Below are positions 1-64,000 of a stretch of 64,000 bases of DNA, piece after piece. Origin of the DNA: Heterodontus francisci (Eukaryota). The stretch's first letter is position 1; every line of letters begins with the position of its first letter. Location: assembly GCF_036365525.1 (NCBI RefSeq), contig NC_090394.1:70528741-70592740 (forward strand), given 5' to 3'. The translations under genes were made by a program, and so were the position numbers. The notes beneath the pieces are model-generated. The model saw only the letters and a list, made by a program, of their open reading frames with translations, had not been told where the DNA came from and ran no database searches.

Positions 1-1330
1 TCGCCTTTTTAAACAACAACAGAAAAACGGGAATCTGTGCAGAGAAGGAAGTTCACATGCGATAGGAGTTCGGTGGAGGAGGAAGAAAGTTAAGGGACAT
101 TCCCCTGGAGGGGGAAGTTGATTTAGCGAGAGAGTCGGTCTGAGCGAGCTGGCAACATTGGGGCCATTGTTTGGGAGGGAGAGGACTCAGTGTGGAGGAG
201 ATCCGGCGGCGATGTAATGCCGGAGAGCTATGCCTTATAGGAATGTTCATATTTCAGCAAAGCAACATGGCGTCTCAGTCCCCAAGAAGTTTGGACTTTG
301 CAGCCCAGTTTTTCTCTGCCTCCTCTCGCTTGTCTTGTGCCTGGAAGCGGTGGCCGAGCAGCCGGATTGCTTGCCCTGTCCCCCGGCGTGTCGGTGCCCG
401 CGGTGGGAGTTCTCCTGTACGGTTAATTGCTCCAACGCTGGGCTTCAGCAGGGACCAGGAGTGATGGAGCTACCTCCCAACACCACTGTACTGTAAGTCA
501 CTGTGGATTATTAATCAGACAAGGTGCAAATCATGTGCACGTTTGCAAGTTTTGTATCCTTTGCAATTTAAAGTTACATTAGAACTCTTGATAATGAACC
601 AGATTCATCAAATCTACTATGCACCTATTGAAGTGTAACCCCAGCTCTGTCAAAGTGGCTTCCTCTTGAATCTTGACGCAGAGCATTTTAATACATTTCC
701 ACACAAAAAAAAATTGGACAGTGCTGAATAAATTAGCCCCTCACTTTTGTTTGCTCCAGCCACCAGTTCCAAACGGCCGACATCGATTTAAACACTTTTA
801 ATTTTGTGCAGTACAGGAGTGTGGTTGAACTCAGCAATGGCTAAAGAATGTGTAATATGTGACGCCCCGGGCTGGGCGAAGCTGTACTGTTGGTGTGTCT
901 GCAGTTGTTAACTGACCATCTCCAACTCCAGCAACTGTTTTCGGGAGGGGAGAGGGGAGAGACTTCAGGGCAGTAGTTAATTCCATAAGGTTTTTTTTTT
1001 AAGTAGGCGGTGGGAGACTTCAACCAGACACTACCAATTTGGGAAAATAAGTCTCATATTCCTTTTTCCTGTATTGGAGCTGGAATGTCTTAACGTAATG
1101 TGGAAGGAACTCGAATGTCATAAACAGATTTAAATGTTTTTAGAGACAGCCTCCGTCCCAATCCACAGCGAAACCTTCGGTTGCCTTTGATCCGGTTTCC
1201 GTGGCTATTCTGAAGTGTACCGTTTGTTATCTGTACAAAAAATGATTAGCAATACCCACTCTATCAGCCCATTCGTTTTTGTCAATTATTATCTGGTATT
1301 GTGGCTGCTGTTTGGGGTACGATTTCCATA
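1..1330 (+). promoter_or_regulatory. CpG-enriched promoter / 5' UTR / first-exon region
   Basis: CpG dinucleotides are visibly more frequent than in the non-repetitive intron downstream; the region surrounds the first coding exon. TSS not determinable. Confidence 0.5.
230..492 (+). CDS. pkd1: First coding exon of polycystin-1 (PKD1)-like gene: signal peptide + cysteine-rich LRR N-cap
   Basis: ORF MPYRN...FLCLLSLVLCLEAVA (hydrophobic h-region) then CLPCPPACRCPRWEFSCTVNCSNAGLQQGPGVMELPPNTTVL, resembling human PC1 exon 1 (CGPCEPPCLCGPAPGAACRVNCSGRGLRTLGPALRIPADATAL). Ends CT|GTAAGT, a phase-2 donor inside the final Leu codon, as in human PKD1 exon 1. Confidence 0.78.
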
Positions 1331-2039
1331 ACGTTGCAAAGATTCGGTAAAGCTCCATGGGTCTGAGATCTACTTAATTTCACTACAATCTGTAAATAAT
1401 TAAAAAAATGAATTATTATTGGCAAAATCTCTTGGGGAGCTGGATTTAGCCAAGTGGAGTGGGTTTTTATAACAAATTAGAAATAACATTAAAGAAGCAG
1501 TCGGGTTTCAGTAAAGTGTGCTATTGGCTAGGTGACATTTTGGAATGTGTCCCTCTCAGTAATAAGTTCTCTCTTTACATAATTGAGTTGTGGCTGGGGA
1601 GATGTATTTGGGTAATGGAATATTAGGAAGAAATATTGGTTACAAGTCTGATACTGGCAATGATTGCTAGGGGAGTAATTTGAGGTGATATATTTGAGGT
1701 GATGCGTTGCCTGGCATTGAGTGGATTGGCTCAGGAGTGACTTTGGATTATTTTCCTACTTTCAAATGCATTAAATAAGGCCAAGTGGCAACAGTGACAG
1801 AGTTCTGTTTAGCTATTTCTTTTGTTGAGAATTGCTGAGGATTTATCCTATCCTGCACTATGCATTTCCTCCAGTTTATACTTACAGTGAGAAATATACT
1901 AACATTACTTTGAAGATTTTAGATTGATAGGATACAATAATAGATCACCTGGACTTTGTGAAGCTCACTGAAACTTCTGATTATATTATAGCCTGTTTTA
2001 CCTACATGGTTAGATTATTTGTTCCCCTTCTCACCCCAA

Positions 2040-2305
2040 TTTCCTACGCTCCGCCATTGGCGACCGTGCCTTCAGCTGTATGGGTGTTAGGCTCTGGAAT
2101 TCCCATCCTAAACCTGTCCGCCTCTCTCTCTCCTCCTTTAAGACGCTCCTTAAAACCTACCTCTTTGACCAAGCTTTAGCTCACCTTTCATAACATGTCC
2201 TTATGTGGCTCGGTGTCAATTTTTGTCTGATTACATTCCTGTGAAGCACCTTGGGGGGGGGGTTTACTACGTTTAAGTTGCTATATAAATGCAAGTTGTT
2301 GTGTT
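2040..2305 (+). mobile_element. L2-clade LINE 3' fragment
   Basis: Resembles the L2 ORF2 C-terminus (G.RAFS....LWNS.P.....SL..FK..LKTYLF..AF) followed by tail GCTATATAAATGCAAGTTGTTG. Confidence 0.7.
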
Positions 2306-2464
2306 GTTACCATGCTGTGAAGACCACCATAGCTTTAGACAAAATGCCCACCGTGACAATCTTTCTGATGGTTCAAACAGTTGTTGGACCATATGACAGA
2401 AAGAGAAGTACAAGTGGAGCTATGATGGAAGTTCCCTCACCAATCACTGTCCATGAGAGGAAGT

Positions 2465-2870
2465 CCGTGGTGCAGTGTTAATGTCACTGAACTAGTAATT
2501 CAGAAGCCCATGCTAATGTTCTGGGAGCATGGGTTCAAATCCCACCATGGCAGCTGAAATCTAAATTCAATTAGTTAACAAATTCAAGTAATGACTAAAA
2601 TCTGGAATTGAAAGCTAGTCTCAGTAACAGTGCCATGAAACAATCATCAATTGTTGTAAAAACCCATCTGGTTCACTATTTTCTTTAGGGAAGGAAATCT
2701 GCCACCCTTCCCTAGTCTGGCCTACATGTGACTCCAGACCCACAGCAATGTGGCTGACTCTTCACTGCCCTCTGAAATGACCTAGCAAGCCACTCAGTTG
2801 TCAAGGACAATTAGGGAAGGACAACAAATGCTGACCTTGCCTCCGATGTCCACATGAAAGAATAAAAAAA
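2465..2870 (+). mobile_element. tRNA-head SINE (family C), tail shared with the 40.6-43.2 kb LINE
   Basis: A-box-like GTGGTGCAGTG, B-box GGTTCAAATCCC, body repeated at 9.1 and 9.9 kb, tail CAAGGACAATTAGGG...AATAAAAAAA. Confidence 0.7.
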
Positions 2871-4489
2871 CAGTGAATGATACAGGAGATCAATCACCTG
2901 TGTCTGTGAATCTATGAAATGACCTAGCCACAGTGCAATGCAAGTATATCATTTCAAAAACACAAAGGCACATTCAATACTGAAAGAGTTAAAAAGATAT
3001 TGGAGGTGAGGAGGGCCGGGTTGGGGGAAGAATAATGGTGAATGAGTAGAGTCTTCAATTGGTTTGCTCCTGCACACACCCGTGATAACACATACAGATC
3101 CCAAAGCATAGAGGGATCCTTATATACTGCTGAAGGTCACCCTCTGACCACCAGTGACTACACAGTCTAAATATAAGTTGTTCTGTTTGTTTTAATCAAA
3201 GAGTTATTTGATCACACAGATGAGGTGCATGTTAATCTTGACCAATGGACCAAGGTGCTATCAGAGTAGCAACATTATAATGGACGTTTGAGAGGGAGGT
3301 GCAAAATTATGGGAAACTAAAGTCTTAATCAGAATGCCTTTTTAATACCATGTGGAGAATACTGTAATTTGTAGGGACTGTGCCTTAGAGCGACCCAAGG
3401 AAAGGTGACTGACTCATACTGCTGACACTGCAATGCTGTGGCTATATTAAGTGGATGTCTTCACATATGTGCAAGCAGTCACAGGCAGATTGCTGCTCAA
3501 GTGGCATCCAACACACAAATCAATGAGCCATCAAATAAACAGAAAACCTCTTGGGTTTTGATGTGTTATGACAATTGACCTTACTAGATATTATATAATT
3601 TGTGGACCTGACCAAATATAATGCCCTCTTATTTTCACTGCTGATGTGTTTTTGTAATGGCTGCTTCTATATAAATGTAATATTTATATGGAGAATAACA
3701 GATAGAGATGATGTTACAGATTCTCAGCAATCTTTTACATTATTTTGTTATTGGCAAGCTCAGGCTCAGAATTTTGTAATCATCAGAACATGAGCATATA
3801 ATGATAAATGGCTAATTAGTTCATCCATTTAATTCCTTCCATTGACCATAGATGATCTACCCTATCATGTCTCTAACCCACCCATTTAGTCTTCTGAAGG
3901 AAAGTTAAGTGTAATATTCCATAATCTCAGAAGTGTACCAAGCATTGAACTCAGAACAGATCCCCCCCACCCCCCCCAGTGCAATACTAGTTACTTAGTT
4001 ACTGTCCCCTACCCTACAGAATGCTTGTTTTTATCCTAGTTATATATTCCCTGCTTTCCATTACCTATCCAGTTCAATCCAGACAATTTACTTAACTTCT
4101 TTGAAAGTCTCACATGTGGAACTTTTTCAAAAGCCTTATAAAAGTGATATAAATGATATTCTACTGGATACTCTGTCACTAATTGAATTACCACCTCAAA
4201 GAATATCAGTAGTTTAATAAGGCATGACCCAATCGTTCAAAATTATTCGAGACCTTATTACAGTAATTCTCTGGACAAGAAATTACAATGCTCAAAGGAG
4301 CTACTGAGCTCCAAAGAGGTTTTTAGGAAAGGATAAATAAAAATTATTATTTGTTTAGTGTTTTTCTTTGAACTCTTATAGGGATATGTTCAAGGTGAGG
4401 GACACCAGTAGGTGAAATATTGAATAGGTACAAAGTTTTCCCTCTTCTGATACCTGACCAATGACCTCCTAGAACTGTGCCACTTTTTT

Positions 4490-5045
4490 TTATTTGTTCA
4501 TGGGATATGGGTGATGCTGGCCAGGCCAGCATTTATTGACCATCCCTATTAGGCCGTGACAAGGTGGTAGTGAGCCACCTTCTTGAACCGCTGCAGTGCA
4601 TGTGGTGTAAGTACTCCCACAGTGCTGTTAGGGAGGGAATTCTAGGTTTTTGACCCAGCAACAGTAAAGGAATGTTGATATGTATTTAAGTCAGGATGAT
4701 GTGTAACTTGGAGCTATAGTGTTCCCATGTGCCTCTTGCCATTGTTCTTCCAGGCGGTAGAGGTCGCTGGTTTGGAAGGTGCTGTCGAAGGAGCCTTGGC
4801 TAGTTGCTGCAGTGCATCTTGTAGGTGATGCACACTGCTGCCACTGTGCAGTGGTGGTGGAGGGAGTGAATGTTGAAGGTGGTGGACAGGGTTCCAATCA
4901 ATCGGGCTGCTTTCTCCTGAATGGTGTCAAGCTTCTTGAGTGTTGTTGGAGCTGCACTCATCCAGGCAAGTGGAGAGTATTCCATCACACTCCTGGCTTG
5001 TGCCTTGTAGTTGGTGGGCAGGCACTGGAGAGTCACGAGTCAGAG
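4490..5045 (-). mobile_element. 3' fragment of CR1-like LINE family B
   Basis: Minus ORF LPTNYKAQARSVMEYSPLAWMSAAPTTLKKLDTIQEKAARLI (post-RT region); same tail as 43.1 kb. Confidence 0.75.
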
Positions 5046-5847
5046 TCTTCAGGAGAAAAGACGAGAAAATATTATTTTTGTCACTGACAACGATTCCCCC
5101 TCCCCACGCAGTTTTAATTTCCTTCGTTTGCACACATTATTGCATCGGCATCGAAACATAAGAAAGATGTCCATGTACAAACAGCATGTTGATAAATTGA
5201 ACAGTTTATATTTGCATTGATACACCCGGAAGAACCGCCCCCCCCCCCCACTGAACATTGATGTATCTTTGGAGTGATTATATGTTTAATAAAATGTGCA
5301 TATAATTTAATGTGACAATTTGAAATATTAAAAGATCTTCAAAAATATTGTACAATTAATATTTCCATCCCTGAGAGAATTTCATTAATTGTGCAATGTG
5401 ATTGAGTGGGAACACACAATTGGGAAGTGAGATTGGATGACAGAGGTTACATTATTTATAAATACCAATAGAAATCTATTACCACTAAATTATGGGACAG
5501 TCATTTGATGTTTGAATCAATTTGAGTGCAGGCAAAGCTGTTAATGAACCACAATATAGTGTCACGTTAAAAAAAAAAAGGGAATCTGCATCACACTGCT
5601 CTTCACAAACTTGCTAATCAGAAGTGTGAGCCCCAGTTTTTTGAAGGCACGCCAAGTTCAATTGGCAAGCCAGTGGAGATAACATTCCCCATTATACAGT
5701 CTATGCCTCTAGATACTTTGTGGAAAAAGGTGGTTGTGCAGCAGTTGTTCGTATATTTGCTTTTAGTTGCAACCTTGATGCTATCCTTTTTCAACGGGAT
5801 TAGATAATTCAGCCACTGCAAATTCTACGAATGCCATTAAGAACAAA

Positions 5848-6610
5848 TTTGCATTTATCTAACAGCTTTCATGACCTCAGGATGTCCCAAAATGTTTTAC
5901 AGTTAATCAAGTACTTTTTTGAAGTGTAGACACTGTTATAATTTAGGAAACACTGCAGTCAATTTGGGCACAGCAAAGTCCCATAAACAATAATGCAATA
6001 ATGACCAGATAATCTATGTTAGTTTAAAGATGAATATTGGCCAGTACACAGGAGAGAGATACCCTGTTTATCTTTGAAATGGGAACTTATGCATCTACCT
6101 GAGAGGACGGGCATGGCCTCCGTTTCACATCTCATCCAAACAATAATATTTTATTTTAATTTAGAGATACAGCACTGAAACAGGCCCTTCAGCCCACCGA
6201 GTCTGTGCCAACCAATAACCACACATTTATACTGATCCTACATTAATCCCATATTCCCTACCACATCCCCACTATTCTCCTACAATCTACCTACACTAGG
6301 GGCAATTTATAATGGCCAATTTACCTATCAACCTGCAAGTCTTTGGCTGTGGGAGGAAACTGGAGCACCCGGTGAAAACTCACACGGTCACAGGGAGAAC
6401 TTGCAAACTCCGCACAGGCAGTACCCAGAATTGAACCCAGGTCGCTGGAGCTGTGAAGCTGCGGTGCTAACCACTGTGCCGCCCTAATATCTCTGTATTG
6501 GCAGAGTGGAGTGTCAAAGTCAACTTCATGCTTAAGACCATGAAGTGGGACTTGAACCTATAGACTTTTTGACTCAGAAATAAGCATGCTACCTCTGAGC
6601 TATGGTTAAC
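5848..6610 (-). mobile_element. Deu-SINE (SacSINE1-like), interrupted by an HE1 SINE
   Basis: Matches the other Deu-SINE copies; tail at 5848, tRNA head at ~6540-6610. Confidence 0.7.
6150..6484 (-). mobile_element. HE1-type V-SINE, full length, TSD TAATAT
   Basis: Minus strand: GGGCGGCACAGTGGTTAGCA (A box), GGGTTCAATTCT (B box), V-domain GGAGTTTGCAAGTTCTCCC...TTTCCTCCCACA, CR1-type tail GAAGGGCCTGTTTCAGTGCTGTA; TAATAT at 6144-6149 and 6485-6490. Confidence 0.88.
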
Positions 6611-7534
6611 CATTGATATCAAGTTACTCTAATCAACCCCTAGGAGACATGCACAGATAATGAACCATGAAGTTACTCAACCAGTTTTCATCTGTTTCTT
6701 GCACAGGCCAAGTGTACAATCACTGATATGTGTACACACCCGCTATACAGAAGAAGCTGGACAAGAGATAATGTAACCATAATATTCTGAAGAATAGACC
6801 ACTGAGACAAGTATAAAAAAAAAGCATATCCTCCAAACCCCCAGAGGTAATTCTCACCCTTTAGTAAATGGGAGACCAGAGAGTGAAACATTACAATTGG
6901 AATAAGGGCTATCCAAATAAGAATGTCTTTGAATTTTATGAAGGGTTTGGCTCTGATATTCTATATGGATATTGTCAATTAACAAAGAATTTTGAGTTGT
7001 TGTTACATCGGTTCATGTACTCTTAGAACACACTGGCAGTAATTGTGCTGTTGCAATGATAGTGTTCCAGAGGACTAAGAGTCCCAACATCCCATAGATG
7101 GATGGACTTTGGAATGCAGGAGGATATTCTCATCAAACTGCTCGGCAAGAACTGAATGTTTAGGGTGCACGCACTGATAGCAGCTTAAGCATGACCACAA
7201 GGGAGCAAACTGACTGCCACTGAATCGTGACGTTCCTACTGAAATGACATATCACACACTTCATTTTATATTTCATTAAATAATTAATCCACAACCCACA
7301 TTACTGTTTACATTTTCAGACTGAGGTGAATCTGTCATTGAGTCTCTTAAGGGAGCATGGAATGTACAGTATTTTTATGCTTTATTTCAATGGTCCATTC
7401 TTCAGCTAATCATGGTTAGACTACCCCTGGTCCAACTTCTTCTGTCTAGTAGGTGTGTGCACATATTTGTGAGTGTTTACTGGTGAATTACTGCCTGGCA
7501 CTTTCTTTTCATTAAAGATAATTTTTATTTCACA

Positions 7535-7865
7535 AATTTCACATTTATGTAGTCCTTTTTATGACCTCAGGATATCCCAAAGTGTCTAACAACCAATGAA
7601 ATACTTTTTAATTATGGAATACTTTTTGAATTGTAGATACTGTTGTCATGTAGGAAATATGGCAGCCAATTTGCAAGGAGCAAACTCCCACAAACACCAG
7701 GGTGATAATAACCACATAACTTGTTTCAGTAACACTCATCGGGGGATAAATATTGGTCAGGGCATCAGGGAGAACTCCAGCACTCTTATCAAATAGTATC
7801 GTGGGATCTTTTATGTCCACTTGAGAGGGCAGATAGGGCCTGATTTAACATCGTAGCTGAAAGTA
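7535..7865 (-). mobile_element. Deu-SINE, 3' two-thirds
   Basis: Homologous to the 10440-10890 copy. Confidence 0.7.
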
Positions 7866-8099
7866 TAGTGAGCTACATACACACAGGTCTATTTGTGCTA
7901 CTTGCACTCCACTGTGTACAGAATCCCAGGTTCCAGGAATCAGTGGCATTATAGATGAATAAACATACAGCTCTTGGGATAACACAGTTGTTTTAGTTAT
8001 GTAAACGTAGGGAGCTGATTATGCTCAAAGGCAATATTTCGCCAATACAAATTACATTGTCTGACGAGCATTTGTTGTAGTTGAGAACTCTGCATTCCA

Positions 8100-8340
8100 A
8101 CAATTCTGGCCTTTTGCCTGTCCCCCACTGTCTTCAGCTGCCTAGGCCCTAAGCTCTGGAATTCCCTCCCCAAACATCTCCACCTCTCTTTCCTCCTTTA
8201 AGACTTTGCTCAAGACCTACCTCTTTGACCACCCATTTGGTCACCTGCCCTAATGATATGTTCTTTGGTTGGGTGTCAATATTTGTCTCTGATTACTTGC
8301 CTGCAAAGTGCCTATGTTAAAAGCACTGTACTGATGGAAG
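8100..8340 (+). mobile_element. L2 LINE 3' fragment
   Basis: CTTCAGCTGCCTAGGCCCTAAGCTCTGGAATTCCCTCCC...ACCTACCTCTTTGACC, as in the 2040 copy. Confidence 0.7.
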
Positions 8341-9057
8341 TCATATTAAACTTGGATTCCAGACTGTGGTAAGAGAAAAGAAATGTTTTTCGCAAATACT
8401 TAAGAATATGTGATAGAATATAATGGGAAACATTTGGAGTACTCAAAATCCCGATAAATATGAAGAGGAAATAGCAAGGGCATGAAAGCCAAAAACTAAG
8501 ACTAAGCAGACTAAAATGAAGCGAGGATTGTACAAGGTCTGATCTCGGAACATGACGTAATGTCTACAAACTGGATAATGAATGTACCTTATGGCAAAGC
8601 TCAAACGCATAGAAACAGAAAAGAAAAAGATATGATTTTACTCGTGCATGGGATCTTCCGCCTGGTTTTAACTGTTTTTTTCACCAGGAACACAGCATTT
8701 TATCCCCAAACAAGTGGCGATGCTTTCGCTTCCTTGCCTACTGACTTCACTGGAGATGGATTTCCCAGTTCAAGAGAAAAGATTTCCGTGATGGAACACA
8801 TTTGTTCAATGCACTTGACTGGAGCAGGTCTTTGCTGTTCCCACACCCAGTGGACATCTTTCACGTCAAGACACCTTTCCACAACGAATGAGCATGAAAG
8901 TGGCAACTCACCTACATCCCTGTGCTCAACCAACGCAAGCTGAATGGTTGCACAGGAGTCGGTTGCTTAAAAAAAACTTTATTTTTACACTCATTTCAGA
9001 AAACTTGGAAACTTTGTGCTTTTAAGTAGGTAGTGGTAATGCTACTAGACCAATAGG

Positions 9058-9435
9058 GGGAGGTTGTGGTGTAGTGGTAATGTCACTGGACTAGCAATCC
9101 AGAGGCCCAGGCTAGTGCTTTGGGGTCAGATGGTGACATTTGAATTCAATTAATAAATCTGGAATTTTAAAAAAAAGCGCTAGTCTAATGGTGACCATGA
9201 AACCACTGTTGATTGTTGTAAAAACCCATCTGCTTCACCAATGCCCTTCAGGGAAGGAAATCTGCTGTCCTTACCTGGTCTGGCCTACATGTGACTCCAG
9301 ACCCACAGCAATGTCATTGACTCTTAAATACCCTCTGAAATGGCCTAACAAGCCACTCAGTTCAGGGTCAATTAGGGATGGGCAATAAATGCTGGCCCAG
9401 CCAGCGACACGCACATCCCATGAATGAATAAAAAA
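9058..9435 (+). mobile_element. SINE family C copy
   Basis: Head GTGGTGTAGTGGTAATGTCACTGG, body as 2465, tail GGGTCAATTAGGGATGGGCAATAAATGCTGG...GAATAAAAAAA. Confidence 0.75.
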
Positions 9436-9439
9436 AGAC

Positions 9440-9980
9440 ATGAGTTCAATTCCCATCAAAGTAGATGAGGAATTTAAATTTACTTCTAAAGTAAATCTAG
9501 AATAAAAAAGCTAGCATCACTAATGGTGACCACAAAACTACAAACTACAGTAACTTATATTTATGTAGCTCCTTTAACATAATAAAACAACCCAAGCTGT
9601 TTCACAGGAAAAGCAAAATTAGACACTGAACCACATCGGAAAATGGCCAAAAGCTTGGTCAAAGAGGTAGGTTTTAAGGGGCGTCTTAAAAGAAGAGAAG
9701 CAGAGACATTTAGGGAGGGATTTCCAGAGCTTTGGGCCGAGGCAGCTGATGGCAAAGCCACCATTGGTGGAGCGATTAAAATTGGGGATGCTCAAGAGGC
9801 CAGAGCTAGATGAGCACAGATATCGTGGAGGGTTGTGGGGCTGGAATCTGATTCACTAATGTCCTTTGGGGAAAGAAATCAGCCGTCCTTACCCGGCCAG
9901 GCCTACATGTGCCTCTAGACCCACAGCAATGTGGTTGACTCTTAGTTGCCCTCTGAAATGGCCCAAGTCACTCAGTTGTA
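9440..9980. mobile_element. SINE family C (+) split by an L2 fragment (-, ~9555-9845)
   Basis: SINE body stops at ~9545 and resumes ATCTGATTCACTAATGTCC at ~9846; the intervening sequence is a reverse L2 3' end. Confidence 0.65.
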
Positions 9981-10439
9981 CCAAACAGTCATGCATGCAG
10001 CGGCTCAAGTAGGCAGCTCAAAGACTAAAACCCAACCCCCATTGTGCATCAGCTGCGATCAACTGTGACTGATCAGTAAGCTCTGTTTACAAAGACCCAT
10101 TTGATGTGAATTTGAATTAGTCACTGATCCAAATCAAGGTCCACGTAAATGATGTCAGTGCAGACACGACACAAAAAGTAAAATGAAGACTTATATTCAG
10201 TAACTTGCTGAGCTGTAGAGAATGAGAGGTAGTAGTGCGTGTTAATTAGTCGGTGCAACACATTACATACATGGATATGGTAATCAGTTGCAAATGTGAA
10301 GGGAACACGTTGGGCTACATAAATGGTACGGTAGTCCCATGCCCAGTGTGAAGGGTTGTATAGTTTAACAAAGGTACTCCAATGCATGCACACAGTGAAA
10401 GAGATAAATACTGGAATCTCATACAAAAAAAGAAAATAA

Positions 10440-10890
10440 GATTTGCATTTCTATAGCGCCTTTTATGATCTCAGGACCTCCCAGAGCACTTTACAACCAA
10501 TTAAGTACTTTTTTGAAATGTCCTTACTGTTGTCTTGTAGGAAACACAGCAGCCAATTTGCACACAACATAGTCCCACAAACAGCAACAAGATAAATAAT
10601 CAGATCATTTGTTTTAGTGACATTGGTTGAGGGATAAATAATGGCCAGGGCACCCGGGGAGAACTCACCTGTGCTTCTTCAAGATAGTGCTGTGGAATCA
10701 CTGAGAGGGCAGATGGGGCCTCAGTTTAATCTCTCTTCCATAAAACAGCATCTCCAATGGTGCAGCACTCCTTCAGGACTGCGCTGGGAATGTTAGCCTA
10801 GATTATGTGCTTTAGGTCACTAGAGTAGGACTTGAACCCAGGCCCTGCTGACACAGATGTAAAAGTGCAACCACTGGGCCATAGTTGACA
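10440..10890 (-). mobile_element. Deu-SINE (SacSINE1-like), near full length
   Basis: Minus: tRNA head GTCAACTATGGCCCAGTGG...GGGTTCAAGTCC, central domain, tail GGCGCTATAGAAATGCAAAT. Confidence 0.8.
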
Positions 10891-10894
10891 CTGT

Positions 10895-11595
10895 GGGGTG
10901 AAGTTTTAGGCTGTCATGTGGGCAGGCATGGAGACAGGAGGGCATGGAAATTAATGCCACTGGCCGGCGTGCCAGTTCCCAGGCTCTAGTCCGCATCTGG
11001 GTCATTTTCCCAGCGGCAGGATGGGGAGGTGCCAGGGCTACCCACCCGCTAGCACAAATAGCCAATTGACCTCGTTAAAGGCCTATTGTCGGAGGCCGAC
11101 TGGAATTTTCCAGTTGGCCCCCAGGACCCTGGAAGCATCAGGGAACAGTATAGCTGCCTGAAGGCAGCCTCCCAGTGGCAGATTCGGGGGTGGGGGTGGG
11201 GGAAATGACCACCTCCAGGCTTGGAGGCCCTCCCTGCATGCCACAGACCTTCCTGTGGAGAGCAACCTCCACAATGTTGGCCTGGCTGCTGGGGCCATGT
11301 TTTAATTTAAAGTTATAAAAATTGGAGAGGGCACCTCCTAATGGGGTGCCCTGTCTCTCTCACTTACCTGAAAGGGTAGCCTGCTGCTTCTTCAGTGCCA
11401 TAGGGCCCCCTGTCAACCCTCCAGCTTCGAGAGCCCGTCTGCCATCCTTAATTGGATGGTGAACCCACCCTCTGGCCACTAATTGGCCAAATCGGAGAAA
11501 ATCACAGCCAGGTGATTGTTCCCCACACTGTGCGGGCGTCTGACTGCCATTTGACCATGATGGCAGGGATCCAAAGCCGGGAGGGAAATCATGTC
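10895..11595. mobile_element. Decayed GC-rich non-autonomous DNA transposon (Harbinger/MITE-like)
   Basis: GC-rich block starting GGGGTGAAGTTTT, similar to the GGGCTGAATTTT TIR at 52297, with internal inverted motifs (GCCAATT/AATTGGC; GAGGGCACC/GGTGCCCT); right TIR degenerate. Confidence 0.4.
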
Positions 11596-12284
11596 GTTAA
11601 GTACTATAATTCCTTGCATTAAAAACATGTGTGTGGTATGTTTCTTTGAAGTGATCAAGATTCATTCCTGACCGGTAGCTGATCAGAACGTTAGTTATTT
11701 CTACCATTCAGCTGGATTTGATTTGAACTGCTGCCTCTTGGCTATCTTGCGAGCCTGGAACAAAGTCTTTTGGAATTTCCATCTGGGGTTACGCTCACTT
11801 AATGGTTGCATTGGTCAGGCAGTCATTTCAGTCCAGCTCCAAATAGGCCAATTATCATCCATTATCATTTCAACAACCTGAGGTCCAGCTAAACAAGTTT
11901 GATCCGACTGAATTCTGATTCCAGTTTGTCCCATTGACAATGGTAGACTATCTCCCGTGGTGTTTCTGTCTTGCTTTATTCCATGAACCAAGAATATTTT
12001 TCAGAATATAGCTAAAAGAGCTCCTATTTCAATTCACAATAATTGATCTATCTAAAAATAAGTTGTCAAGCTCTGCTTCCATAATTGTTCCGATGAATCA
12101 TTAGCCATTCACCAGGGAACGCACGGGAAGCTTCGGTTTTGGGATTGAAGCTAAGATAGATCTGTAGTTGTTGGAGGCAGGATTTCTCTTCCCCAACTTC
12201 CACCCCAAAAGCATCAATTCCTTCTGCTTTCTCATGCACCCTTGCCCATGCGCTGTTATTTATTTGTGAACCATGACAGCAGGG

Positions 12285-12925
12285 GACATATTAAACCGAA
12301 ACCCTGTCTGCCTTCTCAGGTGGACGTAAAAGAAGATCCCACGGCACTGTTTCGAAGAAGGGCAAGAGAGTTTATTTTATTTGTAGATACAGCACTGAAA
12401 CAGGCCCTTCGGCCCACCGAGTCTGTGCTGACCATCGGCCACCCATTCATACTAATCCTACACTAATCCCATATTCCTACCACATCCCCACATTCCCCTA
12501 CCACCTACCTATACTAGGGGAAATTTATAATGGCCAATTTACCTATTAACCTGCAAGTCTTTGGCCGTGGGAGGAAACCAGAGCACTCGGCGAAAACCCA
12601 CGCAGACACAGGGAGAACTTGCAAACTCCACACAGGCAGTACCCAGAATTGAACTCTGGTCGCTGGAGCTGTGAGGCTGCAGTGCTAACCACTGCGCCAC
12701 TGTACCGCCCCCACCAGTTCTTACCAGTATCCTGACCAATATTTATTGCTCAATCAATTCCCAAAAAAACAGGCTATTTTGTCATTATCACATTGCTGTT
12801 TGTGGGACCTTGCTGTGTACAAGGTCGCTGGCGCATTTCCTACATTACAACTACATTTCAAAAGTCCTTCATTGGCTGTCGAGTGCTTTGGGATGGCTTG
12901 AGGTATTGTAAACCACTGTATAAAT
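12285..12925 (+). mobile_element. Deu-SINE interrupted by HE1
   Basis: TTAAACCGAAACCCTGTCTGCC...GAAGAAGGGCAAG, then HE1, then resumes TCCTGACCAATATTTA...ATAAATG. Confidence 0.7.
12372..12711 (-). mobile_element. HE1-type V-SINE, full length
   Basis: Highly similar to the 6150 copy: A/B boxes, V-domain, CR1 tail. Confidence 0.88.
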
Positions 12926-12999
12926 GGAGTTATTTCTTTTTCTTTCAAACTATTCAACCACAAGGACCATCACAGCCAAGCTTACTCCAGCATAGTCTA

Positions 13000-13490
13000 C
13001 TTCACCCTTCTTCATCTCACCCTATCAGCATACTTTTGCCCTCATGTGTTCAGCTTCTCCTTAAATATATCTATGCTATTCACCTCAACTGGTCCCTGAG
13101 GTATTGAGCTCCACATTCTCACTACTCTTTGGGTACGGAGGTTTCTTCTGAATTCTCGATCAGATTTATTAGCAATTTACGGCCCCTAGTTTTGGCCTCC
13201 CATTCAAGTGGAAAAATCTTCTTTACATCTAACTTATCAACCTCTTTAATAACAAGCACATACAAGTTGGATCAAATGGCCTGTTTCTGTGCTGTATATT
13301 CTATTTATTAATCTTATAGGCTTCTATTGCATCACATTACAGCCTTCTCTTTTCTGGGGAAAAATGCCTCCGGGCTGTTCAATCTTTCCTGATAGGTATA
13401 ACCTCTGTTCTGATATCATCTTGTCAATTTGTTTTGCGCCTTCACCTGTGCCTCAATATCCTTTTAATAACATGGAAGCCATAACAATGC
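13000..13490 (-). mobile_element. Decayed CR1 LINE 3' fragments
   Basis: Reverse complement of the CR1 ORF2 C-terminus/3' UTR motifs seen intact at 59.6-60.1 kb. Confidence 0.5.
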
Positions 13491-13704
13491 AATACTATTG
13501 GCAGCATTGTTGTAGAATAAAGCGTGAAGTATGTAAGTATATCTTAAGCATGGGTTTATTTTGCTCTGATTATAGGTTTAGGCTGAGAAAACAGTGTGAA
13601 CAATAATTGTACATAGTGTATGGTGACAATGCTGCCTTGCTCTGATATATAATGCCTCTTCTTGGTTGTTGGTATCTGTGCTTGTTGTCCTGCCTATCAA
13701 GCAT

Positions 13705-14465
13705 CACATTGGCTCGGTTGGGGGATACTGTTGTCTCAGTCAGAAGGTTGTGGGTTCAAGCCCCACGCCTGGGACTATGTCGAGACTTTCAATTCAGCAG
13801 CTCCATTGTCAAGGCTACTGCCTTTTGAATGTGATGTTGAATGGAAGTCCAATCTGCCTGTCCTGGTGGATGTTAAAGATTCTGTGCCACTATTCAAAGT
13901 AGAGCATGGAGTCTTTCTATTACCTTGGCCAACACTCTTCCATCAACCAAGTGCATCAGAATCTGTAGAATTAATTCATTTAAAGCCCACACACTGTCCA
14001 CTGCAATAACAGTGGCTGCACTTCAAAAGTAATTAAGTTGATTTAGTTTAGTTTAGAGATACAGCACTGAAACAGGCCCTTCGGCCCACCGAGTCTGTGC
14101 CGACCATCAACCACCCATTTATACTAATCCTACACTAATCCCATATTCCTACCACATCCCCACCTGTCCCTATACTTCCCTACCACCTACCTATACTAGG
14201 GGCAATTTATAATGGCCAATTTACCTACCAACCTGCAAGTCTTTTGGCTTGTGGGAGGAAACAGGAGCACCCGGAGAAAACCCACGCAGACACAGGGAGA
14301 ACTTGCAAACTCCACACAGGCAGGACCCAGAATTGAACCCGGGTCGCTGGAGCTGTGAGGCTGCAGTGCTAACCACTGCACCACTGTGCCGCTCATAAAG
14401 CATTATGAAGCACTTCAGGATATTCTGAGAACATGCTAAGATGCCGCAGAAATGCAAGCTTCTTC
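13705..14465 (+). mobile_element. Deu-SINE interrupted by HE1
   Basis: Head TGGCTCGGTTGG...TCAGAAGGTTGTGGGTTCAAGCCCC; tail resumes after 14392. Confidence 0.65.
14041..14392 (-). mobile_element. HE1-type V-SINE, full length
   Basis: As the 6150 copy; (TTTAG)n tail repeat. Confidence 0.88.
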
Positions 14466-14599
14466 TTTCTTTCATACCTGTTCGTAAAACAAAATTAGCC
14501 GGAGATTTGATCTTTGCTGCAACTCAGTATAGGATTGTAGGTTGGGTGCTCAATCAGCTTGTGTAAGACGATCCCAATTTAATATATTTCAAACATTAG

Positions 14600-15085
14600 A
14601 GAAAGGATATACAGGTACTGGAGAAGGTGCAAAAATATTTACAAGTGTGAAACAATAACTGAGAGGTTAGAATATCAGGAAAGAATGAACAGACTGAGAC
14701 TCTTCCTTCCAGAAAAGAGAAGGCTGAGGATTGACTGAATACAAGTCTTTAAAATTGTGAAAGGGTTTAAAACGGTTGATGTAGAGAAAATGTTTTCACT
14801 TGTTGGGGGAGTTCAAAACTTGTCATTAGTCATTAAAAAATCCAGTAGGAAATTCTGGTCTTTACCCAGAGAATGGTTAGAATGTGGGAATTGCTACCAC
14901 AGGGAGTAGTTGAGGGAATAGTTTAGATGCTTTAAGGGAAGTTAGATAAGCACACGAGGGAGAAAGCAATAAAAGATTATCTTGATAGAGTTAGATGAAC
15001 TAGGGTTTGAGGAGGTTCATGTGGAACATAAACGCTTGTATGAACCAGTTGGGCCGAATGGCCTGTTTCTGTGCTGTACAGAAAT
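14600..15085 (+). mobile_element. CR1 LINE 3' fragment
   Basis: Decayed LEKVQ...F.LEKRRLR...F.QR.V..WN.LP motifs; tail GGGCCGAATGGCCTGTTTCTGTGCTGTA. Confidence 0.7.
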
Positions 15086-15485
15086 GCTATGTAAAGCTAT
15101 GTGACAATACTGAGTACAGCTGTAAGATGCAGTCAAGTATTGTTGGGTGAATCTGATTCAGATGCTTGAGTTGGTTCCAAATCTGAGCACCGCAATGCCA
15201 CCTCTAGTTGGATCCTGTGACAACTTCAGGTCACTTGAGTGACAACTGCCTTGTTTAAAAGCCTGAAGCTGCTCACACAAGTGCCAACAGCAAGACACAA
15301 GTAAGGCCTGAGTTCGTCCAAACCAGGAAACTGAAGCTACATATGGATTCTGCCAAGGTTTAGGGACTCGCTGCTGAAATTGTCACATTTCTGTTGTGGA
15401 CAGGCTGTTGTGGAAAGACTAAATTAGTTCTGAGAGCACATGGGATGACAATATGCTATGGAACCTGACAATGATATTTAAAAAC

Positions 15486-15816
15486 TTGATTGTCAGATTT
15501 TGCTTAAGGGTGATTCAAACTAAACTACAACTTGCATTTATAAAGTGCTTTTAATGTAATTAAAAATCCCAAGGCACTTTGCAGGAGTGTTATCAGAGCC
15601 ACCTTTTCTTCACTTCACCATTGGTGGCCATGCCTTCAGTTGCCTAGACCCTAAGCTCTGGAATTCCCTCGCTAAACCTCTCCGCCTGTATACTTCTCTC
15701 TCCTCCTTTAAGACGCTCCTTAAAATCTACCTCTTTGACCAAGCTTTTAGTCAGCAGTCCTAACGTCTCCTTATTTGGGTCGCTGCTTTGCTAAATTACA
15801 AGTACTACAATAATGC
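15486..15816 (+). repeat. Left arm of ~330-bp inverted duplication (L2-derived composite)
   Basis: Reverse complement of 17314-17369 plus 17830-18118, including the unique junction TATCAGAGCCACCTTTTCTTCACTTCACCATTGG. Confidence 0.9.
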
Positions 15817-16127
15817 ACAGCAAGCTTCCACAAACAGCAATGTGATAATAACCACAAAATCTGTTTATCTGATGTTGCTTAAGGGATAAATATTAACTGG
15901 GACAACTCCCCTGCTCTTCTTTGAAATAATGTCATGAGATCTTTAACTTCCATCTGAGAAGGCAGACAGGGCCTTGGTTTAAGGCTCACCACCGGCAGTA
16001 TAGCACTCCCTCAGTACTGCACTTGGAGTGTCAGCCTTGATTTTTGTGCTTAAGTCCTGGAGTGGGACTTAAACACACAACCTTCTGACTCAGAGGTGAG
16101 AGTGCTGCCAACTGACCCATGGCTGAC
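15813..16127 (-). mobile_element. Deu-SINE 5' part (its 3' part lies inverted at 18115-18235)
   Basis: Minus copy ends ...GCTTGCTGTGCA; the family continuation CAAATTGGCTGC starts at 18115 on the plus strand. Confidence 0.8.
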
Positions 16128-16174
16128 AAACAGAATAAAATAAACAGGACTGAGCAACTGAATGGGAGATCCAT

Positions 16175-16450
16175 TCATAAAATCATAGAATGGTTACAGC
16201 ACAGGCGGAGGCCATTTGGCTCATCATGCCCTGCTAGTTCTCTGTAAGAGCAACTCAGCTAGTCCCACTTCCCCGCCTTTTCCTCATAACCCTACAATTT
16301 TTTTTCTCTTCAAATAATTAATCCAAATCCCTTTGCAGGGCACGATTGAATGTGCTGCCACCACACTTTCAGGCAGTGCATTCCAGACCCGAACCACTCA
16401 TGGCATAAAAATGTTTTTCCTCATGTCGCCATTGCTTCTTTTGCCAATCA
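16175..16450 (-). mobile_element. CR1 3' tail fragment
   Basis: ATCATAGAATGGTTACAGCACAGG..GGCCATT is the reverse CR1 tail. Confidence 0.65.
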
Positions 16451-17369
16451 CGTCCTCTGGTTCTTTTAAAGAGGAATCCACCCAATTTCATAAAGCGACT
16501 AATTTGTTCGGAAACTAAGTTACCTGTCGAGTGTTCTCGGTTTTGGACACATTTTCTTCATTGCTGGGGGAGGGGACGGGTCAGTTTATGGTGCATTCTG
16601 GGAAGGATGACATCATTGGAGCCACCCTGCACTGTCAGTCTGTCTACACTATCAACATTCCAGAGGGTTTTTTTTGGGTTTCCGAAGCAAAGCAGACTTT
16701 TATTTCCCCTTCTTTTATAAAAAGGCATGAGCCAACTTTCTATGGAAAGTCTTACAGCATTTATTGCATACAAGCTGGTGACAATTAGGTCATCCTAAAG
16801 CACAGCACATTGAAAGGGAGACAGGGAATGGCAGCTCCCTGATGGTAAATTAGCCACCGTGTTATAGACCAGACTTTTCCACAACACATGCTCCAGAAAT
16901 AGCTGAAATAAATCTTTGAAATTTGACGTTTTCTTTGCTTCTGCTCCAATTCCCATATATCATGCAGTAAGGTCATTGTGACTGAATTACTGTTTACGAA
17001 GGGGAAATCTGGTCATGAAATAAGATTTCTTTTTAAAACCCTACTTGTTAAGAAATGACAATGCAATAATATGAATTATGTCACTGCATCACTTGCATTT
17101 GGCATCATCTGCACATCACATCACCATGACAACAAATGCCAACCAAAAAAGGTTTTGCCAAATACTATTTTTTTTCCTTTTAAGATAATCATGGTATTTA
17201 TTTTCTTTTTTGCTTTCCTTTTCTCTGTTGTTTGGAGTTTTTCTCTCTATACACCAGGCATTCACCCAATCTCTGATTACTGCGTGCTGAGAATGGGAAT
17301 CTCAACAGTAACTTGCATTATTATAGTGCTTTAAATTTAACAAAGCACCAATCCAAATAAGGAGATGTT

Positions 17370-17829
17370 TTTCAGAGTATGACGGGCCCTCAATTTTACT
17401 TTTATTTTTAGTTATTTTTTTCTTTTTCCTTTTTTTTAAACTTTTTTTTGTGTTTATTTTATTTTATTTCATCTTAGTTTGTTCAGTTTGCTTACCCACT
17501 TTTTTTTTCATGTTTGTACTTGTGGCTGTTCAATTTTTCAGTCCGTTAACACCCTATCTGTACTAATGCTTTGACTTTCAACACACCATTAACATATTGT
17601 TTGCCTTTGCTGCACGACCCTCTGGTCAGCTATCCTGTGACCTTGTCCTATCTACACCTTCTCCTTTGTTATCTCTTGCCCCACCCCCGCTTTACTTGCT
17701 TATAACCTTTGACATTTCTAATATTTGCCAGTTCTGAAGAAGGGTCACTGACCTGAAACGTTAACTCTGCTTCTCTCTCCACAGATACTGCCAGACCTGC
17801 TGAATATTTCCAGCATTTCTTGTACTAAT
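17370..17829 (+). mobile_element. Penelope-like element 3'/pLTR fragment, 12-bp TSD TAAGGAGATGTT
   Basis: TSD at 17358-17369 and 17830-17841; T-rich body; hammerhead core; ends GCCAGACCTGCTGAATATTTCCAGCATTT like the copies at 19.2 and 38.5 kb. Confidence 0.75.
17727..17769 (+). ncRNA. Minimal type-I hammerhead ribozyme
   Basis: Stem I AGTT(17730-33)/AACT(17763-66); core CTGAAGA (17734-40); stem II within AGGGTCACTGACCT; GAAA (17755-58); palindromic AACGTT stem III; cleavage triplet GUU. Confidence 0.7.
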
Positions 17830-18114
17830 TAAGGAGATGTTAGGGCAGTTGACTAAAAACTTGGTCAAAGAGGTAGGTTTTAAGGAGCGTCTTAAAGGAG
17901 GACAGAGACATATACGGGCGGAGAGGTTTAGCAAGGGAATTCCACAGCTTAGGGTCTAGGCAACTGAAGGCATGGCTACCAATGGTGAAGTGAAGAAAAG
18001 GTGGCTCTGATAACACTCCTGCAAAGTGCCTTGGGATTTTTAATTACATTAAAAGCACTTTATAAATGCAAGTTGTAGTTTAGTTTGAATCACCGTAAAG
18101 CAAAATTTGACAAT

Positions 18115-18235
18115 CAAATTGGCTGCTGCATTTCCTACATTACAACAGTGACTACACTTCAAAGGTACTTCATTGGCTGTAAAGCACTTTGGGACATCCT
18201 GAGGTCATGAAAGATGCTATATAAATGCAAGTCCT
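18115..18235 (+). mobile_element. Deu-SINE 3' part
   Basis: CAAATTGGCTGC...GCTATATAAATGCAAGTC. Confidence 0.8.
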
Positions 18236-18931
18236 ACATTTCTTTTTAGCAAATGTTGGAAAATATTTTCACTGAACAGGTTATTCATCTCGGCATTTGC
18301 GAATGATTAAGGCAATTGGAAAAAAAACCATAACATTTCTGTAGCACCTTCTACAACCTCAGGATGTCCCAGGACAGCAAATGAAACACTGTTGAAGTGT
18401 TGTCACTTGCATAACGTAGGAAATTAATCTATTGGAGCAAGTTATCACACAGAATCTTGTATTTTCACCATGCTCCAAGAACATTCAAGTGCGCTCTGGT
18501 TCTGCCACAGCATCCTCTGATCCATTAAAGCACAAGCCCATAGTAAAATGCATGAAGAAATAGGCCTCTAGAATGTCTACATTCTGCATTGATAATAAAA
18601 CAAATCTGATCATAACATACTGCGCTTAAATGCAACTGATTATACACATGGGACCTCTGGCAGGGGCCCCATATTGGTAGCCCCATATGTTAATCCACCC
18701 TTGGCAATGAGCCGTCCTGTCTTTGCTTGTTTGCGAAGTCTCATCAAAATGCAAAGAGCAAATTGCACTGAACTGCAAAGAATTTTACAACACAGAAACA
18801 GGCCATTCAGCCCAACCGGTCAATGTCAGTGTTTATGCTCCACACCAGCCTCCTCCCACCCTACTTGGATTAACCCTATCAACACATTCTTCTATTCTTT
18901 TCTCCCTCATGTACTTACCTAACTTCCCCCT

Positions 18932-19420
18932 AAGTACTGCAGTTGCTGGAAATCTGGAATTAAACAGAAAACGATGTAAACACTCAGCTGGTCAGATAGC
19001 CACTGTGGAGAGAGGAGGAAGGTTAGGTACATGTCAGAATAATCCTTTGTCTGAACTGGAAGATGTTACAGGTGAATAACTTTCTCTCCTCCATACCTGC
19101 CTCTGTACTTGCAGAAAACTGTTGACGCCTTTAACTTCTTCCTGTTCAGACGAAAGGTCATCAACCCAAAACGTTAACTCTGTTTCTCTCTCCACAAATG
19201 CTGCCAGACCTTGCTCAGCATTTTCTGTTTTTATTTCAGATTTCCAGCATCCACAGTATTTAGTTTTTGAGCTTATACAGAAGAACAGAGTCAGGGGCAA
19301 GTGGGCAGGCAAAAAAAGAAGTGACCACATGCGCAAGAAATATGTAAAGTGATTTAGTGGAGAACAGGAGATAATAAATGACAAGTGATAAGAGTGTAAG
19401 AACAAGAGAGCACGATGAGA
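18932..19420. mobile_element. Oppositely oriented Penelope-like terminal fragments (- 18932-19080; + 19090-19265; - 19268-19420)
   Basis: CTGCAGTTGCTGGAAATCTG..AAACAGAAAA versus TTTTCTGTTTTTATTTCAGATTTCCAGCATCCACAGTA; decayed hammerhead CAGACGA...AAACGTTAACTCTG at ~19147-19182. Confidence 0.6.
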
Positions 19421-19801
19421 GAAATAAGATATATATACGAGACCCAGAGGATCTGCGAATGGTTAAAGCAGAGGAGCAGATGGGCGGGTAGCATGGAAAA
19501 ACTGGCAGAGTGGAGCAGGCTCATGTGGCTTGAAAGTGCAGAGAAACAGCCCTCAATCGTCAATACTAAAGGGAATACAAGCCAGGTTTGTACAACCTGT
19601 TCTCATAATTTAACCCTCTAAGCCCCAGTAGCATTCTGGAGTGGAAGAAAAAGGCAGGTAGACACAACAGGTACAGTCCACCTTGCTGGTCATGTACCAA
19701 TAGGGGATTGCAATCCCGGGCACCGACTCACAATCTCTCCCATCTCCAGAACCGCTGATGTGTTCGTTCTACATTTGCAGCAGCTGCAGCCAGCGAGAAA
19801 T

Positions 19802-22800
19802 TCATAGAGTCATAGAAACTTACAGCAGGGAAGGAGGCCATTTGGCCCATCGTGTCCAAGCCAGCCAACAAGGAGCGATCCAGCCTAATCCCACTTCCCA
19901 GCTCTTGTCTGTAGCCTAGTAAGTTACGGCACTTCAAGTACATATCCAAGTACTTTTTACGTTATGGGGTTTCTGCCTCTACCACCTTTCCAGGCAGTGG
20001 ATTCCAGACCCCCACCACCCTCTGGGTGGAAATCTCTCCCCTTGAATCCCCTCTAAACCTCCTATCTCTTACCCTAAATCTATACTCACTGGTTATGGAC
20101 CCCTCAACCAAGGGGAATAGGATCTTCCTATCCACTCTATGTAGGCCCCTCATAATTTCATACGCTTTAATTAGGTCTCCCCTCTGCCTCCTCTTTTTCA
20201 AAGAAAACAACTGTAGCCTATCCAATCTTTCCTCATAATTAAATTCTCCAGTCCAGGCAACATCCTCGTAAATCTCCTTCGTACCCTCTCTAGTGCAGTG
20301 ACCAGAACTGTATGCAGCACTCCAGCTGTGGCCTAACTAGTGTTTATTACAGTTCCAGAATAACCTCCCAGCTCATATTTTATGCCTCAGCTAATAAAGG
20401 CGAGTATCCCATATGCCTTCTTGACCACCTTATCTACCTGTCAAGCCACCTTCATGCATCTGTGGACATGCAGTCCAAGGTCCCTCTATTCCTCTACACT
20501 TCTCAGTATCCTACCATTTATTGTGTATTCCCTTGCCTTGTCAGCCTTCCCCAAATGCATTACCCCACATGTCTCTGGATTGAACTCCATTTGCCACTGT
20601 TCTGCCTACCTGACCAGTCCATTGATATCTTCCTGCAGTCTAAAGCTTTCTTCTTCATTATCAACCACATGGGCAATTTTTGTATCGTCTGCAAACCTCT
20701 TCATCATACCCCCTACAGTCAAGTCCAAATCATTGATATATAACACAAACAGCAAGGGATATAGTACTGAGCCCTGAGGAACCCTACTGGAAACAGTCTT
20801 CCAGCCACAAAAACACCCATTGACCATTACCCTTTGCTTCCTGCCTCTTTGCCAATTTTGGGTCCAACTTGCCACTTTCCCTCAGATCCCATGAGCTTTT
20901 ACTTTCGTGACCAGTCTGCCAATTGGGATCTTATCAAAAGCCTTGCTAAAATCCATGTAGATGACACCAAATATACTATCCTCTTCGATTGTCCTTGTTA
21001 CCTCCTCAAAAAAATTCAATCATGTTAATCAGACACGATCTTCTCTTAACATATTGGTGCTGACTGTCTTTGATTAATCCATGTCTTTTGAAATGAAGAT
21101 TTATTCTGTTTCTCATAAATTTTTCCAATAATTTTCCCACCACCGAGGTTAGGCTGACTGGCCTGTAACTACTCGGTCTATCCCTTTTTCCCTTTTTAAA
21201 CAATGGTACAATGTTGGCTGTCCTCCAGTCCTCTGGCACCATGCCTGTAGCCATAGAGGATTGGAAAATGATGGTCAGAGCCTCTGCTACCTCTTCTCTT
21301 TCTTCCCTTAACAACCTAGGATACATTCCATCCAGGCCTGGGGATTTATCCACTTTCAAAGATGTTAAATCTCTTAATACTTCCTCTTTCACTATGTTAA
21401 TTTCATCTAATATTTCACACTACTCCTCCCTTGATTGCAATGTCTGTAAAATCCCTCTCCTTTGTGAAAACAAATGCAAAGTATTCATTAAGAACCTCTG
21501 CCTCCACATACAGGTTATCCTTATGGTCACTAATAGGCCCTGCTCTTTCTTTAGTTATCCTCTTGCTCATTATGTATGTAAAAAAATCTTTGGGTTTTCC
21601 GTTATTTTACTTGGCAATGTTTTTTCATGGCCTCTCTTTGCTTTCCTAATTTCCTTTTTAATTTAACTCCTGCACTTCTTGTGCTCCTCGAGGTTTTCTG
21701 CTGTGTTGAGCCCTTGGCATCTGTCATAAGCTTCCCTGTTTTTCTTTATCTTCTCCTTTAAGGCCCTTGACATCCAGGGCTTTCTTGATTTGTTAGTCCC
21801 ACCATTTTTTTCTTTAAGGGAACATATTTGCTCTGAATCCTCACTATCTCTTCCTTGAATGCCTCCCACTGATCTGGCACTGATTTACCTTCAAGTAGCT
21901 GTTTCCAGTCCACTTTAGCTAAATCATATCTCAGCTTAGTAAAATTAGCTTTTCCCCAATTGAGAACATTTATTCCTGGTCTATCTTTGTCCTTTTCCAT
22001 AACTACCCTAATCTAACTGAAATATGATCACTTCCAGCAACATGCTCCCCAACAGAAACCCTTCCACCTGCCCAGCTTCATTCCCTAAAATCAATTCCAA
22101 AACCTCCCCCTCTCTTGTTGGGCTTGCTCTGTACTGGCTAAAAAGTTCTCCTGAATAAATTTTAAGAATTCTGCTTCCTCTGTGCCCTTCACATTAATTC
22201 TATCCCTGTTAATATAAGGGTAGTTGACATCCCCACTATTACTGCCCTATTGTTTTTGAACTTCTGAGAGATTTACCCTCTGTTTGCGGGTCTATAGTAC
22301 ACTCCCAGTAGTGTGATTTCCCCTTTTTTGTTCTTCAGTTCAACCCATAAGGCCTCATTTGATGATCCTTCGACCATATCATCTCTCCTCACAGCTCTAA
22401 TTGTTTCTTTAATCAATATTGTGCCCCCCACCCTTTCTATCCCCCTTCTGTCTTGTCTAAAAACCCTGTAATCAGGAATGTTGAGCTGCCAGTCTGCCCT
22501 TCTTTCAGCCATGTCTCAGTAATAGCTATAATACCATACTTCCACACGTCAATCTGCCTTAGCTCATCTGCCTTATTCTTAGACTTCTTGCATTGAAGTA
22601 TCTACCATTAAGCACTGTCAAACTCCCTTGTTGTCTATTCTATAGCCGTTGTTTCCTCTGCCTTCCAAACATGCTTATTAATTTTCTGTCTTCCATTTCC
22701 AAATTTTCTTCTGCCCCTTCTGAATCTACTCACAGGTTCCCATCCCCCTACCAAACTAGTTTAAACCCTTCCCAACAGCACCAGCAAAGCCCCCTGCGAG

Positions 22801-22968
22801 GATATTGGTCCCGGTCCAGTTGGGGTGCAATCAGTCTGGGCTTGTACAGGTCCCAGCTCCCCCAGAAGCAGTCTCAATGCCTCAGGAATCTAAAGCCCTC
22901 CCACTTGCACCATCTCTCGAGTCATGTATTCATCAGCTACATCTTCCTATTTCTGTGCTTACTAGCAC
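19802..22968 (-). mobile_element. 5'-truncated, decayed CR1 LINE (end of ORF1, APE endonuclease, RT)
   Basis: Fragmented ORFs DWQLNIPDYRVFR, KSPGLDGMYPRLL, VPQGSVLYPLLF...FADD, WNPLP; tail (CTATGA)n-like at 19802; many frameshifts. Confidence 0.92.
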
Positions 22969-22974
22969 TGGTTG

Positions 22975-23205
22975 GGGTCTGAAGCTGTTAATACCAATTT
23001 TTAAGGGCAGTGGGTTGCAAAGTGCCCAGTAGAAAGAGGAGTTGCTATTCTCCAAGCTTGTGTTGAGCTTCATTGAAAGAAGGGCGAGGGCAGAGAGTTC
23101 AGAGTGGAGGTGAGACGGAGAATTAAAGAGGCAGGTGACAGGGAGCTCAGGGTCAGAATGGAAGTGTTCAGCGAAGTGATTAGCAATTTTTGTTTGGCCT
23201 ATCCT
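22975..23205 (-). mobile_element. Penelope-like GIY-YIG endonuclease C-terminal remnant
   Basis: Minus ORF IGQTK...HFAEHFHSDPELPVTCLFNSPSHLHSELSAL resembles the PLE motif YIGET.R.L..RF.EH......LPVA.HFNSP.H. Confidence 0.7.
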
Positions 23206-24426
23206 AACGCAACATCTCATTACTTGCAGAGGGCATCATTATAATGAAAGTGACCCACAGCTAATCTTCCCGCTTCAAACAATGAAAGTTTTGCCAAATA
23301 TTTATTTTCCCCACAAAGGCATTGCTCCTTTAAGGATTAGTTCTGGGAAACTCATTAGGGACCATGAGGAAGAGATCAGGACCAGTCGAAACTGCAGTAA
23401 TTAGGCTCAGGGAGATGTTGGAAACTTGGAGCACATGGCTCTGCAAGGAACAAGTAACGTTTGTAATGCTCTCAAACATTATTCAACATTGTTAAAAAGG
23501 GAAAGAAGAGCTATCAAAATAGCTATATATTTATCCAAAACAATAACTCTTTTGCCCTTTTCAACCAACTCAAGTTGCATAGGGATACAGTGTGAATGGA
23601 AATTTCACGTTTGGCTTGTGTGTGTATATATGTATTTACTGTGTGTGTATGTATAATTAATCACATGAAAGAGAAGGGAAGGCAGGAGGAAAGGAAGGAG
23701 GGAGGGACAGGACAAATGAATGCATATTAATAGCAATCAATTGCAGGTAACAATTTTCTGCCCAACAACAGGGAACACATGAGGTCAAGATTTCCATTAT
23801 TGTATCATCTTTTTGAGGCTGAAACCTGAGATCCAATAAATGAGAGTTTTGTCTGGAATCCAGTCAAAGGAGACTTTAATGAAAACATTTGTGTTGCAGG
23901 CAAAACACAAAATGTAACAAGTATTTTACTGAACTGTTTGCATTTGTGACAGTGTAAATTAACCATTTACTGGATTGTTCTTAGACATTTTTCTTATACA
24001 CATTTATTGTACTTTTCTGTGTTGGTTGCTTCAGAAATAATTTTAAGTGCAAATAAATTTGATTGATTATTTTAGCCTGTGAGAAGTAGCTGTAGCATTT
24101 AACATCAACTGCCTTTCAGATGGACAAGGAACATAGTGAAATTGTCTGGAAATCCAGTAAATAACATGCCCTGATCTTGATTGTTAGACCCCGGCTACAC
24201 CAACTGATTATAACAAGGAATGACAGACAGATCACAAAGGATACTGTCTGTTTCCAGTAACTGTCATTCCAGCTTTTGCATGAGGAAACAGACTTGGAAA
24301 GAGGCTCAACAGAATGGAAATCGTATTCTAATAAAACTATTTACAGGAAGATTCTGCAAAGATGCAAACTCTTTCAAATTGCATTGCGGCCAATATTTGA
24401 GGCGAAAATTAAGCACAGCTCTCCTT

Positions 24427-27400
24427 CCAGGTTCATGGCACCGTGGCTGGCTCTGCTGTTCAGAAGGGCGGGAAAAAGAGTGGAAGGGCTATAGTCATAG
24501 GGGATTCGATTGTAAGGGGAGTAGATAGGCGGTTCTGTGGTCGAAAACGAGACTCCCGAATGGTATGTTGCCTCCCAGGTGCACGGGTCAGGGATGTCTC
24601 AGATCGGCTGCAGAACATTCTGAAGGGGGAGGGTGAACAGCCAGTTGTCATTGTGCACATAGGCACCAATGATATAGGTAAAAAACGGGATGAGGTCCTA
24701 CAAGCAGAATTTAGGGAGTTATGAGCCAAGTTAAAAAGTAGGACCTCAGAGGTAGTAATCTCAGGATTGCTACCAGTACCACGTGATAGTCAGAGTAGAA
24801 ATGAAAGAATAGTCAGGATGAATGCGTGGCTTGAGAGATGGTGCAGGAGGGAGGGGTTCAGATTTTTGGGACATGGGGACCGGTTCTGGGGGAGGTGGGA
24901 CTATTTCAAATTGGACGGTCTACACCAGGGACGGACTGGAACAAATGTCCTTGGGGGTGCTTTTGCTAACGCTGTTGGGGAGGGTTTAAACTAATGTGGC
25001 AGGGGGATGGGAACCAAATGAGGTCAGTGGAGAGTAAGGATGTAGTAACGAAAGCCTGTAAGGAACTAGATAATGAAGTCAGCGTGACTAAGGGAAAGAG
25101 TAGGCAGGGAGCAGATGATGAAAGCAAAGGGACTGGTGGTCTGAGGTGTATTTGTTTTAATGCAAGAAGTGTAGTAGGTAAGGCAGATGAACTTAGGGCT
25201 TGGATTAGTGCCTGGGAGTATGATGTTATTGCTATTACTGAGACTTGGTTAAGGGAAGGGCATGATTGGCAACTAAATATCCCAGGATACCGATGCTTCA
25301 GGCGGGATAGAGAGGGAGGTAAAAGGGGTGGAGGAGTTGCATTACTGGTCAAAGAGGATATCACAGCTGTGCTGAAGGAAGGCAATATGGGCAGAACTCA
25401 GAAATAGGAAGGGTGCGGTAACAATGTTGGGGCTGTACTACAGGCCTCCCAACAGCGAGCGTGAGATAGAGGTACAAATATGTAAACAGATTATGGAAAG
25501 CTGTAGGAGCAACAGGGTGGTGGTGATAGGAGATTTTAATTTTCCCAACATTGACTGGGATTCACTTCATGTTAGAGGTCTAGATGGAGCAGAATTTGTA
25601 AGGAGCATCCAGGAGGGTTTTCTAGAGCAGTATGTAAATAGTCCAACTCGGGAAGGGGCCATACTGGACCTGGTGTTGGGAAATGAGCCGGGCCAGGTGG
25701 TTGACGTTTCAGTAGGGGACTACTTTGGGAATAGTGATCACAATTCCGTAAGTTTTAGAATACTCATGGACAAAGACGAGAGTGGTCCTAAAGGAAGAGT
25801 GCTAAATTGGGGGAAGGCCAACTATACCAAAATTCGGCAGGAGCTGGGGAATGTAGATTGGGAGCAGCTGTTTGAAGGTAAATCCACTTTTGATATGTGG
25901 GAGGCTTTTAAAGAGAGGTTGATTAGCGTGCAGGAGAGACATGTTCCTGTGAAAATGAGGGGTAGAAATGGCAAGATTAGGGAACCATGGATGACAGGTG
26001 AAATTGTGAGACTAGCTAAGAGGAAAAAGGAAGCACACATAAGGTTTAGGCGGCTGAAGAAAGACGAAGCTTTGAAAGAATATCGGGATTGTAGGCGCAA
26101 TCTGAAACGAGGAATTAAGAGGGCTAAAAGGGGTCATGAAATATCTTTAGCAAACAGGGTTAAGGAAAATCCCAAAGCCTTTTATTCATATATAAGGAGC
26201 AAGAGGGTAACTAGAGAAAGGATTGGCCCACTCAAGGACAAAGGAGGAAAGTTATGCGTGGAGTCAGAGAAAATGGGTGAGATTCTAAACGAGTACTTTG
26301 CATCGGTATTCACCGAGGAGAGGGACATGGCGGATGTTGAGGTTAGGGACAGATGTTTGATTACTCTAGGTCAAGTCGGCATAAGGAGGGAGGAAGTGTT
26401 GGGTATTCTAAAAGGCATTAAGGTGGACAAGTCCCCAGGTCCGGATGGGATCTATCCCAGGTTACTGAGGGAAACGAGAGAGGAAATAGCTGGGGCCTTA
26501 ACAGATATCTTTGCAACATCCTTAAACACAGGTGAGGTCCTGGAGGACTGGAGAATTGCTAATGTTGTCCCCTTGCTTAAGAAGGGTAGCAGGGAAAATC
26601 CAGGTAATTATAGACCGGTGAGCCTGACGTCAGTGGTAGGGAAGCTGCTGGAGAAGATACTGAGGGATAGGATCTATTCCCATCTGGAAGAAAATGGGCT
26701 TATCAGTGATAGGCAACATGGTTTTGTGCAGGGAAGGTCATGTCTTACCAACTTAATAGAATTCTTTGAGGAAGTGACAAAGTTGATTGATGAGGGAAGG
26801 GCTGTAGATGTCATATACATGGACTTCAGTAAGGAGTTTGATAAGGTTCCCCATGGTAGGCTGATGGAGAAAGTGAAGGCGCATGGGGTCCAAGGTGTAC
26901 TAGCTAGATGGATAAAGAACTGGCTGGGCAACAGGAGACAGAGAGTAGCAGTGGAAGGGAGTTTCTCAAAATGGAGCGTGTGACCAGTGGTGTTCCACAG
27001 GGATCCGTGCTGGGACCACTGTTGTTTGTGATATACATAAATGATTTGGAGGAAAGTATAGGTGGTCTGATTAGCAAGTTTGCAGACGACACTAAGATTG
27101 GTGGAGTAGCAGATAGTGAAGGGGACTGTCAGAGAATACAGCAGAATATAGATAGATTGGAGAGTTGGGCAGAGAAATGGCAGATGGAGTTCAATCAGGG
27201 CAAATGCGAGGTGATGCATTTTGGAAGATCCAATTCAAGAGTGAACTATACAGTAAATGGAAAAGTCCTGGGGAAAATTGATGTACAGAGAGATTTGGGT
27301 GTTCAGGTCCATTGTTCCCTGAAGGTGGCAACGCAGGTCAATAGAGTGGTCAAGAAGGCATACGGCATGCTTTCCTTCATCGGACGGGGTATTGAGTACA

Positions 27401-27999
27401 AGAGTTGGCAGGTCATGTTACAGTTGTATAGGACTTTGGTTCGGCCACATTTGGAATACTGCGTGCAGTTCTGGTCGCCACATTACCAAAAGGATGTGGA
27501 TGCTTTGGAGAGGGTGCAGAGGAGGTTCACCAGGATGTTGCCTGGTATGGAGGGCGCTAGCTATGAAGAGAGGTTGAGTAGATTAGGATTATTTTCATTA
27601 GAAAGACGGAGGTTGAGGGGGGACCTGATTGAGGTGTACAAAATCATGAGAGGTATAGACAGGGTGGATAGCAAGAAGCTTTTTCCCAGAGTGGGGGATT
27701 CAATTACAAGGGGACACGAGTTCAAAGTGAAAGGGGAAAAGTTTAGGGGGGATATGCGTGGAAAGTTCTTTACGCAGAGGGTGGTGGGTGCATGGAACGC
27801 ATTACCAGCGGAGGTGGTAGACGCGGGCACGATAGCGTCTTTTAAGATGTATCTAGACAGATACATGAATGGGCAGGAAGTAAAGAGATACAGACCCTTA
27901 GAAAATAGGCGACAGGTTTAGATAGAGGATTTGGATCGGCGCAGGCTTGGAGGGCCGAAGGGCCTGTTCCTGTGCTGTAATTTTCTTTGTTCTTTGTTC
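24427..27999 (+). mobile_element. Young 5'-truncated CR1 LINE (HER1-like); candidate TSD CTCCTT
   Basis: ORF1 esterase (IGDS, HIGTND, DGLH) with premature TGA at 24722-24724; ORF2 APE+RT broken near 25390 and 26975; tail GGGCCGAAGGGCCTGTTCCTGTGCTGTA + (TTTGTTC)n; CTCCTT at 24421-24426 and 28000-28005. Confidence 0.95.
24994..27921 (+). pseudogene. Disrupted LINE ORF2 (APE endonuclease + reverse transcriptase)
   Basis: ORFs 24994-25407, 25424-26983 and 26908-27921 together are collinear with the intact 57201-60011 ORF. Confidence 0.9.
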
Positions 28000-28839
28000 C
28001 TCCTTTCCTGCTTCTTCCATCATCCCCCCAAAAAGTTCGGCAAATACTTTTTCATGAAGACAGAGCTGCTTTAAGGCGGTCTTCCTGCAGTCTTCCCTTT
28101 AGGAATCGTGCGTGCCTTGGAGAACGCAGCTGTGATTATTTGTACATAAACAGCTCCTGGTTTCCATGGGGTTATTACAGCTGTTGTTCATTGGAATAGT
28201 GGATGTTTAAAACATCCTATCATGAACTCCAAAGCAGAGCAGATTGTAAAAAATAAAATGACATCCATCTCCATAACCTGCCAAAATATAGCCAATCTTT
28301 TAGTCTTTAGATTTTAAATATGATGCAGGAATTCGATAAATAGAATTCTCTCACTGGGGCAATGATAAACCATAATCTATTGTTGTTGATCATTGTGCGG
28401 AAAGGTAGCTGGAATCACCGATTTAAATTTAAAAGATCTGGTGGCAAAATTCAGAGTCCAAGATAGCACCACAATAACCAGTTCCAATTCTTTGGTGCCT
28501 GTTCATATTTTTGTTTGATTTATAGGACTACACCTAATCTCAGACCGAGAGGTAATTTACCCCGATTGTGGGCAGGTAACAACACACTCCACTGGAGATT
28601 ATCTGGGTGTCATAGCGTGCATGGTTGAGCAAATTATACATGCTCTGTGGAAGGAATGGATTTGATGGCTGCATAGCCTTTTCTTTTCTTGTGCTTCCTT
28701 CTCTTTTTTTTTTCCTTCTGTGTTCCCTGGCCTGAACAGCAAAGAAGCCGTTTGAACTGTGAAAGCAACAACTTCCTTTCTCCAAACCTGTACAGGGGAT
28801 GTGATTGATCGCCTTAAATACCCTCAAAGAATTGAATAA

Positions 28840-29085
28840 TTCCACAGTACTATTTCGAAGGAGAGCTGGGGACTTCTCCCTGGTGTCCTGGTCAATATTT
28901 ATCCCGCAACCAACATCAGTAAAACAGAAAGTTTGGTCATTATTTTATTATTGATTGTGTGACATTGCTGTGTGCAAATTGGCTGCCATGTTCCTACATT
29001 ACAACAGTGACAACACTTCAATAGTACTTCATTGGTTGTAAATCGCTTTGGGAAGGTCGGGAAAGGCTCTCTATAAATGTAAGTT
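28840..29085 (+). mobile_element. Deu-SINE 3' half
   Basis: CTATTTCGAAGGAGAGCTGGGG...CAAATTGGCTGCC...TATAAATG. Confidence 0.7.
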
Positions 29086-29844
29086 AGTTTGTTCGTTAGT
29101 TCTTTCTTCGATTTTAAAATTTTGTCTGCTTTCTGCTTTATAAAACTACACTGGCATCAAAGAAACCAAGCTCAAGCTAGTTAAAACGAAGAATTCAAAA
29201 GGCAAGCAGAGGATATAATTGCTAACAAATCCAATAAACTATAAACTCTCTGGAAAGGATGCAGTTATTATTCATCTAATGTGCTTGGCAGAGTTATTTT
29301 TATTTAAGGGTTGCAAGCAGAAGTAACACTTCAAATGATACAGGAGAAACACTAAGAGAAGGCAAGCTACCTGTTGGAATACAGGGTTAGTGGTTGATTC
29401 GACAAGTAAAATCGGACACACTACAAACAAGATGGCCACAGTTGGTTAATGCAACTGCTGGTCCTGGATTAACTGCTCTGGGTCTTGGTATATGCAGTGG
29501 CAAACTGCAGCTGTATTAAAGCATCAGAGAGCTTTCAGAAACTCTTCTGAAGAGTCAAGTTTGCCAGAAAACACTCGCTTTTCCGCCACCATAAACATCG
29601 GCAATGCCAAAAGCAAAAGACAACAGCAGCCAACAGGACCAGTATGTTTGGCCTCTGCTTTTGCCCTTCTGTTCATGAATCCATAAACACGCAGGTTTAA
29701 ACCAACAGGACAAAGAAAACCACGAAAGTGCAGAGCTGGTTTCAAAAGCTGGATAAAACTGGATTAGGGAGAGTCCTTTTGCATGTACTTGTCCCAGATT
29801 TCCATTTGTGGTCAATAAACAAGGACACAGCACAGAAATGTACT

Positions 29845-30150
29845 GGGGAATAGAGAGAAGGGATGAGAGTGAGGGAGGGGAGAGAGAGAGGGGGAGAAAG
29901 AGAGGGGTGAGGGGGAGAGAGAGAGAGAAAGGGAGAGTGAGAAGGAGGGAGAGGGGACGGAAAGAGAAGGGAAGAGTAAGAGTGAGGGAAAGAGAGGGGT
30001 GAAGGGGGTTGTGGAGGAAAGAGAGAGCGGGAAGAGAGAGGGGAGAAAAGGGAGAGAGAGGGATATAGAGAGATGGGGAGAGAGAGGGAGGAAAGAGAGA
30101 GGAGAAAGAGGGAGGTGGAGTAAGGAGAAATAAAGAGGGGGAGGAGGAGA
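29845..30150 (+). repeat. GA-rich polypurine low-complexity tract
   Basis: About 300 nt almost entirely G/A. Confidence 0.9.
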
Positions 30151-30199
30151 GCTGATGCTGCTGTGTATGAAAATTGAAACTGTGAATGTTAATTTATTC

Positions 30200-30520
30200 T
30201 GGTACACAATACCAGAACTGAGAGGGCACAACTATCAGGAAAGATTGAACAGGCTGGGGCTCTTTGGGAAAGAGAATGAGAGGCCTTTAAAACCATGAAG
30301 TGTGAGAATGAGAAACTTAACGCTCATATGGCGTGATGCAGGCGAATAGTATAGATGCATTTCAGGGAAAGCTAGATAAACGCATGAGGAAGAACAGAAT
30401 GGGATATTTTGATGGGTTTAGATGTTCGATGAAGAAGGATGGGAGGAGGCTCAAGTGCAACATAAACTACAGCACAGATCTTTTGGACTGAATGGCCTGT
30501 TTCTGTGCAGTTAATTCTAT
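30200..30520 (+). mobile_element. CR1 3' fragment
   Basis: ATACCAGAACTGAGAGG...GGAAAGATTGAACAGGCTGG...GAATGGCCTGTTTCTGTGC. Confidence 0.6.
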
Positions 30521-30999
30521 GTAAATTCAGTGTCCACTATTTCTGGTTACTGGTTAACCCAGCAATGCTGCTGTTGTGATGATAACCATGAAGTATCACC
30601 TCCCGCTCAGTTAGGTTGTTACTGGGTGAATTCACACACCGGGAATGCTTGATAGAAATTAATAGCATCTCCCCAACAGTATTTGGAGTTTATTAGATTC
30701 AGTAGTAATGAAATCATCCTCTGTCTGGAGTCTGAGGATGGATCTGGATCCAATTTTATTTTCATGTGGGAGGTATACAGGGCCTCTTTAGGGAAGCAGT
30801 GACTACCTCACCTTCATGAGGAAGGGCAGGCAAGTTGAAAATCTTTCATCTGGAGTGTCAGATAAAAAGAAAGTTATTTTACTATAACTGTCTTGTGCTA
30901 AAGGGATAGCTGCCTTCTCGGAGTCGCAGATTAAAGGAGTTTAAGTGTCAAGTTTTCAGATTCCACCAATTTACTAACAATTGGGTAGAACTGTACAAT

Positions 31000-31275
31000 A
31001 GGGTGTGCAGAGTTTGCAAGTTCTCCCTGTGACCGTGTGGGTTTTCGCCGGGTGCTCCGGTTTCCTCCCACAGCAGGTTGATAGATAAATTGGCCATTGT
31101 AAATTGCCCCTAGTGTAGGTAGGTGGTAGGGGAATTGAGGGGATGTGGTAGGAATATGGGATTAATGTAGGACTCGTATAAATGGGTGGTTGATGGTCGG
31201 CACAGACTCGGTGGGCCGAAGGGCCTGTTTCAGTGCTGTATCTCTAAATAAATAAAAAAATAAATAAATAAATAC
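31000..31275 (+). mobile_element. HE1 V-SINE lacking its head
   Basis: V-domain, tail and (TAAA)n. Confidence 0.85.
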
Positions 31276-31279
31276 ATAA

Positions 31280-31640
31280 AAACAACAAGTTGCATTTATA
31301 TAGCATCATTAACATAATAAAAATCTCTCAAGGTGCTTCACAAGAGTGATTATCAAACAAAAATTTGACACCAAGCCACATAAGATGTTTGGACAGGTGA
31401 CCAAAAGCTTGGTCAAAGAAGTAGGTTTTAAGGCAGGTCTTAAAAGAGGAAAGAGAGGCAGAGAGGTTTAGGGAATTCCAGAGCTTAGGGCTGAGCCGGT
31501 TGAGGGCTCGTCCGCTAATGGTAAAACTTAAGATGCTCAATAGGCCAGATTTGGAGGAGTGCAGTGATCACATTGGGTTGTAGGGTTGGAGGGGGTTACC
31601 GACGTAGGATGGGCTGAGGCCATGGAGTGATTTTAAGCCA
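31280..31640 (-). mobile_element. L2 3' fragment
   Basis: Minus ORF SGRALNRLSPKLWNSL...SSFKTCLKTYFFDQAF. Confidence 0.75.
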
Positions 31641-31779
31641 GAACGTCCGATTTCTACTGCCTGAAAATGAGAGTATAAAAAAATCCTGCTGAAATTTGCT
31701 GTGAGCAAATGCGGCTTTCTTGGGTTTAAAAAGTGCATGGTCAGAAAATTTGAGTTGAATTTAGCAAAGTACAGAAAGA

Positions 31780-32210
31780 TACTGCATCTATGTAGCACTT
31801 TTCACAACTGCAGGATGTCCCAAAGTGCTTTACAGCCAATGATGCAACTTTGAGGTCCAGTTGCTGTGGTAATATGTGGCAGCAAAGTGAGCAATGTGAT
31901 AATGACCAGATGGTCTGGGTTCCTTAGTGATCTTTGTGGAGGGATAAATATTGGCCAAGACATCAGGGAGAACTCCCTTGGTCTTCTTTGAAGTAATGCC
32001 GTGGGATTATTCACATTTACCTGAGAGGACAGATTGGACCTCAGTTTAACATCTCATTTAGAAAATTGTACCTCCAACAGTGCAGCACGCCATTCGTGCT
32101 GTATTTGAGTGTTAGCCTAGATTGTGTCCTCATATATCTGGATTGGGACTTAAACCTAGGAGCTTGTGATTTAGAGGTGAGAGTTCTACCACTGAGCCAT
32201 GGTCAACACG
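31780..32210 (-). mobile_element. Deu-SINE
   Basis: Homologous to the 10440 copy. Confidence 0.75.
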
Positions 32211-33074
32211 GTTTGATAGATATGCCAGCAAGAGGAAAATAATGAAGGTTTAGGAATCTACATGAGTCTATTGTTCTAGTCCAGTGGACGAGGTCTTGCA
32301 ATATATCTCTGATTTGAGAACATACAAAATTAACAGGCAGGAAATGACCAGCTGCTCCATTAATCCTGCCCCACGCACCATGGTGGTCAAGTTATCATGA
32401 CTAAATACATCTCCCCCCACCCCCCCCCCCCACCCCCCTCCGCAACCATGTCCCACATCCCATGTCCTCACCCAGTCATTTAATATCCTGGGAGTGGCAA
32501 AATGTAAGAGATTCGTTATGGATGCTTCTGCTGCTTAGCTCTGACAATACTTAAAGTGCTAAACCAGTCTGATATCCTTTCTTGTGCCCATTATGTGATA
32601 ATATTTCTACCAGCATTAACTGTCCATGCATAAGAAAGTCTTTTATCATCGGCACAGGCAAATCGCTTTCATATTAAAGTGTATCTCCCCTAAAATTCCT
32701 GATATTTTTCCCTAATATATCATGGATAGAATACTCCTTTTATCATGGGATATGGGGTAGGAGTTTGATGTTGGAGCGGAGACGCTGCAATTCTAACGGA
32801 AAGGGAGGGGAAATATTGGGGAACAGAAATTTGAATGGAAAGTATTTCCTCAGTTAGGTTAAGTGAAAAGGAAAAATGGTTTGAACAAAATCTCCTACTC
32901 GCAGGAGATATTGAAAATGTATGTCTTTATCAAAACCCATCATTCTGGGATTCTAGACTCTGTGGTGAGTTGTCACCAGTTAATTCCAGCCCCTATAGAA
33001 CTGAACAGCTCTGCACAAAATAATTCAGGTCAACATTCTTCTATGCCCTTTTAAAAACAAATATTCATTCTTGG

Positions 33075-33460
33075 CATGTACAGCCATTTAGGTACTTTTG
33101 CAATGTAGTCACTGTTGCAGGAAACTCGGCAACCAATTTGCACACAGCAAGTTCTCACCAACCACGACATGATAATGACCAGACAATTTGTTTTAATGAT
33201 GTTGATTGAGGGATACGTATTGTTCAGGACACCTGGGAAAACTTGCCTGCTCTTCTTCAAAATAGTGCCATTGGATATTTTTACATCCAGCTAAGTGGGC
33301 AGACAGGCCTCAGTTTAGCATCTCATCCAAAAGACTGCACAGCCTCAATACTGCACTAGTGTGCCAATCTAGATTTTTGCACTCAAATAGTAGAGCAGGA
33401 CTTTAACCCATGACTTTCCTGATTTAGGTGCGAGAGTGCTACCCACTGAGCCACAGCTAA
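33075..33460 (-). mobile_element. Deu-SINE
   Basis: Homologous to the 10440 copy. Confidence 0.75.
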
Positions 33461-33469
33461 CACATGTTT

Positions 33470-33710
33470 GAGGTACATGGCAAAAGAACTGGGTGAGAAA
33501 TGAAGAGTTTCTTTTTCAGAGTGAGTTGCTATGATCTTGATCTTGAAAATAGTAATTTTCCAAAGGGAATTGGATATACTTGAAAAGAAAAGGAATTGCA
33601 TGCCTGTGGTGAAAGATCAGGGGAAATGGAACCATTTGGATAGCTTTTTCAAAGAGCCAGCCCAAGCACGATGAATTGAATGGCCTCCTTCTGTGCTGTG
33701 TGATTCTATC
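33470..33710 (+). mobile_element. CR1 3' fragment
   Basis: Ends GAATGGCCTCCTTCTGTGCTG..TGATTCTAT. Confidence 0.6.
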
Positions 33711-34064
33711 TTTGCACAAATAGAGATCAAAATGAAAGTTGCGCCCAAATATTAAAATAAAGTCTTCCTTTAATGTAATCCTTCCCTAAGTGTTGCTTTG
33801 TGGGGAGGAAGAGAACCACTCCAGCCTGATCAGACATGATAAGTTCAACCAAGAAACTGGCCCTACTCACAGGCAGAAGAGGCCACTTCTTCCAACTAAG
33901 CTTGTTCTTTTGACCTGCAAAGTCCCTTCCCCTTCCATAGTTCCAGTGGCCATTGTTCAGAAACTTTGAGACAAATTGTTAACCATTAACCAGCACAAAC
34001 TAGGGGACCAAACCTGGGACATTGCTGGAACAAGTTATCCTATAACATTGTGACCTGGCTTTAG

Positions 34065-34222
34065 TTTTTTTTTAGTTTTTAGAGATACAGCACTGAAACA
34101 GGCCCTTCGGCCCACCGAGTCTGTGCCGACCAACAACCACCCATTTATACTAACCCTACAGTAATCCCATGTTCCCTATCACCTCCCTACACTAGGGGCA
34201 ATTTACAATGGTCAATTTACCT
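34065..34222 (-). mobile_element. HE1 SINE 3' part, next to a Deu-SINE tail (34255-34360)
   Basis: AGAGATACAGCACTGAAACAGGCCCTTCGGCCCACCGAG. Confidence 0.8.
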
Positions 34223-36014
34223 TTGTTGCCTTGTGTGATGGACTGTTCCGAATACTTTCAACATTACAACAGTGACCACACTTCAAAAGTACTTTATTGG
34301 CGGTAAAGCACTTTGGGTTGTCCAATGGTCATGAAAGGTGCTATAGCAATGCAAGGCTTTTTTTTGTAGAAAGGGGCACCTAAAGCAAAAGGGGTATGTA
34401 GTGTTTGGCCAGGGTTGTCCTCAGCCCTGAAATGTCCTTACGGAGAAATAATTTCAACAAGAAGTTATGGGGCTGGATTTCTTTCGTTGCATTGCATTAC
34501 GTTGGTTGTACTAGATAAAGCCCAGTTCTATAGTGCCGTAATCAGATACTAGAGTCTGTTCAAAATAGAGATGATTGCAATGGTAGTGGTTTACTCAATT
34601 CTGTCAGATGGAGTTGATTCAACAGGCACCACAACGACACCACCTTGCATTTGTATAGCACCTTCAACATAGTAAAACATCTCAAGGCAATTCACAGGAG
34701 TGATTATCAAACAAATTTGACACCGAGCAACATAAAAATTTATTCGTACAGATCTGACAATCACTAGTTGTAACCATAGAAATGTCAATGCTTGGGGGGG
34801 CCATTTGACCCATTGTTCCAGCACTGCTGCTAACCCCCCGCCCCTTTACGAGGCTCAATTCCATTTCTCTGCTCATTGCCCTGCTCTGCAATAGTTTTCT
34901 TCAAATGTTTTGCATGTCAGACTGCTGTGAATGAATTGTTTGCTGAACCAGTCTCCCTGACAGGACAGCAATCGATCTTTAAAGCAAGTTTGCTAGGAAT
35001 AAAGCTGAACTGCGATAAGATTTAAAAAAAAAATCCAAAATGCCTATTTTAGAAGCATCCAAATAGCAGCACTAAACTGTTAAGCTGTTTGGCTTGACAT
35101 ACACATGAAACAGAAGCCATCTGCAATATCATTTATATGGTTAAAAACTGGCAACACAAAAATATGCTGGCTACAAAATCATTCTTAAAGGTCATTCCCA
35201 TACAGTCAGCTCTTTTTTGCTTTTAAAAAAGACAAAAACATGGTACTATAAATCAGATCCGCTCCATTAACTTCTCATCATTTTCTTCTTCATAAATATA
35301 CAAATGAGCTGATATAAATTCCATCAAAAGACATAATGGAAGATACTAGAAATACACAGCAGGTCAGTCAGCGTCTGTAAGGAGAAAGCAAACCAGGTTT
35401 ATGCTTCAGGTGTGTCATTGGAATGGAAATAGGCCATTTAGCTGCTTAAGTCTGCTCGCTAGTAAATACGATCTTGGCTGTTCTGTATCCCAACTCCATA
35501 CACCAACCTTGGTTCCATATCCCTTACAACCCTTGGCTAGCAAAAATCTATAAAATTATTAATTGAGCTCCTTCTGTTCTCTGTCCTGGAGAGAGTTCTA
35601 CCACCCTTTATGTGAAGAAGTGTTTCCTAACTTCTCTCCTGAATGGTTTGGCTCTGACCTTAAAGTTATGTCACCTTGTTCTAGACTCCAACACCAGGGG
35701 AAATAATTTCTCTATCTATCTACCTATTATTGGTTTTCAAAATCCTAAAAACCTCATGAGAACTGATGAGACAAAGAATGAAATGGAACAAGAACCAGGA
35801 GAGTTGGGGAATAGACTGAGCCAGTGCTGTACAAGACAGAGACCAAAAGTTTGCATGTGTTGGCAAATGGTAGCGAATGGGGAATTATATGAAGTATTGA
35901 GTATCGTGAAGGGATGGGTAGATTGAAAGGAGGAAAGGTGAAATTAAGACCGAATCTGCGTGGTGAGTTGGAGCTGGAGGTAGGTGTTGAGAAAGGAGCA
36001 ATGAAGAAGAAAGA

Positions 36015-36375
36015 CTATCATTTATATCGTGCTTTTGATGACCACTGGACATCTCGGAGTTTTTTACAGCCAATTAAATACTTTTTGAAGCGTGGTCACT
36101 GCTGTAGTACAGGAAACACGGCAGCCAATTTGCACACAGAAAACTCCCACAAACAGCAATGTGATAAGGACCAGATAATCTGGTCTTGTGATGTTAATTG
36201 AGGGATAGATATTGGCCAAGACACTGAGGATAACTCCACTGCTCTTCAAAATATTACCATAGGATCTTTTACGCCCAATGGAGAGGATAGATGGGCCCCA
36301 GTTTAACATCTCAGCCGATGGTGCAGCACTCCCTCAGTACTGCAGTGGAGTGTCAGCCTAGATTTTTGTGCTCAA
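36015..36375 (-). mobile_element. Deu-SINE lacking head
   Basis: Homologous to the 10440 copy. Confidence 0.7.
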
Positions 36376-36691
36376 ATGGGTGTAATAGCAAAACTTAACA
36401 CATACAGAATCACAGACCGGAAAGGAAAACGATAAGAATAAAGGCAAACAAAATGAAAGAGACAATGGAAATCATGATGAAAAAAAGAACAGAACTTTTT
36501 CAAGGCTGTTAATCCTGGAGCAGAATCAGCAGCAAATCAGCAGTGAACATCCAGGAGTGGGACTTCTAAAGTTTTTGTTTTTTTTTAAACCAAGAAAATG
36601 CATTTTTGATTAAAATAATCCACATACAGCTATTCTAACCTTATTTATGAAGGAAGTGCTGCTTTAAGGATGGTTCAGAAGGATTCAGAAG

Positions 36692-37135
36692 ATGTCAGCC
36701 TTGGCTTATTGGGTAGCATTCCTTCCTCTGAGTCAGAAGACAGTGCGTTCACAGTCCCACTCCAGAGACTTGAGGACATAATCCGGGCTGACCCTCCAGT
36801 GTACCACTTTGGGCTGTAATGCCATAGGTGCCCGACTTCAGATGAAATCTTAAGGTAGAGCTGCTTGTCTGTTCCAGTGGTTCTGATGGGCATTGAAGAT
36901 TCTGTGGCACTATTTGTAGAACAGCAGGGAGCTCTCCTTGAGTCGTGGCCAGCATCTCCCTCTACCAATACCACCATAAACTGTTTTTTTCATTTCATTG
37001 TTTGTGGGACTTTGCTGTCTGCAAAATGGCTGCAGCATTTATCCCAACAGTAACTCTCAACATAATTAATTCTACACAAAACACTTTGGGACATTTCTGA
37101 GAAACATGGTAAGGTGCTCTATCAATGAAAGTTCT
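36692..37135 (+). mobile_element. Deu-SINE, diverged full length
   Basis: Head GTCAGCCTTGGCTTATTGGGTAGCA...CTGAGTCAGAAG. Confidence 0.7.
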
Positions 37136-37429
37136 TCCCTTAAAATCGAACAATAACCAACACTCATTGCAGTCTACCTTGTATCCAGTATGTCAATTTG
37201 ATTTTGCCTAATTATGCTCAGGTAGCAGGATACGATTGCTGATTGTTCAATACCAGGTATCAGGTGCTTGGCTTTAACCTGTCCGGTTATAAATCTGTTT
37301 TAATTGTTGTGCAAGTTGTTTTTAAGATCGAGGAAGTCAGACCAAATTTTACTGAGGATTTCTTTGTTGTTGCTTCTGATAATTATTTCCTTTCCCTCCC
37401 TCTTCCCAGATGTTTAATTCAAAAATTAT

Positions 37430-37730
37430 AGAATCATAGAATGATGCAGCACAGAAAGAGGCCATTCAGCCCATTGTGCCTGTGCCAGCTCTTTGAAAGA
37501 GCTATCCAATTAACCCCACTCCCCTGCTCTTTCCCCAAATCTCGTTTTTTTTCTCGTTCAAGTCTGTAGCCAATTCTCTTTTGAATTTTACAGCTGAATC
37601 TGCTTCTACCACCCTTACAGGCAGTGTGTTGCAGATCACAACAACTCACTGTAAAAAGAAATGTTTCCTCATGTTGCCTCTGGTTCTTTTGCCAATGACC
37701 TTAAATCTGCGTCCTATGGTTACTGATCCT
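37430..37730 (-). mobile_element. CR1 3' fragment
   Basis: ATAGAATCATAGAATGATGCAGCACAGAAAGAGGCCATTCAGCCC. Confidence 0.7.
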
Positions 37731-38262
37731 TTTTTATACGGACCTTGTTTCTTTTGATAAATTGTGAGATTTTGAAGGGTTGGGTGGAACTAAAGATATG
37801 AATTTCAGGCTTGGTAAAAACCGGACTGGTCAGAGATGAGGAGGCAGAGTGATATGGGGCTTTGTTTGATTTAACACTGAAATGGCTCGGAGTGTTAAAA
37901 GTTGGAGGTCATCAAGTGAATTCCTGAAGTACACTCCCAACTGGAAGGCATTTCAGATTCAGTGCATTGCTGAGGCACAGGCTAGATAACGGCAGGCAGT
38001 GGAGATTACTGGCATAACACGAGACTAGTGCAAGTAATTGCTAAAGGCATTGAGTGGGAAAAGTCCATAAACAGAGCATTGGGAAGTAGGGGGCCATGTG
38101 CTATATTGGTAACATTTGTAAACGATTAATGAAAGATTACCTCATTGGGTGCTATGCAAAACATCTGTGAATTATTAACCCTTTTGTAACTGAGACAGAA
38201 AGATTCCAGTTTCTCATTCCTTTGTTTTTTTTCCTTTTCAGTTTTCAAGTTCTTTAGCTATG

Positions 38263-38470
38263 TGTCAGCTGTGGCTCAGTGAGCAGCACTTTCACCTTTA
38301 TAAGTTCCCAAGGTTTGTGGGTTCAAGTCCCACTCCTTTGATATGAGTATAAAACCTAAGCTGAGAAATACTGTACTGTTGGAGGTGCTGTCTTTTTGAT
38401 AAAATGTTAAACTGAGGCCCCACCTGCTCTTGTGGATGTAAAAGAACCCATGGCACTATTTCAAAGAGCA
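38263..38470 (+). mobile_element. Deu-SINE 5' half
   Basis: GTCAGCTGTGGCTCAGTG...GGGTTCAAGTCCCACTCC. Confidence 0.7.
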
Positions 38471-38481
38471 GCTGGGTTTGC

Positions 38482-38620
38482 TAAAATAAAAGCAAAATAC
38501 TGCAGATGCTGGAAATCTGAAACAAAACAAAAAAAGTGCTGGAAATACTCAGCAGGTCTGGCAGTATCTGTGGAGAGAGAAGCAAAGTTAACGTTTCAGG
38601 TCTGTGACTTTTCATCAGCT
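38482..38620 (-). mobile_element. Penelope-like terminal fragment with hammerhead core
   Basis: Minus: CTGATGA-AAAGTCACAGACCT-GAAACGTTAACT, then GCCAGACCTGCTGAGTATTTCCAGCA. Confidence 0.7.
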
Positions 38621-39810
38621 CTCCAACAATGCTGCCCTCTAGCATTTGTTAAGAAGTGGGGAAAAAGAATGGCCTGCAATGAATGATTCCTCCTCCCTAA
38701 AGTGGAAGAGATGAGGACTCTGGCTATGAACCTGTGACCAACTAATCCATGCAACAGCATGTGGACCTCTGCCATTTTGTGCCACCATTTCCTCTTCCCC
38801 TTTAAGTCTTTCTTGCTGCATTATTACATAAATCCTCCCAATGCTGTACACTAATTCCTGTTTATATGGCAGAGTGGGATCCATGGGAACAGAACACATA
38901 AGCAACTGTGCAATCTTGTGCCTGAGCAATTATCGTAAACGTGCAAAGTGCACAATCAGCAGGAATGTTTAGGTCAACCTGAGTAAACAAATGGGACCTC
39001 AGTTTGATGTCTCACCCAAACCGAAGATGGCAGCACTCCCTGAGTACTGCATTGAAGTGTCAGCCTCCAGCCTATGAAGTGGGACTTGAACTGACAGCCA
39101 TTCAACTAAAGTAGTGAGACAGTGCTCCCACTGGGCCTAAGCTGACACACACTAAAGTTAAAAGGTCTCCACTGGATCAACTTCTCCCACATATGTCACC
39201 TGACAAACCTTTCCAGCTGTCTTTGTGTGTGCAGAAGATGACATTCAGATAGCTATTTGTTGTCTGTTCAGTTCACTGTACCTTTTGATCAAATTGCAAT
39301 TGGCTGAAGAGACTGTTATGTGTGAGAAAATAGCTTTCAATACGAACAGCTAATTGACATCAATAGAGGATAGAACAGTGACCTTTGCCTCCTGATAAGT
39401 GACCAAGTATGCGTCTGCCAAAAAAGGGTGAAATCATTTCCTGTTTTTCAATAACATTTAGTCCCATTATATAACAAAAGAAATATTGCCTGAAAATTTG
39501 GCGCTGTCTTTCATCAAATATTTCTTCAAGCTGTAAAGATGGTTAGTTGAATGTGAAATGACTGAATTCACAGGGAATAGGTCAATTGTTTAACACTAAA
39601 CAGCAATCTTTCATGGTCATCCTTACTTGCCAAGTTCTTCATTGGTAGAGCTACTACAATCTTTTAGCTGCGCTGAGGAAAACCTTTTGTCTTGTACATG
39701 AGCTGTGATTTTTTTTTTAATCACATTGTTCATCTAAAATGTATCCTAATCTAAATTGGATTGGACTTGGCCTATTTGAGACTTTCCATCATTTAGTCCT
39801 AACTAGACTA

Positions 39811-40125
39811 GGGTGGTGCAGTGGTTAGCACCGCAGTCTCATAGCTCCAGCGACCTGGGTTTAGTTCTGGGTACTGCCTGTGTGGAGTTTGCAAGTTCTC
39901 CCTGTGACCATGTGGGTTTCTCCTGGGTGCTCTGGTTTCCTCCCAAAGCCAAAGACTTGCAGATTAATAGGTAAATTGGCCATTGTAAATTGCCCCCAGT
40001 GTAGGTAAGTGGTGGGGGTGTGATATGGGATTAATGTAGGATTAGTATAAATGGGTGGTTGTTGGTCAGCACAGACTTGGTGGGCCAAAGGGCCTGTTTC
40101 AGTGCTGTATCTCTTTAAAAAAAAA
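39811..40125 (+). mobile_element. HE1-type V-SINE
   Basis: GGGTGGTGCAGTGGTTAGCACC...V-domain...GGCCTGTTTCAGTGCTGTATCTC + A tail. Confidence 0.85.
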
Positions 40126-41711
40126 ATAGACTAATTGGATCTGTTCCTATTATTCTGTGGTCATGCTGACTAGGTGGTAATTTTGAGTTTCGTTCTGAGT
40201 GTTGTGTTAATAGTCTGAGATTGTCTACCTTGCCATGTATGATACAGTAATCAGTCCTGCACCTTGGGGGCTGTATAATTTCATAACAATTTTGGTTGCT
40301 TTGTTCCATATAGGAAACCATATAAGGATTCCGTACCCTGTATATTGTAGTAAATGCAATCATTAAATAGAACTGAGAGCTGGGGCTCTTCTATCTAGAA
40401 AAGAGAAGGCTAAGGGTTGACCTGATTGAGGTCTTTAGGGTTATGAAGGGGTTTAATAAGGGTAGACCTGGAGAAGATGCTTCCATTCCTTGGAGAGACC
40501 AAAACTAGGGGCCATAAATCTAAGAAAGTCACTAATATATTCAAGAGGGAATTCAGGAGAATTCTCTTCACCTCATCCTGGTTTAATGAATTGTGTAGGA
40601 GAGCATGCCAGGAGCAGCACCAGGCATACCTAAAAGTGAGATGCCAACCTGGTGAAGCTACAACACAGGACTACATGCATGCCAAACAGCAGCAGCAGCA
40701 GCATGCGATAGACAGAGCTAAGCAATCGCATAACCAATGGATCAGATCAAAGCTCTGCAGTCCGACCACATCCAGTTGTGAATAGTGGTGTAAAATTAAA
40801 CAACTAACAAGAGGACGAATCTCCAAAAACATCCCCATTCTTAATGACTTAATGATGGAGGAGCCAAGCACATCAGTGTAAAAGACAAGGCTGAAGCATT
40901 TGCAACCATCTGCAGCCAGAAGTGCCAAGTGGATGATCCATCTTGGCCTCCTCCTGACATCCCCAGCATCATAGATGCCAGTCTTCAGACAATTCAATTC
41001 ACTCAAAGTGATATCAAGAAACAGCTGAAGGCACTGGATACTGTAAAGGCTGTGGGACCCGACAACATCCTGTCTGTATTAATGAAGACGCACTCCAGAA
41101 ATGGCTGTGCCCTTAGCCAAACTGTTCCAGTTCAGTTACAACACTGGCACCTACCCAATGTGGAAAATTGCCCCAGTATGTCTTGTCACAAAAAGCAGGA
41201 CAAATCCAACCTGGCCAATTACACCCCATCAGTCTGCTCTCAATAATCAGTAAATTGATGGAAGGGGTCACTGGCAGTGCTATCAAGCAGCATTTACTCA
41301 GCAATAACCTGATCACTGATGCTCAGATTCATAGAATCATGGAATCATAGAATGGTTACACCACAGAAGGAGGCCATTCAGCCCATCGTGTCCACGTTGA
41401 CTTTCTGCAAGACTAACTTAGCTAATTCCACCCGCCCGCCTTTTCCCCAAAGCCCTGCAATTCCTTTCTCTTCAGATAATTATCCAACTCCCAGGCAGTG
41501 CATCCCAGATCCTAACTGGTTTCCGCCAGGGTCGCCCAGCTGTAAACCTCATTACAGCCTTGGTTCAAACATGGACAAAAGAGCTGAATTCCAGAGGTGA
41601 GGTGAGAGTGACTGCCCTTGACAGCAAGGCAGCATTTGACTGAGTGTAGCAGCAAGGAGACCTTGCAAAATTGAAGGCAATGGGAATCAGGCAGAAAATT
41701 CTCCACCGGTT

Positions 41712-41984
41712 GGAGTCATTCTAGAAGATGGTTGTGGTTGTTGGAGGTCAATCATCTCAGCCCCAGGCCATCACTGCAGGAGTCATTCTAGAAGATGGTT
41801 GTGGTTGTTGGAGGTCAATCATCTCAGCCCCAGGCCATCACTGTAGGAGTCATTCTAGAAGATGGTTGTGGTTGTTGGAGGTCAATCATCTCAGCCCCAG
41901 GCCATCACTGCAGGAGTCATTCTAGAAGATGGTTGTGGTTGTTAGAGGTCAATCATCTCAGCCCCAGGCCATCACTGCAGGAGT
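41712..41984 (+). repeat. 67-bp tandem repeat x4 inside the LINE RT region
   Basis: Units start at 41712, 41779, 41846 and 41913; near-identical; bounded by GGAGT. Confidence 0.95.
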
Positions 41985-42480
41985 TCCTCAGGGTAGTGTC
42001 CTAGGCCCAACCATCTACAGCTGCTTCATCAATGACCGTCCCTCCAACATAAGGTAAGCAATGAGGATGTTTGCTGATGATTTCACAATGTTCAGTACCA
42101 TTCGCAACTCCTCAGATACTGAAGCAGTCTGTGCCAGCATGCAACAAGACCTGGGCAGCATTCAGGTTTGGGCTGAAACGTGGCAAGTAACATTCATGCC
42201 ACACAAGTGCCAGGCAATGATCATCTCCAACAAGAGAGAATCTGACCATCTCCCCTTGACATTCAATGGCATTACCATCGCTGAATCCCCCACGATCAAC
42301 ATCCTGGGGGTCACCATTGGCCTGAAACTGAACTGGACCAGGTACATAAATACTGCGGCTCCAAGAGCAGGTCAGAGGCTGTGAATTCTGCAGTGAGTAA
42401 CTCAGCTCCTGACTCCCCAAAGCCTGTCCACCATCTACAAGGCACAAGTCAGGAATGTGATGGAACATTCTCCACTTGCC

Positions 42481-42927
42481 CGGTCTTACCCTACCCACTT
42501 TCACTTGCCACTGCAAAAAAACTCCTTGGAAGTAATGGGAAGAATGGCACTGCTTTTGATGAGACACCAATGAGGTGATGTCTGGTTCCAAGCTGGAGAG
42601 CTTCAGTCTCATGCCGAGCTTCATGTTCAGCTGGTTCCTCTTTGTTTTCAGCCCCACAAGTGTTGAAAATCTGATCCTGCAGTTGTATGTTGTCACAGTA
42701 ACATAAATCTTGCTTATAAAGCTACATTGTTGTTGCTTGTGCTAATGACGACTTGTGCCATGCACGCAGGAGCCGTTCTGTTTGTTTGACTTCACACAAG
42801 TGGTGGGGTTGAGCCTATTCTCTCTTATGGCCTCGGCCATGACTTGCATTTTGGACCAGCCCGCAATCCACCTGGAGGATACTTGCAGACCAGTAGTGGT
42901 CTGCGAACCACACTTTGAGAATCGCTG
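42481..42927 (-). mobile_element. hAT (Charlie/Buster-type) DNA transposon derivative
   Basis: Terminus CAGCGATTCTCAAAGTGTGGT (Charlie/MER5-like TIR); minus ORF TTYNCRIRFSTLVGLKTKRNQLNMKLGMRLKLSSLEPDI...KQCHSSH resembles the Buster/ZBED5 C-terminal dimerisation domain (42535-42696). Confidence 0.75.
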
Positions 42928-43889
42928 AAGGTCCAGGACAGTAGACGCATGGGAACACCACCACCTGCAAGTTCCCCTCCAAATCACACACCATCCTGAC
43001 TTGGAACTATATCGCCGTTCTTTCACTGTCACTGCGTCAAAATCCTGGAATTCCCTTCCTAACAGCACTGTGGGTGTACCTACCCCAAATGGACTGCAGC
43101 AGTTCAAGAAGGCAGCTCACCACCACCTTCTCAAGGGCAATTAGGGATGGGCAATAAATGCTGGCCTGGCCAATGACGCTGACATTCCAAGAATGAATTT
43201 TTAAAAAACGTGTGCTTAGAATGTGGAACATGCTACTACAAGGGGTAGTTGAGGCAAATAGCATAAATGCATTTAAGGGGAAGCTAGATAAACACATGAG
43301 GGAGAAAGGAATAGAAGGATATGATGATAGGCTTAGTTGAAGAGGCAACAGGAGGAGCATAACCACCAGCATGGAGCAGTTGGGTCGCATGGTCTGTTTC
43401 TCTGCTGCAAATTCTATGTGATCAAATTTAGATGTACTTGCTTTCGTACAGAGTTACCAATCTCCCAGAAAGCTCCTTACAAGAGACATAATTGGCAGCA
43501 CCCTCAACTGCCTATCATTTTTACCCCTCCTTCCCCATCCTCCTTCCCCATCCTCCACCAAGAAACATGCATAAGGATGTTGATGGATTGTCATTTGTGT
43601 TTGCAGTTTGTTTGGATGTTTTGCTGATGGATTTTCCCTTTTTGAACTGGATAGTTTGCTCTTCCAAGTTCTTTCCGGCTGCAAGTTCTTTGATGTGGTT
43701 CTGTTGCAGTCGTTCCAATCAGAGTTCCTCGACTGGAAGTAAGGTGAACTTTCACCTAGCACCACACAAAGGTATTCCTGCCAATCATCACTTCCTAGTA
43801 TTGGCTCTTTGTGCATTGACAATTCTGTGTGAAAACAATTAAAAAGAATACATAAAAGTAACGTAACCTTGAATCATAGAATAGTTGCA

Positions 43890-44190
43890 GCGTCTTCCAA
43901 ACCCGCGACCTCTACCACCTAGAAGGACAAGGGCAGCAGATCCCTGGAAACAACACCACCTGCAAGTTCCCCTCCAAGCCACACACCATCCTGACTTGTA
44001 ACTATATCACCGTTCCTTCACTGTCGCTGGGTCAAAATCCTGGAACTCACTTCCTAACAACACTGTTGGTGTACCAACTGACTACAGCAGTTCAAGAAGG
44101 CAGCTCACCACCACCTTCTCAAGGGCAATTAGGGATGGGGAATAAATGCAGTCCTAGCCAGTGAAGCCCACATCCTATTTCAGAATAAAA
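43890..44190 (+). mobile_element. LINE family B 3' end
   Basis: Closely similar to 42930-43200. Confidence 0.8.
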
Positions 44191-44194
44191 AAGG

Positions 44195-44770
44195 GGGCCA
44201 TTTTTCTCATCGTCTCAACGCTGGGTCTTTGTAAGAGTAACTCAGCTGGTCCCACTCCACTGCCTTTCCCTGCAGCCTAGCAATTTTTTCTCTTTAAATA
44301 ATTATCCAATATCCTTTTGAAAGCCGCGATTGAATCTGCCTCCACCACGCTCTCAGGCAATACATTCCAGTTTCTAAACACTCGCTGCTTAAAAAAAGTT
44401 TTTCCTCATGAATGCATTTTAAAAGTGGCCTCATCTTTCATCTTTATGGTACTTTGGTTAAGGAAGGTATCATAGAATCATGCAGCACTGAAGGAGGCCA
44501 TTCAGCCCTGCATGTCTGTGACAGCTCTTTGAAAGAACTATCTAATTAATTTCACCTTCACTCCCACCACCACCACCAGTACCACCACCCTGCTTCCCCA
44601 TCCTGGCTCTTTCCCCTTCGCTCTGCAAATTTTTCTCCTTTCAAGCATTTAGCCCATTCCCTTTTAAAAGTTACTATTGAATCTCCTTCCACGATCCTTT
44701 TGGGCAGTACATTCTAGGTCTCAACAACACTTAAAAAAAATTCTCCTCGTCTCGCCTCTGGTCCCTTTGC
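44195..44770 (-). mobile_element. CR1 3' tail fragments
   Basis: Homologous to the 16175 and 37430 fragments. Confidence 0.6.
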
Positions 44771-45494
44771 CAATCTGTGTCATCTTAAAACAGCTCATTT
44801 GATATGCATATTTCTAGGGAAACTCTATTAGTGTTTTCTGTCATCTCTTTAAAGCAACGCAGGAGGAAAGTCAGGCTCTATTACACACATGGCCATTCCT
44901 TTGAAGAAGCTGACTTAAAAACCAGCGGGGAAAAGAAACATCACATTTTTGTTTGTTGTGACAACCGAGAAAACACCAAAGGCAGTGTGCCTCAAATAAC
45001 ATGAGTGTTTATTTCAGAATGGCACCAGCAGATTGGGAGTTCAGCCAAGTTTCTTTTGTAGAATTGTAGATGACAGCATGTTGCATTGTCAAAGTATTTC
45101 TGGAATGATAATTTTCTGACCATTATATTGAGGATGGGAATGATTGACCTAGTGCAACACAAATAGTTACTTAAAGGAGTGATGTCGCTGCAGGGGTGGG
45201 TTTTCAGGCAGGCTCTATCTCTGAAATAATCAATAGCATTCATCATTGAAAACACATTTCCAGGAATTTATCGTCCACCTTGATCAAACTTCCTCGTTTC
45301 ATGATTGTTCCTACTTATATCAACACTGAAGATAAAAATAACAAGTTTTGCAGTATCAGAGACGATCTACAGCATGAGCATAACTTCTAGTAAATGGCCA
45401 GCACAGGCATTGCCTCCTAAATCAGCTAGGTGCGCATTGAGCAGACACCTTTACTGAGCTGACTGTTGAATGTTGGTGACCAACACTGATTTTT

Positions 45495-45935
45495 TTTTTA
45501 TTCATTCATGGGATAGGGGTGTCGCGGGCTAGGCCAGCATTTGTTGCCCATCCCTGATTACCCTTGAGAAGTTGGTGGTGATCCTCCTTCTTGAACCGCT
45601 GCAGTCCACGTGGTGTAGGTACATCCACAGTGCTGTTAGGGAGGGTGGTCAAGGATCTTGACGCCCGCCATGATGAAGGAACAACGATATAGTTCCAGAT
45701 TAGGATGGTGTGTGGCTTGGAGGGGAACTTGCAGGTGGTGGTGTTCCCATGCGTCTGCTGCCCTTGCTCTCCTAAGTGGTTGAGGTCACAGTTTTGGAAG
45801 ATGCTGCTGAAGGTGACTTGCTGTAGTGCATTCTGTAGATGGTGCACACTGCTGCCAGTGTGTGCCAGTGGTGGAGGGAGTGAATGTTGAAGGTGGTGCA
45901 TGGGGTGCCAATCAAGTGGGATGCTATGTCCTGCC
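45495..45935 (-). mobile_element. LINE family B 3' fragment
   Basis: Reverse of the 43.9-44.2 kb tail plus upstream sequence. Confidence 0.8.
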
Positions 45936-46014
45936 CACTACCAAAATAACAAATTTAATAGTTGATCAGAACTGAGGGTGTTTAATGTAGGTGGTAGCTG
46001 GCTACTTACTGCTG

Positions 46015-46800
46015 GGAAAATGTGAGGTTGTCCACTTTGGCAGGAAGAATAGAAAAGCAGAATATTATTTACATGGAAAGAGACTGCAGAATGCTGCAGT
46101 ACAGAGGGATCAGGGTGTCCTTCTACATGAATCACAAAAGATTAGCATGCAGGCACCGCAGTAATTAGGAAGGCAAATGGAATGTTGGCATTTATTGCAA
46201 AGGGGATGGCGTATAAAAGTAGGGAAGTCTTCCTACAACTATATAGGGCATTAATGAGACTGCATCTAGAGTACTGTGTGCAATTTTGGTCTCCTTACTT
46301 GAGGAGGGATATACTTGCATTGGAAACAGGTCAAAGAAGGTTCATTAGTCTGATTCCTGAGCTGAAGGGGTTATCTTATGAGGAAAGGTTGAGCATCATT
46401 GGCGTTTAGAAGAATGAGAGGTGATCTTATTGAAACATATCTTTCTAAAGGTGCTTGACAGGCTAGCTGCTGAGAGGATGTTTCCCCTTGTAGGGGAATC
46501 TAGAACTAGGGGAACAGTTTCAAAATAAGGGGTCTCCCTTTTAGGACAGCAATGAGGAAATTCTTCTCTCAGTGGGTCATTAATCTTTGGAATTCTCTTC
46601 TCCAGAGAGCAGTGGAGTCTGGGTCATTGAATATATTCAAGGTTGAGTTAGACAGATATTTGATCTACAAGGGAGTCAAGGGTTATTGTGGGCAGACAGG
46701 AAAGTGGAATTACGGCCACAATCACATCAACCATGATCTTATTGAATGGCAGAGCAGACTCAAGGGGCTGAATGGCCTACTCCTGCTCTTATGTTCTTAT
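46015..46800 (+). mobile_element. CR1 LINE 3' fragment
   Basis: LAFIAKG..YKSREV.LQLYRAL.R.HLEYCVQFWSP; FFSQ.V.NLWNSL; (TTATGTTC)n tail. Confidence 0.85.
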
Positions 46801-47144
46801 GCTGTATCTGTAAGTAGGCATCTTTCCTAGTCTGTAACATGCAAAAGGAATAATTACATCAATTTGGTTGGAGGATATCCTCTATGGGCTGATTAAAAAT
46901 CCAGAGGGAAATTTTCCCCAGGTAGATCATCTTACATAGATGTGTGAGAGTACCAGAACTGAGAGGGTATAACTATGAGGAAAGATTGAACAAGCCGGGG
47001 CTCTTTTTTCTAAAAAAGAGGTGACCTAATAGAGGTCTTTAAAGTTATGAAGGAGTTTGATAGGGTAGTCATAGAGAAGACACTTCCACTTGTAGGGAAT
47101 CCAAAACTAGAATGTGCAGCTGTAAGGAATTCTTGTCCTGTCTA

Positions 47145-47480
47145 CATCTTGCATTCATATAGTGCCTTTAACATCGAAATAACATCCCAGGATGCTTTAC
47201 AGGATCTTTATCGGACAAAATTTGACACTGCGCCGCATAGCGAGATATTAGGCAGGTGACCCAAAACTTGGTCAAAGAGTTCAGTCTTAATGAGAATCCT
47301 CGAGGAGGAAAAAGAGATAGAGAGTTGGAGAGGTTTAGCAAAGGAATTCTAGAGCTTAGGATCTAGGCAGCTGCAGGCATGGACACCAATGCTGAAGTGA
47401 TGAAAATCAGGAATGCGCACAGAGCACAGAGAACTAGGAGGAGGTGACAGAGATTGAAAGGGATGAGGCCATGGATGGAT
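47145..47480 (-). mobile_element. L2 3' fragment
   Basis: Reverse of the L2 tail/ORF end seen at 2040. Confidence 0.65.
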
Positions 47481-48169
47481 TTGAAAAAAGATTTCTGTAT
47501 CAGACCCAGGAGTACTCAAAATCTGGTGCCTGATGAGTACAAAACTGACCATAAAAAAACCCCTAAAGAAATTGTGTCTCTTTGATGGTAAGGATTATGG
47601 TATGAATAGGTGCTCTGTATCAGGATCAGTGTCAGTGGTGCTATCCAAAGGCTCTGATGTAAAGACCTCCCACTTCATTTGGAACAATTGGGTTTTGCTT
47701 TGCTACTTCCATTGTGTGTCACTCACCATAAGGATTGCATTATTCTTTTCAACATTGTGTTTGAATGTATTTCAGATAACACAAGGCCAGTGATTTCAGC
47801 ATTAGCCCAAGCTGCAACCTCACTGGAAATGCCAAAATGAGTCTTGATCCAGGAGTAGCAAAGGTCCATTGAAACCCTTGGTGCGGACTCACGGGTACAG
47901 CAGAGATTAGAGTTTCCCAGTAGAAGTGCTGCCAACCCTCAACTCCAATCACAAATTTAGGGAGATCTTGAGAGAGGTCAGCAATTGAATGTTACAATAA
48001 AGCCAAAAGCATAAATGGGTTGGACAGTGAGTGAAGATTCTTAGTCAGAAACAGAATCCATTCCAGCAGACTTGGCTCTAACATATTTTAATATAGAAAC
48101 TAAATGGAAACCTCATCCAGACAAGGAGAGTGGAATGCTGAAATTAGGGCTTCGGGTACATTGATAATT

Positions 48170-48850
48170 GCATTATGTTCAATTCTGGACATCACATTTT
48201 ATGAAGGCCGTGAAGGCTTTGGACAGGGTACAGAAGAGATTTGCTAGAATGATTCCAGGGATGAGGGATTACAGTTACTTGGATAGACTGGAGAAGCTGG
48301 GGTCATTTTCCATAGAGCAGAGAGGCTAAGAGGAAATTAGATAGAGGCGTTTACTAGACTAATGTTTGGAATGGGTGGGTTGTCTTATGAGGAAAGGTTG
48401 GACAGGCTAAGCTGGTATCCACTGGAGTTTAGAAGAGTAAAAGGCAACTTGATCGAAGCATATAAAATCCTGAGGAGTCTTGACAGGGTAGATGTGGAAA
48501 AGATGTTTCCCCTTGTGGGAGAATCTAGAAATAGGGGTTACTGTTTAAAAATAAGGGGCCACCCATTTAAGACAGAGATGAGGAGAAATTTTTTCTTTCA
48601 GATGGTTGTGAGTCTTTGGAACTCTCTTTCTCAAAAGGCAGTGGAAGCAGAGTCTTTGAATATTTTTAAGGCAGAGGTAGATAGATTCTTGATGAGCAAG
48701 GGGATGAAAGGTTATCAGGGGTAGGTGGGAATGTGAAGTTGAGGTTACAATCAGATCAGCCACAATCTTCTTGAATGGTGGAGCAGGCTCGAGGGGCCGA
48801 GTGGCCTACTCCTGCTCCTAATTTATATGTTCATATGTTCGTATATATGT
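48170..48850 (+). mobile_element. CR1 3' fragments (two tandem pieces)
   Basis: GLSYEERLDRL..YPLEFRR.KG.LIE...LWNSL; (ATATGTTC)n tail. Confidence 0.8.
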
Positions 48851-49269
48851 TCGATTCCATAATCCAGTGAATATCATCGCTAGTTTACACCATGATATGA
48901 AACATCCTTTCATGAACATGGCCAATCTGTAGTTAGAATGGTAGGGAATACATCTAAGATTGGATATAAATTAATTGTGTTCTAAATAAACAACAGGAGA
49001 AGTTACGCGATCTCGAAACTGCATGACAGTAAGAATTAATTCTGTTGGAAGGTGTGGAATCTGACCTGGAATACAATTAAAGACATTAAACTGGATTTTC
49101 TTCTGTGTGTTATCACACGGCAACTGCACAGAAATTTTGTACTAATTATACTGCATTATGTTTACTGCCAGTTTGGTACTAAATACACAACGATTTGGCA
49201 TTTATTAATGGCGTGTGTTAAATAAAGTTGAAGCTTGTCCAAATGACACCAGAGCAGTATAAGGATTAC

Positions 49270-49680
49270 ATAGAATGCAGTATAGTGCAGAAACAGGCCA
49301 TCTGGCCCAACTGGTCCATATTGGTGTTTATGTTCCACACAAGCGTCCTCCCACTGCTCTTCAGTTAACCCGATCAGCATATACTTCTATTTCTTTCCCA
49401 CTCATGTGTTTACCTAGCCTCCCCTTAAATGCATCTATGCTATTTGCCTCAACCACTCCTTTTGGTAGCGAGTTCCACATTCTAACCATTCTCTGGGTAA
49501 AGGATTTTCTCCTGAACTCCCTATTGAATTTATGAGTAACTATCTCATATTCATGGCCTTAGTTTTGGTCTCCGTCACATCTGCCCTATCAAATCTTTTC
49601 ATAACTTTAAAGACCTCTATTGGGTCACCCCGCAACCTTCTGTCTAGACAAAAGAGCCCCAGTCTGTGCAGCCTTTCACA
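49270..49680 (-). mobile_element. CR1 3' fragment
   Basis: Reverse of the 14600-15085 type. Confidence 0.7.
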
Positions 49681-50824
49681 CTTTCCCACAAACATCTATC
49701 TCACTCACAAAACTGTAGTTTAAACAGTTATGCCTTAAAATTATGCTTTGGATACTACCATATAGGTGCTAACCCCTTCATATGAAATGCTGCCCCAATT
49801 ATTTTGACGCAGCTTGACAACTCTTGTCCTCGCGGATGACAGAATTCCATATGGATGGGTTAGGAGGAGGGGAGGAAGAGAATGCACATCCTTCGCTTCC
49901 CAGACATATGGAACAGAATTTCCACAGCAGTAACCTTGGGAAGCCTCTGTATTATTTAAAATACACACGTCATAAACATTTATTTTAAGTCATACAGCTT
50001 TCTCCACCTCTACAACAGGCAAAACCCATTTAAAAATTAAATGCAACATTTATAGGAAGTTTGTAATGTCTACAAGTATTTTATACCTTTCGAACTGTAT
50101 TGCATGTGCAATCTATGAATGGAGTTGATTAGTTATGTGCCACTCACATTGAATCTTTACATTGTTTCAACCCCTTATATAAACAGCCAATTATTTTTAA
50201 TTCCTAATCTTATACCATTGGAGTTTTAAGAAGAATCAAGTACAACAGTGAGTAATAATGGCAGATAAATGCAATTATGTCCCCAGTATTCCACAGTGCT
50301 GTCATCCATGGAAGATGCTGTTAAGCATTGTGATATTGGTCAAAGTCCAATTTCTGGGTGGTTAAGAACATAATTCACTAGGCAGCTAATTCTTGTTTTA
50401 CTGTGGAATCAGAAACGCAGAAATGAATGTGATGGAGTGTTGGAACATCTCCGTCTACCTTTTTCATTATCCAGTTGGTTGCACAAAGTTACCACCTAGA
50501 GATTTATTGCCACAACAACAATGGAAAACAACACAGCAGTGCAACCGTGGTAAAGTGATGCGTTCACTATTAAAGGCCATCGATGATCAACCAACAGGAA
50601 CATATAATCCATCTTTCTCTAACCTCCCTTGACATCTGCAAAGCATATGTATGCAGCACTGATTAATGGTCTGCATCCAGAACTGAAAAAAGAGGATTAA
50701 CTATTTGAGATAAGGTCGAGTTGGGGAAGGCACCCCCTATCTAATGTTGCATGCAACGTTACTTGTTACGTACACACACTGCAGGTGTTGAAGAGAATGC
50801 ACAGCTCTGAGGGATTCTTGTCTA

Positions 50825-51075
50825 CAATAACAACCTGCATTTATATGGCACCTTTAACATAACAAAATGTCTCCAAGATGTTTCACAGTAGCATTATCAG
50901 ACAGAATTTATCACTGAGCCACACGAGGAGATATTAGGACAAGTGACCAAAAGCTTGGTCAAAATGGTAGATTTTTAGGAGCGTCTTAAAGCTAGAGAGA
51001 GAGGTAGAGAGACCAAGAGATTTAGGGAGGGAATTCCAGAGCTTAGGGCCCAGGCGACTGAAGGCACGGCCAACA
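50825..51075 (-). mobile_element. L2 3' fragment
   Basis: Reverse L2 tail. Confidence 0.7.
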
Positions 51076-51399
51076 ATGAGGCTAAATGAACAAGAGGAGA
51101 AATTGAGGCACGTTTTGGAAGCATTTATATGGCACCTTTCACAACCTCAGGAAATCCCAAAGTGTTTTACAACCAATGAAATACTTTGAAGTGTAGTCAG
51201 TGTTGTAATATAAGACAATTTTCATCTGTCCTATCAACAGCAATGTGATAAAGACCAGATAATTTTTTTTAGTGGCATTAGTTGAGGGCTAAATTTAGAC
51301 CGGGACACCAGGGACACCTTCCCTGCTCTTCATCAAATAGTGAAATGGGATCTTTTACATCCACCTGAGAGGGAAGACAGGGCTTCAGATTAACATCTC

Positions 51400-52751
51400 T
51401 GTTATGGACAGGTGGGAAATGGTGTGGGTGGCCTCCACTTTTCATCTCTCAACTGACTGTGGATAGTGTTCTTAAAAATAGTGTTTTAGTTTCTGTGAGT
51501 GTTTAAGGGTCAAATAAACAGACAAATGACAGGCTTTCTCATGGGAAAAAAAAGAAAGATACCTATTTATTCAAACAAAACCCAAAAATGTTCGCAAACT
51601 CACCCAGTCACACATTCACACACATGCACACACACAAGAAAGGATAAAGAGTAGAGGGTAGCATGCAATTAGAGTCCGATTGTTGTAAAGAGAGTTCACT
51701 TTGAAACCTTTTGATTTTCCAGGAGGAATTTTTAACAGCGTTGCAGGCCTGAATGTTCCTTGTCTTAGAATTGATGAAGTGTGGCAGACTCCTTTGGTGA
51801 AAACTCAATCCAAAGTTGGTGGTGGAAGTCCTGGTTTAATTTCTCAGATGGGGAGTGCTGCTCTGTAGATTAAAGATGGTGCTGACGGGACTCTTTGCTT
51901 AGCTGGATGGATCTTGCAGCTTCTCTGTCTGGAATGGCTTTCTGTCTTCCTCTCTCTGAGAAGTTACTTCTTTTAAGGTAAAAACTTATCCCTTAAAACT
52001 TTTCCCTTCCTAACGGCACTGTGGGAGTACCTACACCCCAATGACTGCAGCGGTTCAAGAAGGCAGCTCACCACCATCTTCTCTAGAGCAATTAGGGATG
52101 GGCAATAAATGCTGTCTTAACCAGCATTGCCCACATCTCTCAAACGAATAAAAAAAAAGTTTTGGTTTCAGTCAGATGACTCAAGATGCTGTACCCTGGG
52201 TTAATCATGCAATGTTCTCAGATGTGGGGACCATTGTTACATAATGGCATCAGAATGTGGTCCATTTTGATAAATAGGTGTTATTTCACACCTATTGGGC
52301 TGAATTTTAATTGTGTGCCGTGCTCTGCGGCGGGCCCTTCTCAATAACCCAGGTAGCGGTGGGCCTCTCCCCGCAGAATTTTACTGGCCACTGCACCGCG
52401 ACCTGTGGCATCAAGGGATCAGTAAAATTCAGCCCATTATCTTGGCCTTGGCTTCGGAGTCAGTCTGTCTGCAAAAGCCTTTGCTAGCCCTATTTTTGAT
52501 GATAGGAGTCGTTAGCATGAAGTGGGCTCTTTTACATGACAATGTGCCTTCTCAGGTGTTAGTAATGATCCCGTTTTCAACAGACAAACATATTGATGGC
52601 AGTACAGGAGGGGATCACCCGACCTCTCCCTCCAAGTTGCCGGGTAGCAAAGTGTCCATTTTCCTGTGGCTTAGTTCAACAGTTTACTTTTATTTTGTAA
52701 ATTCCCCAGTTCATTTTTTATTTCATCGCTGTTCCCTCCATGAGTGTGACA
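51400..52751 (-). mobile_element. Probable solo LTR (TG...CA, 4-bp TSD TCTC)
   Basis: Starts TGTTA, ends TGACA; TCTC at 51396-51399 and 52752-52755; AATAAA on minus at ~51566; contains a LINE-B tail (~52003-52158) and a MITE. Confidence 0.7.
52297..52435. mobile_element. 139-bp MITE, 13-bp perfect TIR, 3-bp TSD ATT (PIF/Harbinger-like)
   Basis: ATT|GGGCTGAATTTTA ... TAAAATTCAGCCC|ATT. Confidence 0.8.
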
Positions 52752-53939
52752 TCTCATTTAAAAGATGACAGCTCCACCAGTGCAGCATTCCCTCAGTTCT
52801 TCACTAGGAGTGTCAGGCTAGCTTTTGTGCTCAATTCTCTAGAGTGGAACTTGAGTCCACAGCCTTCTAACTCCGAGGTGAGAGTGCAACCCACTGAGCC
52901 ATGGCTGACATCAATTGTCAATTTTGTACAGTTTTTCACAGCCATTTTAAGGCACACAAGAAATAATACAGGCAAAGGCAGGGGCATAATAAAAATGAAA
53001 TGTTGTATAGACCACTGGTAAAGGAGGAAAGAATGAACTTTCTTGCATGCAGTAATTGAAAGAGAACTGAGCACATTACCATTAACCCTCTGGCTGTATT
53101 CCAGAAATGACATTGTGTATATATAATACAGGGAAGGTTTAATTCTTGGCAATTTGTCCCTTTTTCCCTTCCACTTTCAAAATCTTTGGATGAAACTCAT
53201 GGAAATGGATTTTTAAAAATGACCTAATTTTTGGCATACACTGTACCTCATATTTTTTGTGACTTCACCGCCAGTGCCTCACCTATTGGCTCTCATTTTC
53301 AATAAAAAAGAACGCAATATAATTTATATCTCGAGCATGAAGCAGACATCAATATTCATCAAAGTTCAGAAGTCAGCCAGAACATAAAAGACGTCGGGAA
53401 TTCAACAGTGCAGACTCCGTACAATGCCCCCTCTGAGGGCAATTCGTAGTCTGGGATATTGTTGCAGGTGTTTGCTAATGGAGGCCAGTTTGTAAGCTTT
53501 GTACCAGATGTAGTAATGCAGTGCAGTTGGAACCAGGGAAGTATCTTTCAGCTACTTTATTTCAAGGAAGAATTAGATATGTCAACACCGAATGGCATTT
53601 GAGTGCCATAATGCGGGTCGGAGGGATAAACAGAGCATGGACTCGTGGCAGAAGGGTCACAAGTGTGTTTCTGCATTAAAGGGACTTGGAGAAAATGTTT
53701 GCTGAATCCTCTTTTGTTTGTATGCCGTGCATTAAAACAGGTCAACATCATTTGCATTAGGACCGAGCCACAAAACCATGATCAATTTAGTTATATGTAC
53801 CAACATCCTATGGAGAATGATATGCAACTCCAAGCCCCCTTAAGCCCTGTCCATTCCTAATCTTGCATCATTTCATTTCTCCATTTTACAACAGTCCTTG
53901 ATGGTACCGGCACCACTTTTGTACCAATGATGTAAAAAA

Positions 53940-54340
53940 GACTTGCATTTATACAGCGCCTTTCAGTTCATCAGGACATCTCAAAGCACTTTACAGCCAA
54001 TGAAATGTAGCTACTGTGGTAATGTAGGGAAACATGACTGCCAATTTGTGCACAGCAAGGTTCCACAAAGAACAATGAGATAATTACTAGATAATGTGTT
54101 TTTAGTTATGTTGGTTGAGCAATAAATATTGGCCTTGCTCTTCTTCAAATAGTGCTATGGGATCTTTTACATCCACCTTAGAGGACAGACAGGGCCTCAG
54201 TTTGACATCTCATTCAAAAGCTAGCACCTCAGCTAGTGTAGCACTCCCTCAGTACTGGGCATATCATCCCAGATTAGGTGATCAAGTCTCTGGACCTTCT
54301 GCTAGAGAGGTGCAAGTGCTACCCACTGAGCTACAGCTAA
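53940..54340 (-). mobile_element. Deu-SINE
   Basis: Homologous to the 10440 copy. Confidence 0.75.
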
Positions 54341-54736
54341 TATCCTACTTAGTGTTGTCTTTTATCAGATACCTTCGTGGTAGTCCTGCAGTTAGCCTCA
54401 GCACTCCACAGCTAAGAGAGGGTGAGTGAATCATGTGCAACTGTGGTGACTGTGACATCTCAGGCTGAAATGAATCACACTTAAATTACTGCTTTAACTT
54501 TTACAAAGATTTAACAAGTGTTTTATTAAGGACTTCTGTAGAGATCTGTTCACTGTTCTCACTACAGCACCATAAACTTATCTGACCTTACACAACCTCC
54601 AGGTCAGGTGTTTTCCCCAAAGCACAAAGCTACTTTCAGTTTCCCTTCCAAGTACCATATATTCTCTAATACTCAAGCCCCCACATACAATCATGATAGT
54701 GAGGAAAGAGGAATTTTTTTTTTAAAATGATTAAAA

Positions 54737-56025
54737 CTCATTTCCCGGCGGAGCAGCAGGAGAAGGTAGCGACTCTTCGGTGGGTGAGTGAAGGCATCAG
54801 GAGCTGTGTTTTAAAAGTAAGTACTTACTGTTTTACTTACTGTTTTCCTTGTCTTTGAGTTTCTTTTGGCGCCGGAGGAACCGGAAGCTGGTCGGCAGCG
54901 AGGACTCCTGGGTAGGTATTTTCCTTAAAGGTGCGGAGCTCCGTGGACTCGGCCTCATTTCCCGGCGGAGCAGCAGGAGAAGGTAGCGACTCTTCGGTGG
55001 GTGAGTGAAGGCATCAGGAGCTGTGTTTTAAAAGTAAGTACTTACTGTTTTACTTACTGTTTTCCTTGTCTTTGAGTTTCTTTTGGCGCCGGAGGAACCG
55101 GAAGCTGGTCGGCAGCGAGGACTCCTGGGTAGGTATTTTCCTTAAAGGTGCGGAGCTCCGTGGACTCGGCCTCATTTCCCGGCGGAGCAGCAGGAGAAGG
55201 TAGCGACTCTTCGGTGGGTGAGTGAAGGCATCAGGAGCTGTGTTTTAAAAGTAAGTACTTACTGTTTTACTTACTGTTTTCCTTGTCTTTGAGTTTCTTT
55301 TGGCGCCGGAGGAACCGGAAGCTGGTCGGCAGCGAGGACTCCTGGGTAGGTATTTTCCTTAAAGGTGCGGAGCTCCGTGGACTCGGCCTCATTTCCCGGC
55401 GGAGCAGCAGGAGAAGGTAGCGACTCTTCGGTGGGTGAGTGAAGGCATCAGGAGCTGTGTTTTAAAAGTAAGTACTTACTGTTTTACTTACTGTTTTCCT
55501 TGTCTTTGAGTTTCTTTTGGCGCCGGAGGAACCGGAAGCTGGTCGGCAGCGAGGACTCCTGGGTAGGTATTTTCCTTAAAGGTGCGGAGCTCCGTGGACT
55601 CGGCCTCATTTCCCGGCGGAGCAGCAGGAGAAGGTAGCGACTCTTCGGTGGGTGAGTGAAGGCATCAGGAGCTGTGTTTTAAAAGTAAGTACTTACTGTT
55701 TTACTTACTGTTTTCCTTGTCTTTGAGTTTCTTTTGGCGCCGGAGGAACCGGAAGCTGGTCGGCAGCGAGGACTCCTGGGTAGGTATTTTCCTTAAAGGT
55801 GCGGAGCTCCGTGGACTCGGCCTCATTTCCCGGCGGAGCAGCAGGAGAAGGTAGCGACTCTTCGGTGGGTGAGTGAAGGCATCAGGAGCTGTGTTTTAAA
55901 AGTAAGTACTTACTGTTTTACTTACTGTTTTCCTTGTCTTTGAGTTTCTTTTGGCGCCGGAGGAACCGGAAGCTGGTCGGCAGCGAGGACTCCTGGGTAG
56001 GTATTTTCCTTAAAGGTGCGGAGCT
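54737..56025 (+). repeat. 217-bp monomer x ~5.9 (LINE 5' UTR, probable promoter)
   Basis: Units start at 54737, 54954, 55171, 55388, 55605 and 55822; no differences seen by eye; CpG-rich. Confidence 0.97.
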
Positions 56026-56202
56026 GAGTAAACCCGAGCCACTACACATGTAGTGTCTCCCACCCATCCTCCTCCTCTAACCTAATAATAAGACCCTTTT
56101 TACCCTCCTCCTCTAACCAAAAAGGACTGAGCAGGTAAGCTATTTACTGTTTTTGTTAATATCTATAGTTGTACTTAACTAAGGGGTAATTGAATAAAAG
56201 AA

Positions 56203-57120
56203 ATGGCAGCCAGTGTAGTGTATTGCTCCTCCTGCAGAATGTTCGAGGTGAGGGAAACCTCCGGTGGCCCTGCCGACTTCACCTGCTGGAAGTGCATCCG
56301 TCTCCAGCTCCTATCAGACCGTGTTAGGGAATTGGAGCTGGAGCTGGATGAACTGAGGATCATTCGGGAAGCTGAGGGGTTGATAGATAGAAGCTACACG
56401 GAGGTCGTTACTCCACAAATCAAAGACAGCTGGGTAACAGTTAGAGGTGGGAAGAGGTCAGTGCAGGGATCTCCTGTGGTCGTTCCCCTCAACAAGTATA
56501 CAGTTTTAGATACTGTTGGGGGGGACGGCCTATCGGGGGCAGGCTGCAGTGACCGGGCCTCTGGCACGGGGTCCTGCACTGTGGCTCAGAAGGGAAGGAG
56601 GGAGAATGGGAGAGCACTAGTCATCGGGGACTCGATGGTGAGGAGTACGGACAGGCGGTTCTGTGGGCGCAGGCGAGTCGCACGGATGGTTTGTTGCCTC
56701 CCTGGTGCCAGGGTCCGTGATGTTTGTGATCGCGTCTTCAGGATCCTTAAAGGGGAGGGGGAGCAGCCAGAGGTCGTGGTGCACATTGGCACCAACGACG
56801 TAGGAAGGAAGGGTGGCACAGATGTTAGAAGTGAGTTTAGGGAGTTAGGCTGGAAGCTGAAAGCTCGGACGGACAGAGTTGTTATCTCTGGTTTGTTGCC
56901 GGCGCCACGTGATAGTGAGGCTAGGAATAGGGAGAGAGCACAGCTGAACACGTGGCTGCAGGAATGGTGTAGGAGGGAGGGCTTCCAGTTCTTGGATAAT
57001 TGGACTGCCTTCTGGGGAAGATGGGACCTGTTCAAACAGGACGGGCTGCATCTGAACCAGAGGGGCACCAATATCCTGGGAGGGAGGTTTGCTAGTACTG
57101 TTCGGGAGGGTTTAAACTAG
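56203..57120 (+). CDS. CR1 ORF1p: Cys-rich zinc finger + coiled coil + SGNH/GDSL esterase domain
   Basis: CSSC...CWKC, LQLLSDRVRELELELDEL, VIGDSMV (block I), VHIGTND (block III), DGLHLN (block V). Confidence 0.93.
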   Translation: MAASVVYCSSCRMFEVRETSGGPADFTCWKCIRLQLLSDRVRELELELDELRIIREAEGLIDRSYTEVVTPQIKDSWVTVRGGKRSVQGSPVVVPLNKYTVLDTVGGDGLSGAGCSDRASGTGSCTVAQKGRRENGRALVIGDSMVRSTDRRFCGRRRVARMVCCLPGARVRDVCDRVFRILKGEGEQPEVVVHIGTNDVGRKGGTDVRSEFRELGWKLKARTDRVVISGLLPAPRDSEARNRERAQLNTWLQEWCRREGFQFLDNWTAFWGRWDLFKQDGLHLNQRGTNILGGRFASTVREGLN

Positions 57121-60011
57121 TTTGGGAGGGGGATGGGAACCGGACTTGTAATCCAGGGACCAGTGGGTCCACTCAGAAAGACAAAGAGTGTAGTGAGGTA
57201 TTGGGGAAGGTAGCACTGTCACAGAGGACAGATGGGCACGGAGAAGGGTTAAAGTGCGTATACTTCAACGCAAGAAGCATCAGGAATAAGGTGAGTGAAT
57301 TGAAGGCGTGGATGGGCACTTGGGACTACGATGTTGTGGCCATCACTGAAACGTGGATAGGTGAGGGGGAGGAATGGTTTTTGGAGGTACCTGGTTATAG
57401 ATGTTTTCATAAGATTAGGAATGGTGGTAAAAGAGGTGGGGGGGTGGCATTGTTAGTTAGAAATAGTGTAACAACTGCTGAAAGAATTTTCGAGGAGGAT
57501 CTGCCGACTGAGGCACTGTGGGTTGAGGTCAGGAACAGGAAAGGAGCAGTCACCTTGATGGGAGTTTTCTATAGGCCCCCCAATAGCAGCAGGGAGGTGG
57601 AAGAGCAGATTGGGAAACAGATTTTGGAAAGGAGCAGAAGTCACAGGGTAGTAATTATGGGGGATTTCAACTTCCCAAATATTGATTGGCAACTCTTTAG
57701 ATCGAATAGTTTGGATGGGGTAGTGTTTGTGCAGTATGTCCAGGAAGCTTTTCTGACTCAGTATGTAGACTGCCCGACCAGAGGGGAGGCAATATTGGAT
57801 TTGGTACTAGGTAATGAACCAGGGCAAGTGATAGAGCTGTTGGTGGGCGAGCACTTTGGAGATAGTGATCACAATTCTGTAGCATTCACTGTGGTAATGG
57901 AGAGGGATAGGTATGTGCAACAGGGCAAGGTTTACAATTGGGGGAAGGGTAGATATGATGCTGTCAGGCAGGAACTGAGGAGCATAAGTTGGGAGCATAT
58001 GCTGGCAGGGAAGGGCACGGTCGAAATGTGGAACTTTTTCAAGGAGCAGATAGTAGGGGCCATTGATAAGCATGTCCCTGTCAGACAGGGAAGGGATGGT
58101 CATGTGAGGGAACCGTGGTTGACAAGAGAGGTTGAGAGTCTTGTTAGGAAGAAGAAGGATGCGTATATAAAGTTGAGGAAAAAGGGCACAGGCATAGCTC
58201 TGGAGGGATACAAGATGGCCAGGAAGGATCTGAGGAAAGGGATTAGGAGAGCTAAGAGAGGGCATGAAAAATGCTTGGCGGGTAGGATAAAAGAAAACCC
58301 CAAGGCCTTTTACGCGTATGTCAGAAATATGAGGATGACTAGGGGGACCATAGGTCCGGTCAAGGACAATAGCGGGAGACTGTGTGTTGAGCCGGAAGAG
58401 ATAAGTGAGGTTTTGAATGAGTACTTCTCTTCGGTATTTACGAATGAGAAGGGGTGTATTACTGAAGAGGACGGTGTGAAACAGACTGGTAAGCTCGAGG
58501 AAGTGCTCGTTAGGAGGGAAGATGTGTTGGGGTTTTTGAATAACTTGAAGATAGACAAGTCTCCCGGGCCTGACGGGGTATATCCAAGGATGTTATGGGA
58601 AGCAAGGGATGAAATTGCAGAGCCGCTGGCAATGATCTTTTCATCTTCTCTGCTGACGGGGGTGGTACCAGGTGATTGGAGGGTGGCAAATGTTGTGCCC
58701 CTGTTCAAGAAAGGGAATAGGAACAACCCTGGGAATTACAGGCCAGTTAGTCTTACTTCGGTGGTAGGCAAGTTGATGGAAAAGGTGCTGAGGGATAGGA
58801 TTTCTGAGCATCTGGAAAGACACTGCTTGATTCGGGACAGTCAGCACGGTTTTGTGAGGGGTAGGTCTTGCCTCACAAGCCTGATTGAATTCTTTGAGCA
58901 GGTGACCAAGCAAGTGGATGAGGGTAAACCAGTGGATGTGGTGTACATGGATTTTAGTAAGGCATTTGATAAGGTCCCCCATGGTAGACTTATGGAGAAA
59001 GTCAGGAGGCATGGGATAGTGGGGAATGTGGCCAGTTGGATTAAGAATTGGCTAACTGATAGAAGGCAGAGAGTGGTCTTAGATGGTAAATACTCAGCCT
59101 GGAGCCCAGTTACCAGTGGCGTGCCGCAGGGATCAGTTCTGGGTCCTCTCCTGTTTGTGATTTTTATTAACGACTTGGATGAGGAAGTCGAAGGGTGGGT
59201 CAGTAAATTTGCAGATGATACAAAGGTTGGTGGAGTTGTGGATACCGAGGAGGGCTATTGTCGTCTGCAAAGGGACTTGGATAGGTTGCAGTGCTGGGCT
59301 GAAAAGTGGCAGATGGAGTTTAACCCTGAAAAGTGTGAGGTCGTCCATTTTGGAAGGACAAACATGAATGCAAAATACTGGGTTAACGGTAGGGTTCTTG
59401 GGCATGTGGAGGAGCAGAGAGACCTTGGGGTCTATGTGCATAGATCATTGAAAGTTGCAACTCAAGTGGATAGGGCTGTGAAGAAGGCATATGGGGTGTT
59501 AGCGTTCATTAGCAGAGGGATTGAATTTAAGAGCCGTGAGGTGATGATGCAGCTGTACAGGACCTTGGTAAGGCCTCATTTGGAGTACTGTGTGCAGTTC
59601 TGGTCGCCTCATTTTAGGAAGGATGTGGAAGCCTTGGAGAGGGTGCAGAGGAGATTTACCAGGATGTTGCCTGGAATGGAGAATAAGTCTTACGAGGAAA
59701 GGCTGAACATTCTAGGCCTCTTCTCATTAGAAAGGAGAAGGATGAGGGGTGACATGATAGAGGTTTATAAGATGATCAGGGGAATAGATAGGGTAGACAG
59801 TCAGAAACTTTTTCCCCGGGTGGAGCAAAGCGTTACAAGGGGTCATAAATTTAAGGTGAAGGGTGGGAGATATAAGGGGGATGTCAGGGGAAGGTTCTTT
59901 ACCCAGAGAGTGGTCGAGGCATGGAATGCCTTGCCCGGGGAAGTTGTTGAGTCAGAAACTTTAGGGACTTTCAAAAGGCTTTTGGATAGGTATATGGATA
60001 AAGGAGAATGA
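57111..60011 (+). CDS. CR1 ORF2p: APE endonuclease + reverse transcriptase (frame open from the slippery site; first AUG 57312)
   Basis: YFNARS, ITETW, MGDFN, LDLVL, SDH; KSPGPDG, YRPVSL, QHGF, DFSKAFD, PQGSVLGP, FADD; no stops from 57096 to 60008. Confidence 0.93.
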   Translation, partial: FKLVWEGDGNRTCNPGTSGSTQKDKECSEVLGKVALSQRTDGHGEGLKCVYFNARSIRNKVSELKAWMGTWDYDVVAITETWIGEGEEWFLEVPGYRCFHKIRNGGKRGGGVALLVRNSVTTAERIFEEDLPTEALWVEVRNRKGAVTLMGVFYRPPNSSREVEEQIGKQILERSRSHRVVIMGDFNFPNIDWQLFRSNSLDGVVFVQYVQEAFLTQYVDCPTRGEAILDLVLGNEPGQVIELLVGEHFGDSDHNSVAFTVVMERDRYVQQGKVYNWGKGRYDAVRQELRSISWEHMLAGKGTVEMWNFFKEQIVGAIDKHVPVRQGRDGHVREPWLTREVESLVRKKKDAYIKLRKKGTGIALEGYKMARKDLRKGIRRAKRGHEKCLAGRIKENPKAFYAYVRNMRMTRGTIGPVKDNSGRLCVEPEEISEVLNEYFSSVFTNEKGCITEEDGVKQTGKLEEVLVRREDVLGFLNNLKIDKSPGPDGVYPRMLWEARDEIAEPLAMIFSSSLLTGVVPGDWRVANVVPLFKKGNRNNPGNYRPVSLTSVVGKLMEKVLRDRISEHLERHCLIRDSQHGFVRGRSCLTSLIEFFEQVTKQVDEGKPVDVVYMDFSKAFDKVPHGRLMEKVRRHGIVGNVASWIKNWLTDRRQRVVLDGKYSAWSPVTSGVPQGSVLGPLLFVIFINDLDEEVEGWVSKFADDTKVGGVVDTEEGYCRLQRDLDRLQCWAEKWQMEFNPEKCEVVHFGRTNMNAKYWVNGRVLGHVEEQRDLGVYVHRSLKVATQVDRAVKKAYGVLAFISRGIEFKSREVMMQLYRTLVRPHLEYCVQFWSPHFRKDVEALERVQRRFTRMLPGMENKSYEERLNILGLFSLERRRMRGDMIEVYKMIRGIDRVDSQKLFPRVEQSVTRGHKFKVKGGRYKGDVRGRFFTQRVVEAWNALPGEVVESETLGTFKRLLDRYMDKGE

Positions 60012-60419
60012 TGGGGTATAGATTAAATTGTCCTTGACAGAGGACAAAGGATCGGCACAACATTGTGGGCCGAAGGGCCTGTTCTGTGCTGTATGTTCTA
60101 TGTTCTATGTTCTATAAGTGAGGGACAATCATCAATAAAAACACACTGTTCATTGGACAAAATATGTTGGTAAAGCAAGTAGTGATGCAGGATACTTGTG
60201 TACCATGGCATGATAAGTAAGTGCAAACCTGTTGGATGTCAAAAAACAATGATGTTGGTTAGGCAGGAGCCAAGGCATTTACTTTGTAACCAGGCAACCT
60301 GACAAGCTTGAAAGAGATACAAAAGTCATCTGCTCCAGCACCACACTAAAGCAAACACACAACACAATGGATCTTCTTTCAGGTAAGTATTCACAAAGCA
60401 TGATGCCGAGTCACAAATA

Positions 60420-60473
60420 TTGGGAATGGGTGCCAGATGTTGGGAATGGGTGCCAGATGTTGGGAATGGGTGC
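60420..60473 (+). repeat. 20-bp tandem repeat x2.7
   Basis: TTGGGAATGGGTGCCAGATG repeated. Confidence 0.9.
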
Positions 60474-60519
60474 TTCTGAACTGGCTTAGTCTGTTCATCA
60501 GATCCACCAATTTTACAGC

Positions 60520-60815
60520 AGCAACAACTTGCATTTATATAGCACCTTTAAAAGGAGAACAATCACCCCTAAGTTGCTTCACAGAAGCGTTATCAGGCAA
60601 AGTTTGACACTGAGCCACATAAAGAAATATTGGGACAGGTGACCAAAAGCTTGATCAAAGTGTTAGGGTTTAAGGAGCATCTTAAGGAGGAGAGGGAAAT
60701 GGAGAGGTTTAGGGAGGGAATTCCAGTGCATAGGGCCTAAGTGGCTGGAGGCAAGGCCACCAATGGTGGAGCAATTTAAAATCGGGGACCTGCAAAAGGC
60801 CAGTATTAGAGGAGC
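60520..60815 (-). mobile_element. L2 3' fragment
   Basis: Reverse L2 tail. Confidence 0.7.
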
Positions 60816-61389
60816 CAGAATCTAATCTTTGTTTAAACTTTTTGCGGTACAGTCATTGAAGTTTATTCATAGCACCAATAGTGAGTGAATGGCTCAAAGA
60901 GTCCCACACAGGAAATGCTCCAAGCTAAAATTGGTTTGTTTTTGGCAAAAAAGGAAAAAGCTAGTAAAAAGGAAATGGTCAGAATTCTCATTTCTGCTGA
61001 CTTTCCAGTGAGTCTTGCTGGAAGATGCAGTTGCTTTGACACAATTGGACTTAACTGTGATGTACCTCATGGTTAAATAGCCTACTGACACTCAGCATCA
61101 CCTCTCCGCCAAGAAAGATGTTGATTTCAGGTTGACGGTCAAGCCAGTTGGGTCATGACTTGCTCTTGTGGTCTTTTCAGTACAGTCAGAAATGCCATAT
61201 TATTGTCTAATATTAGACTGTGACTGAAAATGGGAGTGTTCCAGTTCTGCTTTCTGAAAGAACTCAAAAATCTTTCCATAGTTGTTGGCTACAAATCATT
61301 GCTAAACCTGATTTTATCCTTCACTGTTTGTTGGACAAGATATTTTGGTAAAACAAGCAATGATGTAGGATGCTTGTGTACCATTGGTT

Positions 61390-61820
61390 GGTTGGCATCC
61401 TTCCATCTATGAAAGATGATGGACATGCAGCAAACAATCCATTTAAGTGGGGGTGTCTTCTCTTGGTGCACCTTTGCTGATGGCTGTGAAGGTCAATCCG
61501 TGAGAGACAGGTTCTGCCACAAGGTGCTGCATGCGAAGCTGCCAAGTGACGCTGTGAGTTGTTTTTGACGTTAGCGCCTGTTGCCAAGCTGTTGTAGCAA
61601 CTGGTCATCGTGGTAGTACACACCAGTCCACAGGATGTCGCCATTTCCATCTTTTGCCAGCTAGTGTCTCCCAGGTGCGATAGTCGACATTTAGGGCCTT
61701 CATATCATGCTGGCAAGCATCCTTAAAGTGGAGCTTTGGACACCCCAATGGTCGTCTGGCCCCGGCTACCTCACCATACAGAAGGTCCTTGGGTATGCGA
61801 CTGTCTTCCATCCTGCGGGC
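61390..61820 (-). mobile_element. RTE-clade LINE 3' fragment
   Basis: MEDSRIPKDLLYGEV...RPLGCPKLHFKDAC..DMKAL......WETLA..R.KWR and C-terminal CGRTCLSRI.LHSHQQRC are typical of RTE/BovB-like ORF ends. Confidence 0.8.
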
Positions 61821-61854
61821 ACAGGTGTATCATTGCATGCTAAATGAAAAGAAA

Positions 61855-61980
61855 GACATGCATTTATAAAGCGCCTTTCACAACCTCAGGTCATCTCAAA
61901 GAACTTTACAGCTAATGAAGTACTTTTTGAAGTGCAATCACTGTTGTAATGTAGGGAAATGCAGCAGCCAATTTGCACAC
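61855..61980 (-). mobile_element. Deu-SINE tail
   Basis: GCATTTATAAAGCGCCTTTCACAACCTCAGG...GCAGCCAATTTGCAC. Confidence 0.7.
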
Positions 61981-63559
61981 ACCGCTTTTAACATAAAAGT
62001 AATTCATTATGTGCATAACAATGTTGAAACGTTTGAGAGAGATGTTGCAAAGTTTTATATTGTTATATCTTTCTCAGCTACTGACTAGATAAGCAGGCTG
62101 AGATGTCACTGGAGTTAAGATTAATCATTTCGAGTGGAAGTCAGTTAAACACACATTTGGTCCTGCATAACATTTTTGTTGCACCATTGTAGGGTTAGAC
62201 ATAAATCCTGGCCTGGAATAAAAGCTGACGTGAATTCATCTCCTTTGGTAGACAGATTTTGCTCGATTCATGCCTGGCTTTTCCCCTTTCTCTTTCCACC
62301 TCCTAAAGTTGTAAAAAAAAACTTCAGGACAGTGCCAAATCTGCAGATCAGTGAACCGGATAATTTTCCTATTGATTTGGTGGAAGTCAACAGTGTCCTT
62401 AATATCAGGCAGTAAAGTATGAAATAAAGGTTCTTAACCCATATATTTCCAAAATGGTAGGTGTTAGGCAAGGAACAAAGCAAGGTTCACTGAATGGGAC
62501 CATACTTAAATAATGTATAAAATGTGGGTTATGGGTGCATTATGTTTGGTTGTTTGCCAAATTGTTCAAATGTGACCACCACATTGAAACATGTATTGTG
62601 CTGTACTTTATCTGGGCATGTTATTTTAATATTTTCATATTGATATATCTGCTTAAATAAAAAAAGGGGAACTCATTAATTCAGACCCTGCATGGATAGT
62701 GCTAACGCATACAGTGGTTTGATTGCTACATTGATAGATGGGCATGACTTGTACCGTGAGGGACAGCGAAGCAATTGTAGAGCAGATTGGGCATTAAATC
62801 CAAGGCTGGATTTTTAGCTTTTCCCATGTTTAACTGTGTTCAGCCTTCAACTTTAGTGTGGATTTTGTGGTTGCTGTTTTCCTTTAAAATAGTCAGAAAA
62901 TGTAAGTGGAGAGGCCAAAGAGCAGTAGATCTGTGTGGTTATATTGTGCGGCAGCCCACTGTAAAAAAAAAAAATAGTGGTCAACCCGTTGTGCCTGAAA
63001 TTTCACCAGCTGCGTAAAAAGAAACGCAAGACCACCGTTTACATGCAATGATGCTGGTCACATCAGCTAAGCTACGAGCAAACATGGGATTGCTTCTTCC
63101 TGCAGGCACCTCCACTGTCTTCACACTTCCATACAATCTTCTTTTCAGCCAGGAGAATGGGCTGGTTAAGCCTGAAGTCAACAGCATCGCTACTGCCAAC
63201 CATCGCCAGCAGAAATAACATATGCTTAGAATAATGTGGACTCCTCTAATAATTCTTTAAAACATCTGCCCAAGGTGACAGCTCTTCAATAAAGAGACAC
63301 CTCATACAATAATCAGCCTAGGAACCTGTAGGATCGTTCCAGTTTAGTAGTAATAATTGGAAATGACAGGCACGTTTGAGATTTAAACCTGGGTCACCAT
63401 AGCGAGAGACTGTCTACCAGTATAGCTATCGAAATGATCCATTTTTACCCTGCTCCTCCTCCCATCACAGCATTTTTAATGTTCACAATATCATTGTTTA
63501 ATGTTTTGCACAGTAGCACTGACTGACCAGGGAACTGGGTGTAATTTCCAATAACTGGC

Positions 63560-63930
63560 TCTTTACTGTTGTTATGTAGAAAACATGGCAGCCAATTTGT
63601 GCACGGCAAGGTCCCACAAATAGCAATGAGATAAACAGCCAGATAAACTTTTTATAGTGATGTACTTTTTTAGGGATAAACATTGGCCAGGACACCAGAG
63701 GGAACTCTTCTTCGATATATTGCCGTGGGATCTTTTACATCCATCAGTCAGGCCAGGTTGGGCCTCGGTTTAACATCTCATCCAAAAGGTGGTTCTGCTG
63801 CCAGTGCAGCACTCCCTCAGTACTGTATGGAAAGTGTCAGCCTAAACTTTGTGTTCAAGTCTTCAGAGTGGAACATGAACCTATAACCAAATGACTCAGA
63901 GGCGAGGGCGCTGTTTACTGAGCCACATGT
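63560..63930 (-). mobile_element. Deu-SINE
   Basis: Homologous to the 10440 copy. Confidence 0.75.
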
Positions 63931-64000
63931 TTACTGCTCACAGCAAGGCTTGGTGCATCCAATACACCCGCATTTGAAAATTATGCTTCTTTTCTTGGTT

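Follow-up and report, generated by a model that had tools for sequence, protein, structure and literature searches.

A candidate programmed -1 ribosomal frameshift at the ORF1-ORF2 junction of a CR1 retrotransposon from Heterodontus francisci

In most vertebrates, CR1-group elements are described as the dominant retrotransposons (PMC13343379), and how ORF2 of a LINE gets translated is presented as an open question (PMC3894237). The window analysed here, a 64,000-nucleotide stretch of Heterodontus francisci DNA, carries on its plus strand an intact, very young CR1 LINE that raises this question. A preliminary description of the window had proposed that a programmed -1 frameshift at U_UUA_AAC joins ORF1 to ORF2, and we found that comparative conservation of the heptamer and of the frame offset supports this core inference. 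Judging from sequence comparison, we put the chance at roughly five in six that ribosomes shift at this site to make a 1,269-aa esterase-APE-RT fusion. A literature search outside the founding CR1 papers returned no earlier frameshift report for CR1; in the main text of Stuart et al. 2026 (PMC13343379), 'translation', 'overlap' and 'start codon' had 0 matches, and none of the 6 matches for 'frame' was about frameshifting.

The CR1 element and its overlapping reading frames

The element (Table 1) has the traits of a canonical vertebrate CR1, namely an SGNH esterase in ORF1, APE and RT domains in ORF2, and a 3' microsatellite tail without poly(A), and its junctions resemble, in a by-eye comparison, published consensus rows labelled CR1. 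ORF1 is laid out as a Cys-rich N-terminus, a heptad-Leu stretch, the esterase and a terminal Leu-Asn-stop, while the APE domain of ORF2 is also matched by L1 endonuclease structures. The 217-bp monomers upstream are likely promoter repeats. Ten genomic places, the window copy counted among them, are identical over 371 bp; as the window copy is an intact member of this family, the frameshift claim is directly testable.

Table 1. Features of the CR1 element and of the related junctions, in window coordinates
Feature	Position	Strand	Remarks
5' UTR array, 5.9 monomers of 217 bp	54737..56025	+	period 217, 100% matches
ORF1, 305 aa	56203..57120	+	PF13472 (SGNH esterase), E 1.3e-14
Last -1-frame stop (TAG) upstream of shift site	57093..57095	+	restricts ORF overlap to 25 nt
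Second in-phase heptamer G_GGU_UUA, overlapping the first	57108..57114	+	one of just two in-phase in ORF1
Slippery heptamer U_UUA_AAC	57111..57117	+	predicted -1 shift site
ORF1 stop (TAG), directly 3' of heptamer	57118..57120	+	place fixed, identity TAG/TAA/TGA variable
AUG-less linker, shift site to endonuclease	57117..57266	+	kept in frame, sequence weakly constrained
ORF2 via predicted -1 shift, 964 aa, APE endonuclease and reverse transcriptase	57117..60011	+	PF03372, PF00078
Unstructured G-tract (G4-5, two bases, G3), from 11 nt after heptamer	57128..57137	+	conserved; candidate 3' stimulator
Small hairpin GGACC/GGTCC	57157..57170	+	present here, not conserved
(TGTTCTA)n microsatellite at 3' terminus, 5.1 units	60080..60115	+	without poly(A)
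Junction of second, decayed CR1 subfamily	24985..24996	+	heptamer, then TAATG stop-start overlap
Junction of third, decayed CR1 copy	22756..22765	-	heptamer and TAG

From stop to stop, ORF1 covers 56194-57120 and ORF2 57096-60011, and the open reading frames confirmed that ORF2 lies in the -1 frame relative to ORF1. U_UUA_AAC is in X_XXY_YYZ phase in the ORF1 frame, within the overlap. All positions previously given for the junction (57093 TAG, 57111 heptamer, 57118 TAG, G-block from 57124, hairpin arms at 57157-57170, 57201 TTG and 57312 ATG) were reproduced, and the predicted fusion of 305+964 = 1,269 aa agrees with the earlier figure of about 1270, the junction peptide following from both frames. 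Where 0.34 matches were expected, a 12-mer search of the window with 1 mismatch allowed found 4: three CR1 junctions and an unrelated one at 48880. The same heptamer and stop had been ascribed to two further copies, at 24985 (plus) and 22759-22765 (minus). Both have the heptamer and are decayed outside their junctions; the identical stop did not hold, since the 24985 copy has TAA, and its TAATG, absent from the preliminary description, places an ORF2-frame AUG across the stop. The second in-phase heptamer, G_GGU_UUA, is possibly an auxiliary shift site; it is not universal, being present in 10 of 22 shark lineages and 0 of 9 others.

Conservation of the heptamer, the frame offset and the linker

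We sampled ORF1 ends genome-wide as copies with DGLHLN codons plus Leu-Asn 54 nt later (n=28,885). The terminal Leu-Asn is spelled T_TTA_AAC in 26,743 of them (92.6%), a count weighted towards a few large subfamilies and drawn from lineages that share ancestry, and for the control Leu-Asn inside DGLHLN, 60 nt upstream, the figure is just 205 of 43,448. A base other than T at heptamer position 1 was found in 572 copies, the 100 matches listed being spread over many subfamilies; depending on the lineage, the T there sits at the wobble position of a Gly, Ala, Ser, Asp, Thr, Val or Cys codon. When the sample was chosen by DGLHLN alone, the heptamer was kept in 28/30. Of 62 homologous proteins that carry the DxxH motif, 49 terminate in Leu-Asn, Hyla and Xenopus entries included.

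In published consensus rows, 18 of the 31 places matching TTAAAC plus stop are ORF junctions, and all 18 carry the heptamer's first T, though the query left that base free. Seventeen published CR1 consensus rows, drawn from 11 vertebrates, carry heptamer and stop, the relatives with the heptamer including crocodilian, frog, lizard and coelacanth; turtle, tuatara and bichir rows fall outside this comparison, their 400-letter stretches breaking off before or after the junction. The metagenome search gave 36 loci, 22 scored and 14 being short matches; 9 of the 22 have the junction, 1 is decayed, 6 end too early and 6 are without such a junction. Bird-type contigs, found via upstream protein motifs, have TTTAAAC+TAG in 8/8. 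At L061, a distant locus, the junction reads G_TTA_AAC+TAG and the -1 frame continues open into APE; this is the single variant, and no CR1 family here has a wholly different X_XXY_YYZ. G_UU(A) is reported as a natural heptamer variant in equine arteritis virus (PMC5009743). Viral contigs held 0 relatives among 80 stretches, and prokaryote contigs gave 5 loci, the one scored stopping before the junction. Two related dogfish consensus rows also have TTTAAAC+TAR within their 5' UTR.

The frame offset is retained as well. In most lineages the -1 frame is closed 1-5 codons upstream of the heptamer and open downstream, and the alignment check suggested earlier found the synonymous bases of the heptamer fixed and the offset kept across subfamilies and vertebrates. 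The linker varies from 117 to 270 nt across lineages while staying a multiple of 3; among the 9 subfamilies with at least 5 copies, the modal length is divisible by 3 in 8, the ninth giving no call. Its codon-level constraint is weak (pN 0.29-0.56 vs pS 0.36-0.80; APE pN 0.08-0.18). Downstream of the junction ORF2 has no conserved start codon: 5 of 15 open lineages, the window copy among them, have no Met upstream of the APE motif, 10 have some Met in the linker, and the codon overlapping the stop is GTT, GTG, ATT, GTC, AAT, ATG, GCT, GGT or GAC, by lineage. Exonuclease III matches the ORF2 query from residue 53 and the first AUG (57312) is residue 73, about 20 residues inside the fold, which bears out the suggestion that an AUG start would truncate the APE domain. 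No complete natural single-ORF esterase-APE-RT protein was found among 39 longer proteins searched; P0103 and P0084, in which SGNH is joined to APE, resemble gene models on decayed copies and say little for or against a natural fusion.

Downstream sequence and the proposed mechanism

The G-tract is conserved and is probably the 3' element. G occupies its three third-codon positions in 21, 20 and 18 of 22 shark lineages and in 7, 7 and 6 of 7 bird-type lineages, and heptamer, stop and G-tract together gave 24,429 genomic matches; the tract is absent or displaced in some published rows (two dogfish, bowfin, halosaur). In the G-rich block described earlier, the first GGG is specific to the subfamily of the window copy, most relatives having C at 57126. 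The hairpin at 57157-57170 exists as described, but as a stimulator it is unlikely, since relatives diverge after 57141. As for a G-quadruplex, also put forward before, the three-tier pattern occurs in 0/31 lineages, and a two-tier pattern in 21/30 full-length lineages vs 12/73 ORF2 windows. In pseudoknot-free folding, the local downstream structure of the window copy was no better than shuffles (z = +1.08), and 30 lineages had a mean z of 0.1, with z < -2 in 1/30; a stable 3' RNA structure of coronavirus type, 5-9 nt downstream, was not seen, and an Rfam search of the junction gave 0 matches. Among 17 junctions scored, no conserved C-rich pairing partner for the G-tract was found; the best long-range partner, a C-rich stretch of the 5' UTR lying some 1,050 nt upstream and pairing at -29 kcal/mol, was confined to the window copy and L019 and was discarded as a general element. 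Because RNA structure is lacking, these results point to an unusual stimulator.

On mammalian ribosomes, U_UUA_AAC is listed with the heptamers most prone to shifting (PMC5009743). On the frameshift reading, the ORF1 stop would end translation for most ribosomes, and a minority would slip back one base on the heptamer and continue, tRNA-Leu re-pairing from UUA to UUU and tRNA-Asn from AAC to AAA. Less securely, the pause may come from slow termination at the adjoining stop together with the unstructured G-tract 11 nt downstream, which would be bound by protein or rRNA, with no stem-loop or pseudoknot involved. The predicted product runs esterase-linker-endonuclease-RT over 1,269 aa, and its purpose would be to hold the ORF2:ORF1 ratio fixed and low and, in the manner of Gag-Pol, to tether the enzyme to the ORF1p particle. 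Tentatively, and with more doubt than confidence, we suggest a single -1 frameshift cassette in vertebrate CR1 that predates the shark/bony vertebrate split and gives this LINE an esterase-RT fusion of Gag-Pol kind. Its stimulator would be of an undescribed type: the adjacent stop plus the unstructured G-tract, which would be recognised by rRNA or by a protein, perhaps ORF1p or a host factor that binds G-tracts.

If the frameshift reading is true, the shift site would answer how ORF2 is translated in CR1, through a fused protein, the opposite of the LINE-1 mechanism. The annotation of ORF2 would change, its enzyme starting upstream of the first AUG; a lipid-binding esterase would be tied to the RT; and each genome would gain shift sites of viral type by the tens of thousands.

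Other routes to ORF2 and comparison with known systems

The main rival of frameshifting is termination-reinitiation, in which ribosomes would restart in the -1 frame at the codon overlapping the ORF1 stop and make a separate ORF2p, as in SART1 and LINE-1, the start being AUG in some lineages and near- or non-cognate in others. UAAUG is indeed found in the 24985 subfamily (32 among the 100 heptamer+stop+G-tract matches listed, by-eye count) and at the junction of three published shark rows, ScyCan_CR1-1a, SquAca_CR1-17a and SquAca_CR1-6c, and GUG or AUU overlaps the stop in 4/15 open lineages. SART1 is reported to use UAAUG and to require downstream RNA, and start-codon changes to be tolerated in calicivirus reinitiation (PMC5972666, PMC10275272); initiation at LINE-1 ORF2 is described as independent of AUG, and an open linker kept in frame is expected under reinitiation as well. 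Reinitiation does not call for an X_XXY_YYZ site, yet the full heptamer is retained, UAAUG lineages included. The stop-overlapping codon is unconstrained across lineages, being AUG in 1/15 open lineages, and the window copy has TAG TT in place of UAAUG. The known TURBS motif is described upstream of the stop (PMC5972666, PMC10275272), whereas UGGGA here is downstream; it is absent from bird-type loci. We consider reinitiation unlikely.

A separate ORF2 RNA or start is far less probable still; it would arise by splicing, from an internal promoter with TTTAAA as TATA-like box and the G-tract as factor site, or at a CUG, GUG or UUG in the linker. In its favour, the heptamer's TTTAAA is palindromic and TATA-like, TTTAAAC+TAR occurs in the dogfish 5' UTRs, and near-cognate in-frame codons stand at 57201, 57216 and 57279. 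A splice acceptor at the ORF1 TAG was rejected because its AG is not conserved (TAA in 13/22 shark lineages), and GT..AG ends were seen in 0 of the 4 contig joints listed. A gapless 1,381-nt contig from a presumed-RNA run spans 56751-57700, contigs showing presence only and the RNA status of the runs being mostly guessed. A linker start is disfavoured because it would free the linker length upstream, which yet stays a multiple of 3. We give equally little credence to retention of the motif for another reason (Leu-Asn being required by the protein, a site for RNA packaging or ORF1p binding, polymerase slippage, shared ancestry), with the frame changed by other means. Leu304 and Asn305 do not vary in the ORF1 alignment and close the SGNH fold, and the subfamilies are related by descent; yet a requirement at the protein level cannot hold synonymous bases constant, TTA accounts for 3/26 Leu codons in ORF1 and 7/75 in ORF2, and third codon positions neighbouring the heptamer vary freely across lineages. 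Its three-T and three-A runs are shorter than the 9-base runs described for transcription slippage (PMC5009743), and the presumed RNA contigs have no indel at the heptamer.

The predicted CR1 frameshift resembles coronavirus and arterivirus ORF1a/1b and retroviral gag-pol in having an abundant upstream protein, a polymerase in the -1 frame and U_UUA_AAC in shift phase (Atkins et al. 2016, PMC5009743). Unlike them, the CR1 junction gave no stem-loop 5-9 nt downstream in pseudoknot-free folding, and a pseudoknot there is probably absent too; CR1 is also a non-LTR element, and the Pfam search found no protease domain in it, so the fusion would likely stay intact. A short unstructured conserved motif 11 nt 3' is described in PRRSV nsp2, where nsp1beta and poly(C)-binding protein act on CCCANCUCC, and an unstructured stimulator, as proposed for CR1, in Semliki Forest virus (PMC5009743); the CR1 motif is G-rich, and the resemblance is one of spacing only. 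Among APE-type non-LTR elements, Dictyostelium TRE5-A and TRE3-A are said, in a review sentence, to need a -1 frameshift for ORF2; they differ from CR1 in belonging to the L1 clade, in their amoeba host and in having no esterase ORF1 described there (PMC5911963). SART1 and mammalian LINE-1 present the same ORF2 problem on a bicistronic RNA and, unlike the predicted CR1 fusion, make a separate ORF2p, LINE-1 by AUG-independent reinitiation and with a 63-nt spacer (PMC5972666, PMC10275272); the UAAUG of SART1 coupling is shared by some CR1 lineages. The canonical vertebrate CR1 of Stuart et al. 2026 (PMC13343379) likewise has an esterase ORF1, APE and RT in ORF2 and, in the published consensus rows, the same junction.

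The CR1 element and its ORF junction

The window carries a full-length CR1 LINE with ORF1 and ORF2 both intact, and the coordinates in the preliminary description were all borne out when the sequence was re-checked. ORF1 ends in the heptamer T_TTA_AAC (57111-57117; U_UUA_AAC in RNA) and a TAG stop, and ORF2 lies in the -1 frame. The nearest named relatives of ORF1 are shark and ray proteins. The 371-bp junction occurs at 10 identical places in the 6.0 Gb genome, including the window copy, with an 11th nearly identical; because of these 10 identical places, we consider the family to be very young. The 217-bp monomer array resembles the monomer promoters of rodent L1. Monomer arrays are mentioned solely for ORF1-less elements in the part of Stuart et al. 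2026 (PMC13343379) covered here, and the present array sits in an element that does have ORF1. A 67-bp tandem repeat (4.1 copies, 98% identity) was also observed at 41712-41984 of the window.

Features of the CR1 LINE in the window
Feature	Position	Strand	Content
Full-length CR1 LINE	about 54737-60115	+	monomers, ORF1, ORF2, tail
5' monomer array	54737-56025	+	217-bp monomers, 5.9 copies, identical
ORF1	ATG 56203 to TAG 57120	+	SGNH esterase
ORF2	open 57096-60011	+	APE endonuclease and RT
3' tail	to 60115	+	(TGTTCTA)n

Conservation of the heptamer

The genome-wide count was anchored on the upstream DGLHLN codons, which are independent of the heptamer. These were found at 43,448 places, with Leu-Asn codons 54 nt later at 28,885, and this Leu-Asn was spelled T_TTA_AAC in 26,743 of the 28,885; the control, Leu-Asn within DGLHLN itself, had that spelling in 205/43,448. 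The synonymous-site conservation to which the preliminary description had looked as a check is thus present across the genome. Leu is seldom encoded by TTA in the window CR1, and over its 305 codons ORF1 has in-phase X_XXY_YYZ words only at its very end, the overlapping G_GGU_UUA (57108-57114) and U_UUA_AAC. The former is present in 10 of the 22 shark lineages tabulated for the flanks of the heptamer, where the codon before Leu specifies Gly, Ala, Ser, Asp, Thr or Val. Heptamer invariance among these 22 is partly built in, because TTAAAC was a condition of their selection and many were drawn from lists of heptamer-pattern matches. Sampling by DGLHLN alone, we found the heptamer kept in 28/30 copies (7 of the 30 in one tandem array). 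Under a looser anchor the first base was other than T at 572 places, and the 100 matches listed came from many different subfamilies, the pattern expected if copies decay once inserted. Eleven places were chosen for the absence of Leu-Asn at 54 nt; three were interrupted by other sequence, and eight had an upstream indel, the heptamer being whole or changed. One copy (L059) has its junction duplicated in tandem, with two heptamers 35 nt apart, and seven near-identical CR1 junctions (L031-L037; G000 C1 70-185 kb), spaced by about 18.5 kb near the contig start, form a large tandem segmental repeat.

The DxxH motif is present in 62 of 102 ORF1 homologs. Leu-Asn terminates 49 of the 62, in most cases at a distance of 26 residues from the Asp; frog entries are among those with both. 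Four database proteins from frame-shifted copies have Phe-Lys-Leu at this place, which is the -1 reading of the heptamer. Public databases assign two shark-type CR1 proteins (P0001, P0110) to Pseudomonas and Carnobacterium, probably as a result of contamination. TTTAAAC plus TAG is present in 8/8 metagenome contigs that were located by upstream protein motifs and carry what we take to be bird-type CR1. A distant CR1-like element (L061, 679-700) carries G_TTA_AAC together with a G-rich tract and two TAG stops, and its -1 frame stays open into the APE domain. Within the first 400 letters of each consensus row in the supplement of Stuart et al. 2026 (PMC13343379), TTAAAC plus a stop occurs at 31 places, 18 of them judged by eye to be ORF junctions and 13 in UTRs or other families, a result that speaks to presence of the junction and not to the share of families carrying it. 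Seventeen of these junction rows are CR1 (alligator, saltwater crocodile, bearded dragon, bullfrog, coelacanth, bowfin, elephant shark, stingray, sawfish, catshark and dogfish), the 18th is a halosaur row labelled Crack, and the first T is present in 18/18. At the sequence level, the putative frameshift cassette of canonical CR1 is real and deeply conserved.

Reading frame and synthesis of ORF2

The modal distance from the heptamer to the Asn of NARS was 162, 162, 156, 144, 162, 144, 162 and 177/174 nt in 8/9 subfamilies with at least five copies, and was often off by 1-2 nt in old single copies. Linkers between heptamer and APE are open over 117-270 nt in 15 lineages, each of the other two frames containing 2-9 stops; in 12/15 the last -1-frame stop upstream of the heptamer is 1-5 codons away, and 5/15 linkers are without Met. 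Linker sequence is under weak constraint. The first AUG of the window ORF2 is residue 73, whereas the exonuclease III alignment begins at residue 53 and residue 64 pairs with residue 22 of the L1 endonuclease. An AUG start would therefore remove the conserved catalytic Asn together with the first strand, in line with the original claim that it would truncate the APE domain.

On the conserved heptamer, stop and frame, we favour the reading first proposed, that ORF2 of vertebrate CR1 would be joined to ORF1 by programmed -1 frameshifting at U_UUA_AAC (probability about 0.83). Termination-reinitiation at the ORF1 stop is the serious rival, and an unlikely one: LINE-1 reinitiates with no requirement for its own AUG (PMC5009743, part covered), and UAAUG stands in the ORF2 frame in one large subfamily here and three of the published shark rows surveyed, but conservation of all seven heptamer bases is left unaccounted for. 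That abundant subfamily, seen at 24985-24996, combines the heptamer with the stop-start overlap, and shifting and reinitiation could both operate in such lineages. We regard a separate RNA or start site for ORF2 as very improbable and a poor fit to the evidence; one contig from a presumed RNA run spans the junction uninterrupted, and splice ends were absent from the joints listed for junction-region contigs. Conservation of the heptamer for some other reason fits as poorly and deserves equally little credence. One locus of a distant SGNH-ORF1 LINE (L081, about 1319-1340) has ORF1 and APE in the same frame with just one TGA between them; CTA comes directly after this stop, a readthrough-type context, and Met is found 36 codons on.

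Downstream sequence and comparison with known systems

The stop is conserved in its position directly behind the heptamer. The hairpin at 57157-57170, put forward as a stimulator, did not hold up, as the sequence around it is not conserved: contigs from many different subfamilies align together over 57088-57141 and part from one another beyond 57141. Downstream folding was no better than that of shuffles, in the window copy and across 30 lineages. The G-rich block, likewise put forward as a stimulator, stood in part. Its G-tract (G4-5, two bases, G3) is common to shark and bird-type elements, while a three-tier quadruplex pattern at the junction was absent in all lineages examined; a two-tier pattern was found in 21/30 lineages versus 12/73 background windows. 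The tract begins 11 nt after the heptamer, a spacing shared with the protein-bound shift motif of PRRSV, and Semliki Forest virus is known for unstructured stimulators, possibly acting by pairing with rRNA (both from the part of PMC5009743 covered). The tract has G at third codon positions (GGG makes up only 40/87 Gly codons in ORF2), and its pattern recurs once in 2,798 other positions of ORF2. No long-range partner was conserved among the junctions scored; a C-rich 5' UTR stretch at about 56056-56080, able to pair with the tract (-29 kcal/mol), was rejected as a general partner, being found in the window copy and one other locus (L019) only. The tract is less universal than heptamer and stop, because some of the published rows surveyed are without it.

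Viruses and LTR elements routinely make their polymerase by frameshifting. No -1 frameshift proposal for vertebrate CR1 was found in the literature searched, and a prior mention is possible in the 1997 chicken and turtle CR1 papers, Kapitonov and Jurka 2003, Kojima 2005 or Repbase entries; CR1 is unmentioned in the part of the frameshifting review searched (PMC5009743). For Dictyostelium TRE5-A and TRE3-A, frameshifting is stated in the portion of PMC5911963 covered.
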